This document shows, one piece after another, positions 1-64,000 of a stretch of DNA of 64,000 nt. This DNA comes from Mobula hypostoma. Taxonomy: Eukaryota. The stretch spans positions 23,932,001 to 23,996,000 of the forward strand of contig NC_086121.1 of the NCBI RefSeq assembly GCF_963921235.1, written 5' to 3'. Under the pieces are notes generated by a model. That model was given only the letters and a program-made list of their open reading frames with translations. It made no database searches and was not told where the DNA came from. How positions within the stretch are numbered: the stretch's first letter is position 1; the number at the start of each line of letters is the position of its first letter. A program made the position numbers and the translations under genes.

Positions 1-230
1 TCCCAATGGAAAGGCTCAGTATGTTCATCATCTGTCAGATCACCTATTGAATTCCTCATTTTATATCTTAATAAAGTATAAATTTCATCTGCGTAGTATC
101 ATATTGGTTTAGATTTGGACACAAATTATTTCTACAAAAAACTCCATCATTAGAACAATTATCTTCTGTATCAATAAAGATCTTTCATAAATTTAAAAAA
201 CCTTCATTTCACACTGATGTAAATGCTCAC

Positions 231-292
231 CGTGTCATACTTTTGTCCTTTGTTGGCTGGTTTTCCTGGAACCAGGAAATCAATATCTGAAC
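231..292 (-). CDS. CASP9: Caspase-9 probable coding exon 3 (linker); gene continues beyond the left edge
   Basis: TATTTCAG acceptor and ACG|GTGAGC donor. Phase 1 to 0, open frame (C)SDIDFLVPGKPANKGQKYDT, compatible with exon 2. Confidence 0.7.
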
Positions 293-1322
293 CTGAAATA
301 TGAGGACAGTTATCATTATACTGTTTCCTCTACATAAAAAAATCTTTGCTAAGTCATTGTAATTGTAATTTCAAACTCCTGCCGATTTAACCTCTGACTC
401 TGTTAGTCACTATTCATCTGCACTATGCTCCTTCGACACATTGACATTGCTATCAGCAGAAAACCCTCATTTTCTCTTAAATTGACTCTATATTCATGTT
501 AGCATGAACAAATTTAATGCACGTGTCATTTAAATGTTCCCACTGTTTATTTGATATATCCAAATTTCATAGCCCATGTCAGGTGTGGAAATGTATTTGA
601 AACTTTGAGGTTTTATGTATTTCATCTCGTAATGTAACAAAATGGAACCTGTAAAATCCCATAGTGCTTTGCTATATCATAGTCATAGACATACTTTATT
701 GATCCCGAGGGAAATAGGTTTCCCAATTTTTCTTGGAATATATGCTGAGTATGTATGTGACAGGAGCCATGTAATGTCTTTGATCATTGTTCATTGCTCT
801 GCCACTAAGGGGAGGTTGATGCTGGCCTTGAAGTGTAGCTGTACTAGAGGAGCATAACCTGAAAACTTGTATAAAAAGGAACATCATAAGCCGTAAATCA
901 GAAGCAGCCTCCAGCCATTGAGTGGAAATGTTTCATGTTATTGCTAGCAATAAATATGTCTCTGAACAGAAACACACTTATTTTTGGTTCTTTGTATAAA
1001 AACATAGTAAAAGGTACACAACACAGTCTTCGTAAATATCTGAAACACTTGATGATTCAGATCCGTTTTCCATTTTGCTATGCTATGTTGCACACCATTC
1101 AAACCTCTTGTCTATTAGTCATCTTTTTAATACTTTCTACATTCTTCTCAGTGGGAGGAGAGAAGGAGGACCTTCTGCTACAACTGATGGCTGGGACACA
1201 TAGTTACAAACTCAGAAGCTGCAACTAGGCCTGAATTAGTATAGAAAACAAATTTAAACAATTCCATTACCAAGTAATTAGTTCTTAAAATGCACAACCA
1301 ATTCTTTAGATTTTTTACATAC

Positions 1323-1563
1323 ATTGGACTGGGAGAGGAGTCTGGGTCACTTGCGGTGCTGGTTTATGTCGTTCGCCTATTTTGATTGGTTTAACTGAGA
1401 TGGAAGCGCTAGGCTGCATCAGAAGCCCCTCTTTCAGTAAATCAGCAAGATTATGTTGTTTGGTTTCTTCTAGACTCTCCAAAAAAGCTGGAAATGCTCT
1501 TGTCCCACGACTCTGCAGATCAATTATCAACTGACGGGCTTGGTCTCTGCGTGTCCCCGAGTT
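1323..1563 (-). CDS. CASP9: Caspase-9 coding exon 2 (CARD C-terminal half and linker)
   Basis: TGTAG acceptor. Encodes [43 protein letters not shown]..., matching the CASP9 [12 protein letters not shown] motif. Phase-1 donor T|GTATGT. Confidence 0.88.
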
Positions 1564-2966
1564 CTACAGTACAAGAAGTACTCTATGAGTCAAATTTTGA
1601 TCAATTATAAAATGTAATCTCAAACTAACTAACATTACAACATTAACAAAATGCTGCCCGGCCTGCTGAGTTCCTCCAGCACTTTGTGTGTGTTACTCAG
1701 ATTTCCAGCACCTGCAGATTTTATCTTGTTTGTCGACTTTACAACATTTGCTGGCATTCAATTTATTGAAATGGTTAATCTTCCAGAGTTTCATCATGAC
1801 AAGCAGAAATCACAACAAATTTCAGCAAATAGTCATAACATCTCTTATACACCTCCAATTCAAACACTCTCCAAATGTCTGGATTATACATGTAAATATA
1901 AACATGGTGATGGGCAATGTGTTAAACATAATGTTTTCAAGCTCCCACACTCCCAGTTATTTTATCTTCCTAGACTTGTGTTAATGTCCTCATCCAAATA
2001 ATATGCAAGGTTTTGATTGAGGAAAGATGACAATTGTGTATCTTATTCCTTCCACTTGAGATCAGGGCAAAAATTAAAAATGGGACCTGTGGATTTTTTT
2101 TCCCAGGATGAAACACCACAATAATGACTCAAAACTTACTTTAAGATTCAGAATTTTCATTTTCATCTCTTGATTTCATTGCAAACCTGCCATAGATTAC
2201 AAGTTTTTTAAACACCATTGGCTTGTCATCTTATTAAATAGTCTACCTCCTCATTGGGAGTCAATTTTGAAATGAAAGTAGATTACATCCGGACTGACTT
2301 GCACAATTACAACGATTTGTTTGGGTTGGGTATTTTTCAAGACGATAGATAAGATAAAGGGAAAGAAATGTGCCAAACAGACAGGAATTGTTCAAGCACA
2401 TCAAACTGACCGGATTTTCTTCAAGCAAATGGACTTTCTATGTATTACATTCCTGACACAACCTCAGTTGTGGAAGCAATTAAATGAACATTTAAAACAT
2501 TAAAAGATCCAAACAGGAACGTTTTCCAAACCATCTTAAGTGCATATCAAAACAAGTAGATCTTAACGAATAATGCAGAAAATGACGGAAACAATACAAT
2601 GTTGTCATCTCTCCACTGAAGCTGCCTGACGATTTACTATTTTTAACCTATTGTTGTTATTTCATATTCCAGCATCTGGACGGTTTCAGGAAAATAATGT
2701 ATTACCGCTCCTTTAAAATCCCACCTAGCCAAGGACTAAGCGTCTTTAACCTGAAATGTTATTTCGACAAATGCTGCTTAACCTGCTTTGCCTTTCGTCT
2801 CTTGCACTTTCTCTATTTATTTCAGAACGCCAGTATCGCCGCGCTTTATTTATTTTCCTAGAATCTCGGCCAGGAACGACCGGACTCCCTACATCTCTCC
2901 GACGATGGAGCGGAGAGTGTCACTAACATCCCAATCACTCCCGGGAGTCCCATCTCCCTCTCACAC

Positions 2967-3098
2967 CTTGACTTCCTCGATCATGTCCTCAGTGAAAATA
3001 TTTTTCGCCACCAGCCGGCTATAAAGGTGTTCAGGTTGCAGGTTGTTCACCAACGTTACTCGGTGTTTTTGCAGCAGCCTTCGTTGACTCTCTTCCAT
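2967..3098 (-). CDS. CASP9: Caspase-9 coding exon 1 (CARD N-terminal half)
   Basis: ATG at 3098 in GCCAAGATGG context. Encodes MEESQRRLLQKHRVTLVNNLQPEHLYSRLVAKNIFTEDMIEEVK, a caspase-9-type CARD. 132 nt, ending at AAG|GTGTGA donor. Confidence 0.88.
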
Positions 3099-3099
3099 C

Positions 3100-3290
3100 T
3101 TGGCGGAGCCCTCGACCGCTGAGCTACCCGGGGTTTCGACCCACCCAAGATGGCTGCGCGACGTTGACCAACTCAAGATGGCGCCGTTGACGCGCTCAAA
3201 ATGCCTGCGCGAGGTTGACCCACTCAAGATGACTACGCTGATGCACTCAACATGGTGGCGGCTCCTGTATTTAAGAGCAACGATCCTTGT
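3100..3290 (-). promoter_or_regulatory. CASP9 CpG-rich promoter/5'UTR with YY1-like motif array
   Basis: CpG-dense segment directly upstream of the ATG. Five CAA(G/A/C)ATG units at 3146, 3174, 3197, 3225 and 3248. Confidence 0.6.
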
Positions 3291-3947
3291 GGGAGTTTTA
3301 AAAGCTTGCAGATGCTGGAATCGGGTGGAAAAATAAATACACTGCTGGCCGCTGAGTTCCTCCAGTAGCCTGTTTTTTAAACACCCATGGGAGTCTGGCT
3401 CAGAAGCCAGAACAGGTCAAATCTAATATAAACGCTGTTTCAAAAATTCTCTAAACACTTGCCAGGGTCAGACAGCATCTGAGGATTCAAGGAGGAACGT
3501 TTCCAAACCATCTGAAAAGTGTATATCAAAACGAGTAGATCTTAAAGAACAAGTAATTCAGGAAATGCTGAAGCTGCCTGACCTACTGAGCATCTCCAGG
3601 GTATTCTGTTTTACTTCCAACATCTGGAGGATTATTTTTGTTTGTTACTTTGTTATTTTAAAACTTACACATCTAACTTATCATTTGCTGCACCTGCTGA
3701 TTTAAAGGAAAATTTCAAAGGATTTAAAATCAAAAACGACTCAGGATGTAGGCATAGAACTAAAATTATTGTTTATAGAACAACTTCTGTCAAGGTTGCT
3801 AAGGGAGCAACCCTATATTCTCTCAAGTTCAGGTTCATTGTCATTCAGACATACAAGTGTGTACTGTCAAATGAAACAACGTTCCTCTGAAGCAAGGTGC
3901 ACAACACGGTACATATAACTCACAGACAACACATCCTTTAATAATCC

Positions 3948-4685
3948 CAAACACGAGAAAATCTGCAGATGCTGGAAATTCAAGCAACACACTCAAAATG
4001 CTGGTGGAACGCAGCAGGCCAGGCAGCATCTATAGGAAGAGGTACAGTCGACGTTTTGGGCTGAGACCCTTCGTCAGGACTAACTGAAAGAAGAGATAAT
4101 AAGAGATTTGAAAGTGGGAGGGGGAGGGGGAGATCCAAAATGATAGAAGAAGACAGGAGGGGGAGGGAAGAAGCTAAGAATTGGACCCGCCGACTGAACT
4201 TCTTCTCATAGATGCAGCCCGGCCTGCTGCATTCCACCAGCATTTTGTGTGTGTGCTTGAATTTCCAGCATCTGCAGATTTTCTTGTTTTTGTGTTTTTA
4301 AATTCACTACTGCGAAGCCTCTTCCAGTGATGCCTACACTGAAGAAGTTTAAATCTTCTCTTCGACGGGAGTTTAGTGAAACCCTCTCTCACTGCTCCCC
4401 ATCTACAATTTCTTCGGCCCTTCAACTTTTTGACCATGCTCTCACCCAGACCCGCTATTACAGCCATATATCCTTCCTTGGAACATGTCCAGCTCCTAGC
4501 TTCTTCCCTCCCCCTCCTGTCTTCTATCATTTTGGATCTCCCCCTCCCCCTCCCATTTTCAAATCTCTTAATATCTCTTCTTTCAGTTAGTCCTGACAAA
4601 GGGTCTCGGCCCGTAACTTGGACTGTACTTCTTCCTATAGATGCTGCCCGGCCTGCTGCATTCCACCAGCATTTTGTGTGTGTTG
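3948..4685. mobile_element. Internally deleted Penelope-like element with inverted pLTR
   Basis: Minus-strand pLTR/3' end, then plus-strand pLTR, an ORF N-terminus-like remnant (MPTLKKFKSSLRREF...HISFLGTC) and a second pLTR. Flanked by 12-bp direct repeat CTTTAATAATCC (3936-3947 and 4686-4697). Confidence 0.7.
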
Positions 4686-4833
4686 CTTTAATAATCCAGT
4701 TATTTTTTCTGTCTGCTTGGACAGGAGGTACAGAAGCCATGTCACCACGTTCAAGGACAGCTACTTCCATTTGGTTCTAGAATCTACCAGAACAATTTCA
4801 ATCCCTGCAGTGTAACAGCATGATGATCACCTT

Positions 4834-5060
4834 CAAAGTTGCTGGTGAACGCAGCAGGCCAGGCAGCATCTCTAGGAAGAGGTACAGTCGACGTTTCGGG
4901 CCGAGACCCTTCCTCAGGACTAATCGTTAGTCCTAACGAAGAGTCTCGGCCCGAAATGTCGACTGTACCTCTTCCTAGAGATGCTGCCTGGCCTGCTGCG
5001 TTCACCAGCAACTTTGATGTGTGTTGCTTGAATTTCCAGCATTTGCAGAATTCCTCGTGT
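4834..5060. mobile_element. Foldback non-autonomous Penelope-derived element (two inverted pLTRs)
   Basis: About 90-bp near-perfect inverted arms around a TCG loop. 13-bp TSD TGATGATCACCTT (4821-4833 and 5061-5073). Confidence 0.75.
4886..4921 (-). ncRNA. Minimal type I hammerhead ribozyme motif in PLE pLTR
   Basis: AGUC-CUGAGGA-A-GGGU CUCG GCCC-GAAAC-GUC-GACU: core boxes intact, helix I AGUC/GACU, palindromic helix III ACGU. Confidence 0.65.
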
Positions 5061-5564
5061 TGATGATCACCTTGGTCACTTTGCCCGAAAAAAGACTTTG
5101 TTGTTTTTTGTTCTAAGTGTGTTCTTTCTTGTAAAAAGTTGTGTATAATTTATGGGTTTTTTTTACATAAGATGCTATATGCCTATATGTTATGCTGCTA
5201 GTACATTTTTCATTGCGCTTATACATATGACAATAAACTCCACTTTGACTCCAGCAATAGTTGTAAATCTGTTGATTTCACCCCTCTGATTTTCATTTTC
5301 TGATTTACTTTTCACTTACTTCATCATGCATCCCATTGCCTTTGTGCTTGAGCAGATCCCAGTTATCCCATTAAAACAGAATTTGCTGGAAAATCTGAAA
5401 TTAAAAAAAAACAAAATAAAATGGTGGAACTACTCAGCAGTTCTGGTAACACCTGTGGAGAGAGAAAGAATTATATAAATAATTCAGGTGCTGGGGGGCT
5501 GAATAGGCTGCGTGCCTCTTTGTGCTGCCTCCTACACTCAGTGAACAGAAATAACCATGCTAAT

Positions 5565-5989
5565 TGTTGTTGTGTGAATGAAATCACTGGAGAAAATTAC
5601 TGGTAGATGTAAAGCAGCTTCTTTATTGTAATAAACAAGGTACAGCAGACATCACAAGGAAACGCTTTCGGTCGAAAGGTCTGCTGGCCCGACGTGGGGC
5701 TTAATACTTTATGTGTCCAACATCAAAGGACTGCTCCATATTTACAATGTATGGACAATGCTTTCTTTGAAAGTACATACAACCCTCACACCTCCTGATT
5801 CACACCCACACCAATGACATCCAAATGAATTTCAATCAGCATGTCTGGACTGGGATTCACAGCTTTTCGGAACTCATTGGTTCAGAGCTGCACCGCAAAT
5901 TAAATGCACAATACATATTCAGATATGAAGACTGGGAGCCAAAGTCAATTGCTAAATGTCTATGTCCTAAACCCAAAAATCACTGAACA
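5565..5989 (-). mobile_element. Solo LTR (425 bp)
   Basis: TGTT...AACA termini, 5-bp TSD CTAAT (5560-5564 and 5990-5994), minus-strand AATAAA at 5622-5627 near the U5 end. Confidence 0.6.
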
Positions 5990-6504
5990 CTAATCAAGGT
6001 GAGGTCCAGCTAGAGCGTGATCAGACCAATTTGGATTTCCTTTGATTGGCATTTATTTGTCCTGCTTGGTTGTTTCATTAGCTCATCTTGGTAAATCTAC
6101 CAAAGCTTCCTGATGCCTGTCTTCTGTTCTCTTTGCCGTATTTCATTCTCGTCCATTTTAATTTTATCATCTACTTTTGATTTTCACATATTTTACACTT
6201 AACGGTTTGTGATCTCCAATTAATGAACATACTGCTCCTTCTGATCTGCTAGCACTGCATTTCCAGATCCAGTTGTTCCAACATGGAATCCGGTGGTATG
6301 TTATCACTATTAACTCCTTACTCTTGTTTTTATTCAAAGGTTTATTTTATTGTCAAAGCATATATGCAGAATAGAACTCCATAAGATACAGAAAAACCAT
6401 GGAATCCATTAATCTTGTTGGCCTTCTGATTTCAGTCAGTGTTATACCTATACCCAAGCTTTATCTGAATCACCAGAGCAGAGTTTTGAACTTATTAAAT
6501 TGGG

Positions 6505-7110
6505 GGACCACTTCACAGGGCCCCTCCACTGCATCCGCCAAAAGTGGGACTTCCCAGCGGCCAAACATCCCATTCCAGCATTCTATTCCCATTCCAGCAT
6601 TTTGGTCTATCACTCAACTTGTGCCATGATGAGGCCACCCTCAGAGTAGAGGAGCAACACCTTATATTTCGTCTGGGTAGCCTCCAAACTGACAGAATGA
6701 ATATCGATTTTTCCTTCTGCTAAGAAAAAAAATTACTCCCCTCCCCCTTCTTCTATCCCCCACTCTGATCTCTTACTGCTTCTCAGCTGCCTATCACTTC
6801 CCTCTGGGTCCCCTCCTCCTTCCCTTGCTCCTATGAGCCACTCTCTTCTCCCAACAGGCTCCTTCCTCTCCAGTGCTTTATCTTTCCTACCCACCTGGCC
6901 TCACCTATCACCTTCTAGCTTTCCTCCTTCCCCTCCCTCAACCTTTTCAGTCTGACATCTTCCCCCTTCCTTTCCAGTCCTGAAGGGTCTTGGCCCAAAA
7001 ATTCGATTATATATTTATTTCCATAGATGCTGTTTGACCTGCTGAGTTTCTCCAGCGTTTTGTGTGCGTGTTGCTTTGGATTTCAAGCATCTGCAGACTT
7101 TCTGGAGTTT
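6505..7110 (+). mobile_element. Penelope-like element 3' fragment with pLTR
   Basis: Degenerate endonuclease C-terminal region, pyrimidine-rich tract and pLTR (TGCTGAGTTTCTCCAGC...GCATCTGCAGA). Homologous to 12857-13400 in reverse orientation. Confidence 0.65.
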
Positions 7111-7325
7111 ATGAACTAAATGTAAAATAATGCTGCAGCAAAATGTTAGTAGCAGATGTAGCAAGTGTTAGGAAGACAACTGGGACATTGACCTAACTTG
7201 TAGGAGGGTCGGAACAGAGAAATATGGAAGTATTGTTCCAATTTTACAACATGCTGGGTGAAGCTACACCCGCAAAGCTGTACACAGCTTTGATCCCCTT
7301 ATTGAAAAAAGGATATACTGATAAT

Positions 7326-7458
7326 GGAGTCCAAAAGAGTACACTAGGCTAATTCCTGGGATAGGGGGTTAATTTAATGTAAGTATCTAATAAAATTTCT
7401 TAAGCTACTTACATTAGATTAACCCCAGGAATTAGCCTAGTGTACTTTTTTGAACTCC
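7326..7458. repeat. Inverted repeat (about 60-bp arms) within a decayed CR1 fragment
   Basis: AGTACACTAGGCTAATTCCTGGG...TAATGTAAGTA is mirrored by TACTTACATTA...CCCAGGAATTAGCCTAGTGTACT. Confidence 0.8.
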
Positions 7459-8029
7459 CTCCAGTGGAAGTAGCTTGACACGTACACTCATAAGTATATA
7501 TATTTTTAGAGGATTTAGTATTTTTTTTGAAAGATCGGGGAATTTGTAAAAAGGGGCTGTCACCGTAGGGAAGATGAGGCCTGGAACAGATCAACTTAAT
7601 CAATGTTTTTAAAATGAGAGGCCAAATGACTTATTCCTGTTACTGTTTCCTTATATTCCAATTTCTCCAGCAATTTATTTTCTGTGTTGGTTTTCTATGG
7701 AAGTCTGGCACCAATATCAGGATAAGTCAAAATTGAAATAAATGCTGTACCAAAAATTCTTTAAAGATCTGTCGGGATTTGATAATTAAATAAGATTGTC
7801 ACTTTCTCAAAGGAAATTGATCAATAGGATTTTCACAATCTGCATCAAATTCTGATAACTAGATTGTTACTATACAAATAAAGAATTTTTTTAAAAAGTG
7901 TATGGAATTGATTGCAATTAAACCATAATCTTGTATTTCCTCCTCGCTCTGTATAGGAACTTTAGAGAAACCTAGGTTGTTCGGGGATCCTTTTCCTTGC
8001 TGCAACGGGTGTTAATGACAAGTTGGCCG

Positions 8030-8236
8030 CTGCCGATTGGTTAGCTTTGAGAACTTATGATTTTTGGAAACATATCGAAGCAACTGAGGGAACTAAAACA
8101 GACAGGAGTTGAAAATAATTGAACTGAAATAAATGTTCTGATCTGTTAGTAGTAACTGTAGGAGACGGGGAGAGCGGCGGTGACTGGGGGAAGTATTTCC
8201 GGATCCGGTTGGAGTGGCGGCTGGGTGGCTCTGGAG
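8030..8236 (+). promoter_or_regulatory. DDOST promoter/5'UTR
   Basis: GC-rich region before the ATG. Inverted CCAAT (GATTGG about 8035) and ETS-type GGAAGT/TTCCGG cores about 8189-8202. Confidence 0.5.
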
Positions 8237-8414
8237 ATGGCGGAGGGTCAGAGTAGGAGCTGGGTTGGGAAGGTTGGGAGCCGGGCCTCGCTGCCCGTAT
8301 TTCTGCTACTCGCCTGCCTCCTGTCCCTGGCGAATGGAGCTGGACGGACGCTGGTGCTTCTGGAGAACATCAACATGAAGGAAACGCATTCGATATACTT
8401 CAGGAGCCTGGCGG
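8237..8414 (+). CDS. DDOST: Oligosaccharyltransferase 48 kDa subunit, exon 1 (signal peptide)
   Basis: GAGATGG start. Encodes MAEG...LPVFLLLACLLSLANGAGRTLVLLENINMKETHSIYFRSLA. Donor G|GTGGGT. Confidence 0.92.
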
Positions 8415-9245
8415 GTGGGTGAGAGGGATACTTTGCTCATAGGGAGACGTGGAATTGCTGGAGTTGGGTGAGCGGGTCGGGAGGTGGCAGAGTGCGAGAT
8501 GGAATGATCTGTAGGAACAATCAACCCACTAAATCTGCTTCACTTCATGGAATCATTATGGTTATGCCCTTTACTCCTTCTCCTTTATTCACTAAATCAT
8601 CAGCTAGACAGTCCCGTGTGTTTAAAAAAAACACTCAAAAAAGAGAGGACAATGTTCTGCAGACTTCTTCGGGTTCCCCCGAGTTACTGAAAACAGTCCA
8701 AGAGGTCATCCGAAAAAGGACGCTTGCTTTTTTAAGGATGCAATCGATTCATCTCCAGCTGTGAGCAACCTCTCTTCCATTTTGAAGGCCCACACCTGGC
8801 ATATCAGGTAGCAACTTGGGCGATGGTTCCGGAACTCTCATGGAACCCATCGGGTGAGGTTTGGAGAGATTGAGTGGAAATATACTCCAATGTTGCCTGC
8901 AATAGTTGAATGAGTGAAGAGAGGTTAAAATAATTTAAACAGTGTGCTTCAACATGAGCACAAGCGATTCTGCAGATGCTGAAAACACAAACTGCTGGAG
9001 CAAGTCAGGCAGAAAGCTCTCTGCCCACAACGTCAATTGTTTATTCCCCTCCGTAGATGCTGCCTGACTTGCTGAGTTTCTGCAGCTTTTTATGCGGGGC
9101 TTCAAAACGAACTGTTTTCTGCTACTGTATACAGAGGTTTAGGTTATTAATTCTGTAAGTATTGTCCTGGTATATTTCTGTGCTCACCTGTTGCTTTTTT
9201 CTTCTTCTCTTCCCCCCACCCCCCACCCCTGAAACCTCTAATTAG

Positions 9246-9356
9246 ATCTTGGGTTCAATTTGACATTCAAGATTTCAGATGATCCTGGTCTGTCTCTAAT
9301 TAAACATGGAGAGTTTCTATATGACCACCTCATAATTTTTTCACCATCTGTGGAAG
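9246..9356 (+). CDS. DDOST: DDOST exon 2
   Basis: AG/GT bounded. [37 protein letters not shown]. Confidence 0.95.
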
Positions 9357-9884
9357 GTAAGGATGTTTTCTTGTATGAGATTTTTACTTGTAAATTCAGT
9401 TTTGATAGAAGTATCAGTAAGAAAGCACTTGTGGTGTAAACGTTATTCAGTATATGTAGCTTTCTCAGAGCAGCAAGGTCATAAAAGGGAAGCCTGTTTG
9501 CTTTATTACTTCTTTATTTTTCTTGATATGATCTGAAACATCGTCTTTTAGCCAGCATTGCATGCTCTGCCCTCCATATACATTCAAATCTCTGCCACTC
9601 AGGTCCTGATGCACACCAAGTTATCATTCCTGTGTTTGCTGACCAGTCTTGGTCGCTGGTTATGCAATGTTTTTCCTCTTTCTTATCTTAGGTTTTACTC
9701 TTTCCCACCCCCATCACTCTAGAACATCAAAGCCTTACTTCCTCACTTTCTCTGCAGTCTCCTCCAGCCCTACAGTCTACTTCAGACATCTGCCTGTTCA
9801 GCTCTGATCACCCTGATCGTCCCTGAATTAAAGGTTCCTGGCACCCCAAGGTCCATTATATTTTTGATAACATCAATTGATATG

Positions 9885-10370
9885 TGCTGGCCAGTGCTAT
9901 CATGTTTGCTGTTGTGTGCTTGGGGCAGCAGGCTGAGGGTAGCAGACACCAACGGAATCAACAAACTCATTCGTAAGGCCAGTGATGTTGTGGGGATGGA
10001 ACTGGACTCTCTGCCGGTGGTGTCTAAAAAGAGGATGCTGTCCAAGTTGCATGCCATCTTGGACAATGTCTCCCATCCACTACATAATGGACTGGTTGGG
10101 CACAGGAGTACATTCAGCCAGAGACTCATTGCACCGAGATGCAACACTGAGCGTCATAGGAAGTCATTCCTGCCTGTGGCCATCAAACTTTACAACTCCT
10201 TCCTTGGAGGGTCAGACACCCTGAGCCAATAGGCTGGTCCTGGACTTATTTCCTGGCATAATTTACATATTACTATTTAATTATTTATGGTTTTATTACT
10301 ATTTATTATTTATGGTGCAACTGTAACGAAAACCAATTTCCCTTGGGATCAATAAACTATGACAATGTAT
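9885..10370 (+). mobile_element. Rex1/Babar-type LINE 3' fragment
   Basis: ORF2 C-terminus (INKLIRKAS...HPLH...PRCNTERHRKSFLPVAIKLYN), then an AT-rich 3'UTR ending GGGATCAATAAA. Confidence 0.7.
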
Positions 10371-10469
10371 ACAGTACACTTTGCTTTACTGCTACTAATA
10401 TGACTTTGAAACATAATCCTTAAAATCCCAACTCTTTTGACTGAACAAGGGTTCCCCTGCCCTGATAGA

Positions 10470-12420
10470 TACTTCATTGATCCGAAAGGAAATTACTGTG
10501 TCACAGTAGCATTACGAGTGCACAGATATTAGAAGAGAAGTAAGAAAGAATAAAAATGGGTCACCCCAAACAGTCTAACAGGAGGGGTCATCACTTCCTC
10601 TGCTATAGGTTGACTCATAGAATCTAATGACTGAGGGTAAGAATGACCTCATGTAGCGCTCTTTGGAGCAGCGCAGTTGTCTTAGATATTTACTAAAATT
10701 GCTTTGTTCAGCCAAGGTGGCGTGCAGAGGGTGAGAAACACTATCCAGAATTGCCAGGATTTTCCGTAGGGTCCTTTGTTCTGCCACAGCCTCTAGTGTG
10801 TCCACTTTCACTCCTATAATAGAGCCAGTTTATTGAGCCTGTTGGCGTCACCCATGTTGATGCCATTGCCCCAGCACAGCACCGCATAGAATGATGTACT
10901 GGCGACAACGGACTGGGAGAACATGTGAAGGAGAGGCCTGCATACTCTAAAGGACCTCAGTCTCCTCAGGAAGAAGAGGCAACTCTGGCCCTTTTTGTAC
11001 ACAGTCTCTGTGTTGATGCTCCACTGGAGTCTGTTATCCAAGTGCATTCCAGATACTTCTAGGTCCTCACCACATCCACGTCCTCGCCATCAATAGTAAC
11101 GGAGTAGTGCAGTCTTAGACTTCCTAGAATTCGTCAACATCTCCTTTGTCTTACTGATGTTGAGCTGCAGATGATTCAGCCTGCACTGTTTGACCAAGTC
11201 CTCCACCAGAGCCCTGTATTCATCCTCGTGTCCTCCCTTTATACACCCAGCTATTGCTGAGTCATCAGAGAATTTCTGCAGATGACATGACTCAGTGTTG
11301 CATCTAAAGTCTGAGGTATGCAGGGTAAACAGGAGGGAGCCAATGCAGTCCCCTGTGGGACCCCCGTGCTGTTTATAGCCATATCTGACACACATCTCTG
11401 AAGCACACAAACTGTGGTCTGCCAGTCAGCTAATCCATTGTCCAGGATAAAATGGAAGTGCCAACCTGCATTGAACAGAGCTTTCTTCCCCCCCCCAAGC
11501 AAAGAAGGCCGTGTGGTATTGAGGCACTTGAGAAATCAAACAACATGATCCTCACAGTGCTGCCCTGCTTATCCAAATGGGAGTAGGTTCTGTTCAGCAG
11601 GTAGGTGACAGCATCGTCGACTCCAATGTGCTCCTGGTAGACAAACTGCAGGGGATCGAGGGCTAATTTGACCAGGGGTCGGAGGTGAGCCAGGACCACA
11701 CTCTCTAGGCTCAAGATCTCATGATCTGTGAGGTCAGGGCCACTGGATGGTAGTCATTCAAGACTTTCGGTCGGCCCTTCTTGGGTACTGGACCACACGT
11801 GATGTTTTCCACGCTGTCAGGACCCTTTCCTGGCTGAGACTCAGATTGAAAATGCACTGGAGAACTCCACACAGTCGCTCAGCACACTCCTTCAGGACCT
11901 TGGGGTTCTCACCATCCAGTCCCAATGCTTTGCCGTGTCTGAGTTTCTCACCTGCTCAGTAGTGAAGGTGAGTCCATGATCACTGGGGAGGGGGTTAGTG
12001 GAAGCTGGGGGCTGGGGGAGGTGAAAATCGGGATGATAGCAGTTGGTATGTGGAGGTGTGGATGGTAAATGCAGGGCAAGGAAGGGATGTAGACAGTGGT
12101 AGCCTGTGTTGTTTGTCCACATGTTGAACTGGGGGGGGTGGACGTGGGGGGAGGCATTGGTGCTGAGGGAGTATCGGGTGCCTTGGTACCTGGACTGCTG
12201 TGCTGAGGGGGTGTGAACAGGAGGGAAATTAACTCATTAGCCCATTCATGGCTGCATTGAGACTCTACAACTAGGCTGGTTGAAGCCAATGATGTTCTTT
12301 ATGTCTCTCCACTCTCCACACCTCCCATGAGCTACTCTGCCCAAGCTTGTTCTCCAGCTCTCTCCTCTATTCCTCTTTAGCCACCTTGACCTTCTTCAGC
12401 TCTCTCTGCACATGATTCAA
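10470..12420 (-). mobile_element. Rex1/Babar-type LINE, frameshifted reverse-transcriptase region
   Basis: RT motifs DPLQF.YQ, FDFSSA, GVPQG, LQKFSDDSAI, LQLNISKTKEM and LFFLRRLRSF spread across several frames. Confidence 0.8.
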
Positions 12421-12856
12421 TCCCTCCCTGTCTCCTGATCTAAAGGCTCTCAGTTTGTGGTTGAGAAGAGCCTTTAAATTGATACTTGAGCATCAATTTT
12501 TGTTTTGGTTAAATTTAGCTGGCTTTTGAATGATGGAAGTAGCTTTAGGTTGTTTTATGTTAATATATGCTCCAGTAAGTAATGACTTCATAATGTGTTT
12601 AGAATATTATTTCTGTGGACGTTTCATAATTTTGAAAACATGAAACGTGACGATGGGCAGTTGTGATAATGGTTGGAAAAACTTAAGGAAAAAATAAAGC
12701 AAAAATTAAAATAGAAATTACTTACAGTTTGTGATTTAGGATTCTGTGAAATACTGAAGAAAAATCTAGCGTTGCAGTTGTAAATACATAATTGGAACTT
12801 TGATAATGAAATGACCCTTTATGCACAGCTTAGTTAATTTAAATTTAGTTCATAAG

Positions 12857-14117
12857 CAAGAGAAAGGCTGCAGATGCTGGAGATCCAAAGCAACACACAA
12901 AATGTGTGTTACAAAATGCTGGAGAAACTCAGCAGGCCAGGCAGCTTCTATGGAAATGAATAAATAATCAGTTTTGGGCTAAGACCATTCTTGAGGACTG
13001 GAAAGGATGGGGGAAGACACCAGAATAAAAAGGTGGAGGGAGGGGAAGGAGGATAAATAGAATGTGATGGGTGAAGCCAGATGGGGAGGAAAGGTAAAAA
13101 GCTGGAGAGGAAGGAGTCAGGTGGGAGAAGAGGGTGGATCATAGGAGGAGGGGACCCAGGGGGAAGTGATAGGCATCTGAGAAGCAGTAAGAGATCAGAG
13201 TGGGGAATAGAAGAAGGGGGAGGGGAGTAATTTTTTTTCGCAGAAGGAGAAATCGATACTCATTCTGTCAGTTTGGATGCTACCCAGACAAAACATAAGG
13301 TGTTGCTCCTCGATATGAGGGTGGCCTCATCGTGGCACAAGTTGAGCCATGGACCAAAATGTCAGAACAGGAATGGGAATTAAAGATGTTTGGCCACCGG
13401 GAAGTTCCACATTTGGCGGATGGAGTGGAGGTGCTCGACAGAGCGGTCGCCCAATTTACGATGGGTTTCACCAATGAGGAGGAGGCCGCATCGGGAGCAC
13501 AGGAGACAATAGACGAACCCAGCAGATTTGCAGGTGAAGTGTTGCCTCACCTGGAAGGACTGTTTGGGAACTTGATTGGAGGAGATGGACAGTTGTAGCA
13601 CTTTAGCCACTTGCAGAGATTAGTGCCGGGAGGGAGATTAGTGAGGATGGACGAATGGACAAAGGAATCACAGAGGGAGTGATCCTCGCAGAAAGCAGGG
13701 TGGGGTGGGGGAGGTAGGATCCCTTTGGAGATGGAGGAAGTTGCAGAGAATAATTTATTGGGTGCAGAGGCCAATGGGGTGTTAGGTGAAGACAAGAAGA
13801 ACTCTATTACTATTAAGGCGGCTGGAAGAGTGTGTGAGCATGGATGTGTGGGAAATGGAGGAGATATGTGTGGAGGAAGGGAGGCCCATTCTTTGAAGGA
13901 AGATGACATCTCTGATGTCCTGGAGAGGAAAGCTGCGTCCTGGGAATTGATGTGGTGGACACAATAGCAAGGGAATAGCATTTTTATAGGTGACAGGATG
14001 GGAAGGGGTATCGTCAAAGATTACTGTGCGAACTGGTAGGTTTTAAAAGATGTTGGTTGAAAGCTTGTCTCCAGAGATGGAGACGGACATCAAGAAAGGG
14101 GAGGGAGGTGTCAGAAA
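12857..14117 (-). mobile_element. Penelope-like element 3' portion (GIY-YIG endonuclease remnant and pLTR)
   Basis: FTCKSAGFVYCLLCSRCGLLLIGETHRKLGDRSVEH is a PLE GIY-YIG signature. pLTR at 12857-13000. Confidence 0.8.
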
Positions 14118-15212
14118 TAGTGGCTATGTTTATTTTTGGTGGCTTTTGTGGGCCAAGTAGGCAGCACTGCTATTGAGATAGACTAATGTCAGATAGCCTA
14201 GAAATTATATTGGACTAATAAATAGAGTTCTGAACCATGGGTCCAGGCAGGCAGGCAGGTGCATTTGGGTTCCACCATGGAAAATGGAATTTAGCTTCAA
14301 TGACAAAATAAATCTGCAGATTTAAAAATTGCTAGTTTCAGGGATGGCACCCACAAAAACTACTGGATTGCCGTCCTTGGTCTGCCTTGGGAAACTCAGA
14401 CCCACCAATGTTATTGACTAGCTGCCTCTCGTTCGGGTTCAATTAAACACGGACAATTAAAAAAAAGGTGTGTGTGTTGTATGGAAAATAAAATAAATAT
14501 CCTGTGATTCATTGACCTTAAGCAGAGTGTGAACAAGTTGTTTAATGAGAGATTAGCACAAACCAATGTGACCCTTGTACAGTACTGTGGGTCTTGCAAC
14601 AGTTTCTGAACAGTAAGACCTTCAGCCAGTTTTCCCTTCGTAAATGAAGGCGTGAAGATCTGTCAAGTGAATTGAAAGCAGCCAATTTAATGTTGACTAA
14701 AGATATGATCTGTCTTTGGTTTTCTATGGATTTGTGTAGCATTGAAGGTAAGTTTGATAGCGTAAAATTACTGATCAACCTTTTTTTGTGCAGTTGAACA
14801 GATTAAAAACATACGATAAACTTTTCATATGCTATTGCATTTTCCACCTTGCTCCAAACAGTCAGGAATTACATAAAATATTAGAGGCAAAGGCTTTGAA
14901 CAGAGAAAGTGCAGGAACAACAGAGGATTTTAAAAGAAGTCATGTTGAAGTAGATTATATAAGACCATTGCCCTTAAGGAATTGTAGCTCTTTGTCTTGT
15001 GGTGCACATTGGCTGATAAAAGGATTATGGTATGTACACTGCCATGTATTGTCAGTGTATAAAATGTTGGATCAAGTGGAACTTCTGAAAGAAAAGACAG
15101 TTGAGAGCTGATGCATTGGAACAGGTGGGTGTTAGAGCTGTGTTTTACTTGTTACAGAACAGCTAGAAAGGATAAAAAATTGGGATTAATGGAAATTTGT
15201 TTTTGTTTTCAG

Positions 15213-15299
15213 ATTTTGGAGGCAACATTAATGTTGACACTATTGCCACATTCATTGATGGAGGTGGAAATGTACTGGTCGCTGCGAGCTCAGACATTG
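15213..15299 (+). CDS. DDOST: DDOST exon 3
   Basis: AG/GT bounded. [29 protein letters not shown]. Confidence 0.95.
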
Positions 15300-16845
15300 G
15301 TAAGCATAAGGAATAAATACTACATCTGAAATGATCTTGGTCTGTTAAGTACTTCAACAGTGTAAATTTTCGGCTTGGTTTTTTAAAAAAAAGCCTCTAT
15401 GTACAGTAAACATCATTACCTTGGGATGTTTCAAAGTTTTTGACAGTCATTAAAATACCTTCTGAGGTTTAGGCACTGTTTTAACATATGAAGCGTGTCA
15501 GCCAATTTGTGACAAAAAGGACCCACAAATGGTTTTTAAAAAAATGCTTGCTACTCACTGTTGGTTTTGACAGTGATGCACTTTGTCAGAACCTGTGGTG
15601 GTCAGTGAGATCTTTTATATCTGTTTTTTAATCAACATTTGGATTTAAATCAACATTTTAAATCCAAAGGAAAATATCTCGAACACTCTATCAAGACTGA
15701 TGGTTTGCATTGAATTTGTGGGAATGTGTGTGCATACAGAAAAGGTTGCAGTTTTCCAAAAGATCAATATCTTTCTCAAATTTAAATTTATGAATTTTCA
15801 GGGTAAATGAGCTAAACTAAGGTTATAATCTTGCAAAAGGAAAATTCTGCAGATATGTTAATCTGAAATACGTAAATGCTGGAAATATTTAGAAGCTCAG
15901 AATGCATTTCTGGAGAGGGAAACAGTTGGTGTTTAATGTCAGTTATCTATCACCGGAGCATTTGACTTCTGAAATAAATATTTTAAGGTATAGAAAAAGG
16001 GGAACAGAAAAAGAGATTCTGTTACACAGTGAAGGGAAAATTACAGGACAAAAGGGTATAGTAATGGGTCAAGTAAAGAATTGAAAACATGGAGTAAAAG
16101 AAACAGCTGAAATCTTTGAACTCAGTTTTGCGATCACAAGGCTGTATTGTATTGTGCCCAACAAAAAAAGCATGGTTCTATAAACTTGCGTTAAGTCTAT
16201 TGGAACAGTTTAGAAGGTCAGTGTCAGATAGGGATCTAGTTAGTGGCATGCAGCTGTAAGCTTGGGATTGCACTTATAGACTAATTGAAAGAATTCTGCA
16301 AAATAGTTACTTCAAAAAGGGGAATACCATTTTGAAAAGTGAAAACATACTAATGTGGAAGCACATGTAGGTTACTGTGTGATGTGGATGATGTCTCTGA
16401 CTAGTGAAAAGGGAGGAGATAAAAAGGAATTTATTTCTTTGCTACAATTTTTATGGTAAGTTGCTCTGGGAAGAACTGGGATTGTTGGTGATTTGAAAAG
16501 TGAATCACACTGTCATAGGTCAGAATTAATTCAGATTGCTGAAGGGTGGCCGTGGTGGGAGGAAATGTGTGCTAAGTGATGGCATCTTGCTAATATCACA
16601 GAAATGGCAGACAATATGAAGACTGGTGAAGGGAAAGTAAGAACAAGGTGAATCCTGTAGGGAAGGAGTGGAGATATGGGAACATAATGGACATGGTCAA
16701 GGATGTATCACGGGAAAGGAAAGGATTACAACTTTTGGTTGCTCATTGAATAATGAAGTTGATGGTGTTGTGGAGATTGACCACAGGTAGAATTTTTAAC
16801 TGAATATAATTGGAACTTGGGCTACATCGCTGATAGTGTATTTAA

Positions 16846-16995
<150 letters not shown>

Positions 16996-17158
16996 TAATG
17001 AATAGTAGTGTCTCTCCAGCTAACTTGGTGAGATATCTGCTTGATAATAATAGAGCCCACGCTTGTGGTCATAAATCTTGGACATTTTTAGTGCACGTAT
17101 GCTGAATTTTAGCTGTCAGAATAATGAATGTTACTGCTGAGGAATAGATACACTAGAC

Positions 17159-17237
17159 CTGGGGTTCCTAACCCTTTTATGCCATGGATCAATACCATTA
17201 AGCAAGGGGTCCATGTACCCCAGGTTGGGAACCCCTG
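17159..17237. mobile_element. hAT (Charlie-like) MITE
   Basis: TIRs CTGGGGTTCCTAACC / GGTTGGGAACCCCTG with a perfect 8-bp TSD CACTAGAC (17151-17158 and 17238-17245). Confidence 0.85.
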
Positions 17238-17467
17238 CACTAGACTGTTATAGAGTTAAAACTTGCGACTTTATTTAACACATATTTAAGATGACTTGCA
17301 ATATAATTCTTAAAATCTTAATTTTGGATATTTTTAATTAATGTTCAAACAATGTTCAAAATATTAAATATTGTGAAACAATTCAAGAAATTTACAATGA
17401 AGATAATTTCATTAAGAACATTGTGTTCAGGCATATTGAGTTGATTAATGCTTTGTTGTTTCCAAAG

Positions 17468-17562
17468 CACACCCTGATCATTGCTGACAGTGATCAATTG
17501 CTGAAGGCTCCCACCATTGTGGGGAAGCGGCCAACAAACCCTCTTTTATTCCGAGGAGTTGG
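17468..17562 (+). CDS. DDOST: DDOST exon 5
   Basis: AAG acceptor, GTAAG donor. [32 protein letters not shown]. Confidence 0.95.
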
Positions 17563-18414
17563 GTAAGTACTTTATTCCATTTACACCTTCTGTACAGCAA
17601 ATCTGTAACAGGATCTATAAAACAGTTAGCTGCAAACTTGATCATTAAATACTTACAAATTGTGACTTGCAGCTCCAAATTACTGTACCTTTTAAGAGCT
17701 TAGTGATAAACTTGTGTTGATAAATAACTGGTTAACACTGGAATATCTAATTTTCCATTGGGAGAGACTCGTTTTTTTTTTCAAATTTAATAGTGTCAGG
17801 AATGGTGTCCGTGAACAGCTAATGTTTTCCCTCATCAATTTCAGTATCACACACTACCCAGTTCTTCTAAAGGATCTCTCACACATGAATGTTCAAAATT
17901 GAATACTTTAGCAGGGATTCTTGACAAGAACTTTAGAAAACATTTTAAGGGATTCACATTTGTGTCAGACTTGAGGAAAGATGCCCAGAGGCACGAAGGA
18001 GAGATGGATCTTGAAACTTCTGAAGGTGATTGGAGGGTTTAGGGAAATTAAGTCTTAAGAAACAGCGTGTATGGAGAGATGAGATGACTGAGAGGTCTTT
18101 TAGTAATGGAGTGTGTTGGGAATATATGGTATCTCAGAAGTAGCAGAAAACACATGAAGCATGTGTATAATGTGTTGGAAGTAGATAGGATATAGTACGT
18201 GAACCAGGGATGTAACAAGCAACAGCAACAACTAGGGAGGGGAAAATTCCTCACTTGCAGTTCAGGTGGCTAATATTTGCAAATAAATGAACATCATATG
18301 TTTTGATATATTACAGTAACTTTTCTCTAGAAAACCAATCAGAGTATTTGAATTTAAAACCTATAATAGGAGTAGATTATTCAATTATCCTTGTGGCTAT
18401 ATCTAGGCCCTTAA

Positions 18415-18567
<153 letters not shown>

Positions 18568-19683
18568 TAATCTCTTTCCTTGAAGCCCTAAAGTGCTTAA
18601 AGACAGTTCTATAAGTATCCTGATTCCCTATTCAAGGTACCAATTTTTACATGAGAATAAAATTAAAGTGCGTGAGTATGTTATTTGATCAATAAATCAC
18701 TACCAAGCTTAATTCTAGCATCTTTGGGCCATTTATAAAGGGTCAAAATTAGGGAAGGTAGTTGAATTGTTTCTCTGCTTAAGGCCAAAGTTGAATTATT
18801 TTGCTGCTTGTTTGAGGAAGGCTAACTCGACATACGAGACAGATTGAATGGGATTTAGGTCAAGAGAACTGCAACTTTCCTGCGTTTGGAGGATTTAGAG
18901 GAATGAACTCTAGGGAGATTGTAATTCTGAAAGCATTGAATCCACTGTAAAGTGCAGTAGTATCTGCACTTTGCTTTGTGTTTCAACCTTGGGTTAATTT
19001 CACTGCTCAATAATAAACATAGTGAGTGAAAGTGATGCAAATGTTTTCTGAAACAAATTGTGAGGCACCTTGAAAGTGTAAAGGTGGAGGGGATGTTTCC
19101 TCCCTATGGCACTCTAGAACCAACAGTCTCAAAAACATCGCTCATTTAAGACTGAGCCCGTTTTTTTCCCCCTCACTTGAGGTTTGTCAGTATTTGGAAC
19201 TCTCCTGAAAGGACAGAGAAGACAATTCTTTGGATCTTTTTAAGGCAGAGGTGCATAGGTTCCTAATAAGCACAGGATTGAAAGGTTATCCCAGGTAGAT
19301 TGGAATACAGAGTTGAGATTACAGTCAAATTAGCCATGATTTGAAAGGCAGGGCAAACTCTTAACGGCCAATGGCTTACTCTTGCTCCTACTTTTGTTTT
19401 TGTAATGTATTTGTAGTCTAGATGATGGGAACTAGTGAGATATGTATTAAGTGCTCTGGGTATTCTATCCTAATGCACTATAAAGCAAACTGGGAAGTTT
19501 GTGCACGGTCCAGTTAATCTCCTACTGAGTAAAAAAAAATTTAATGTTTTGGAGTTTATATTTTGAGCAATATTGCAACACCTGTTGTATAAATAAAATG
19601 CAAATTATATTTGCATGCATTTGTATATAAAATAGGGAATGGCTTAGTTATGATAAGCATCTGGATTTTCCACCTTTTGCTAG

Positions 19684-19832
19684 TATCCTCATGCTGTGGG
19701 GAAGAACACCCTGCTGATTGCTGGACTCCAAGCACGGAACAATGCTAGAGCTGTCTTCAGTGGTTCTATCGATTTCTTCAGTGATGCCTTCTTTGAATCT
19801 GCTGTGCAGAAAGCAGTCCCGGGCGCTGAACG
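19684..19832 (+). CDS. DDOST: DDOST exon 7
   Basis: AG/GT bounded. [50 protein letters not shown]. Confidence 0.95.
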
Positions 19833-20473
19833 GTAAGATCAGATATCAAAGGTCATGCAAAGTTTTTGTTTGCTTCTCTGACTACAGTTTATTAATTGTT
19901 TCTAGTTTGCAAAAAGGAAATGGCAAAGGCGTGTTTCTTTTATGTCCATCAGCTGTGCTGCTTGAACCATTGCAGTTCTGCAACTAACAAAATGCTTACA
20001 GTGGCATTTTGTCTAAATTATAACCATTGGCAATGAAGTCTAGTTCTTAACGGATGCTTGGAGATTACATTACTTTCAGGATTTTAATGTTCCTGTTTTG
20101 ATGGTAGAATTCGATGGGAAGAGCAGTGCAGTTGAAAGCTTGCAGTATTCAGTCCTAAAAAAATAGAATGTGCTGCAGTCGCATCACACAAATGATCACT
20201 GAGTTCATGGCAAGGGCAGTAATCTGTGTCGTGTCCTGGTGATTTGATTCTGAGTTTAATTTGTTCTCTCGGTTGCCCTAACTAGGTGGGTGCTGTTTAT
20301 TTCAATGAATTCTGACTGAAGCTTCATACAGTAAAACTGATTATTTTGGCAACCTTGGTATACTGGACAGGCAGATTTCATGGATTATTACATATTTCTT
20401 GTGTTAGTGCCCCAAACTTCATTTATTTACATACATGTTAGAGTAATATAATACCTTTTTCAGTGAACAAAAT

Positions 20474-20602
20474 GAGTTTAAAGAGAGCTTAGAAGTGGAA
20501 CCTGTTAAGTTCAAAGGGAGCACGGAAAACGGGACTCCGGTGAGTTTATAAAGACTGTGGGAAGTCTGGGCTTCAGTGAGTTTAAAGGGAGTGCAGGAAA
20601 CG
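20474..20602 (+). repeat. Degenerate about 35-bp minisatellite (4 units)
   Basis: Recurrent GAGTTTAAAGGGAG...GGAAA units every 33-36 nt. Confidence 0.55.
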
Positions 20603-20661
20603 TTGGTGTGACACGAGTGGAGAGTTGTACAACATTTTTTGCTTGAATTCTTTGAATTCAG

Positions 20662-20809
20662 ATTTCCAAAAACTGGGAATTTTGAACTGGCAATGGCACT
20701 GTCCCGCTGGGTATTCAAAGAGGAAGGAGTTCTCCGTGTTGGAAAGGTGTCTCACCACCCTGTTGGGGAAACCAATCCACCAAATGCCTATACCATAACT
20801 GATCTGGTG
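20662..20809 (+). CDS. DDOST: DDOST exon 8
   Basis: AG/GT bounded. [49 protein letters not shown]. Confidence 0.95.
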
Positions 20810-22541
20810 GTAAGTATTGATGAAAATTTATTAATTATTTAAACATTTTTTTTTCAATGGCTAACTTAGAAATTATATTGAATTAATTGCATGATACGAA
20901 TTTGCAGGTACAAGTGTGGCACACAGAGGGTTCAACATTGCAAGAATTACCCAAGCAAATTCTAATTTTCTTGACTGAATTGGCAAAGGCGATATCGCAC
21001 TTTGCCAGAAAGTTTCCACTCTGCCACTGTGCTGAGTTTATCTTTCTCAGCAGAGTGGCAGTACAATTGAACTCAGTGGCCTTATGCAGAACAACACCGT
21101 GCTTAAAGAATGGGAATTTCAATTGTTAAGAAAGAATTGGGAGAAGTTGAAGAATAAGGTTATAGGAGGTTTGTGTTTGTAGAGAGAGTTGCATTCTAAT
21201 GAGGTTTAGTAGATAAGTAATGCACTATTACTAGGGAGTTTGCAAATTGAGTGAAGTGGAACTTCAAAAGAGATCATGGAGGGATTTGTGGGCGTTAGGA
21301 TTTGCTGAGTTATGCAGCTGTTATTGTAATTTTCTTGCTGTGGACTTTATTGTGGGGAGGCTTGACGTTTGAATTATAGACTTAAGTGCAAAGAGGAAAT
21401 TTTTAAATGATGTAACTGACACCATTTACCCATCCTCTTCAAGAGAGGGGATAAAAAGTTAGTTAAAGTTAGGATTGGGTGATGTCTTCCCGTTTACTTG
21501 GTGAATGTGTTTCAGCGATATCCTTGATGCTGGGACATCGCTGATGGAATTGACACTTACATTTGTGTCAGTGTTCACTTGACTCATCTTCCTCTTTAAG
21601 TTGTGGCAGCTAGAACATAAAACCCGCTTTCCCTCTACCAGTGATGATGTCAATTAACTACTCGAGCATAAAGTCAGCTTGTATTGGAAGTGCTTTCATG
21701 TATGTTTACTCGGTGGGATGGGAGCTAGTTTAAACAGTTGAAGTATTTTAAACAATTTATAAATCTTTCATAATTTCAATTATGGATCTAGTGTGGGGAA
21801 ATGGTTTCATTACAGAGTGGTTTTGAAAAAAGGTTGGCATGGATGTGAGCCAAAAGGTGATTTTCTGTGGTGTAAAATTCAATGCTCTTTGACTTTGTAT
21901 TGTTTCCCTTAAGATGATCTGTTAACACCTATCAATTCCTGCAGTATTTTTGGCTACTTACAGTTTGTATGGGGTCTGTTTAATTTGCTTGCAAATTGAT
22001 ATAATATATTAAAGTTTGCAAACCCAGATTATGCTTTCACTTCCTGAAGGTGTGCCACTCCCACCACTCGAAGATATCATGATATTCCTTGGTTTTCTTT
22101 TGAACTGTTACTTTTAGCCCATCTCTCACTGCCTTCACAGATCAAAGGATTAGTTTCATACTTAGTGACATAATCATATCCTTGGCTCATACTCTGAAAC
22201 TAGAACGGATTTAGTTACAGCACTGTTGTTGTTAGGGAGTTTGGGTAAACTCTACTGTCATTTGTTTAGAATATAGCTTTACATTTTTAAGTGAGTGAAA
22301 ATGGTGTGAGACAAGACCTAAATACTTCATAAAGAAATAGTACTAAGTGATGGAACATTAAAATAAATTATTAGATGCTGATTGAGTTCCTATTTAGGTC
22401 CCTGATTCTTTTATTAATTAAATATTCAATACCTGTTGTTTATTTCATTTTTTTTTGGAGGTCACATTCTGTTATCATTGTGGACTCAGCAGTAATGGTC
22501 CAAGAAATTTGTGATGATGGTAATGTTTTCTTTTGGTACAG

Positions 22542-22662
22542 GAATATAGCATTGTTATTGAAAAACTCTCCAATGGGGAGTGGATCCCATTTGATGGGGA
22601 TGACATTCAACTGGAGTTTGTTCGCATTGATCCCTTTGTTAGAACCTACCTAAAGAAAAATG
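22542..22662 (+). CDS. DDOST: DDOST exon 9
   Basis: AG/GT bounded. [40 protein letters not shown]. Confidence 0.95.
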
Positions 22663-23199
22663 GTAAGTAGAATGACCTAATGTCAGGCAAAGTAACATGT
22701 TTCCATGCCTTTGAATTAAGAATATGATGGGTTATTGGCTGAAATGTGCCAATTTTTTTTCTGTGAGCATTTAATATCTAATTTGAATTGTTCCACCAGG
22801 ATTTGCTGCTGCTCTGATGGGCCTGGGTGAATCATTCAAGAAATTTGGGAGGGGGAGGTTTGTAACCTGAGAATACAAGATGCTGAATGAGTTTCTACGT
22901 TCATAGATTACACTTCCTCGACAAAAATCCTTAAGTATGACAGTTTGGTTAAATTTTACTTGGATTGTTGCATGAGTAGTTAGGAAGCTGGAGTATATTT
23001 ACATTTCTCTAGCAACACCCTCTCTGCACCAAGGAAAACTCATTCCAAGTTAAATGTGGTACTTTTGGAATTCCATCTGGGATTGGGAAATGGCTGTCAT
23101 GATTTATCTTGAAGATAATGGTCACGATAGTTAACACTACCAGTAATCCAGAGACTTGCAAAGCAGTTTGGAAATTCTATAATTAGTGGTGTTTGCTTA

Positions 23200-23480
23200 T
23201 GGAGATACAGAGTGGAATAGGCCCTTCTGGCTCTTTGACCCATGCTGCCGAGCAATTCCCTGATTTAATCCCTGCCTAATCATGGGACACTTTACATTGA
23301 CCAACTAACCTAACAACAGGTACACCTTTGGACTGTGGGAGGAAACTGGAGCACCTGGAGGAAACCCATGCGATCACGGGGAGAATGTACAAACTCCTTA
23401 CAGGCAGCAGTGGGAATTGAACCCGGGTCTCCAGTACTACTGTAAAGCATTATGCTAACGACTATGATATTGTGCTGTGA
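23200..23480 (-). mobile_element. tRNA-derived SINE
   Basis: Reverse B-box GGAATTGAACCCGGGTC and core GGAGAATGTACAAACTCC. Related copies at about 37520-37850 and 61770-62000. Confidence 0.65.
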
Positions 23481-23749
23481 TATTCAAAAAATATCAAAGA
23501 CAGTTTTAATGAGAAGTTAGTTACTTTTGCACTCTGAGGATATATTACTGCAGGAAAATAGAGCTTTCTATTTTGGACTTTAGACACATCAACATAAAGC
23601 TCTTGATCTTCTGAATAGCTGTCTCTTTTTATGTAAAAAGGTTCCTGTTGTCCATCTCTGGTGAAGAGTTGTAATTTTAAGTTGCCTCTTTTCTAAAAGA
23701 TGGGACAATGCATGAAGAGTTTCTTTAAAGCAAAAGGAAATAGGGAAAG

Positions 23750-25620
23750 TGTGTTGGATGGCAAGTAAGACTGAAATGCAGAGTGCTAAGACCTTCACAC
23801 CCAACTATCCTGCTGGTGAATGTGCAGTGTCTGGAAAACAAAATGGAAGACCTCTGAGCAAGATTGCAGTACTGGAGGGACAGCAGCAACTGCTGTGTTC
23901 TTTGCTTCATGGAAACCTGGCTCACCCCTACCTAGGACACAGACTGCAGCCTGAGGATTTCACCATCCACCGCAAAGACAGGACAGTGGAGTCTTCAAAG
24001 ATAAAGGGAGCAGTTTCATGATTAACCAATCATGGCGCACAGATGAGGCAGTTCTGTCTCAGTCCTGCTCACCTGATCTGAAACATCAGGTGGTCAAGTA
24101 TCATCCATTTTATCTGCCGTGGGAGTTTTCCACCGTCATCCTGGTCGTGTTGTGCATTATACTCCTGGCCAACGTCAGGCAGGCACCGGATTTGCTGAGC
24201 ACCATGATCATCAGTCAAAAAATAGCACACCCTGATGCCTTCCTGATCATTGTGGGTGATTTATAACCACAGCAGCTCGAAGTCTCTGACCAACTACCAC
24301 CAATATGTCACCTGTGGAACCAGAAGAGCCAACGCACTTGACCACTGTTACACTATCATCAAGAGCACTTATGGTGTCATGCCACGTGTGCACTTTGGCA
24401 CGTCCAATCACTTGGCTGTTCTTCTACTCTCAGTGTACGGGCAGAGACTGAGGACTGCAGCACCGGTGGTAAGGACCATGAAGGTATGGTCAGGGGAGGT
24501 GAGGCAGAAGAGTGCTTATAGGACTGTTTTGAATGGGTGGAGTGGATAATATTCAGGGATTCATCTTTGAATCCGAGTGAATATGCCACAGTTGTCACTG
24601 ATGTAATCAAGATATGTGTACTGCACATAGCCAAAGCAAAAGCTGTGGATGAATCAGGAAATTTGCAGACTGTTGAGTTCCAGATCTGTGGCATTCAAGA
24701 ACGGTGATACAGAACTATACAAGAAATCCAGGTAGAACCTACGGAAGGCTATTTTAAGAGCAAAAATCAATTCCAGTTGAAGTTGGAGATGGAATCAGAT
24801 GAACATCAGCTCTGACAGGGTTTTCAAGCCATTACTTCCTACAAGGCGAAACCTAACATTGTGAGTGGCTGTGATGCTTCACTCCCAGAGGAGCTCAACA
24901 CCTTTTATGCACACTTTGAAAGAGAATAAAACTGCTCCTGAGTGACCCTGTGATCTCTGTCTCAGAGGCTGATGTTAGAACATCTTCGAAGAGGGTGAAC
25001 TCTTGCAAGCGTCAGACCCCAATAGTGTACTTGGTCAGGCACTGAAAACTTGTGCCAACCAACTGGCGGGTGTGTTCAAGGACACCTTCAATTTCTCAAT
25101 TGGTAGTTCCCACCTGCATCAAAAGGCCAAAGATCATATATCAGTGCTCAAGAAGAGCAGGGTAAGCTGCCTCAACAACTGTCGCCCAGTTGCATTCACA
25201 TCTGCTGTAATGGAAGTGCTTTGAAAGGTTAATCATGGCCAGGATCAACTCCTGCCTAAGCAAGGACCTGGACCTGCTGCAATTTGCCTATCGCCACAAT
25301 AGGTCTAAAGTGGATGCTATTTCACTGGTTCTTCACTAGGCCTTGGACCACCTGGACAATAGCAATACCTATGTCAGGCTGCTGCAAATTGATAACAGTT
25401 CAATGATCAACGCAGTCGTACCATCAGTACTAATCAACCAGCTCCAAAATATGGGCCTCTGTACCTCCCTCTGCAACTAGATACTTGACTTCCTCACCAG
25501 GAGACCACAGTCAGTGTGAATCAGAAATAACAATTCCTCACTGACAATCAACCCTAGTCACCTCAAGGATGCACAATTAGCCCAGTGTTCTTCTCACTCT
25601 ACACCCGTGACCATGTTCAA
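23750..25620 (+). mobile_element. Decayed Rex1/Babar-type LINE (endonuclease to RT start)
   Basis: Fragments HPDAFLIIVGD, LDHCYT, SNHLAVLL, LKTCANQLAGVF, CRPVAFTS. Confidence 0.75.
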
Positions 25621-25639
25621 ACACTCAAAAAAAAAGTCA

Positions 25640-27790
25640 ACAACACAACTGATGGTTGAGGGGTAATAACTGTTCCTGAACCTAGTGGTATGAGTCCTGA
25701 TGCTCCTATACCACCTTCCTGATGCCAGCAGCATGAAGAGAGCATGTCCTTGGTAGAGGGGGTCCCTATTGATGGATGCTGCTTTCCTGCAACTGTGTTT
25801 CATGTAGATGTGCTCAATGGTGGGAAGGGTTTTATCTGTGATGGACTGAGCCTTATCCAATAATTTTCAGAGGGTTTTCCATTCAAAGGCATGTTTCCAT
25901 ACCAGGCTGTGATGCAACCAGTCAATATACTCTCCACCACACAGCTATAGAAGTTTGTCAAAGTTTTAAATGTCATGCTTAATCTTCGCAAACTCCTAAG
26001 GAAGTAGAGGCACTGCCGTGCTTTCTTCATAATTGCCGTTACATGCTGGGCCCAGGACAGGTCCTCTGAAATAATAACACCAAGGAATTTAAAGTTGCTG
26101 ATGCTGTCCTCTGATGACAGCTGTTTTGTGGACCTCTGTTTTCCTTCTCCTGAAGTCAATAATCAGCTCCTTGGTCTTGCTGATATTGAGTAAGAAAGAG
26201 GTGGTTGTTATGGCGCTGATCAGCTGGATTTTTTAATCATCCTATATGCTGATTCTTCACCACCCTACAACAGTGGTATCATCACTGCTAGCCTTGACTA
26301 TTGCATTGGAGCTGTGCCTAGACACTCAATCAGAAGTGTAAAGCAAGTAGAGCAGTGGGCTAAGCACACAGCCTTGTGGTGCTGATGGAGATTGCAGAGG
26401 AGATGTTGTTGCTGATCTGAAGTGATGGGGGTCTGCAAGTGAGGAAATTGATCCAATCGCATAAGGAGGTATTGAGGCCAAGGTCTTGAAGCTTGTTGAT
26501 TAGTTTTGAGGGGATGTTGGTATTGAATGCTGAGCTGTAATTGATAAAGGTCCTCTTGATGTATACATCTTTGCTGTCTAGATGTTCTAGGGTTAAGTGA
26601 AGAGCCAATGAGATGGTGCCTGCTGTGGACTGTTGCTCTGGTAGGCAAATTGGAACAGCAGATCCAAGTCACTTCTCAGGCAGGAGTTGATATGTTTCAT
26701 CGGCAACCTCTCGAAACACTTCATCACTGTCAATGTTAGTGCTACTGGATGATAGTCATTGAGGCAGGTCACCATGTTCTTGGGCACTGCTATAATTGAA
26801 GCTTGCTTTAAGCAGGTAGGTGCGAAAGCAAGAAGTTAAAGATCTCAATGAACATTCCATCCAGCTGATCAGCACGGGTTTTGGCCAGGTACCCCATCTG
26901 GGCTGGATGGTTTCCCCTCCTGAAGGCTGCTCACGTGTTGGCCTCAGGAACTGAAATCACAGGATCATCAAGGACTGAGTGAGTTTGCGATGGTTCCTCC
27001 ATGTTTTATGGATCATAGAGATCATAGAAGGCATTGAGCTCATCTGAATGCAAAGCTCTGTTGTCGCCCATGTTGCTTGATTTAACCTTATAAGATGTGA
27101 TAATATTTGAGCCCTGCCACAACGGTCAAGAATCCTTTGTTGAGTCAAGTTTAGTTGCCACTTCACCTGTGAGAAGGTTTTCGGGTGATCATACCTAGAT
27201 CAGTTGTAACTTTCTTGGTCAGCAGATTTGAATGCCTCTGATCTGGCTCTCAGCAGATTTTGGATCTCATGGTTCATCCGAGGCTTCTGGTTGGGGAAGA
27301 TTCTGAATGATTTTGTGGGGACACACTTGTCTGCAACTGTTTTAATAAAGTCCGAGACAGCCATGGTGAATTCATTCAGATCTACAGATGAGCCTTTGAA
27401 CGTGGCTTAGCCACCGACTCGAAACAATCCGTAGATGTTCCTCTTCCTCCTGCGACCACCTCTTTATTGTCCTAACCTCTGGAACTTTGCTCCTTAGCCT
27501 CTGCCTGTATGCAGGTAGAAGGACAGCCAGGTGATTAGATTTACGAAATGTTGTCTGGGCATGGAATGGTAAGCATTCCTTATTTTAGAATGACAGTGGT
27601 TTAGTGTGTGCAACCTTTGGTGCTGCAGGTTTGGTCTGCTGGTAACAAGCCTGGTTGAAGTCTGTGATTTGAAGCTTGTCAGGATGGCCTCTCTCTTGTT
27701 TGGAGACTGCGTCATGAAGTATCTGAAGTGCTTGATTATAGTCGAGTGCTGGTGGTATGTAAACTGTGGTCAGCAAAGTCTCGAGCAAAT
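25640..27790 (-). mobile_element. Decayed Rex1/Babar-type LINE in opposite orientation
   Basis: Fragments [13 protein letters not shown]...MKCFERL, FINYSSAFNT, FKFLGV.ISEDLSW, RLYFLR-like, RFRNSYYP. Confidence 0.75.
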
Positions 27791-28323
27791 TGTCTGCAGA
27801 TGTACCGTGGAGAGCATGCTAACTGGAGGGGCTGCTGCACAGGGTTGGAGAAAGCTGCACCGTGGACGCTAGCCTCTTCAGCATCGAGGCCTTCTTCAAA
27901 AGGCAGCACTTCAAAAAAGCAGCATCCATCATTAAGAACTTCCATCACCCAGGACATGTCTTCATCTTATTTCTACCATCAATGAGGAGGTACAGTTGCA
28001 TGAAGACACACTCAAAGTTTTAGGAACAGCTTCTTCTTCTCCGCCATTCAGATTTCTGAATGGACAATGAATCCATGTACACTACCTCACTTTTTGCTCT
28101 TTTATTTGCAGTAATTTAATTATAGTTATTTTTGTAATTTATTATGTATTGCACTGCTGCTGCAAAACAAACTTCATGACTTATACCAGTGATATTAAAT
28201 CTAATTTTGAGGTAATGGTTTGCTGCCTGTCTGAGCCAGTCATGTACTTTATACCTTTGATATTCTTGCCACACTGTCTTTTCAGTTTGAGAATTGCACA
28301 GTAATTAATTCAGAGCTTATTGA

Positions 28324-28482
<159 letters not shown>

Positions 28483-28784
28483 TAAATTTAACTGTGGCAA
28501 AAGACTTTCAAGAATCAAAATTCATTTCTGGTATTGTTAGGACACTCCATTCAGCCTTTTCCTGTTTATCTTGAAGCTCATCTGCCATAAATTTGCCCCC
28601 AAACCCCTTCTGGTCTTGCACCCTTATCTTCTGCTGCAGTCCTACAGCCATCTTAGATATCTAGGCCTCCTTAATTCAGGTTGCGAAAGGAATTGGTCTC
28701 TTCCTGGGCACTAACTTCTGATATCTTCCCCAAAATAGTCATGCTCTCAACCTTTCTTCCTTTAAGAAATCCTTGTAACGAAGC

Positions 28785-29488
28785 TTCTCGCCATTTGTGG
28801 TATTATCACCTCAGGTAATTTGGTTTCACTTTTTGATAATCACTCCATTGAAGCACCTCAGGATAGTTCCCTTCATCCTGCTGTCACGTGTATTTTTGTT
28901 GTGATGTGTGCTAGGGCAGCAGTCTTTACTGATCACACCACCAAGAAATGCCCAGAGCAGATGTTGATGTAGATGTTTCTGTTCCTGGTCAAAGGCTGAA
29001 TACAGTTTGTTCTGATTAGTATTTATTTTCTGTGATCGAACAACATCTTTGCTGTAGAGAAAGATGCACTCTTCTGGACTCTTTTTGGTTATTCCTCTAC
29101 GTTCATTTCTGTGCTTTTGTCTGTAGTCTCTCCCGCCAATCATATGCAGTGAAAGGTGTGTGTAAATAGTTTAGGTACGTATGGTGGAATGAAGGTAGAG
29201 GAGTAACCAAAATGAGTCCAAGAGAGTGCATCTTTTCTCTACACCAAAGAAGTGGTCCAACCACAAAATAAATAGGACACACGTGAGTTCAGCCTTTGAC
29301 CAGAAACAGAAACATCCGCTCTGGCCATTTCTTGGTGGTGTGATCAGTAAAGACTGCTGCCCTAGCACACATGACAACAAAAACACACGTGACAGCAGGC
29401 TGAAGGGAACTATCCTGAGGCGCTTTAATGGAGTGATAGCAAAAAGTGATACTAAATTACCTGAGGTTAATACCTCAAATGGGGAGAA
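28785..29488. repeat. Long imperfect inverted duplication (about 300-320-bp arms, about 80-nt spacer) in DDOST intron 10
   Basis: 28785-29107 is the reverse complement of 29187-29488, e.g. TGTGTGCTAGGGCAGCAGTCTTTACTGATCACACCACCAAGAAATG is exact. The ORF track shows matching peptides on opposite strands. Confidence 0.92.
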
Positions 29489-29972
29489 TCATCTTTGCAT
29501 GCATTTCTTACCTTTTCATTGTGTGAATGGCAAGAAAAGTAAAAGTTAGTCAATTTCCTCTCAGGGATATATTTTTGCATTTATTTTAAAAAGCTGAAAC
29601 ATGCAACTCATTCAACCAGTTGCAATTGTTGCCGTGTTAGAAGAGTGTAAGTGCTTAGCTTTTCATTCTTTTCTTTACTTCACAGATTACTTCCCACTTA
29701 ATCTGATCACAAAACTGGTTTTTGAGGATCTCTTTGAAAGATATCCAAATGTTGCCCTACTCGATTGAAACTTGGCCAAGTGACAATAAATAAAATTCTT
29801 TGTAGGGAAGGTTCATATTGATTTGAGATTACCGATACTAAAATAGAATTTAAAAAAAAGCTAGTTGAGTTGGCTCATTTTCACCCCCACAAACCCTGCC
29901 TCTGTAAAGTTGCTAACACAATAGTAGCTGTGTTACTGTGAATCTCACCAAATCTGTTTCTTTTTGTTCAAG

Positions 29973-30122
29973 GTATCTGTTCGTCCTCTTCAGCACACAC
30001 AGTACGAACGTTTCATTCCCTCTGCCTATCCATACTACGCCAGCACCTTCTCCATGATGGTTGGCCTCTTCTTGTTCTCGGTGGTCTTCTTGCACATGAG
30101 AGAGAAAGAGAAGGCGGAGTGA
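29973..30122 (+). CDS. DDOST: DDOST exon 11 (TM helix and KxKxx ER-retrieval tail)
   Basis: [49 protein letters not shown]. The exons sum to 1344 nt = 447 aa. Confidence 0.95.
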
Positions 30123-30748
30123 GGGATTGGAGAGCGTTCTCTATTCTGGGTATCTCCAGTGCTGAGAGCTTTAAGTTGGTTTAAATTGGTGAGGGATGAT
30201 TGCAAATTCTAGCCTTTCTGGAGCTTATGCCACCTCAGGAGCAACTAAACTACAAATCCCATTTATTGTGATCCCTCCGTTGATCAGAGGTTACCATGTG
30301 CTGCAGATTGCAGAAAGTGGGTGTATCAATTTGAGTGTTGATTTCTTTTGCACTGTAGAATAAATAACTTCGTTTTTAAAAAAAAAACTGCCAGAAGTGT
30401 CGGAGTCATTTTCCATTAAGAGACTAAAACCCTTGGTTAAAAATAATGGAGGAAACTGAAGAACTTCTGTTTCTTCAGCAGTTGCATTCAAAGTTCCAGA
30501 AACATAAGAACAACAAAATCTGCCAAGTTTTCCGACAGGCGAACTCCAGTTCAATTGGAAGATCTGAGTTAATAGAACCACTTGTGGTCTCTTTGGCGGG
30601 ATCATATCATTTAGCAAAAGAGATTAAAATAAGTGAGCAAAATTTTATTTTCAGATCAAATTATGTTTTTTAAGAAAAATTCTCCCCAGCACTTAATTCT
30701 TGCACCTACATTGATGTAACTTCTCGATTTATGTTTCTTATCATTGGA

Positions 30749-30754
30749 AATAAA
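30749..30754 (+). terminator. Candidate DDOST polyadenylation signal
   Basis: AATAAA followed by a U/GU-rich downstream tract. An alternative AATAAA lies at 30359. Confidence 0.5.
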
Positions 30755-31379
30755 GTGAAACATTCCATTGATTGATGTTTTTGATTCTTTTAACATTAAA
30801 GCTGTTTGTAGTTAGGTTCATGTGTAAATCTAGTTTTACACTCTGGTTGGGGATCTGAGTCTTTCTTATTCATTGCTAAATGTGGAATTGATGGGTGATG
30901 GTATTTGTTTTCATTTGTATTGTTCTTACTGTATATCTTTGAAGTATACTGTATATCTAAAGTGTAAGCAAACACCATGAAAGACACTAAGACAGTGGAT
31001 TACTGGCGGACAGCAGGAGAGGTGCATAGTCACAGCAGGAGTGAGGACTGGGCCTCAATCCTTGGTGTCCGCTGTTTACAACCACCCTGGAGAAAGGCTG
31101 TGTGGTGCGGCATCCAAGCTGGAGTCAGTTGATGTTTGCTCAGCAGAAGACAAGCCGTATTGTTTGACTACAGACTGCTGCAACATTCATGGCCTTGGGG
31201 ATTTGGACTATTATTTTGTGTGTGTGACTGTATTTTACTGCTACCCTTATATGCGCTGTGTATGACAGTTTCTTTTGGCTGTATTCATGTATGGTTGAAT
31301 GACAATCGAACTTGAACTAAAAACCCAATAAATTTTAAGAGTGGTCCAAGTTGAAGCCAATTGCGGGAACTTTAGAATG

Positions 31380-31806
31380 CTTAAAAAAAAACCGTAGGCT
31401 TATTTGTGGCGTGGTAGGCTACTTAAATCACCATTATTAGGCCGTATAAATATCGAATTATAGGGAAGCCCCGCAAAGTGTGTTTGGGATGTGATTATCC
31501 AATGAAGCACGTTTCTGTCCTGTACCTCACCATGATGGCGTGTCATTGTGACATTGAGTGTATGTCGTAAGCGCCAGTTTGCGGCGGTGTGGAGTTTTTC
31601 CGACCGTTTTGCGACAGTCACGCAAACTGCGGCGGCGCGGTCAGACAGCGCGGTGTTGGAGTGTGCTGGGGATCTGGGAAGGTGCGATCCAAGCCTCGTT
31701 TTCTGGCCGAGTTTCGGTTTCAGGCCTCGGCTGTCGGTTCGGTGCTGGGCCTCGCTGCGGAGAGCGGATCGGGCGCCGTGTCTCGGTGCTGCTGCCGGCT
31801 GTCGCC
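31380..31806 (+). promoter_or_regulatory. DDI2 CpG-island promoter/5'UTR
   Basis: High CpG density, CCAAT at about 31499, leading to a GCCATG start. Confidence 0.6.
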
Positions 31807-31944
31807 ATGTTACTCACCGTATACTGTGTGCGGCGCGACCTGAGTGAGATCACCTTCACCCTGCAGGTGGACGGCAGCCTGGAGCTGGAGACCTTCCGGG
31901 CGCTCTGTGAAATGGAGAGTAACGTTCCCGCTGCCGAGAGCCAG
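31807..31944 (+). CDS. DDI2: DNA damage-inducible 1 homolog 2, exon 1 (UBL)
   Basis: [46 protein letters not shown]. Donor CAG|GTGAGA. Confidence 0.95.
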
Positions 31945-34900
31945 GTGAGAGCAGGGGAGGCCTTCACAAACTGGAAGACCCAGGCAATCCCATATCCTGT
32001 TTGCCACACCCGGCTACTTATCCCGTTGAAGAGTCCCGGCCCGAAAGACTGAATGTTTATTCCTGACCAGCTGAGTTCCTCCAGTTTTTAATGGGTTGGT
32101 CTGGATTTCCAGCATCTGCAGAATCTCTTTGTGCTAATGATTTGCGGCTATACATCCTTCCTGACACCCTACTGAACGATGTCTGTGATTACACCCGCCC
32201 TGACCTCATAAACACGTAGCTCCAACTCTGTAAAGAACGATATCTATAAGCAAATGAATATATATCGGTAGGGATAACACAAATTGAACCCGTCTAAGTA
32301 TCTGGACAGTTATGTAATAGAGTTGCGGAGCTATAAACTGCAGTATAAACTCCGATTCTGCTTTAGTTTCAAATGATGTGTCCGTTTTGACCCGCAGGGT
32401 GTATCTTGGCGCCCACTGCTGTGTAAATACTAATACACTTCCGCTATATAGTAATTATATTTAATACAACTCAGTTACTTAAAACCATTTTATGGGACAT
32501 CTTTATATACGCATATGAGTGCAGAGGAGTGTGTGTTGATAGATAAACTCTATGTAGTAGTTGTAAGTACATCTACATTCACGAATACATATCCAGAAAC
32601 CCAGATACACTGTACACAGCAGTGCTATATATACAACAGGTTTGCTATTTCTGGCTGTAATATTGGCAACATTACTCTTGCAGCCGCCACACGCTCCCTG
32701 CAGCAACATCCAATAGCTATCAGCTACAGACCGAGATACCACTGCACCTGTTTCTGCACATCCTGCATGGTGCATTTTGAAACAACAAAATGAAAGAAAA
32801 CCATTCTGACTCTTAATTGACCTGAGGTTTCACTGACTAATATAGCCTGCATGTGAAATAAGAGCATGTAGTATAGGCTGTTTGGTAAGATCTTGGCTAA
32901 TTTGAACCTTGGCCTCAGCTCCACTTCGTCACCATAATCCCCGATTCCCTTTTCCACCAAAAGTCTTATCTTGAATACAGTAAATGACCTGGTCTCCAAA
33001 TTCCCCCGGAGTAGAAAATTCCAAAGAACCACAGTCTTCAAAGGGAAGAAAGTCCCCTGTTATATCATTTATTAAATTATTTAATAACACATAAAAAAGG
33101 AAATTATTTATTTGAAACTGTGCCCCCTACTGGTGGATTCTCCCACAAGCAGAAACATAGTTTCAACATCATCTCTTAAATCATTACACATTTCCACCTT
33201 TTATGACGGGGACGTAAGGTTAGACTTTGAAAGGTGGTGGGGGGGCGCGGAGGTGAACACTTGTTAATTGATGTTGATCCAACTGGAAGAGATGTAAGTA
33301 GAAGGGGGACTGGGGTGGTGGGATTAGTCAAGGGCCAGTTAGATCCAAATTGGAATGGCTGTTCTAGTTTAACGTTCCAGTTTAATCTAAAATTGCTGAA
33401 TTCCATATTATGTCCTGATTGCTATAACTTTCCCATAGGTTTATTTCAGTAAGATCAGCTCTCATTCTAAATGAAGCATAACTACTGGAATATTTCTTTG
33501 GAAGATACCCATCTCATCTCAGGAATCAACCTTAACTGAATTGTCACTGTTCCACATATATTCCTTCTTTATCAGTAGTCCAAAACTGCACAGTAAACTA
33601 CAGCATCATCAGCATCTCGTATTAAGCAGGAGCTCAGTCCTCTTTCATTAAAGGTCGACATCGTGTTTGTCTTCCTAATTACTAGTATATCGAACTCTAA
33701 ATTTATGTTTTATGAACAAGGACACCCAGAGTGCTTCTACAGCCAGTATTCTGTAGTTTCTATTTAAACAATACTCTGCTTTTCTAACTTTAAAGTGAAT
33801 ACCTCATGTTTTCCTACTTTACATGACATCTGCCAGGTTTTTTGCCCACTCATTCAGCCAAACTATGTAGTTTTGCAGAGACAATGTATTCTCACAACCC
33901 TTAAGGAGTAGGTGCAGGATTGATGTTTATTCTGGCAGGGGTGTCCAGATAACAAACAACGGGAGTCATTTGCACTTTGGAGGTAGATTAGATTGAACTT
34001 TATTGTCATTTTGCTGAGTACAGATACAAAGCCAATGAAGTGCGTTTAGCATCTGACCAGAAATGCGAAGAATAGTGTTATTTATAAAATAACTACGAAT
34101 AAAAAAAGTGCTACAGCACACAAATATAAAAGTACTGAGACAGTAAAATACGGATGCAATACCGCTTAGTGCTGTGATGAGAGATTCAGCAGTGTCACGT
34201 GAACCTTAACTGAAGCATCTGCAAAACATAAATTAGATCAGGAGTCCAGAACGCTACACAGTGCTCTGTGCATGACATGGTCTTGTCAACATCCAGTACA
34301 ACTTGCATTGAGGGGTTAGGGGGTTAGTGGAGGAACATGATACTGGATTAAAACTTCACCTGTAATCTCATTGAATGTAGACAGGCTGAGGACCTGAATA
34401 ACCTGTTATTTCTTGTCCTTATATTTTATCACATTGTCAGCAAATTTGGTTATGGTACACTGAGCCCATTCATCTCCATTATTAATATGTGTGGTAAATA
34501 GTTGAAGTTTCACTGAACCATGTGATACCACCTTAATTACATATTTTTCTAATGAAAATGACCCATTAATCCGGACTATTTTCTATTATTTAGCTAATCC
34601 TTTCTTCATGCTAATATATTGTATATCCCCAATAACATGCCCACTTCGAGTTATGAATACTCTTTTCCTCAGTACTTTCTTGGCTGATACCATTCCTCAT
34701 GTGTGTCCTAGCCCTATTATCCCTCACAAATGCACATTTATCAGGATTCCATTTGTCATTTCTCTTCTCATCTTAACAACTTAGATTTTGGGGATTTATT
34801 TCTCTTTGAAGCCTCTATGATATCCGGTTCTAATGTGGTAAAATTTAGTAAATTATACATATAACTGCGGGAGATTCTTTAGTATGCACAGCGAATTCCT

Positions 34901-35019
34901 GAAACTTAGCATATTCCAAATTAAAACACAGGTTAAAATAAATTGTTGACTTAAGAATTAGAATGCCTAGTTAAAAAGTTTCATCAGGGTAATGCCATTC
35001 TACACTTTATAGTGCAGCT

Positions 35020-35700
35020 TTCATAGAACATTGAACATAGAAATCTACAGCACATTACAGGCCCTTCAGCCCACAAAGTTGTGCCGACCATGCAACCTAC
35101 TCTAGAAACTGTCTAGAATTTCCCTAGTGCATAGCCCTCTATTTTTCTAAGCTCCATGTATCTAAGAGACTCTTAAAAGACCCCATTGTATCTGCTTCCA
35201 CCACTGCCACTGACAATGCATTCCACGCACTCACCACTCTCTGTGTGGAAAAACTTACCCCTGACATCCCCTTGGTACCTATTTCCAAGCACTTTAAAAC
35301 TATACCCCCTCGTGTTAGCCATTTCAGCCCTGGGAAAAAGCCTCTGGGTATCCACACGATCAATGCCCCTCATCATTTTATATGCCTCCACCAGGTCACC
35401 TCTCATCCTCCGTCGCTCCAAGCAGAAAAGGCCAAGTTCACTCAACTTATTCTCATAAGTTACACCTTCCAATCCAGGCATCATCCTTGTGAATCTCCTC
35501 TGCACTCTCTCTATGGTATTCACATCCTTCCTGTAGTGAGGTGACCAGAATTGAACACAGTACTCAAAATGGGATCTATCAAGATCTTATATAGCTGTGG
35601 CATTACCTCATGGCTCTTGAACTCAATCCCACGGTTAATGAATGTCAACACGCCATACGCCTTCTTAGCACTGTCAACCTTCACGGCAGCTTTGAGTGTT
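35020..35700 (-). mobile_element. CR1 LINE 3' fragment
   Basis: IERVQRRFTRMMPGL...LERRRMRGDLVEAYKMMRGIDRVD. (TTCTATG)-type tail at about 35022-35042. Confidence 0.85.
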
Positions 35701-36051
35701 TGAGATCTCTCAGAACCCCAACACTGCCAAGAGATACTCCTCCCTGTATAAAATTATATACCGTCAGACTTAATGTTCATTTGACAAGAGTATTGTTATG
35801 ACAACTTAGAGGGGATCATCTGTCCCTTTGATTCATATTGTACAAAGGAGAAGGTAGAAACTATTAAAATTACAAAAGCTTTTCCTTGAATTTCTAAATA
35901 CATTCACAGGTTTTTCTTTACCTCCAATATCCTCGTGGGTCAAAGAATGCACACTGTGGTGTAGGTAAGACTGTAGTTGACAGGTCTGAAGTGTCTGCTA
36001 ATGGCAGAATCACCAAATGTTAGTTAAATCTGAGTATTGTTTTTGTATTAG

Positions 36052-36190
36052 ATAATCTTTGCAGAGAGGCCGTTAACAGATGATCATCTGACACTGAAAG
36101 CGTATGGACTGAAAGATGGTGATGTACTGGTGTTGCGACAGTTGGACAGACCACCAGTACAGTCTAGTCTACCGCTCCCAGGTGTAACAG
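36052..36190 (+). CDS. DDI2: DDI2 exon 2 (UBL)
   Basis: IIFAERPLTDDHLTLKAYGLKDGDVLVLRQ... Donor CAG|GTGAGA; an alternative in-frame donor follows 36181. Confidence 0.9.
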
Positions 36191-37132
36191 GTGAGAGATC
36201 CTTTAGGAACACTTCACCAGTAACTTTGCTTAATAGTGTCCTTCATTTGATTGCCCTCCTCAGATTTTATACTCCCAAAAATATATAACACAGAGAATTA
36301 TATGGGTGATTATGCTTTAAAAATAGTTTAGACGATATCAGTTGCTTCTTTACTTTGTTCCATAGATGATCACTCAGTTGCCATTAGAAGTCTTCTTGGG
36401 CTACCAATCCTTGATTAGGGAAAAGAAAACCAGGGAAGTTTCCTTCTCCAAATCACTGTAAAATATCTAAACTTGTTTGTGGATATTGGGTTGAATTCAG
36501 CTGTAGTGTAGTTCCATGTTGGAATGCCTTGTGAACATCTTTGCCAGGGCTTAAATAATAGCCATTAGATATGGCACAGTTTGTGGAAACCTGGTTTTTA
36601 GGAAGCCAGTGACTTGGAGAAACCTTCAAGCTGCTTGACAAAATCTTGAAAGTATTTAAAAGAAAATGTGTTGGAGCATTTCCCTCATTGTTCAAGTGAA
36701 GATGCAATCAACACCATGTCTGTACTAGACTTTTCTTGACCACCTAAGAGTTGTTGGAGGTCAACTTAATTACTGTGGGTTAGACATTTTTATGGGTTGG
36801 GAATGGAAAGCCAGTGAGTGAAGCCTGCTGGAAAATACCACAACTGACGATTTATTGCCATGGTACAGCACACGGAGAATGATTCTGGCTGAACGATGAA
36901 GATCGTCTCAGAGGAATCCAGCTTTTAACATGCTGCATGCCTCTAGTACATTGCTTTACAAAATGCCTTTGCTATAGCTTGATCACAAGTGTTTTCTTTT
37001 GACTGTTCAAGAGGTTTTATGGATCCAATGTTTTCAATAATACGTGCTGTCTTTCAGTGCTGGGATTTGAGCCTTGGCTCAAATGGCATTGTACTTTTTA
37101 ATCTTGCTATTTCTGTCTTCTCCCTCCTCTAG

Positions 37133-37396
37133 GACTTCCCAGGATTGATTTCAGTGGCATCTCAGTGCCTAGATCACTGGGGGTCAGAAATCCAGGGTCC
37201 GGAGCAACTAACCAGCACCAACCAGTGCCAACTCCCAGTACCTCTACTGTATCTGCTCCCTCCATGACACCTTCACACAGTTTGGAAAATAATCCAGCGT
37301 TACTCCGGGACATGCTTTTGGCCAATCCACATGAGCTGTCACTGTTGAAGGAGAGGAATCCCCCATTGGCTGAGGCTCTTCTTAGTGGAGATGTTG
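37133..37396 (+). CDS. DDI2: DDI2 exon 3 (linker and HDD)
   Basis: GLPRIDFSGISVP...NPALLRDMLLANPHELSLLKERNPPLAEALLSGDV. Confidence 0.93.
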
Positions 37397-38399
37397 GTGA
37401 ATATGGAAATTCTGTCTTGTTCTCTATAGTGTCCCCCACCTGCTCTGTTTGTGTTGCTTCATTTCAGTTATTTGGTCCTCTTACTTGCACTGTTGTTCTC
37501 TGGATTGTCTCTCATGAGAGCTAGAGTCGTGCAACTCAGAACTGAACCATTTGTATCCGTGTTGACCATCAAGCAGCTGTTTTCACTAATCTTACACTAA
37601 TCCCATTTTATTCTCCCCACATTCCCCCAGATTGTACTATGTGCCTACACAAAAGGAATAAGGTTTGGTGGTCCATTAACCTACTGAACTGCGCAGCTTT
37701 GGAATGTGGGAGGAAACTGGAAATACTTAGAGGAAATCCACAGAGTCACAGAATGACGGTGCAAATTCCAGATAGGCACCGGAGGGCAAGATTGAACCCG
37801 GAACACTGGAGCTGTGAAGCAGCAGCTCTTATCTGTCCTGTAATTGTGCTGCCCAGAATTGCTCAATGAGTTTGTTTCGGAGTATCTGAATGGATCACAC
37901 ATTCGGCTCTATAACTGGCTTTGCTTATCGAAAAGAATTGAAGTCAAAGTATTAGGACATCGAATTCAGTATTTGGTACTATCTAAAAGTATGCCTAGTT
38001 CAAACAAAAATCGCTGCATCAGCTGCACTGTGGCTCCTTTTCTTTATACATCTGAGGGTAGTGATTTTGTTTAAATCAAGTTCTGCTTGAGCACTGGAGG
38101 TAATATCATAGAGTGCAGGATGTTTAGGAGCTCAGCGAGATGTGCCGTTCTGTTTCTGCAGTGAAGATAGTGGTTGAGAAAATAGGTTTAAAGATGAGGT
38201 TTGTGATATTTTACGTGTTTAATGATGAAAATACACAGTGGCTATGTAATATGGAAGTGACGTGGATATGGCATTACCATCTTCATTTTTCTCATGGAAT
38301 ATGAGGAAATGAAAAGATATTTTGTATTTTCTGTTTTCGTGAATAATTCATTAACATCAAGATGTAAACTTTTAACCAACAAGGAAGAGAATTGCCTTG

Positions 38400-38760
38400 C
38401 CTTGGTGGCAGCGCACTAGCATCTTAATCAGGATGTCCAGGCCCTTCTCTAGAGACCTGAGCACACAACCTAGGTTGAAACCTCAGTGCAGTTCTGAAGG
38501 AATTTTGGAGGCTGTGGCTTTTACATAGGTGCTAAATGAAGCTCAAGGTTTTGTCCACAAGTGGAAATGTCCAATGGCACTATTGATGGTAACCCAGGTA
38601 ATACTTATCCCTAAATAAACAATGCTAAAATAGATTCCCTTTGTTGTTTGCAGAAATTCGCTATATCCTTATTTGATACTTATTTTGTTGCATGGTACTA
38701 ACTTGACTTTAAAATATTTTGATACATCACAACTGTGTGAAAGACACAATGTAAATGCAA
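38400..38760 (+). mobile_element. Ancient DeuSINE-like element
   Basis: tRNA-like head plus a decayed GAGACCTGAGCACA...CAGTGCAGTTCTGAAGG core and an AATGTAAATGCAAG tail. Recognised by recall of the consensus only. Confidence 0.45.
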
Positions 38761-39050
38761 GCTTTTTCTTTTATGTTCATGATGGGCACAAGAAATGTCA
38801 TTGTGGGTCACAAATGCTCAATTGAATGAGTGGCATTCAATTAAACAGGTCAGCTGTGTTAAAATTGATAGTGGCAGAGCATTCTCCGCAATTCTTTAAA
38901 AGCTGCAGGAAGTTACCATGCTAATCAATATTGAGTAAAGTGCCTAATTGTATGGCTATGCTAATGATGGCTCATTCCACGTTTCTATATAATGCAGTAT
39001 CTGAACAGCTAAACAATCGCTTCAGTTTCGTTTGCCTTTTCTCTCCATAG

Positions 39051-39177
39051 ATAAGTTTACAAGAGTGCTTCGAGAGCAGCAGTTGGAACGCGCCCGCCGT
39101 GAACAGGAGAGAATCCGACTTCTGAATGCTGATCCCTTTGATCTGGAGGCACAGGCTAAAATTGAGGAAGACATCAG
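39051..39177 (+). CDS. DDI2: DDI2 exon 4 (HDD)
   Basis: [43 protein letters not shown]. Confidence 0.95.
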
Positions 39178-39551
39178 GTACATTGGTGCTTGAGCTCTTG
39201 AGTTTTCCTGCTTAACACTCTCACTAATCCATTGTATGGAGAACTTCAAGACAATTTGGCCGTGGTAACGTGTACTTATACTGCAAGATTCTATTAAGTT
39301 TGGTCAGAACTCCTAAGGTGGTATTGAAGCTACTTAGTAGTATTCATAAAATGTTATTATTGTTGAAAGTAACATAGATGTGAAGATCAGCCTGATTTAT
39401 CAGCATAGCGTTCTATTAAGTCATTGATCTCTGATGACCTCTGCTATAGTGAATACTATGAGATGATTGGCTGGATGTCGCCTGTAGCTCTAGTATTAGG
39501 TATACCACTCCATCGGTTTGTTGTCATTGTAAAGCTATCTTTGTATTGCAG

Positions 39552-39679
39552 GCAGCAGAACATTGAGGAGAACATGACAATTGCAATGGAAGAATCGCCA
39601 GAGAGCTTTGGTCAGGTGGTAATGCTCTACATCAATTGTAAGGTTAATGGGAATCCAGTTAAGGCATTTGTAGATTCAG
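39552..39679 (+). CDS. DDI2: DDI2 exon 5 (retroviral-like aspartic protease, catalytic Asp)
   Basis: [42 protein letters not shown]; the DSG motif is split by the intron. Confidence 0.95.
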
Positions 39680-40378
39680 GTGAGTTCACATCTAATTAGG
39701 TTACTTATAAGAGTTTGAGGTAGTTTGTTGCAATGAGTGTAATACAGTAAAACTCTGTTAATCTAGTACGCTTGGGACTTTGGTGGTGCTGGAGCAGTGG
39801 ATTTCCTGGACTTTTGAATGTTATTTTATTAGTGCTCCACCAAAGTTCAAGTTCAAAGTACATTTATTATCGAAGTATGTATACATTATACAACCTTGAG
39901 ATTTGTCTCCTTACGGGCAGCCACAAAACAAAGTAAAACCCAAAAGAACCCATAAAAAAAGAAGACAGTCAAACACCCGGTGTGCGGAGAGAAAACACAG
40001 TTTTAAGTCACTTTATTTTTAGATTTTACATAATGGAATAATGAACTCAGACACAAACTTCAATCATGATTGGGAAACAAATGAACATGAGGATTGGGGC
40101 CAGGGGGTGTCAAAGTCTGGGAACTGTGGCCACAGTGAGTGATGGGTAGTGTGGGAACCAGGGCCTTGTGAGTTGAAAGGAGATGGGAAACACCCGTTAA
40201 CCATGCTGTGTTAACAGGAGAGCAGGAGCCAGCATCCAGTGAGCCAATGCCAAGTGATCCAGATTTCAAAATAATATATTAACAGATTGTTAATGTTTTG
40301 CTGCAATCATAAAATTCTTAGTGGAACATGGTATATGGGGCGGGGGGGGGGGCATGCAAAGCAAGTACCTAAGGTTAT

Positions 40379-40920
40379 GAAAAACAAAAAAACATCCAGT
40401 GAGTGGCAGTTCTGTGGCGAAAACACCTTGATAATGAGCGAAGCCAGGGGATGGCCAGACTGGTACAAGCTGACAGGAAGAGAGGTCTGGAAGTGGATCG
40501 CTGCAGCAGGAGAAGACCACAAATATAAAGTGGCCATTGAGTGTATATCTGTGGTCTTCTCCTGCTGTAGCGATCCGTTTCCAGATTTACCTTCTTGTCA
40601 GCTTGTACCAGTCTGGCCATTCCCTGGCTTCTCTCATTATCAAGGTGTTTTTGCCCACAGAGCTGCCACCCACTGGATGTTTTTTGTTTCTTGCACCATT
40701 CTCTGTAAACTCTCGTGACTGTTGTGCGTGAAAGTCACAGAAAATCAGCAGTTTCTGAGCTACTCAAACCACCCTGTCTGGCACCAGCAACCATTCCACA
40801 GTCAGAGTAACTTAGATTGCATTTCTTACCTATTCTGATGTTTGGTCTGAACGATTGAACCTCTTGACCTCATCTGCATGCTTTTATGCATTGAGCAGGT
40901 GTACATAATGAAGTGAGCAT
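40379..40920. mobile_element. Tc1/mariner relic forming an inverted pair
   Basis: Transposase fragment KKTSSEWQFCG / MARLVQADKK on both strands. TIR end AAAGTGGCCATTGAGTGTATA lies in the loop. Confidence 0.7.
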
Positions 40921-41273
40921 AAAATTGAATAATCAAAGTTGTATGAAAGCTTTGCATCTGACATCATGGTAAATGAAGTCAGCAGCTTGGTTCAAAGTTG
41001 CTCTTTTTTTACTGTCATCCACTTGTAGTTATTTTCTAAGCTGAGCATTGAATGTGTATTTGATTTTTTGTCTATATTATTAATATAAACATGAATACAT
41101 AATCACACTTTATTGTTACATATCACAGCTGTACTTTGCATAAATCTTGTAGGTGAAGTTATTTTCACCTTCACTTATCTCAGGGCAAGGCACTGAAATG
41201 ATTGAAATAGTTGTAATCTGATATCAGAACGTGAGCCAGGTGTGTTGTTAAATGTATTTCATCACTGGTACAG

Positions 41274-41402
41274 GAGCACAGATGACGATCATGAGCCAGG
41301 CATGTGCGGAGAGATGCAACATCATGCGCTTGGCTGACAGGCGGTGGGCAGGGATCGCTAAAGGTGTTGGAACACAAAAAATTATTGGCAGGGTCCACTT
41401 AG
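41274..41402 (+). CDS. DDI2: DDI2 exon 6 (RVP)
   Basis: [43 protein letters not shown]. Confidence 0.95.
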
Positions 41403-42375
41403 GTGAGTAGTTATGTGATAACTGTCATTCATTCTGAAGTTGTGATCAGAAATACATTATATATCACTTTCTATAACTAAAAAAGCATACAACGATACAG
41501 GCCTGAAGTAGGCGAATGGAATTAGCATTGAAGGACATGCTGGTTAGCTTGGACGGTGTGCCAAAAAGGTCCATTCTCCCCAGTGCAATTCTGTATTCCA
41601 TGATAACAATTGTTTTATGAAGAAAATAAAGGATGTAGCGGGTGTCTTTGTACATCATTCCACAGAACTGGGGGTGATGGGTGCAGTGTTATTATGGCAG
41701 TGTTTTCTACTTCACTTTCATTTGATTTGAAGATGCTGAGAAGTGGAAGGTTTGACCAACATAGAACAGAACCCCAGTAATTCTGCACCCTTGGGACTTG
41801 GGTGGAGTTGGGCTGTCAGATTTTCTGGACTATTGGGTATCTAGTCAAGCGGAATCTAGTCACGTGCACAAGTACTGTGATGTACAGATGCAGTGAAAAG
41901 CCTTGCAGCAGCATCACAGTCACGTAGATTCAGATAAAACGTAGAATATACATTGTACAAGAGAGTGAAGAGAAGAAAGAAGACTCTGCAAAGGGTGGTC
42001 CATGGTGTTCTGTTGCTGTGGTAGGATTAGGGTTGTGCAGGTTGGTTCAAGACCTGATGGTAGTTGTTCCTGAACCTGGTGATGTTGGACTCCAAGCTCT
42101 GTACCTCCTGTTGGACGGTGGCAGTGAGAAGAGCTCAGGGCTTGGGGAGTAGGGATCTTTGATGATAGATGCCACGTTCTTGAGGCAGTGCTTCCTGTAG
42201 ATGCTGTCGTTGGTAGGGAGGGGTATATCCATGATGGAGCTGACTTGGTCTACGACGTTCTTTGGCTCCTTGTGTTCCTGTGCATTGAAATTGCTGTACC
42301 AGGCCATGACACAACTCTTAACACAATTTTAATTCAATCATTTGAAATGTTACATTGTAGTAAATTTTCAGTTTA

Positions 42376-42568
42376 ACCCAGTAAGTTTCAAGGGAGCGAG
42401 GGGAACTAGGCCCTATGTGTTTAAATGGAGTACAGGTAACAGGACCCCAATTATTTTAAAGGGGCACAGGAAAAAACCCTTGTGAGTTTAAAAGGAGTGT
42501 GGGGGAGAGAGGACCCCAATTAAAGAGTGCACAGGAAATGTGGCTTCAGAATACAGGGAATGTGACCT
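42376..42568 (+). repeat. Degenerate about 35-bp minisatellite (5-6 units)
   Basis: Recurrent GTTTAAAGGGAG...CAGG...GACCC units, resembling those at 20474-20602. Confidence 0.55.
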
Positions 42569-43032
42569 GGTGCTGAACAACAAGATAGCAGATTATCAGA
42601 TTTTTACTGTACTGCCTGCTGTTTGAGATCTATGGTGATCTTATGATCCATTTGATTGGTGAAGGTTTTTACTTTTCATTGCTGCACCAAATAATGAAAG
42701 AAGGTGATAGAACTCTGCCTAAAAGAAAGGGGGAAAGTTAGTTAAGAAAAGGGCACCATTCTTATGTTATTTTTGACCCATGGCACTGAGTGTATACAGT
42801 TTTGTGGCTGATGTTAGTGATACAGCAGAGCACCTCCAGTTACAGGAACTTCTACAGAAAAGAGAGGGCTCTGTAGGAAAGGATTTCATACCATTTACCT
42901 CGAGGGTGCTGGTGGCAGGGTGATAGTACAATGGGAATAGAGGTGGTCATTGGGAAGTGTTAGGATGTTCAGCACTTGCTTATGGTTAGCTTTCAATCGA
43001 ACTGTCTTTAATCGAAGTACTGTATTGTTCAG

Positions 43033-43136
43033 CCCAGATTCAGATTGAAGGTGACTTTCTCCCTTGCTCCTTCTCCCTCCTGGAAGATCAGCCAATGGAT
43101 ATGTTGCTTGGACTCGACATGCTCAAAAGGCATCAG
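43033..43136 (+). CDS. DDI2: DDI2 exon 7 (RVP)
   Basis: [35 protein letters not shown]. Confidence 0.95.
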
Positions 43137-43349
43137 GTAAGAGGCAAGTAACATTTCCAAATCAGAGAGCAGGTTGCCTGTGAGAGGAGGTTTTATGAGG
43201 GGTGGGGGTGGGAATAGTACCGTTCATAATTGGGAGCTGTAATTCCATGAACTGTCATTATTTTTATTGTTCTGGGCCATTTGCCTAATTCTACAACTGG
43301 AACTTGTATGTGCATAGTACCTCTGACATTGCAAGGCTCTTATTTGATT

Positions 43350-43970
43350 TTGAAGACACGCAGTCCTCTTTTATCGTCATTTAGTAATGCATGCATTAAG
43401 AAATGATACAATATTTCCTCTAGTGTGATATCACAAAACACAGGATAGGCCAAGACTGAAAAAACTAACAAAACCACATAATTATAACATATAGTTACAA
43501 ACAGTGCAACAGTACCATAACTTATTGAAGAACAGTCCATGAGCACAGTAAAAAGTTCAAAGTTTCTCAAATGTCCCACATCTCACGCAGACGGGAGAAG
43601 GAAGAAAATCTCTCCCTGCCATGCCCGACGACAGTCCGACTCTGAGTCGTCCGAAAACTTCGAGCCTCCGATCAGCTCTCCGACAGCGAGTACAGAGCAC
43701 CATCTCTATCTGAGCGATTCGACCTCAATCTCGGTCGCCAACAGCGGACAAAGCCGGGGATTTTGAGGCCTTCCCTCCGGAAGATTCACGATCGCGCAGT
43801 AACGACAGTAGCGAACAAGCGTTTCAGAAATTTCTCCAGATGTTCCTCTGTGCTTTCACATCTGTCTCCATCAAATCAGAATTGTCCACGGCCCCTATTT
43901 AACGGATACAATATCATTTTTCACCGGAGGGCTGCGCACACGCGGCGCGCTGCACTCTCTCCTCCCGCCG
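43350..43970 (-). mobile_element. Unclassified CpG-rich interspersed insertion
   Basis: Abrupt CpG-rich block in an AT-rich intron, with a GC-rich head at about 43970 and an AT-rich LINE-like tail at about 43350-43500. Confidence 0.4.
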
Positions 43971-44163
43971 TCTTTAGGAGCCTTTATTGAATATATTTTA
44001 CTTAAATTCAATGGTTCTAATTGTCCGTGCTGATTTTAAACTCTTATGTAATAAGACAACATTTTCAATGTAAGCTACTCCTGAAGATCTTCCTTAGTAT
44101 TTGAAATAACCAGTTTAATTTCCATTCTTTTAAATGTTGTTCTTTATCCCCTTCCTCTTGCAG

Positions 44164-44353
44164 TGTTCAATTGATCTGAAGCGCAATGTACTGGTTATAG
44201 GCACCACAGGCACAGAGACACGCTTCTTATCTGAAGCAGAGCTGCCAGACTGTGCCAGGTTGGCATACGGTATGCCACGAGATGATCTCCGCCCTGAGGA
44301 ATTAGCAGATCAAGAGCTGGCTGAAGCACTACACAGATCAGCAGAGGAATCTG
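44164..44353 (+). CDS. DDI2: DDI2 exon 8 (RVP end and UIM)
   Basis: [36 protein letters not shown]...[19 protein letters not shown]. Phase-1 donor G|GTAAAT. Confidence 0.95.
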
Positions 44354-45217
44354 GTAAATTTTCAAAAGAACTCTTAGAATCGATAACAATTTGTAGGCTT
44401 CTTGTCTCCTGATGCAGCCACCCCAATGCATATATAGGAAATTTCCTGTAGAGGCTTTATATGATAGATTGGGTGATGCTCTGGTCTCTTATGATTCTCA
44501 ATAAGCAAGAAGGTAAGCAAAAGTTATTAGTTTCTGCTTAAAGCATATCATACACAGAATTTGTGGAATATCTATAGTATGTTGCTCTGTGTTTACAAAG
44601 ACAGCTTGCATTTGCTTGGGTGCATCTCATTGCTTGTGATACCCATAAAAAGTAGCAGATTTTTGTCTGAGACTAGCCAATTTAGTATTTGGAGATTAGA
44701 ACAGAGTTCAGTCCTGCTCTTGCTTCAATCTATGTGTGTGACAGGACTGGAGCTACTGGACAGTGATCAAAGACGGGAATCCTGGCTCATTTCTCCTCCA
44801 ACACCAAATTTAAGTCACCTCGGACTTCTTAACAATTCTGTTCTAAGTGATTCAGTGCTCAGTTTCAGGAAGAGCCTTAAACCATTTATAGTTAAAACCA
44901 CTTAAATTTACATTCTCTGTTACAATTTTAAGTTTAAAGAGAAATATCACGTCAATAATATCACTTATAATTAACAAGACACCAGTTTCTGTAGTCCACT
45001 CTTTCTATGATCAGTCCAACCTCCTTGCCAACTCCATAAGCTGAGACTACTAATGGCTATTGTTACAGTGCATACTAATGCCAAGTTATGTTTGTATGGA
45101 ATCTTAATCTGTTCGGTGTATGTAGTGACCTGTAATTCTGTGTGCATGCTGCATGCTTCAGTTGACTAATCGAGTTTGCCGTTGTGGTTTGGTTTTGTGT
45201 TTGTTTTATCCTAACAG

Positions 45218-45234
45218 GACGCCGGCCTCACTGA
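45218..45234 (+). CDS. DDI2: DDI2 exon 9 coding part (GRRPH*); the exon extends to a donor after 45278
   Basis: U-rich tract plus CTAACAG acceptor. A short basic tail and TGA give a 411-aa protein. Donor CAG|GTATTT. Confidence 0.75.
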
Positions 45235-46147
45235 TGCATGTTGCACTTTTGCTGCCCTTGAAGATGATCACAGTCCAGGTATTTAACGCTCTGTTACTTT
45301 TAAGTAACTTAAGAATGTGGCACGATACCTAAATATTCATATAAGGGATCTTGCAGTCAGTTAGTCATTCAGTTCCAAGAATGTGTTTTCTTATCGTGCT
45401 CTTTCTGAACTGAAGATGAATAACACACTGCACTAAAAGGGAACTACTGTCTGAGTCATGCTTTCCATTTCAGTGGAAGACAAAATACTGAGGTGAGCTG
45501 CTCAGAAATCTTAACTATCCTACAAATTTAGAGCGGTCAGCCTTCTCATCAAATGGGGTTTTGTTTTCTGGAAAAAAAAGTAGGACAGTCATTGCTGAAA
45601 ACTTAATACTATAATGTGCAGTTGGACCGAAAGTAAGAATTTTTTTTTCAAATCCTGTGCCTTTTTTTTGGTAATTTGATAAGGAAATATTACTGCAGCT
45701 CACCTCAGATATTTGTACTTTCTAGAGGAACTCATTGTTTCCAAAATAATTTTGTAATTTTGGGTCCATTATTTTTTGCTCCGTAGTTTATCCCAGATAA
45801 GGTTTAGAGTCTTTGTTACTGCTGTTTTTTTTTACTTTCCCTCAGCTGTAGGCCTTGCTATCTAAGTAGGAAAAATTCTCAATAATTTCTGCTGTAGTGG
45901 AGGCTAATGTAAACTTAGCCAGCCGGTACTGTTTTCTTGTTGGTATAGAATCAGGGGTATGTTGTTTGAAATTACTTTGTCTGTAGCTTGGATTGAATTT
46001 AGCTCAGAGACAGGCCAAACTATAAAGAAATTACATTTCTTATTGTGTCTTTTATATTTTTTGGATATTCCGAAGTATTTTATGGCCAGAAGTACTTTTG
46101 AAGTACGGTCATTATTACAGTGTATGGAATGAAGCAATCAATGTGCA

Positions 46148-46336
46148 GGAAGACGAGGAAATCTGCAGATGCTGGAAATCTAAGCAACACACACAAAATG
46201 CTGGAGGAAGATAGCAAGCCAGGCAGCCTCTTTAGAAAAGAATAAGCACTTGACATTTGGGCTGAGACCCTTCATTAGGACTCTCGGCTAAGATGCTGCC
46301 TGGCCTGCTGAGTTCCTCCAGCATTTTGTATGTGTT
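46148..46336. mobile_element. Foldback PLE-derived element
   Basis: Inverted pLTR halves flanked by GCAATCAAT(G/A)TGCA (46134-46147 and 46337-46350). A similar foldback lies at about 46890-47100. Confidence 0.65.
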
Positions 46337-48188
46337 GCAATCAATATGCACTCTCTTATTAAACACAGCGTAATAACCAGATAGTTACGTGGAATAAAAA
46401 ATTTAAGTCTGGAAATGGCAGTTAAATCTCTTGCAGATTTTTAAGTACCATCATGTTTTTTTTCAGTGTTACTCACCTGAAAGAATTTAACATGGAGTCT
46501 AGGACTCCTTTACTACTGCATTTGTAGGGTCAGTTTACATTTTTGTGCTCAGATCTCTGCAGTGGGACAGAGGTGAGATCATCCTAGCAAATGGCACAAT
46601 TGATGCTCTTGACAAATACAACCCTTTTGATTGGCAGATCTGCATTTTGCAGGTTGAAGCACATACCATCTTTGTGTAGCTGTGTTGTGCTGTCAAGAGC
46701 AATGTTTCCACATGTAAACTAAACCCGTAATTCACCTCTATTAGGAAAAAAATGGTTGTTTGAAGAAAGAAAGCTCCTGCCCATGGAAGATATTGAAGGA
46801 ATGCTGGAAGATCCCAGCAAAGAAAGGTGAATGGCGGCCTTTCACAATGACCAAAGAATGTCCCAAGGTATTTTATGTAAATGATGATGACAACACACAC
46901 AAAATGCTGGAGGAACTCAGGGGGCCAGGCAGCATCTATAGAAAAAAGTATAATCGACATTTTGGGATGAGACCCTTCATCAGGTTTTGGCCCAAAACGT
47001 CGATTATACTCTTTTACTAGATGCTGCCTGGCCTGAAGAGTTCCTCCTGCATTTTGTGTGTGTTGTTTGGATTTTCAGCATCTGCAGATTTTCTCTTGTT
47101 TGTGACCGTCATACCATATTGGTTAGGAAGAAATATTATGCTAGACACCATGAAGAAATTCTGTTCCTTTTTAAACAATTCATGGATTATTTGATGTCCG
47201 TTTGCAGAAGCAGACTGTGCCTCTGTTTAATGCCTCGTTTTCAGATAGCGTGCGTCAGTCCCTCATTGGACTACCAGCTGGAGTCACAAGAGTACTGCCA
47301 TTTATTCGGGGCATGGAATTCAGCCTCGCTAGCCCCATCAGATACTAGCTCAACGATCCCACCTGTTGACTCTTTATAGCTGACTCTATCACTAGATAAG
47401 AAAACTACGTAGTAGCAGAGGTCTATAATTTGTACTTCATAACCGTGACCTTGCACCCTCTTTTCCTACTGCTTTTGTTTACTTCCCTGTTTCCTTTCTT
47501 CCATTCTATATCCTGTGCATTACTGTAAGCTCACTTAACTTTTTAAGCTTTTAAGTGTCTGGTTGCTATGATTTTACATTGTTCTTCCTGTGACAGTGGG
47601 ATTTGAGCTTTTTTCTTCACCTCATCACTTCCAGCATCAGCTGTCGCAAGCAGCTTCAGGAAGCTTTGAAACTCAGCTTCCTGATAATATATCTGCATAT
47701 ATTCCAGTGAACGTTTTGATTTTTTTTTTAGCCTTTCTATGTCTTATTCACAAACTAGTCTGAATTCTCCTTAACTTTGCAGACTTCTTAGAAGCAAAGA
47801 AGAGAAGGGAGTCATTTGTTCCGCTTTTGGGGTAGAGTTGCTTGCCAGCTTCAAGTGGCTGTGACTTGAATTCGTAAATGCTTTTGAACTTCCCTGTTAC
47901 ATTCTCCTGATCAATGAGGAGAGTAGGTTGTCATTATTTTTAAGTTATGAGCTTGTCAGTGATTAAAATTGAGCTATTATATGAAAGGATTATACTGGGT
48001 TTATCTAAAGGAATCAAAATGTGATCCATTAAATTGATCATTAGTATTGGCAAACCATCACCAGTTATACATTGTAGAGAAACCAGGAAATAATATTGGA
48101 AATGTTGAGAAATTTGTCTGTAAACTGTTTTGAAATGTGGTGTATACATAGTTGTAATTCTGGATTCCATTTTCTGTTTTTGTTTTAG

Positions 48189-50125
48189 GAAACGAAAATG
48201 GCAAAACTACCTCATTGGAGAGCCCTTCATTACCAGCACCTCATCATCTACATCTTCCTCTTCCTATTACAAGAAGTGACCTATCAGAACTTCCCCAACC
48301 CCAAAATCAGTTGGACCGCTCTTTATCAGTTCCCGCTAGCCTTCCCTCACAAAACCAGAAGAAACTTGAATTTTCAGATGCAAAAAGCTTTCAGATCCCT
48401 GAGCGCATGGAAACCGAGGCAGAAAACCAGAAGCCTTTACAATCATTAGATAATCTGTTGACTTCTCTGTCTCCAGATAGTCTGTCTGCTTCTTCTCAGG
48501 CATCATTAGGAGAAAAGCACATACCCCAACACAAAAACATTTATTGTAGTCCACAGAACAGTCTGAAGCATCCAAGTTCAGATGCTGGCAATGAATTTCT
48601 GCCAAAACGTGTATTGACAGACATGAGTTCACAGAAAACTGGCATGGAAATGTATGATGCACAGGAAGACCAAAGTGAAAGAACAAAAACTCAGCTGGAA
48701 AACCTAAACAAAGAAAGAATGGATTTGGAGGAGCCACTAGTAAGAAAAACTGTAGAGTGTTCTCAATCAGTACAATCAAATACTGATTCTATGTTTGATA
48801 TGATTGTGGATAACACATCAACCCAAGTACCCTCAACTAATGGCTCCCCTAGTAGTAACGAAGTGCAGCAGCCCAGTGAAATTGGAAAGGGAATTGATGA
48901 TCCAGATACCAATCTGCAGCACATCACTGTACCATCTGAAATAGACGTCAGAACAGATGATCCGTGTAGTTGTCAGAAGAAAACTGAGATTGGTGGAAGA
49001 CCATTAAATGATGCTTTAATTGGGAACAATGAGATTTGTGATGCTGGAATGATGTGCTGCACAGAGCAGCAGGTAGAGAATGTGGCATCAACAAATTCAA
49101 ACATCCACAACCAGGAGGAGAAAGCCCTTATTTCTGAAAAGGAACTTGAGAAAAACTGTCCAAACTCCTGTCCACTTGAGGTGGATATACCTGTTGAGTT
49201 TACAAATGATGACACGGAAGAACAGTCTGAAGTTGTTTTTGATGTTGGTAAAAAGCAAGAAGAGATACATTTGTGTACTGAGATTAAAATGTCTTCCGAT
49301 CAGCAGCATCAGACTTCAGAATCCAGTCAGTATGATTCACACCTATCCCCTGTGGCCACTTTATTCGAATTGCATCGTGAATTAGTTTCTTCTTGTCAGG
49401 AAACTTCCTTGCAGGTGTCAGCCAAATTAGACGATCATAATCAGCCAGTCACAACAAATCAGGAAGAACACTTTCAGCAAATGGAGGTCTGTAATGAGTG
49501 CTTAGAGAATGATGCCTTAAATGAGCTATGTCTTAACGCAGAACTGATACCTGAAATGGAAAAGGAGCCAGAGTTGGCAGCTGAATCTGAAACTTCTAAC
49601 AGAGACATACCCATCCACATGACACATGATGAATCTGAGGAAATTTTGATACAGGAAACAAAGGACATGGATGGGGATTTCATTCTTGTGTCGAAACATT
49701 TACCTAATGAAATGGAGGTTTCCCCAAGTGACAAATTGTTGGAGGCCCAAGAATTATCACTACACAATATCAAATATGCATCTGACACTGCAGTAGTTAA
49801 AAGTAGTCAGACATCTCAAAGTACTGAGACGCATTTGGTAACACATAACGTAGGTAGTTGTGCAGAGGTTTCAGGTGCTTCAGTGATGTGTGAAGAGACT
49901 GTGGAAGCCACCATGGATCAACCTGAAAGGCATTCTCTGGATAGTCCTGCTGAACTATGCTCTTCAGATTTGTCAAACCAGCTTTTCCCAGCAGCGAACA
50001 TCGAACGAATAAGAACATCAGGATTTAGTCAGCAGGAAGCAGTGGAAGCTCTTGAACGTTGTCATGGAAACACAGATTTGGCTCTTCTGGTTCTTCTCGC
50101 AAGAGGAATTGTGGTTCCTACGTGA
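48189..50125 (+). CDS. RSC1A1: RSC1A1-like terminal exon: acidic disordered region and C-terminal UBA domain, in frame with DDI2 exon 8
   Basis: Open frame of more than 636 codons ending FPAANIERIRTSGFSQQEAVEALERCHGNTDLALLVLLARGIVVPT*, the RS1-type UBA. Internal ATLFELHRELVSS resembles the RS1 LKELHELL segment. Strong TTTTCTGTTTTTGTTTTAG acceptor ending at 48188. Confidence 0.88.
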
Positions 50126-50154
50126 AGTAGTTCAGTATATAACAGTTGCACAAT

Positions 50155-50160
50155 AATAAA
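50155..50160 (+). terminator. Candidate polyadenylation signal for DDI2/RSC1A1
   Basis: AATAAA 30 nt after the stop. A distal AATAAA lies at 51170. Confidence 0.4.
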
Positions 50161-51469
50161 CTGGTACTGTTTAGACATCTGGGCTGACAAATGTGTGCAT
50201 CTTTAATTGAAAGAAAGGAAGTTTAAATCAGAGTTCACTTTTTTAGTATTGTGTAACTGGTTTTAACAATTGATTATCATCACATACAGCAAACTTGTTA
50301 CATTACGGCAGCATTTTCTGTGCCATCCTGAAGTTATTAATCCACTCCAGCATATCCACAGGTACCCATAAACCCAAACAACACACCTATTTAAATATTG
50401 TACCTAATGCTACTTAGAATTAAAAATGCCTATGATATTTTTCACTGAATATTCTCAAAGATGGTTTGCAACAGCAAGACAAAGGACATAAGCGGTGGGC
50501 TTAAATTCTTGGGAGATGATATATGCACAAGATTCATGGTGGAATCATGTTAGATTTTAAACTATGTGCAAGGTCAGAAAATGCCTACATAAGATTTGAG
50601 TTTTGGTGTTTGATTTAAGTATAGGGAGAAGTGAAAAAATTCTATCATGTTTCCTCCATAGAAGTTCAATGTACTTTGCCTTCTGAGTACAGAGTTTTTT
50701 AGAATTCTTTTACTCTTTTATAGCCTTTATCAAATCTGAGTCAGCAACACCACCTTTGCTGGACATTGGTCTTGTGTAACTGAGGCATATTCAGTATTCA
50801 CACTTGGCTAAAGTTATATTTTGGATTTTTTTGTTAGGCGCCACTAGTGATGTTGCTGTAATCTTCAATGGGTGCTTATTGCAATCTCTAATCTTTTTTT
50901 TAAACCAAATAAAAAAAATTATTGCCAACAATATTGGTTTGTTTGTGCTGATGATCATACTTATGAAGATATGTGATAAAGGCTCGAAATTTGAACTGTT
51001 CCTGTTTCTTACCTCTGATAGCTGATTTCAGCTAAAGTGCCAATACTAGTCGTTAAGCCATTAGGAACAGTGCAAGAAGACGATCTTTATTCCATGCTGG
51101 GCATGTACAGTAAATGTCTGAAGCTGTTCAGCTGTCCTCAGTATAATGTTTTCTTTTTAAAAAATATTAAATAAACTTCTTTTGTCATTTGCATTCTTCA
51201 CATGTTGACCTGTACAAGTGGAACTTATTAATGAGCTACTCCCATTGGTGATGTTCTCTTTTGAGAGCTGGTGCAGTCTAGTTTCCGACGGGTATAGACA
51301 GGTGCTGTTGGTTATCAGTTTCCAGAATTTCTGTCTAGCACTGATGAAAGACAGATGATATACTTCCAAGTCAGAATTGTGTGCAACTTGGCAGACAACC
51401 TGCAGTTGGTGACGTTCCCATCTATTTGTTCCCTTGTCCTCCTTGATGGTATAGGTCATGTTTGAGATA

Positions 51470-52020
51470 TGTTAGAACATAGAACAGGAACAGGCCCTTC
51501 AGCCCACAAAGATGTTTCAAACCAGCTAAAAAGTAAATTTTTTAAAAACTCCAAAAAAACACACCGAATCCCTCCTACTACACAATGCCCATATCCGTCC
51601 ATCTTCCTCATATTCATGTGCCTATCTAAACGTCTCTTGAAAGCCTCTAATGTATTTGCCTCTGTCACCATATCAGTGCAGCGCATTCTGGGCATCTGCC
51701 ACTCTCTGTGTGGAAAACTTACTCCTCACGTCCCTTTTGAACCTACCCCTCTCACCTTCAAGGCATGTCCTCTGGTGTTAGACAATTCCAATCTGGGAAA
51801 AAGATGCTCCCTGTCTGTCTACGCCTCTCTTGATCATATAAGCCTCTGATCAGATCTCCCCTCAGCCTCCTCCACCCCAGAGAAAACGGCCCAGGTTTGT
51901 CCAGCCTCTCATGATAGCACATGCCTTCTAAGCCAGGCAGCATCCTGGTAAACCTCTCCAAAGCCTCAACATCCTTCCCAGAGTGGGGCTACCAGAACTG
52001 TATGCAATACTCCAGAATTG
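51470..52020 (-). mobile_element. CR1 LINE 3' fragment
   Basis: ERFTRMLPGLEG...RRLRGDLI and LEAFKRRLDRHM. Tail at about 51472-51490. Confidence 0.8.
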
Positions 52021-53219
52021 GTTTATCAGAGAGCTTGTGTGAGTAACTGCAGAGCACTTCATAAACGGTACACAATGCAATCTCTGTACCAAGTGGGAGA
52101 AGGAATTGATGTTTGAGAGTGGTTGATGGGATGCCAGGTAAGTGTGCTGCCTTGTCCTAGATGGTGTTGAACTTCTTGAGAATTGTCGGATCTATGCTCA
52201 CTCAGGTAAAGGGGGAGAGTATTTCATCAGAATTCTGAGGAGTAGCGTCACTTGCTGTAGGATACCCAGCTTCTTGCCTGCTGATATGACCACAGTATTT
52301 CTGCTGCTTGTCCGGCTGAGTTTCTGGTCATGGGTGATGCCCAGGATACTGATAATTGCTAATAATCATGTCATTGAATGTCTTAATTAAGGTGGCCAAT
52401 GTCTGACACATTTATGGTGCAAATATTACTTCACTTAAAAGCCAATGTAAAAACATTGTCTTGGTCTTGCCGAGAAATTGTACTATTTGTGAACAAGGCC
52501 CAAACAATCTTTCACATTATTAGTTGGATACCAGTGATGTAACTACTGGAACAGCTTGGCCAGGTACCAGCTGGTTCAAGAGCACAGATCTTTATTCCAG
52601 AGGTCCCGTGTTGTTTCATATCATACCTTTTGCTGCATCTGGTACTCAGCCATTGCTTGAAATCATTTGGATGGAATTGGATTGGCTGCGGTGTATGATG
52701 ATGCTGATCTCAGAAGGAAGCCGATGTAGATCACGTGGTTGCCGCTGTTTCAGCCTCCCCTCTGCCATTTATATGATAAGCCTTGCTATTACTGAGGATA
52801 GGGATGTTTTTTGGAGCTAGGGTCAGTAAAATAGGCTCCAGGTTCAATCACCACTCACAACACGCTGGAGGAACTTAGCAGATCGGGCACCATCCGTAGA
52901 AACGAACAATCAAAGTTTCGAACCGAGACGTTTCAGTCCTGACGAAGGGTCACGGCCCGAAACATTGACTGTTCGTTTCCACGGATGCTGCCCGACCTGC
53001 TGAGTTCCTCCAGCGGGTTGTGCGTGTTGATTTGACCCCAGCATCTGCAGAGTATTTGTGTTTAAGGTTCAATTACCAGTTTCCGCTCAGTTTGTTGATC
53101 ACAATTTAGGCAAAATTTTGGGTAGTCAGCTTCAAGAAAGCAGCTGCTCATTTTCAGTAACACACATCAAAGTTGCTGGTGAACGCAGCAGGCCAGGCAG
53201 CAGCTCCAGGAAGAGGTAC

Positions 53220-53255
53220 AGTCGACGTTTCGGGCCGAGACCCTTCGTCAGGACT
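53220..53255 (-). ncRNA. Minimal type I hammerhead ribozyme motif
   Basis: Reverse complement reads AGUC CUGACGA A GGGUCUCGGCCC GAAAC GUC GACU. Confidence 0.65.
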
Positions 53256-53949
53256 AACTGAAGGAAGAGCTAGTAAGAGATTTGAAAGTGGGAGGGGGAG
53301 GGGGAGATCCAAAATGATAGGAGAAGACAGGAGGGAGAGGGATGGAGCCAAGAGCTGGACAGGTGATTGGCAAAAGGGATATGAGAGGATCATGGGACAG
53401 GTGGCCCAGGGAGAAGGAAAAGGGGGAGGGGGAAAACCCCAGATGGCAAGGGGTATAGTGAGAGGGACAGAGGGAGAAGGAGAGAGGAAAAAAAGTAATT
53501 ATAAATAAATAACGGATGGGGTAAGAAGGGGAGGTGGGGCATTAACGGAAGTTGGAGAAGTCAATGTTCATGCCATCAGGTTGGAGGCTACCCAGACGGA
53601 ATATAAGGTGTTCCTCCAACCTGAGTGTAGCTTCATCTTGACAATAGAGGAGGCCGTGGATAGACATATCAGAATGGGAATGGAACGTGGAATTATTATA
53701 TATATACTTCTTTTTCCCTCTCTCCTTTTCTCCCTCTGTTCCTCTGACTATACCCGTTGCCCATCCTCTGGGCTTCCCCCTCCCTTTTCTTTTTCCCTAG
53801 GCCTCCTGTCCCATGATCCTCTCATACCCCTTTTGCCAATCACCTGTCCAGCTCTTGGCTCCATCCCTCCCCCTGCTGTCTTCTCCTATCATTTCGGATC
53901 TCCTCTCCCCCTCCAACTTTCAAATCTCTTACTAGCTCTTCCTTCAGTT

Positions 53950-53985
53950 AGTCCTGACGAAGGGTCTCGGCCCGAAACGTCGACT
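53950..53985 (+). ncRNA. Minimal type I hammerhead ribozyme motif
   Basis: AGTC CTGACGA A GGGTCTCGGCCC GAAAC GTC GACT, with an intact core. Confidence 0.65.
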
Positions 53986-54978
53986 GTACCTCTTCCTGGA
54001 GCTGCTGCCTGGCCTGCTGCGTTCACTAGCAATTTTTATATGTGTTGCTTGAAATAACAGCATCTGCAGATTTCCTCGTGTTTGCTTATTTTCAGTGTCC
54101 GTTGGCCCATGTTAAGAAGCGTGGAGGTCAAAATGAGATTATTTTAGTCACAGGTCTGGACACACCATCTCACCATATGAATTTGCATGAAACACCACAG
54201 GATACCCTGGAATCTGCATTCCAGCAATTATTTTTCACAATCATTCATTTAGATCCCTTGCATTCACCTGAACAAGCCAAAAGGCTGGATCTCATTTTCT
54301 TTCTGATGTAGGTTATTGCTGTTGAGACATCATTCAGGAAGAGCCCCTTCCCCATAGAAAAGAAAATATACGGTGGTTCATTTTCCACACCTAATTTGGA
54401 AACGATCGTGCGGAAACAAATTGAAGTATATTAACTTAGATAAATGTAAGACGCAAAAGATTGCAGACACCAGAACCTGGAGCAATACGCAAAATCCTGG
54501 AGGAACTCCACGAGTCAAGTAGCATCTATGGAGGGAAGTGGACAGTTGATGTTTCGGATCGAGACTGCAAATGAATGGATTTGATCCAAAGTGCTGCCCT
54601 TCAACGGTTATATTTCATTAGAGCTTTGAGGAGATTTGGTATGTCACCAAAGACTAGCAAATTTCTACAAATGTTCTGTGGAGAGGTTCTAGCTGGTTGC
54701 ATTACTGTCTGGTGTGAGGGGGCTACTGCACAGGATCGGGAAGTGCTGCGGAGGGTTGTAAACTTAGCCAGCTCTATCACCTCGCCAGCATTGAAAAGGC
54801 GATGCCTCTAAAAGGTAGAATCCATCATTAAGCACCCCAATACCCAAAACATGCCCTTTTCTCATTGGTACCATTCAGCGTTTTCGGAACTGTTTCTCCT
54901 TCATCAGATTTCTGAATGGACAATGAACACTACCTCACAATTTCGCCCACTATTTTTGCACTACTTATTTAATTTAAT

Positions 54979-54990
54979 TATATATCTATC

Positions 54991-55069
<79 letters not shown>
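54979..55069. repeat. Compound microsatellite (TATC)n(TA)n(GA)n
   Basis: Directly visible, inside a LINE 3' tail (LINE fragment at about 54590-55170). Confidence 0.95.
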
Positions 55070-55070
<1 letters not shown>

Positions 55071-55959
55071 AATGATTGTATCTTATAGTTTTTAAAAAAT
55101 AGTATTACTCTGTAATTCTGCCACAAAATAAAATTCAAGGCATATGCCGATATTAAACTTGATTCTGGTATTAAATCTGATCATGATCTCCCTATTTGTC
55201 ATCTTGTATCATCAATGTGCAAATCAATTATTATAGTCTTCAACAACGAAACGAACTTGAGGACCGGAGCAGTGACCACACTTGTTCTGTTTTCTCCCTG
55301 CCAAATGGTGGCTGGCCCAAGTTACGACTATGTGAGAGATAAACGTGTTTTTAGATTGGAAATACCTAGCAATCCAACTTTCATTCCCTTCCCCTTTCCC
55401 CCTGAAATCTCCATCCTTAGTCACCCGCATCAAACCAAACTGAGTCTGGCATAAGGCTCGATTTCTTCTTCCAACATCAGACTTTTGGACTCAACAATCA
55501 ATTAACTGATTTCATTTAGTCAGCAGTTCCAACACAGTTATCTCAGATTTCCAGCGTTCAATTCACACATCTCAGCTAATTTAAGATATTTTTCTGCCCC
55601 ACCCCCAGTTACAAACCGATTTTTCTTGCACCTAGATATTATGTCATTTAACGTCAGACGTATTTGCATCATTGACCCTTTGTCTTTTATTGCCAATGTT
55701 TCTCTGTTCACACTGAACTGTTAAATTTCTTTCTCTCTGCGGGTTCCAGCATTTTTAGTTTTTGTTTCAGATTTCCATAATTTTTTTTAATAACAGTGAT
55801 CGAATTGCTTAAAGACCCTTCAACATGGTGACGGGTGTCAGCACTTAATGAACAAAGTATATGAAGGATCACAGCTTGAGTAAAAGTGACTCGAGTGATG
55901 ACAACGTAATAATGAAGACGAAGTGACTGGAGTTAATGGGATGTGACACCAGGTCACTG

Positions 55960-56252
55960 GAGAGGAGCGGCTCTCGCAGCGAGTTGGCAAGGCTGGGTCC
56001 AAGCTCTGCGTGGCGCGGCCGCCAGGTGGGGTACGTGGGCGCGCGGCTGTGACGTCCTCCGCTGCGTGCGCGCCGCCGCGGCGCTGCTGCTTCTGGCGGA
56101 AGATGGCGGATCTCGGAGAGTGAGAGCGGGAGTCGCCGGGAGGCCAGCGGCGGAAACACGGAAGCGCCGAAGGGGCACGGCAGCTATCGGAAGCAGCGAC
56201 CCTTAGCGCGCTCAACAGCCGGCGCCAGGGGGAGGGGGAGCGAGCTCGGCCG
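55960..56252 (+). promoter_or_regulatory. FBXO42: FBXO42 CpG-island promoter and non-coding exon 1
   Basis: CpG island with a CRE-like TGACGTC (56050), YY1 motif AAGATGGCGG (56100) and donor CCG|GTGAGT after 56252. The next coding exon is FBXO42. Confidence 0.65.
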
Positions 56253-59200
56253 GTGAGTGTTGTTTGTGGGGGGGGGGGTTGGTGGTGGTGGAGGAGGAGG
56301 AGGAGGAGGAGGAGAGGGAGGTGGTGGGAGGCCGGAGCCCCAGGGCTTGGGTAAATCTCAGCCAGGGAATGAGTGCCAGCAGCCCCTCTCCTTCCCCGGG
56401 GCTGCGGGCAGTGCGTAGCGCCCACTTCGGGCTGTGCGTCCGGCAAGGATGAAGCAACGTCTGTGCAGCCAGCTCTGAACAGGGATGTTCAGCAGGTTGC
56501 TCGCTGCGGGTTGTGGCTGCTCTGGGCCGGTATCTGGCCCTTTGTACTGGAAAGCCTCCGAGCCCAGTTAGTGGAGTTGGCCACATGCCAGTGGCAGCCA
56601 TGTACGGCCTGGGTCCAGGGTCAGATGCAAACCCTTCAAAGTTCACCTTTATTGAGATCTACTTTATCCCTATTATCGAGACATAGAGCTGAATGTAGAA
56701 CCACCGGCTATGGCATTAAAGAAGGCAATATCAGTATATCCTACGGTATGGGTTAAGAAAAGATGACATAGTTCATTGAATCCTATAAAGTTGATTTATT
56801 AATACCAATGCCCTTATCTATCCCATATTGTTAAGGGAGAAGAGTGAAATGGCACCTGCACCCTAGAGAATGAATAAGTGGGAGTGTTTTGGGTGTAAAT
56901 TCAACTTGATGGCATATTTCTGAATCTCAAAGCATTAATAATGAATAACAATGAACAACTTGTACCCATAATGTGGTAAAGAAGTATGTATAGTATGTAA
57001 AGTAAGTCTCATATGTACAGTGAGATTATCAGTGAGAAATTGTCAAGTGGTGGTGATGAGATGTTGGGTCTTTATTTTGATCCTGTTTCTGAATAATAAA
57101 GACTTTCATAAAATTCTGTTCCTTTTCCTGTAAATATCTGCAAAACATCTCAAGGTAGTAGATGTATTTTGGTAAATTTGCTTTGAAGTTTTCACTTTTA
57201 AAGATGACGAGGATTTTCCTCCCAATTTAACCTGAAACAATCTTAGTGAATGGTTAAATTGCATGAATTTTTAGCAAAGAAGCGGAATCAGTCCTGTACA
57301 AGTGGTTTATATTAAATAGCTGGATCCTGTAAAAAAAATTGCAAAGGAATTGTAAATTGAGCAAAAGTATAGCTATTCAGTTGTTCTACAAAACAGCTCT
57401 GTATTTTGTTATTAAAAAAAAATGCATGGACGACTTGAAATGAGGAGCAAGGATTAATTTGAATCAGCCAGAACAGTATCATTTGGGTGTCAGCTATTGC
57501 TATCGATGGATTGTTGTTGGAACTGAGTCTGTACCTTGTAAGGTGTAATTATTGAAGCGGCTGTACTTGGCAGTGCTTTTACAATGGTAGTGTATAATAA
57601 TGGGTGTGTGAATTGTTTGTTTAAAAAGGGAGAAGGTTTAAAGTAGATTTAGGAGGGAAACCTTATCTTTCTGAAAGTGGTAGGTGCTTGAAAGATCAGA
57701 TGAAGTGGTGGCAGCAGATAAAATAGGAGCATTTAATACATGGATTCCCAACCTTTTTTATGTCCTGCACCCCTAGGGATATAGACATCGGCAGGCAGAT
57801 GGGATTAGTTTGAATTGGCATCATATTTGGCGCAGGCTTTTTCCTGTCCTATGTTCCTTATTCTAAATCATGAACAACATTCAGCCATTTTCCATTGTGC
57901 ACTTTGGAGGTTTGTAAAACCAAGTTGATATTTTGACTGCTCTAGGTCTCCCTCTGACTCTGGATGTTGCTTAGTTTAAGTCATGAAATAAGTAGCTTGT
58001 ACTGTGCATTGTGGCTGGCCGGTGGTGTAGTGGCATCAGCACCCGGGTTTGAATCCAGCCTGCTCCTTGCATGCTTTCCATCTGTGCTGCGTTGAGCATC
58101 ACACTAGCAACTTGGCCTCGTTTAAAAAAAAGACCGAAAAATGTTAAAGAACCGGCAAGTTGTCACCCGATGCCCCACAAGGAGTGGAGAGGAATAACAC
58201 TGCATTATACATCAAAGTATTTGACATTTCATAGTATATTCTGTTACATCACACTGTTCAATCTCCAGAAACTTCAGGTGTGAAATAACCAAAAGGGTAT
58301 TGGAGTGTTACCCTTCATTTTAAAGAGATTGGAATTTGGAAATGAGGATCTAATTTTACAGCTCTAGAAGACCTTGGTTGGACCTTAGAAAGCTCTAATT
58401 GGCTTTGAAAAGAATACATTACAGATTTGCCAGAAATATGCCAGGAATTAAATGGAGATATTTCATATAAACTTACTGTTCTCTTGAGCTTAGAATGTTG
58501 AGAGGTAACCTAACTATACTTTATTGTTGCCAAACAATTGATACTAGAATGTACAATCATCACAGCGATATTCGATTCTGCACTTCACGCTCCCTGGAGT
58601 ACAAATCGATAGTAAATATTAAAAATATAAATTATAAATCATAAACAGAAAAGGGAAAGTAAGGTAGTGCAAAAAAACCGAGGTCCGAATATTTGGATGG
58701 TATGGCCCAGATCTGAGTCCGGATCCGTTCAGCAATCTTATCATTCCCATATTTAAAACGTTAAAATGGAGCAGATTCAGTCAAATTGTTTCTTCTGGTA
58801 GAGGAATGCAGAACAAGAAGGAACAATTTTGATATTAGAGCTTGAACATTTAAGGATGAAGTCAGGAGGTTCTATTCCCACAAAGGATACTGGAAGTTTG
58901 GTGTAGTATTCCTCTTCCCCTCCCACCTTACCATCCCATCAAAAAAAGATACTCTGAAGGTTTAGACTATTGTTAAGGTAGCCTTTCGATGAATGAGTAG
59001 GTAAGTAATCTAAGGAACTGATTGGTTAAAGTGTATTGAATGGTGGAAAAAGCTTGAGGGGACTTTATCTCTGACTTGATGTTATTCCTATCTAGTTGTT
59101 CATTTTAGAACACTAGAAGATAGAGCACTACAGCACAGTTCAGGCCCTTCGACCCACGATGTTGTGCTGATCAAACACAAACCTATATGCTCAGAAGGGT

Positions 59201-60704
59201 TGCAATAAGTTTTATTTAAACTGTTGTGTGCTAACTTAAAGGGATCTAAACCTTCTTCCAAATAACCCCAGTAAGTAAAACTTCAGAGGAACGTCAATCA
59301 AAACTCTCTTAATTTGTTGTATTGGAATAGCTGCAAGTTGCAATCAGAAAATCCTTTGAAGAAGTGATTCGTTTGGTTTCTGGTTATGAATGTCATCTGT
59401 GTAATAGGCTGGGTTGATTGTAAGGATGCTAAGAGACAGTTATAGAGCCTGAGCAATACAGCATAGAAACAGGCCCTTCAGCTCAGCGAGTCAGTGTCAA
59501 CCATAACTCATTGTTACACTAATCATTTCCTAACCCATTCTAGTCTCCTCCCATTCGCATGAGCTCCCTTTCCCTACACCCAACTACCAGACTTCCCCAC
59601 CACTCATCTTCCACAATGGAAGCACTTTACAGTCAGCAGTTAACCTATCAACCCTTTAAAGTTCAGACCATAGCCCATCAAGTCTGTTTTCCCAGTTGAT
59701 CATAACTGATTTATTTTCCTCCTTAACCCCACTCTCCTTCCTATAACCTCTGACTTAAATATATCCAATGACTTTTTTTTGCCGTTTGCGCGATTTGTTC
59801 CTTTTTTGCGCATTGGGGCTTTGATGTTTTTCTTTAAGCTGATTCCATGGTTTCTTTTGTTTCATGGGCATCTGTGGGAAGACGAATCTTAGCGTTGTAT
59901 ACTGCATACATTTTTTGATAATAAATGTACTTTGAATCCTTGAATCTACAAGTCATTTCAGTCATCCATTTGATAATATGGCCGCTGAAAAGATATATAT
60001 ATAGGCCTACAGTCACTGCTTTATGTAATTAAAATGAAGGAAAAAAGAAGTTGAAGAATGACTTTTATAAATTAACACAAAATACAATTTGTGCTCTTTT
60101 CCTTGTGTCTTTGAGAGCTGGAAAGGTGTTGGTATTCAAAAGGAGCTGGGTCTCTCTGAACATGAGCTGTTGAAAGTTAAATGTGGGTTCAGTAAGCAAG
60201 TGATATGTTGACTTTCGTTGGAAGATTATTTGAGTGCAAAACAACTCTTGCCCCAACTATACTGAGCCTTGGTCAGGTGTCATCTGAAGTATTGCGTATC
60301 ATCTGGTTTCCCTACCAAATGAAGGATATACCTGTGATAGAGTGCACCATTGCTTTGTGAGATAGTGGTGTTGTTATACGAGGTGAGATTAAGCAGATTA
60401 GATATATATTCCTGAGGTTAGAAGAATCAGTAGTGATCTCATTGAAACATACAGAGTTCTTAAGGGGCTTGAAGGGTTAGAAGCAGAATTTTGAAGTTTC
60501 TTTTAGTGGAAGTGTCTAGAAGCAGTGGTTACTGTTTCATTGTGAGGAGCTGGCCATTCAGAAAGAACGGTTCTTCAGCTTTAATGTGGTGAATCTTTTA
60601 GAATTCCCTCTCTAGGAGGGTTGGAAATGCTGAACAGGTTAGTATATTTTTAGATATTAAAGGAATTGAGGAATATCGGGTTAGTGCATGGAAGTGAAAA
60701 ACAA

Positions 60705-61730
60705 GACACAGCAAGTCAGGCAGCATCTGTGGAAATGAATCGGGCCAAGACCCTTCAGGACTGGAAAGGAAGGGGGGAGAGGCCAGAATAAGAAGGTGGG
60801 GGAGGGGAATGACGACAAACTAGAAAATGATAGGTGAAGCCAGGTGGGTGGGAAAGGTAAAGGGTTGGAGAAGAAGAAATCTGATAGGAGATGAGAGTGG
60901 ACCATGGGAGAAAGGGAAGAAGGAGGGGCACTATGGGGACATCATGGGCAGGTGAAGAGAAGGGATAAGAGGCCAGAGTGCGGAATTGAAGAAGAGAAAA
61001 GGGGGAGGAGAAAAAAAAATACTGAAAGCAGAAATCGCTGTACGTGCCATCAGGTTGGAGCCTACTGTTGTTGGCCGAATCATAGGTGGTGGCGAATTGG
61101 CATATAGGAGGGAGACTGAAAATCTGATAGTGGTGCCACAACAACCACCTTTCACTCATTGTCAACAAGACCAAGGAACTGATTATTGACCACAGGAGGA
61201 GGACACCAGAGGTCCATGAGCCAGTCCACATTGCGGGATCAGAGGTGGAGAGGATCAGCTATTTTAAATTCTTCAGTGTTATAATTTCAGAGGACTTGTT
61301 CTAGGCCTAGCACATAAGTGCAATTATGAAGAAAACACAGCAGTGCCTCTACTTTCTTAGAGACTTGTAAAGGTTCGACATGTCATCTAAAACTTCGATA
61401 AACTTCTAGAGATGTGCGGTGGAGATTATATTGAGTGGTTGCATCACAGCCTGGTAACACCAATACTCTTGAACGGAAAATCTTACAAAAAGTAGTAGAT
61501 GCAGCCCAGTTCATCATGGATAAAGCTCTGCACACCATCGAGCAAATGTATATGTAAGTGCTGTTGCAGGAAAGCAGCAACCATCATCAAGGACCCCTAC
61601 CATCTCGACTCTGCTCTCTTCTCGCTGCTGCCATCAAGAAGGTGGTACAGGAGCCTCAGGACCTACGCCACCAGGTTCAGGAACAGTTATTACCCCTCAA
61701 CCACCAGGCTCTCGAACCAGAGGGGATAAC
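60705..61730. mobile_element. PLE 3' fragment (minus strand) followed by a Rex1/Babar-type LINE 3' fragment (plus strand)
   Basis: pLTR and purine tract at 60705-61060. Then DKTKELIID-like sequence and RFRNSYYP at 61070-61730. Confidence 0.65.
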
Positions 61731-63500
61731 TTCACTCATTCCATTGTTGAACTGTTTGTTTATTTGAGATACAGTGTGGAATAGGCCCTTCCAACCCTTT
61801 GAGCCACGCTGACAAGCAGCCCCCCGGTTCACAGGACAATTCACAATACCCAGTTACCCTAACAACCAGTGTGTCTTTGTACTGTGGGAGGAAAGTGGAG
61901 CTACTGGAGGGCGTGTGGACTCCTTACAGATGATGTCGTAATTGAACTATGACATCTCCAGCTGTAGCGTCACGCTAACAACTACGGTATCGTGGTGCTC
62001 CCTTTTCTTTCTGTATCTGCACAGTTAGTTGTCTTTTGCACCTTGGGTGTGGTCTTTCATTGATTCAGTTGTGGTTTCTTTGTATTTACTGTGAATGCCT
62101 GCAAGAAAATGAATTGTGAAAGTGACATAATAAAATTACTTTTTTGCTATTTAATTGTTCTTTGCTTTAGAAATTCAGATTGTGGTGTAAACTTAACTGC
62201 AAAGCAGTGGGGAGATTTGGTTCTATTTAAAATGCTTAGTAATACTTACGGTTTATATATAGTTATGGTTGACCCCATTTCCTTCTTGGCAGGGTAACAA
62301 AAATTCTTTCATCCAGTGGGTCATAGGAATTGAGAGATCTTGTACATAACCTTTTGATCTTGCAAATTTTCTGGTAATACTGGTTAAGCTTGGGAAGTAT
62401 TGCTATGCTTTCTGTATGGTATTACAAAATGCAGAGCTTGTTACAATGAGGAATTCTATGTTGGCATTGCTGTAATGTGAACAGGATCCGTCACTGTTGT
62501 GATAGGTTTCATTTTTCTGTATAAGGGCCTTGTGTTGGCTGAGCATTTTGAATTGAGTAATGATGCTGGGACACAGGTACATCATGTTGTGTGTCACTTT
62601 TTTTTCTGGTGTGCCTCTTTCTGTAAGGCTTCACCAGTGCAGCTTCTACCTTTGCCTGAAAGAACTTGAGAAGTTTAGAGCATCACCCAAGAAGCTTCTG
62701 ACAACTTTACTGTATTACTTTACATAGTTTTTTAAGATATTGGATGTATTATGTGACACACACAGTAGATTAAACTGTTCAAGTTGCAGATAATAATCGT
62801 ATCCAAAACTAGATGAAGGCCACCTTTAAAATTTCATGGTCTTGTGATTTTTCTCAAATGGTTGAAGACACTTGGGTACTCCAAGGACGGACATGTTAGA
62901 TTATGGACGCTATCATGCGCTGATAAAGGTTTAAGAGAAATTTTGAGTCCTGTCAAGTTTCTAAGTGGAAAGCTTAGTAGTCTTGAGACATGAAGTGCAT
63001 AACCTTGAAGTGATATATTCTACATATAAATATGGACTTGTGTAATATGGGGAGGTAAGGACTTTTCCTAAACGTATTTTGATGTAGCTGATAAGAGTCC
63101 AAGACTGAAGAAGTAAGAGAGAAAAAGGTAAATTTGAAAGTAAATGTATTACCAAAGTATGCATATATGTCACCATATATAACCCTGAGATTAATTTTCT
63201 TATGGGCATACATAATAAATCTATAGAAAAATAACCATAACAGGGTCACTGAAAGTCTACCCAACCAGGGCGTTCAACCAGAATGCAGAAGACACCAAAC
63301 TGTGCAAATACAAAAAGAAGAAACAACAATAATAAGTAAATAAGTGATGAATATCAAGAACATGAGATGAAGGGTCCCTAAAAGTGAGTCTGCTGGTTGA
63401 GCCTTGACATCAGAGATCTCAGTGGTTCTAATATTACATTATGTTGCTATCATTGATAACGTTGTGTATTCTGTTCTTTAGTCTTTTGCACTTTGTCTAA

Positions 63501-63848
<348 letters not shown>

Positions 63849-64000
63849 TAGTAAAATTTTGGAGTAGGATAAAAATCTGGGAGTAAAATCAAGATGCCAT
63901 TTTGGACAAGATTATAATTTAAACACCACATAAGAGAAAAGAAATTTACCTTCATTTCTCAATTGGAGCTTGGAATTTCTATGAACAGGAAAAGTAATTT

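Follow-up and report, generated by a model that had tools for sequence, protein, structure and literature searches.

A stop-carrying DDI2 exon ahead of an RSC1A1-like last exon: a candidate switch between two predicted proteins in a ray and other jawed vertebrates

One DDI2 pre-mRNA probably gives rise to two proteins in this ray, according to whether a short, stop-carrying and possibly regulated exon is retained or skipped; we put the probability of this reading at roughly 0.7. The window (the whole 64,000-nt stretch of Mobula hypostoma DNA analysed here, in which all features lie on the + strand) carries the DDI2 gene of a myliobatiform ray followed by its RSC1A1-like last exon, and the 61-nt exon 9 would decide the product. 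With exon 9 included, the mRNA would encode the canonical 411-aa DDI2 (UBL-HDD-RVP-UIM) and leave the RSC1A1 frame untranslated in the 3' UTR. With exon 9 skipped, exon 8, which ends in phase 1, would join the terminal exon in frame, and the product, of 1051 aa and roughly 116 kDa, would follow UBL-HDD-RVP-UIM with ~595 aa of acidic, disordered linker and, at the C-terminus, a UBA. RNA from a related ray directly shows the mRNA that contains exon 9; its exon-9-skipped counterpart is predicted from frame conservation and from the gene models of other species.

Results

The first seven exons of DDI2 (31807-31944, with the ATG at 31807 and the start of the UBL; 36052-36190; 37133-37396; 39051-39177; 39552-39679; 41274-41402; and 43033-43136) were placed by tblastn with the Heptranchias fused model, by splice-site fitting and by the spliced RNA contig L003. 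Exon 8 (44164-44353), also covered by L003, opens with CSIDLK in translation and ends in phase 1 at TCT G^gtaaat, where ^ marks the splice border; together, exons 1-8 sum to 1219 nt. Exon 9 (45218-45278, identified from the sequence and in L003) is bordered by the acceptor cctaacag^ and the donor CAG^gtattt. Read after exon 8, it gives G^GA CGC CGG CCT CAC TGA, that is, GRRPH and a stop (45232-45234) lying 44 nt from the 3' end of the exon, and ends the protein at 411 aa. The coding part of the terminal exon (48189-50125, also in L003; 1937 nt, 644 codons plus stop) follows the acceptor ttttgttttag^, reads G^GA AAC GAA AAT GGC and stays open to the TGA at 50123-50125, with the first AATAAA 3' of the stop at 50155-50160. 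Joined to exon 8, it completes a coding sequence of 3156 nt (1052 codons, 1051 aa) whose one stop is terminal. Our recomputation of exons and frames agreed to the base with the splice phase, the lengths and the 1051-aa and 411-aa products of the original prediction. The same terminal exon is thus 3' UTR in the exon-9-included mRNA and would supply the C-terminal 645 residues after skipping.

A TAA at 48155-48157 closes the frame of the terminal exon 5' of the acceptor, so that the ORF opens only 10 codons before it; the first in-frame ATG lies at codon 73 (48407-48409), and yet the 72 codons before it are conserved. In the exon-9-included mRNA, the RSC1A1 frame runs for 109 codons before an ATG. 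Since there is no ATG near the start of the exon in the window, translation from AUG cannot yield an independent, full-length RS1-like protein here. Two alternative routes were considered and rejected. The ATG that overlaps the exon 9 stop (45234-45236, within UGAUG) opens a different, +1 frame of ~100 codons, which is not that of RSC1A1. Reading the RSC1A1 frame back through exon 9 into exon 8, as in the Scyliorhinus and Cetorhinus models, was rejected as a conserved route because that frame lacks an ATG in the window and exon 9 has a different length in Callorhinchus.

The contig L003 (Logan SRR13269324, from another batoid) matches all exon borders, including 45218-45278 and 48189, with an alignment running to ~50557; it represents an mRNA in which exon 8, exon 9 and the terminal exon are joined. 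The 44353^48189 skip junction was not seen in L003, the only RNA contig found, nor in the other RNA-derived ORFs inspected, which begin in exon 9 or within the terminal exon; neither a transcript nor a peptide across it turned up for any species. These RNAs fit a rival reading in which exon 9 is constitutive, the frame match is a relic of the ancestral Ddi1 gene from which gene-prediction pipelines build long models, and the RSC1A1-like ORF is either untranslated 3' UTR or translated alone from the ATG at 48407, giving 572 aa. The ORF call on an RNA contig (P0008), which begins at an internal Met of the terminal exon, points the same way, as does the fact that the fused models are predictions. 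So does the dN/dS of codons 1-72, which is below 1 in all pairs (0.30-0.92, on small and noisy counts) and above 1 in one sub-window, and which is not clearly lower than in the rest of the exon. We nonetheless consider this reading unlikely, for the reasons given below.

The join between exon 8 and the terminal exon was found in at least 141 public gene models of at least 700 aa, drawn from both the NCBI and the Ensembl/UniProt pipelines and covering every jawed-vertebrate class: sharks, chimaera, coelacanth, sturgeon, gar, bowfin, teleosts, amphibians, reptiles, birds, monotremes, marsupials and placentals. The sample is biased, because no fused model would be produced for a species whose frame is broken. 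The models share the pattern LAEALxxSxxE(S/A)^xxxxxTTS, and matches to the junction region were found in 264 long proteins. In RefSeq, fused isoforms with the identical junction exist for Heptranchias, Pristiophorus, Chiloscyllium, Stegostoma and Callorhinchus. A word-based profile search with the terminal-exon alignment returned nothing outside chondrichthyans; the matches beyond them required an exhaustive search. From chimaera to ray, the first residues of the terminal exon, G(N/K)ENGKTTSLESPSLP, are nearly invariant, and the sole indel there is of 3 nt.

Several of these features are hard to reconcile with a relic behind a constitutive exon: (i) a relic frame should decay over more than 400 My, whereas the frame is open from the acceptor in every locus read; (ii) indels near the start of the terminal exon are multiples of three; (iii) the 141 models keep the exon-start motif despite a first Met that lies between 11 and 256 codons further 3', and in 53 of them more than 30 codons into the exon; (iv) a standalone ORF more than 1.4 kb into the mRNA, behind the full DDI2 ORF, has no obvious translation route; and (v) exon 9 itself drifts in length while the skip junction keeps its phase. 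The proposal that the phase would be found conserved in related genomes has passed strongly. The best explanation, judged from sequence comparison, is that the exon arrangement dates to the jawed-vertebrate ancestor.

A second rival is specific to this lineage: the UBA protein would be made mainly as a separate RSC1A1-like product of ~653 aa, from transcripts that start at or include an optional exon 9b (46745-46867, with an internal alternative donor after 46827) and use its ATG at 46831, and not as a DDI2 fusion. Exon 9b is used by the gene models of Hypanus sabinus and of the nearest relative, Mobula birostris, whose annotation presents the terminal exon as a separate 653-aa 'uncharacterized protein'; this model (P0001, 98% identical) starts with MAAFHNDQRMSQ^G in exon 9b, and the window has the same ATG, in phase 1 and in frame with the terminal exon. 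Exon 9b, however, looks like a shark SINE that has been exonised; Heptranchias lacks its ATG, and a match to the exon was not found in Callorhinchus. Being restricted to a lineage, exon 9b leaves the deep conservation of codons 1-72 unexplained, and its ATG was rejected as a conserved start, being lineage-specific and SINE-derived. Spliced after exon 8, exon 9b would put a stop into the DDI2 frame; the exon 9b route and the DDI2 fusion are, moreover, compatible with one another. As a replacement for the fusion we consider it improbable, even more so than a constitutive exon 9.

Returning to the two-protein reading, exon 9 appears to be under regulation. Its length varies among five species (61, 61, 60, 63 and 49 nt) while the skip junction stays phase-locked, and its stop is held in CA(C/T)TGATGCAT, 38-46 nt before the last junction, a distance at which the short mRNA should escape NMD. 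The upstream intron flank of exon 9 is the most conserved in the gene, with identities of 0.88 to Heptranchias and 0.75 to Callorhinchus, compared with 0.56-0.79 for exons 1-8 and 0.81 and 0.68, respectively, for the terminal exon. Within 160 nt on either side of exon 9, each of the five species has 2-3 GCAUG motifs where 0.2-0.4 would be expected; they sit 35-82 nt upstream of the exon, and in 4 of the 5 species one overlaps the stop. In the window, two UGCAUG (RBFOX-type) hexamers within this highly conserved flank occupy 45143-45155, 63-75 nt 5' of exon 9, and an exonic UGCAUG lies at 45235-45240. The conserved (U)GCAUG of an RBFOX-regulated cassette exon is thus present as consensus matches, and it is on these matches that RBFOX is put forward as a candidate regulator. 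RBFOX motifs upstream of an exon favour skipping; by this position rule, the upstream UGCAUG would favour skipping of exon 9 in RBFOX-expressing tissues. An Rfam scan of 44000-51000 returned no match.

From the compatible frame and from the models of relatives, the fused product is predicted to have the UBL-RVP-UBA architecture of Ddi1. Its N-terminal UBL and HDD were assigned through near-identity to two models with PF00240 and PF24669 (P0004 and P0005). Over 406 aa, the spliced product shares 91-92% identity with models that have PF09668/PF13975, and it contains VDSGAQ, with the catalytic D-S/T-G-A motif of the retroviral-protease-like domain. Exon 8 encodes LAEALHRS (44317-44340), in agreement with the UIM-like motif L-A-E-A-L-x-x-S defined for vertebrate DDI2 (PMC4962041). 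The linker, anticipated as acidic and roughly 600 aa long, proved to be so: ~595 aa, with a pI of 4.4 and 18.5% D+E against 6.9% K+R. The UBA and the conserved tail LLARGIVVPT occupy 49991-50122. Scored in isolation, the C-terminal 65 aa reach 24.5 bits with Pfam UBA (PF00627; gathering cutoff 22.4), the value falling to 20 bits, below the cutoff, when the whole terminal exon is scored; the family was matched in 18 of 22 orthologues. In a profile search of the PDB, the best single-domain matches were yeast Ddi1 (2mr9, E 7e-5) and S. pombe Mud1 (1z96). The position after DDI2, the UBA, the IVVPT tail and the conserved start motif identify the terminal exon as an orthologue of RSC1A1/RS1.

A marine eukaryotic contig from TARA encodes a UIM that is followed, after a linker of 35 aa, by a UBA with 39% identity, the LLAR..P tail included; it represents an unexpanded UIM-linker-UBA C-terminus of DDI.

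Discussion

Taken alone, the window provides the correct annotation of an isoform that had already been predicted. What the present analysis adds is the variation in exon 9 length set against a phase-locked junction, the NMD-safe stop, the conserved flank and the conserved UGCAUG. DDI2 activates NRF1/NFE2L1 and thereby controls proteasome recovery. If conserved, a long isoform that regains the ancestral UBA would offer a direct hypothesis for the way in which DDI2, otherwise devoid of a UBA, recognises substrates with heavy ubiquitination. More tentatively, and as a possibility to which we give less than even odds, exon 9 may be an ancient RBFOX-type switch in all jawed vertebrates, toggling DDI2 between a protease that lacks the UBA and a Ddi1-like form that has it. 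The textbook view of vertebrate DDI2 as a protein that lost its UBA would then be wrong for one isoform, and part of what is ascribed to mammalian RS1/RSC1A1, including knockout phenotypes, may reflect loss of long DDI2; RSC1A1 knockouts, which would remove the C-terminus of that isoform, would need a second look.

Sivá et al. 2016 (PMC4962041) derived the UBA of RSC1A1 from ancestral Ddi1 and reported the UBA to be missing from every vertebrate Ddi1-like protein; the fused isoform and the stop-exon switch go unmentioned there. The literature that we searched contained no described fused DDI2-RSC1A1 isoform, and only that study addressed the UBA link. RefSeq and Ensembl list the isoform as an "X1" prediction that has drawn no comment, and vertebrate DDI2 is described as being without a UBA in the literature searched. 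The novelty first claimed for the window was overstated: for at least five other chondrichthyans RefSeq already has the fused isoform, and the origin of the UBA is given in PMC4962041. In contrast, the view that the RSC1A1 exon is the ancestral last exon of DDI2 gained support from phase conservation, from the Ddi1/Mud1-like UBA and from the TARA C-terminus. Isoform X1 predictions with this join already exist throughout the jawed vertebrates. Our verdict is that the join is real and conserved and that the predicted alternative isoform is already annotated, hence not new to databases, its discussion being absent from the literature searched.

The window is a further instance of this predicted isoform, not a new kind. 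The RefSeq/Ensembl 'protein DDI1 homolog 2 isoform X1' has the same join and domain order, with 83-92% identity over the DDI2 part; examples are those of Callorhinchus milii (XP_007905422.2, 1082 aa), Heptranchias perlo (1090 aa) and Latimeria (UniProt H3A669, 1052 aa), each accompanied by a short isoform of ~411 aa. In mammals, RSC1A1 (RS1) has been described as an intronless gene at the 3' end of DDI2, and RS1 regulates SGLT1 and other transporters through RS1-Reg motifs. Mammalian RSC1A1 has a homologous terminal exon, a UBA and the tail LLA(K/R)xIVVPT, and many sources give the name RSC1A1 to the fused models; tetrapod models have a Met at codon 11 or 12, whereas the first in the window is at codon 73. 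Yeast Ddi1, S. pombe Mud1 and Drosophila Rngo are UBL-RVP-UBA shuttle proteases, with which the predicted ray form shares the UBL, the RVP with its DSGA motif and the C-terminal UBA. In contrast to these proteins, the ray form would carry a ~595-aa acidic, disordered insert and a UIM between the RVP and the UBA, and its UBA would be optional, dependent on the skipping of a stop exon.

Exon structure and the skip junction

Using the fused Heptranchias model, in which DDI2 exon 8 is joined directly to the RSC1A1-like terminal exon, followed by splice-site fitting, we located exons 1 to 8 of DDI2 at 31807-31944, 36052-36190, 37133-37396, 39051-39177, 39552-39679, 41274-41402, 43033-43136 and 44164-44353; together they sum to 1219 nt, and exon 8 ends as TCT G|gtaaat, that is, in phase 1. 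Exon 9 (45218-45278, 61 nt) continues this frame as G|GA CGC CGG CCT CAC TGA, while the terminal exon begins at 48189, behind a strong polypyrimidine acceptor, and remains open for 1937 nt until the TGA at 50123-50125. The frame relations behind the stop-exon switch of the original prediction are confirmed: the sequence bears out every coordinate of exon 8, exon 9 and the terminal exon; translation of exon 9 gives a 411-aa protein with the C-terminus GRRPH*; and the computed CDS of exons 1-8 plus the terminal exon (3156 nt) follows the phase 1 end of exon 8 with a frame open to 50125, encoding 1051 aa with one stop, the terminal one. A spliced RNA contig of 3.6 kb (L003 from Logan run SRR13269324, another batoid, ~87% identical) aligns in blocks that match the window exons exactly, exon 9 and the 48189 acceptor included; the exon model, and with it the mRNA that includes exon 9, therefore has direct support. 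Upstream, OST48/DDOST-like exons occupy ~22520-30360 on the + strand; in Callorhinchus and Heptranchias DDOST is the gene just before DDI2, a synteny that the ray retains.

The terminal exon has no start codon of its own. Its frame is shut by a TAA (48155-48157) just 10 codons before the acceptor, its earliest in-frame ATG is codon 73 (48407), and in the exon-9-included mRNA the RSC1A1 frame extends upstream across exon 9 and into exon 8, 109 codons in all, with no ATG. Judged by its reading frame, this exon cannot stand as a gene by itself in the window. Yet the start of the exon is conserved: its first residues, G(N/K)ENGKTTSLE(S/T)PSL, are almost invariant among the ray, sharks and elephant shark, and the single indel within them is of 3 nt. 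For codons 1-72, dN/dS stays under 1 but scatters widely (0.30-0.92) and alone decides nothing; elsewhere in the exon it is ~0.5 in the middle and 0.16-0.35 in the UBA. An out-of-frame ATG with a good Kozak context (gaaAAAATGG) also lies 10 nt into the exon, opening an 83-aa ORF (48198-48449) that is not RSC1A1; this ATG is kept in Heptranchias and Callorhinchus and lost in the other-batoid RNA contig (AAACGG).

Conservation of the predicted fusion across jawed vertebrates

A Mobula birostris protein is 98% identical to the window terminal exon, which places the source of the window close to Mobula. RefSeq holds "protein DDI1 homolog 2 isoform X1/X2/X3" models of 955-1090 aa for Heptranchias, Pristiophorus, Chiloscyllium, Stegostoma and Callorhinchus, all of the fused isoforms carrying the junction SAEES|G(K/N)ENGK; that of Heptranchias is collinear with window exons 1-8 and then passes straight onto 48188-50122. 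Exact frame conservation in a chondrichthyan, which had been put forward as the contribution of this window, holds as a fact, but the RefSeq predictions of these five cartilaginous fishes already show it. An exhaustive terminal-exon alignment profile, local blastp and a junction-centred search (264 long proteins at E <=1e-5) together recovered the fusion in coelacanth, sturgeon, paddlefish, gar, bowfin and many teleosts; in frogs, salamanders, caecilians, turtles, crocodilians, squamates and many birds; and in platypus, marsupials, a bat, rat and macaques. All of these fused proteins are predictions, contributed by the NCBI as well as the Ensembl/UniProt pipelines and usually with a short isoform of ~405-413 aa alongside.

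The same join, ...LAEAL(Q/H)(K/R)Sxx(E/D)(S/A)|(G/E/D)xxxx(K/E/Q)TTS(L/P)..., is crossed by 141 of these models, each of >=700 aa; they are a biased sample, since frame-compatible species alone can give fused models; L003, the sole locus picked independently of a fused model, is frame-compatible and open. This conservation of the exon 8/terminal exon phase in related genomes supports, at the sequence level, the original interpretation of exon 9 skipping into an ancestral last exon. The first Met lies 11-256 codons beyond the junction (>30 codons in 53/141), and therefore an AUG of its own cannot reach the conserved exon start in many lineages.

Exon 9 and its flank

Exon 9, read in five genomes, measures 61 nt in the ray and Heptranchias, 60 in Callorhinchus, 63 in zebra finch and 49 in fugu. 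The frame through it drifts with length while the exon 8/terminal exon phase stays fixed, a comparison indicating that it is the skip junction that is constrained, and not any frame through exon 9. The stop always falls within ..CA(C/T)TGATGCAT.. and, in all five, lies 38-46 nt upstream of the last exon junction. NMD requires 50-55 nt, and therefore the short-isoform mRNA should be stable.

With only 14/61 nt coding, exon 9 matches the coding exons in conservation (92% identity to Heptranchias, 82% to Callorhinchus). Its 80-nt upstream flank (0.88 and 0.75, respectively) is the best-conserved upstream intron flank in the gene, the others spanning 0.56-0.81 (0.56-0.79 for exons 1-8; 0.81 and 0.68 for the terminal exon). 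Two UGCAUG motifs occupy this flank in 3/3 chondrichthyans (45143-45148 and 45150-45155 in the window), finch and fugu have one or two GCAUG 35-82 nt upstream, and an extra UGCAUG overlaps the stop in 4/5 species; 0.2-0.4 GCAUG are expected per 380 nt. RBFOX sites located upstream of or within an exon favour skipping, and because the UGCAUG sites are so placed, exon 9 skipping would be favoured in RBFOX-rich tissues.

Other routes to the RSC1A1 frame

Translation of RSC1A1 could instead start elsewhere. In the Scyliorhinus and Cetorhinus models exon 9 is retained and the ORF begins in exon 8, at an out-of-frame ATG that the window lacks. An ATG overlapping the exon 9 stop (UGAUG) exists in 5/5 genomes (45232-45236 in the window, ATG 45234-45236; comparison loci L005 17811-17873 and L006 5215-5263). 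In some tetrapod RNA contigs, rat-like ones among them, this ATG shares the RSC1A1 frame (N-termini MMHVVCVCC..., MHVVFAAA...), a hint that certain lineages may couple termination to reinitiation; in the window it opens the +1 frame for ~100 codons, not RSC1A1. Finally, the optional exon 9b (46745-46867) gives the Mobula birostris model its start and is also used by that of Hypanus sabinus; the window version carries an in-frame ATG (46831) and two alternative donors, and if spliced after exon 8 it would put a stop into the DDI2 frame. It resembles a shark SINE (..CTTTCACAA..CCAAAG..TCCCAAGG..), looks like an exonised copy, and has an ATG that Heptranchias does not share. None of these three routes explains the jawed-vertebrate-wide conservation.

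Relationship to known Ddi1 proteins

The fused isoform is undescribed in the open-access literature searched, where the sole paper found to link DDI2 and RSC1A1 reports that all vertebrate Ddi1-like proteins are without a UBA (PMC4962041). The fusion is, however, already in the public annotation of many vertebrates, other cartilaginous fishes included, and its evolutionary basis is published; the value of the present analysis lies in this gap between databases and literature and in the details that it adds, namely the phase-locked skip junction, the NMD-safe stop position and the conserved UGCAUG-bearing flank.

The C-terminal 65 aa match Pfam UBA (24.5 bits vs a cutoff of 22.4), as do 18/22 orthologues. 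Against all solved structures, the best single-domain matches of the UBA-region profile are the yeast Ddi1 UBA (2mr9, E 7e-5) and S. pombe Mud1 (1z96), NUB1 ranking top overall solely by the summed scores of its two UBAs. These matches are consistent with the proposal that the RSC1A1 exon is the ancestral Ddi1 end; Sivá et al. 2016 (PMC4962041), too, see in the RSC1A1 UBA a descendant of the Ddi1 UBA. That origin also fits a TARA Oceans eukaryotic contig (P0115/L004, scaffold TARA_SAMEA6048309, 99-731), which encodes the DDI C-terminus of a marine eukaryote: the end of the protease region, a UIM-like ELAEAMDRS, a linker and a UBA, all in one exon. Its UBA is 39% identical to that of the window, LLAR..P tail included, and its linker between the UIM-like motif and the UBA is Ser-rich and of ~35 aa. 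By its sequence this arrangement looks like the unexpanded state, and the UIM may be older than the long RSC1A1-type insert, which would go against the view of the UIM as vertebrate-specific.
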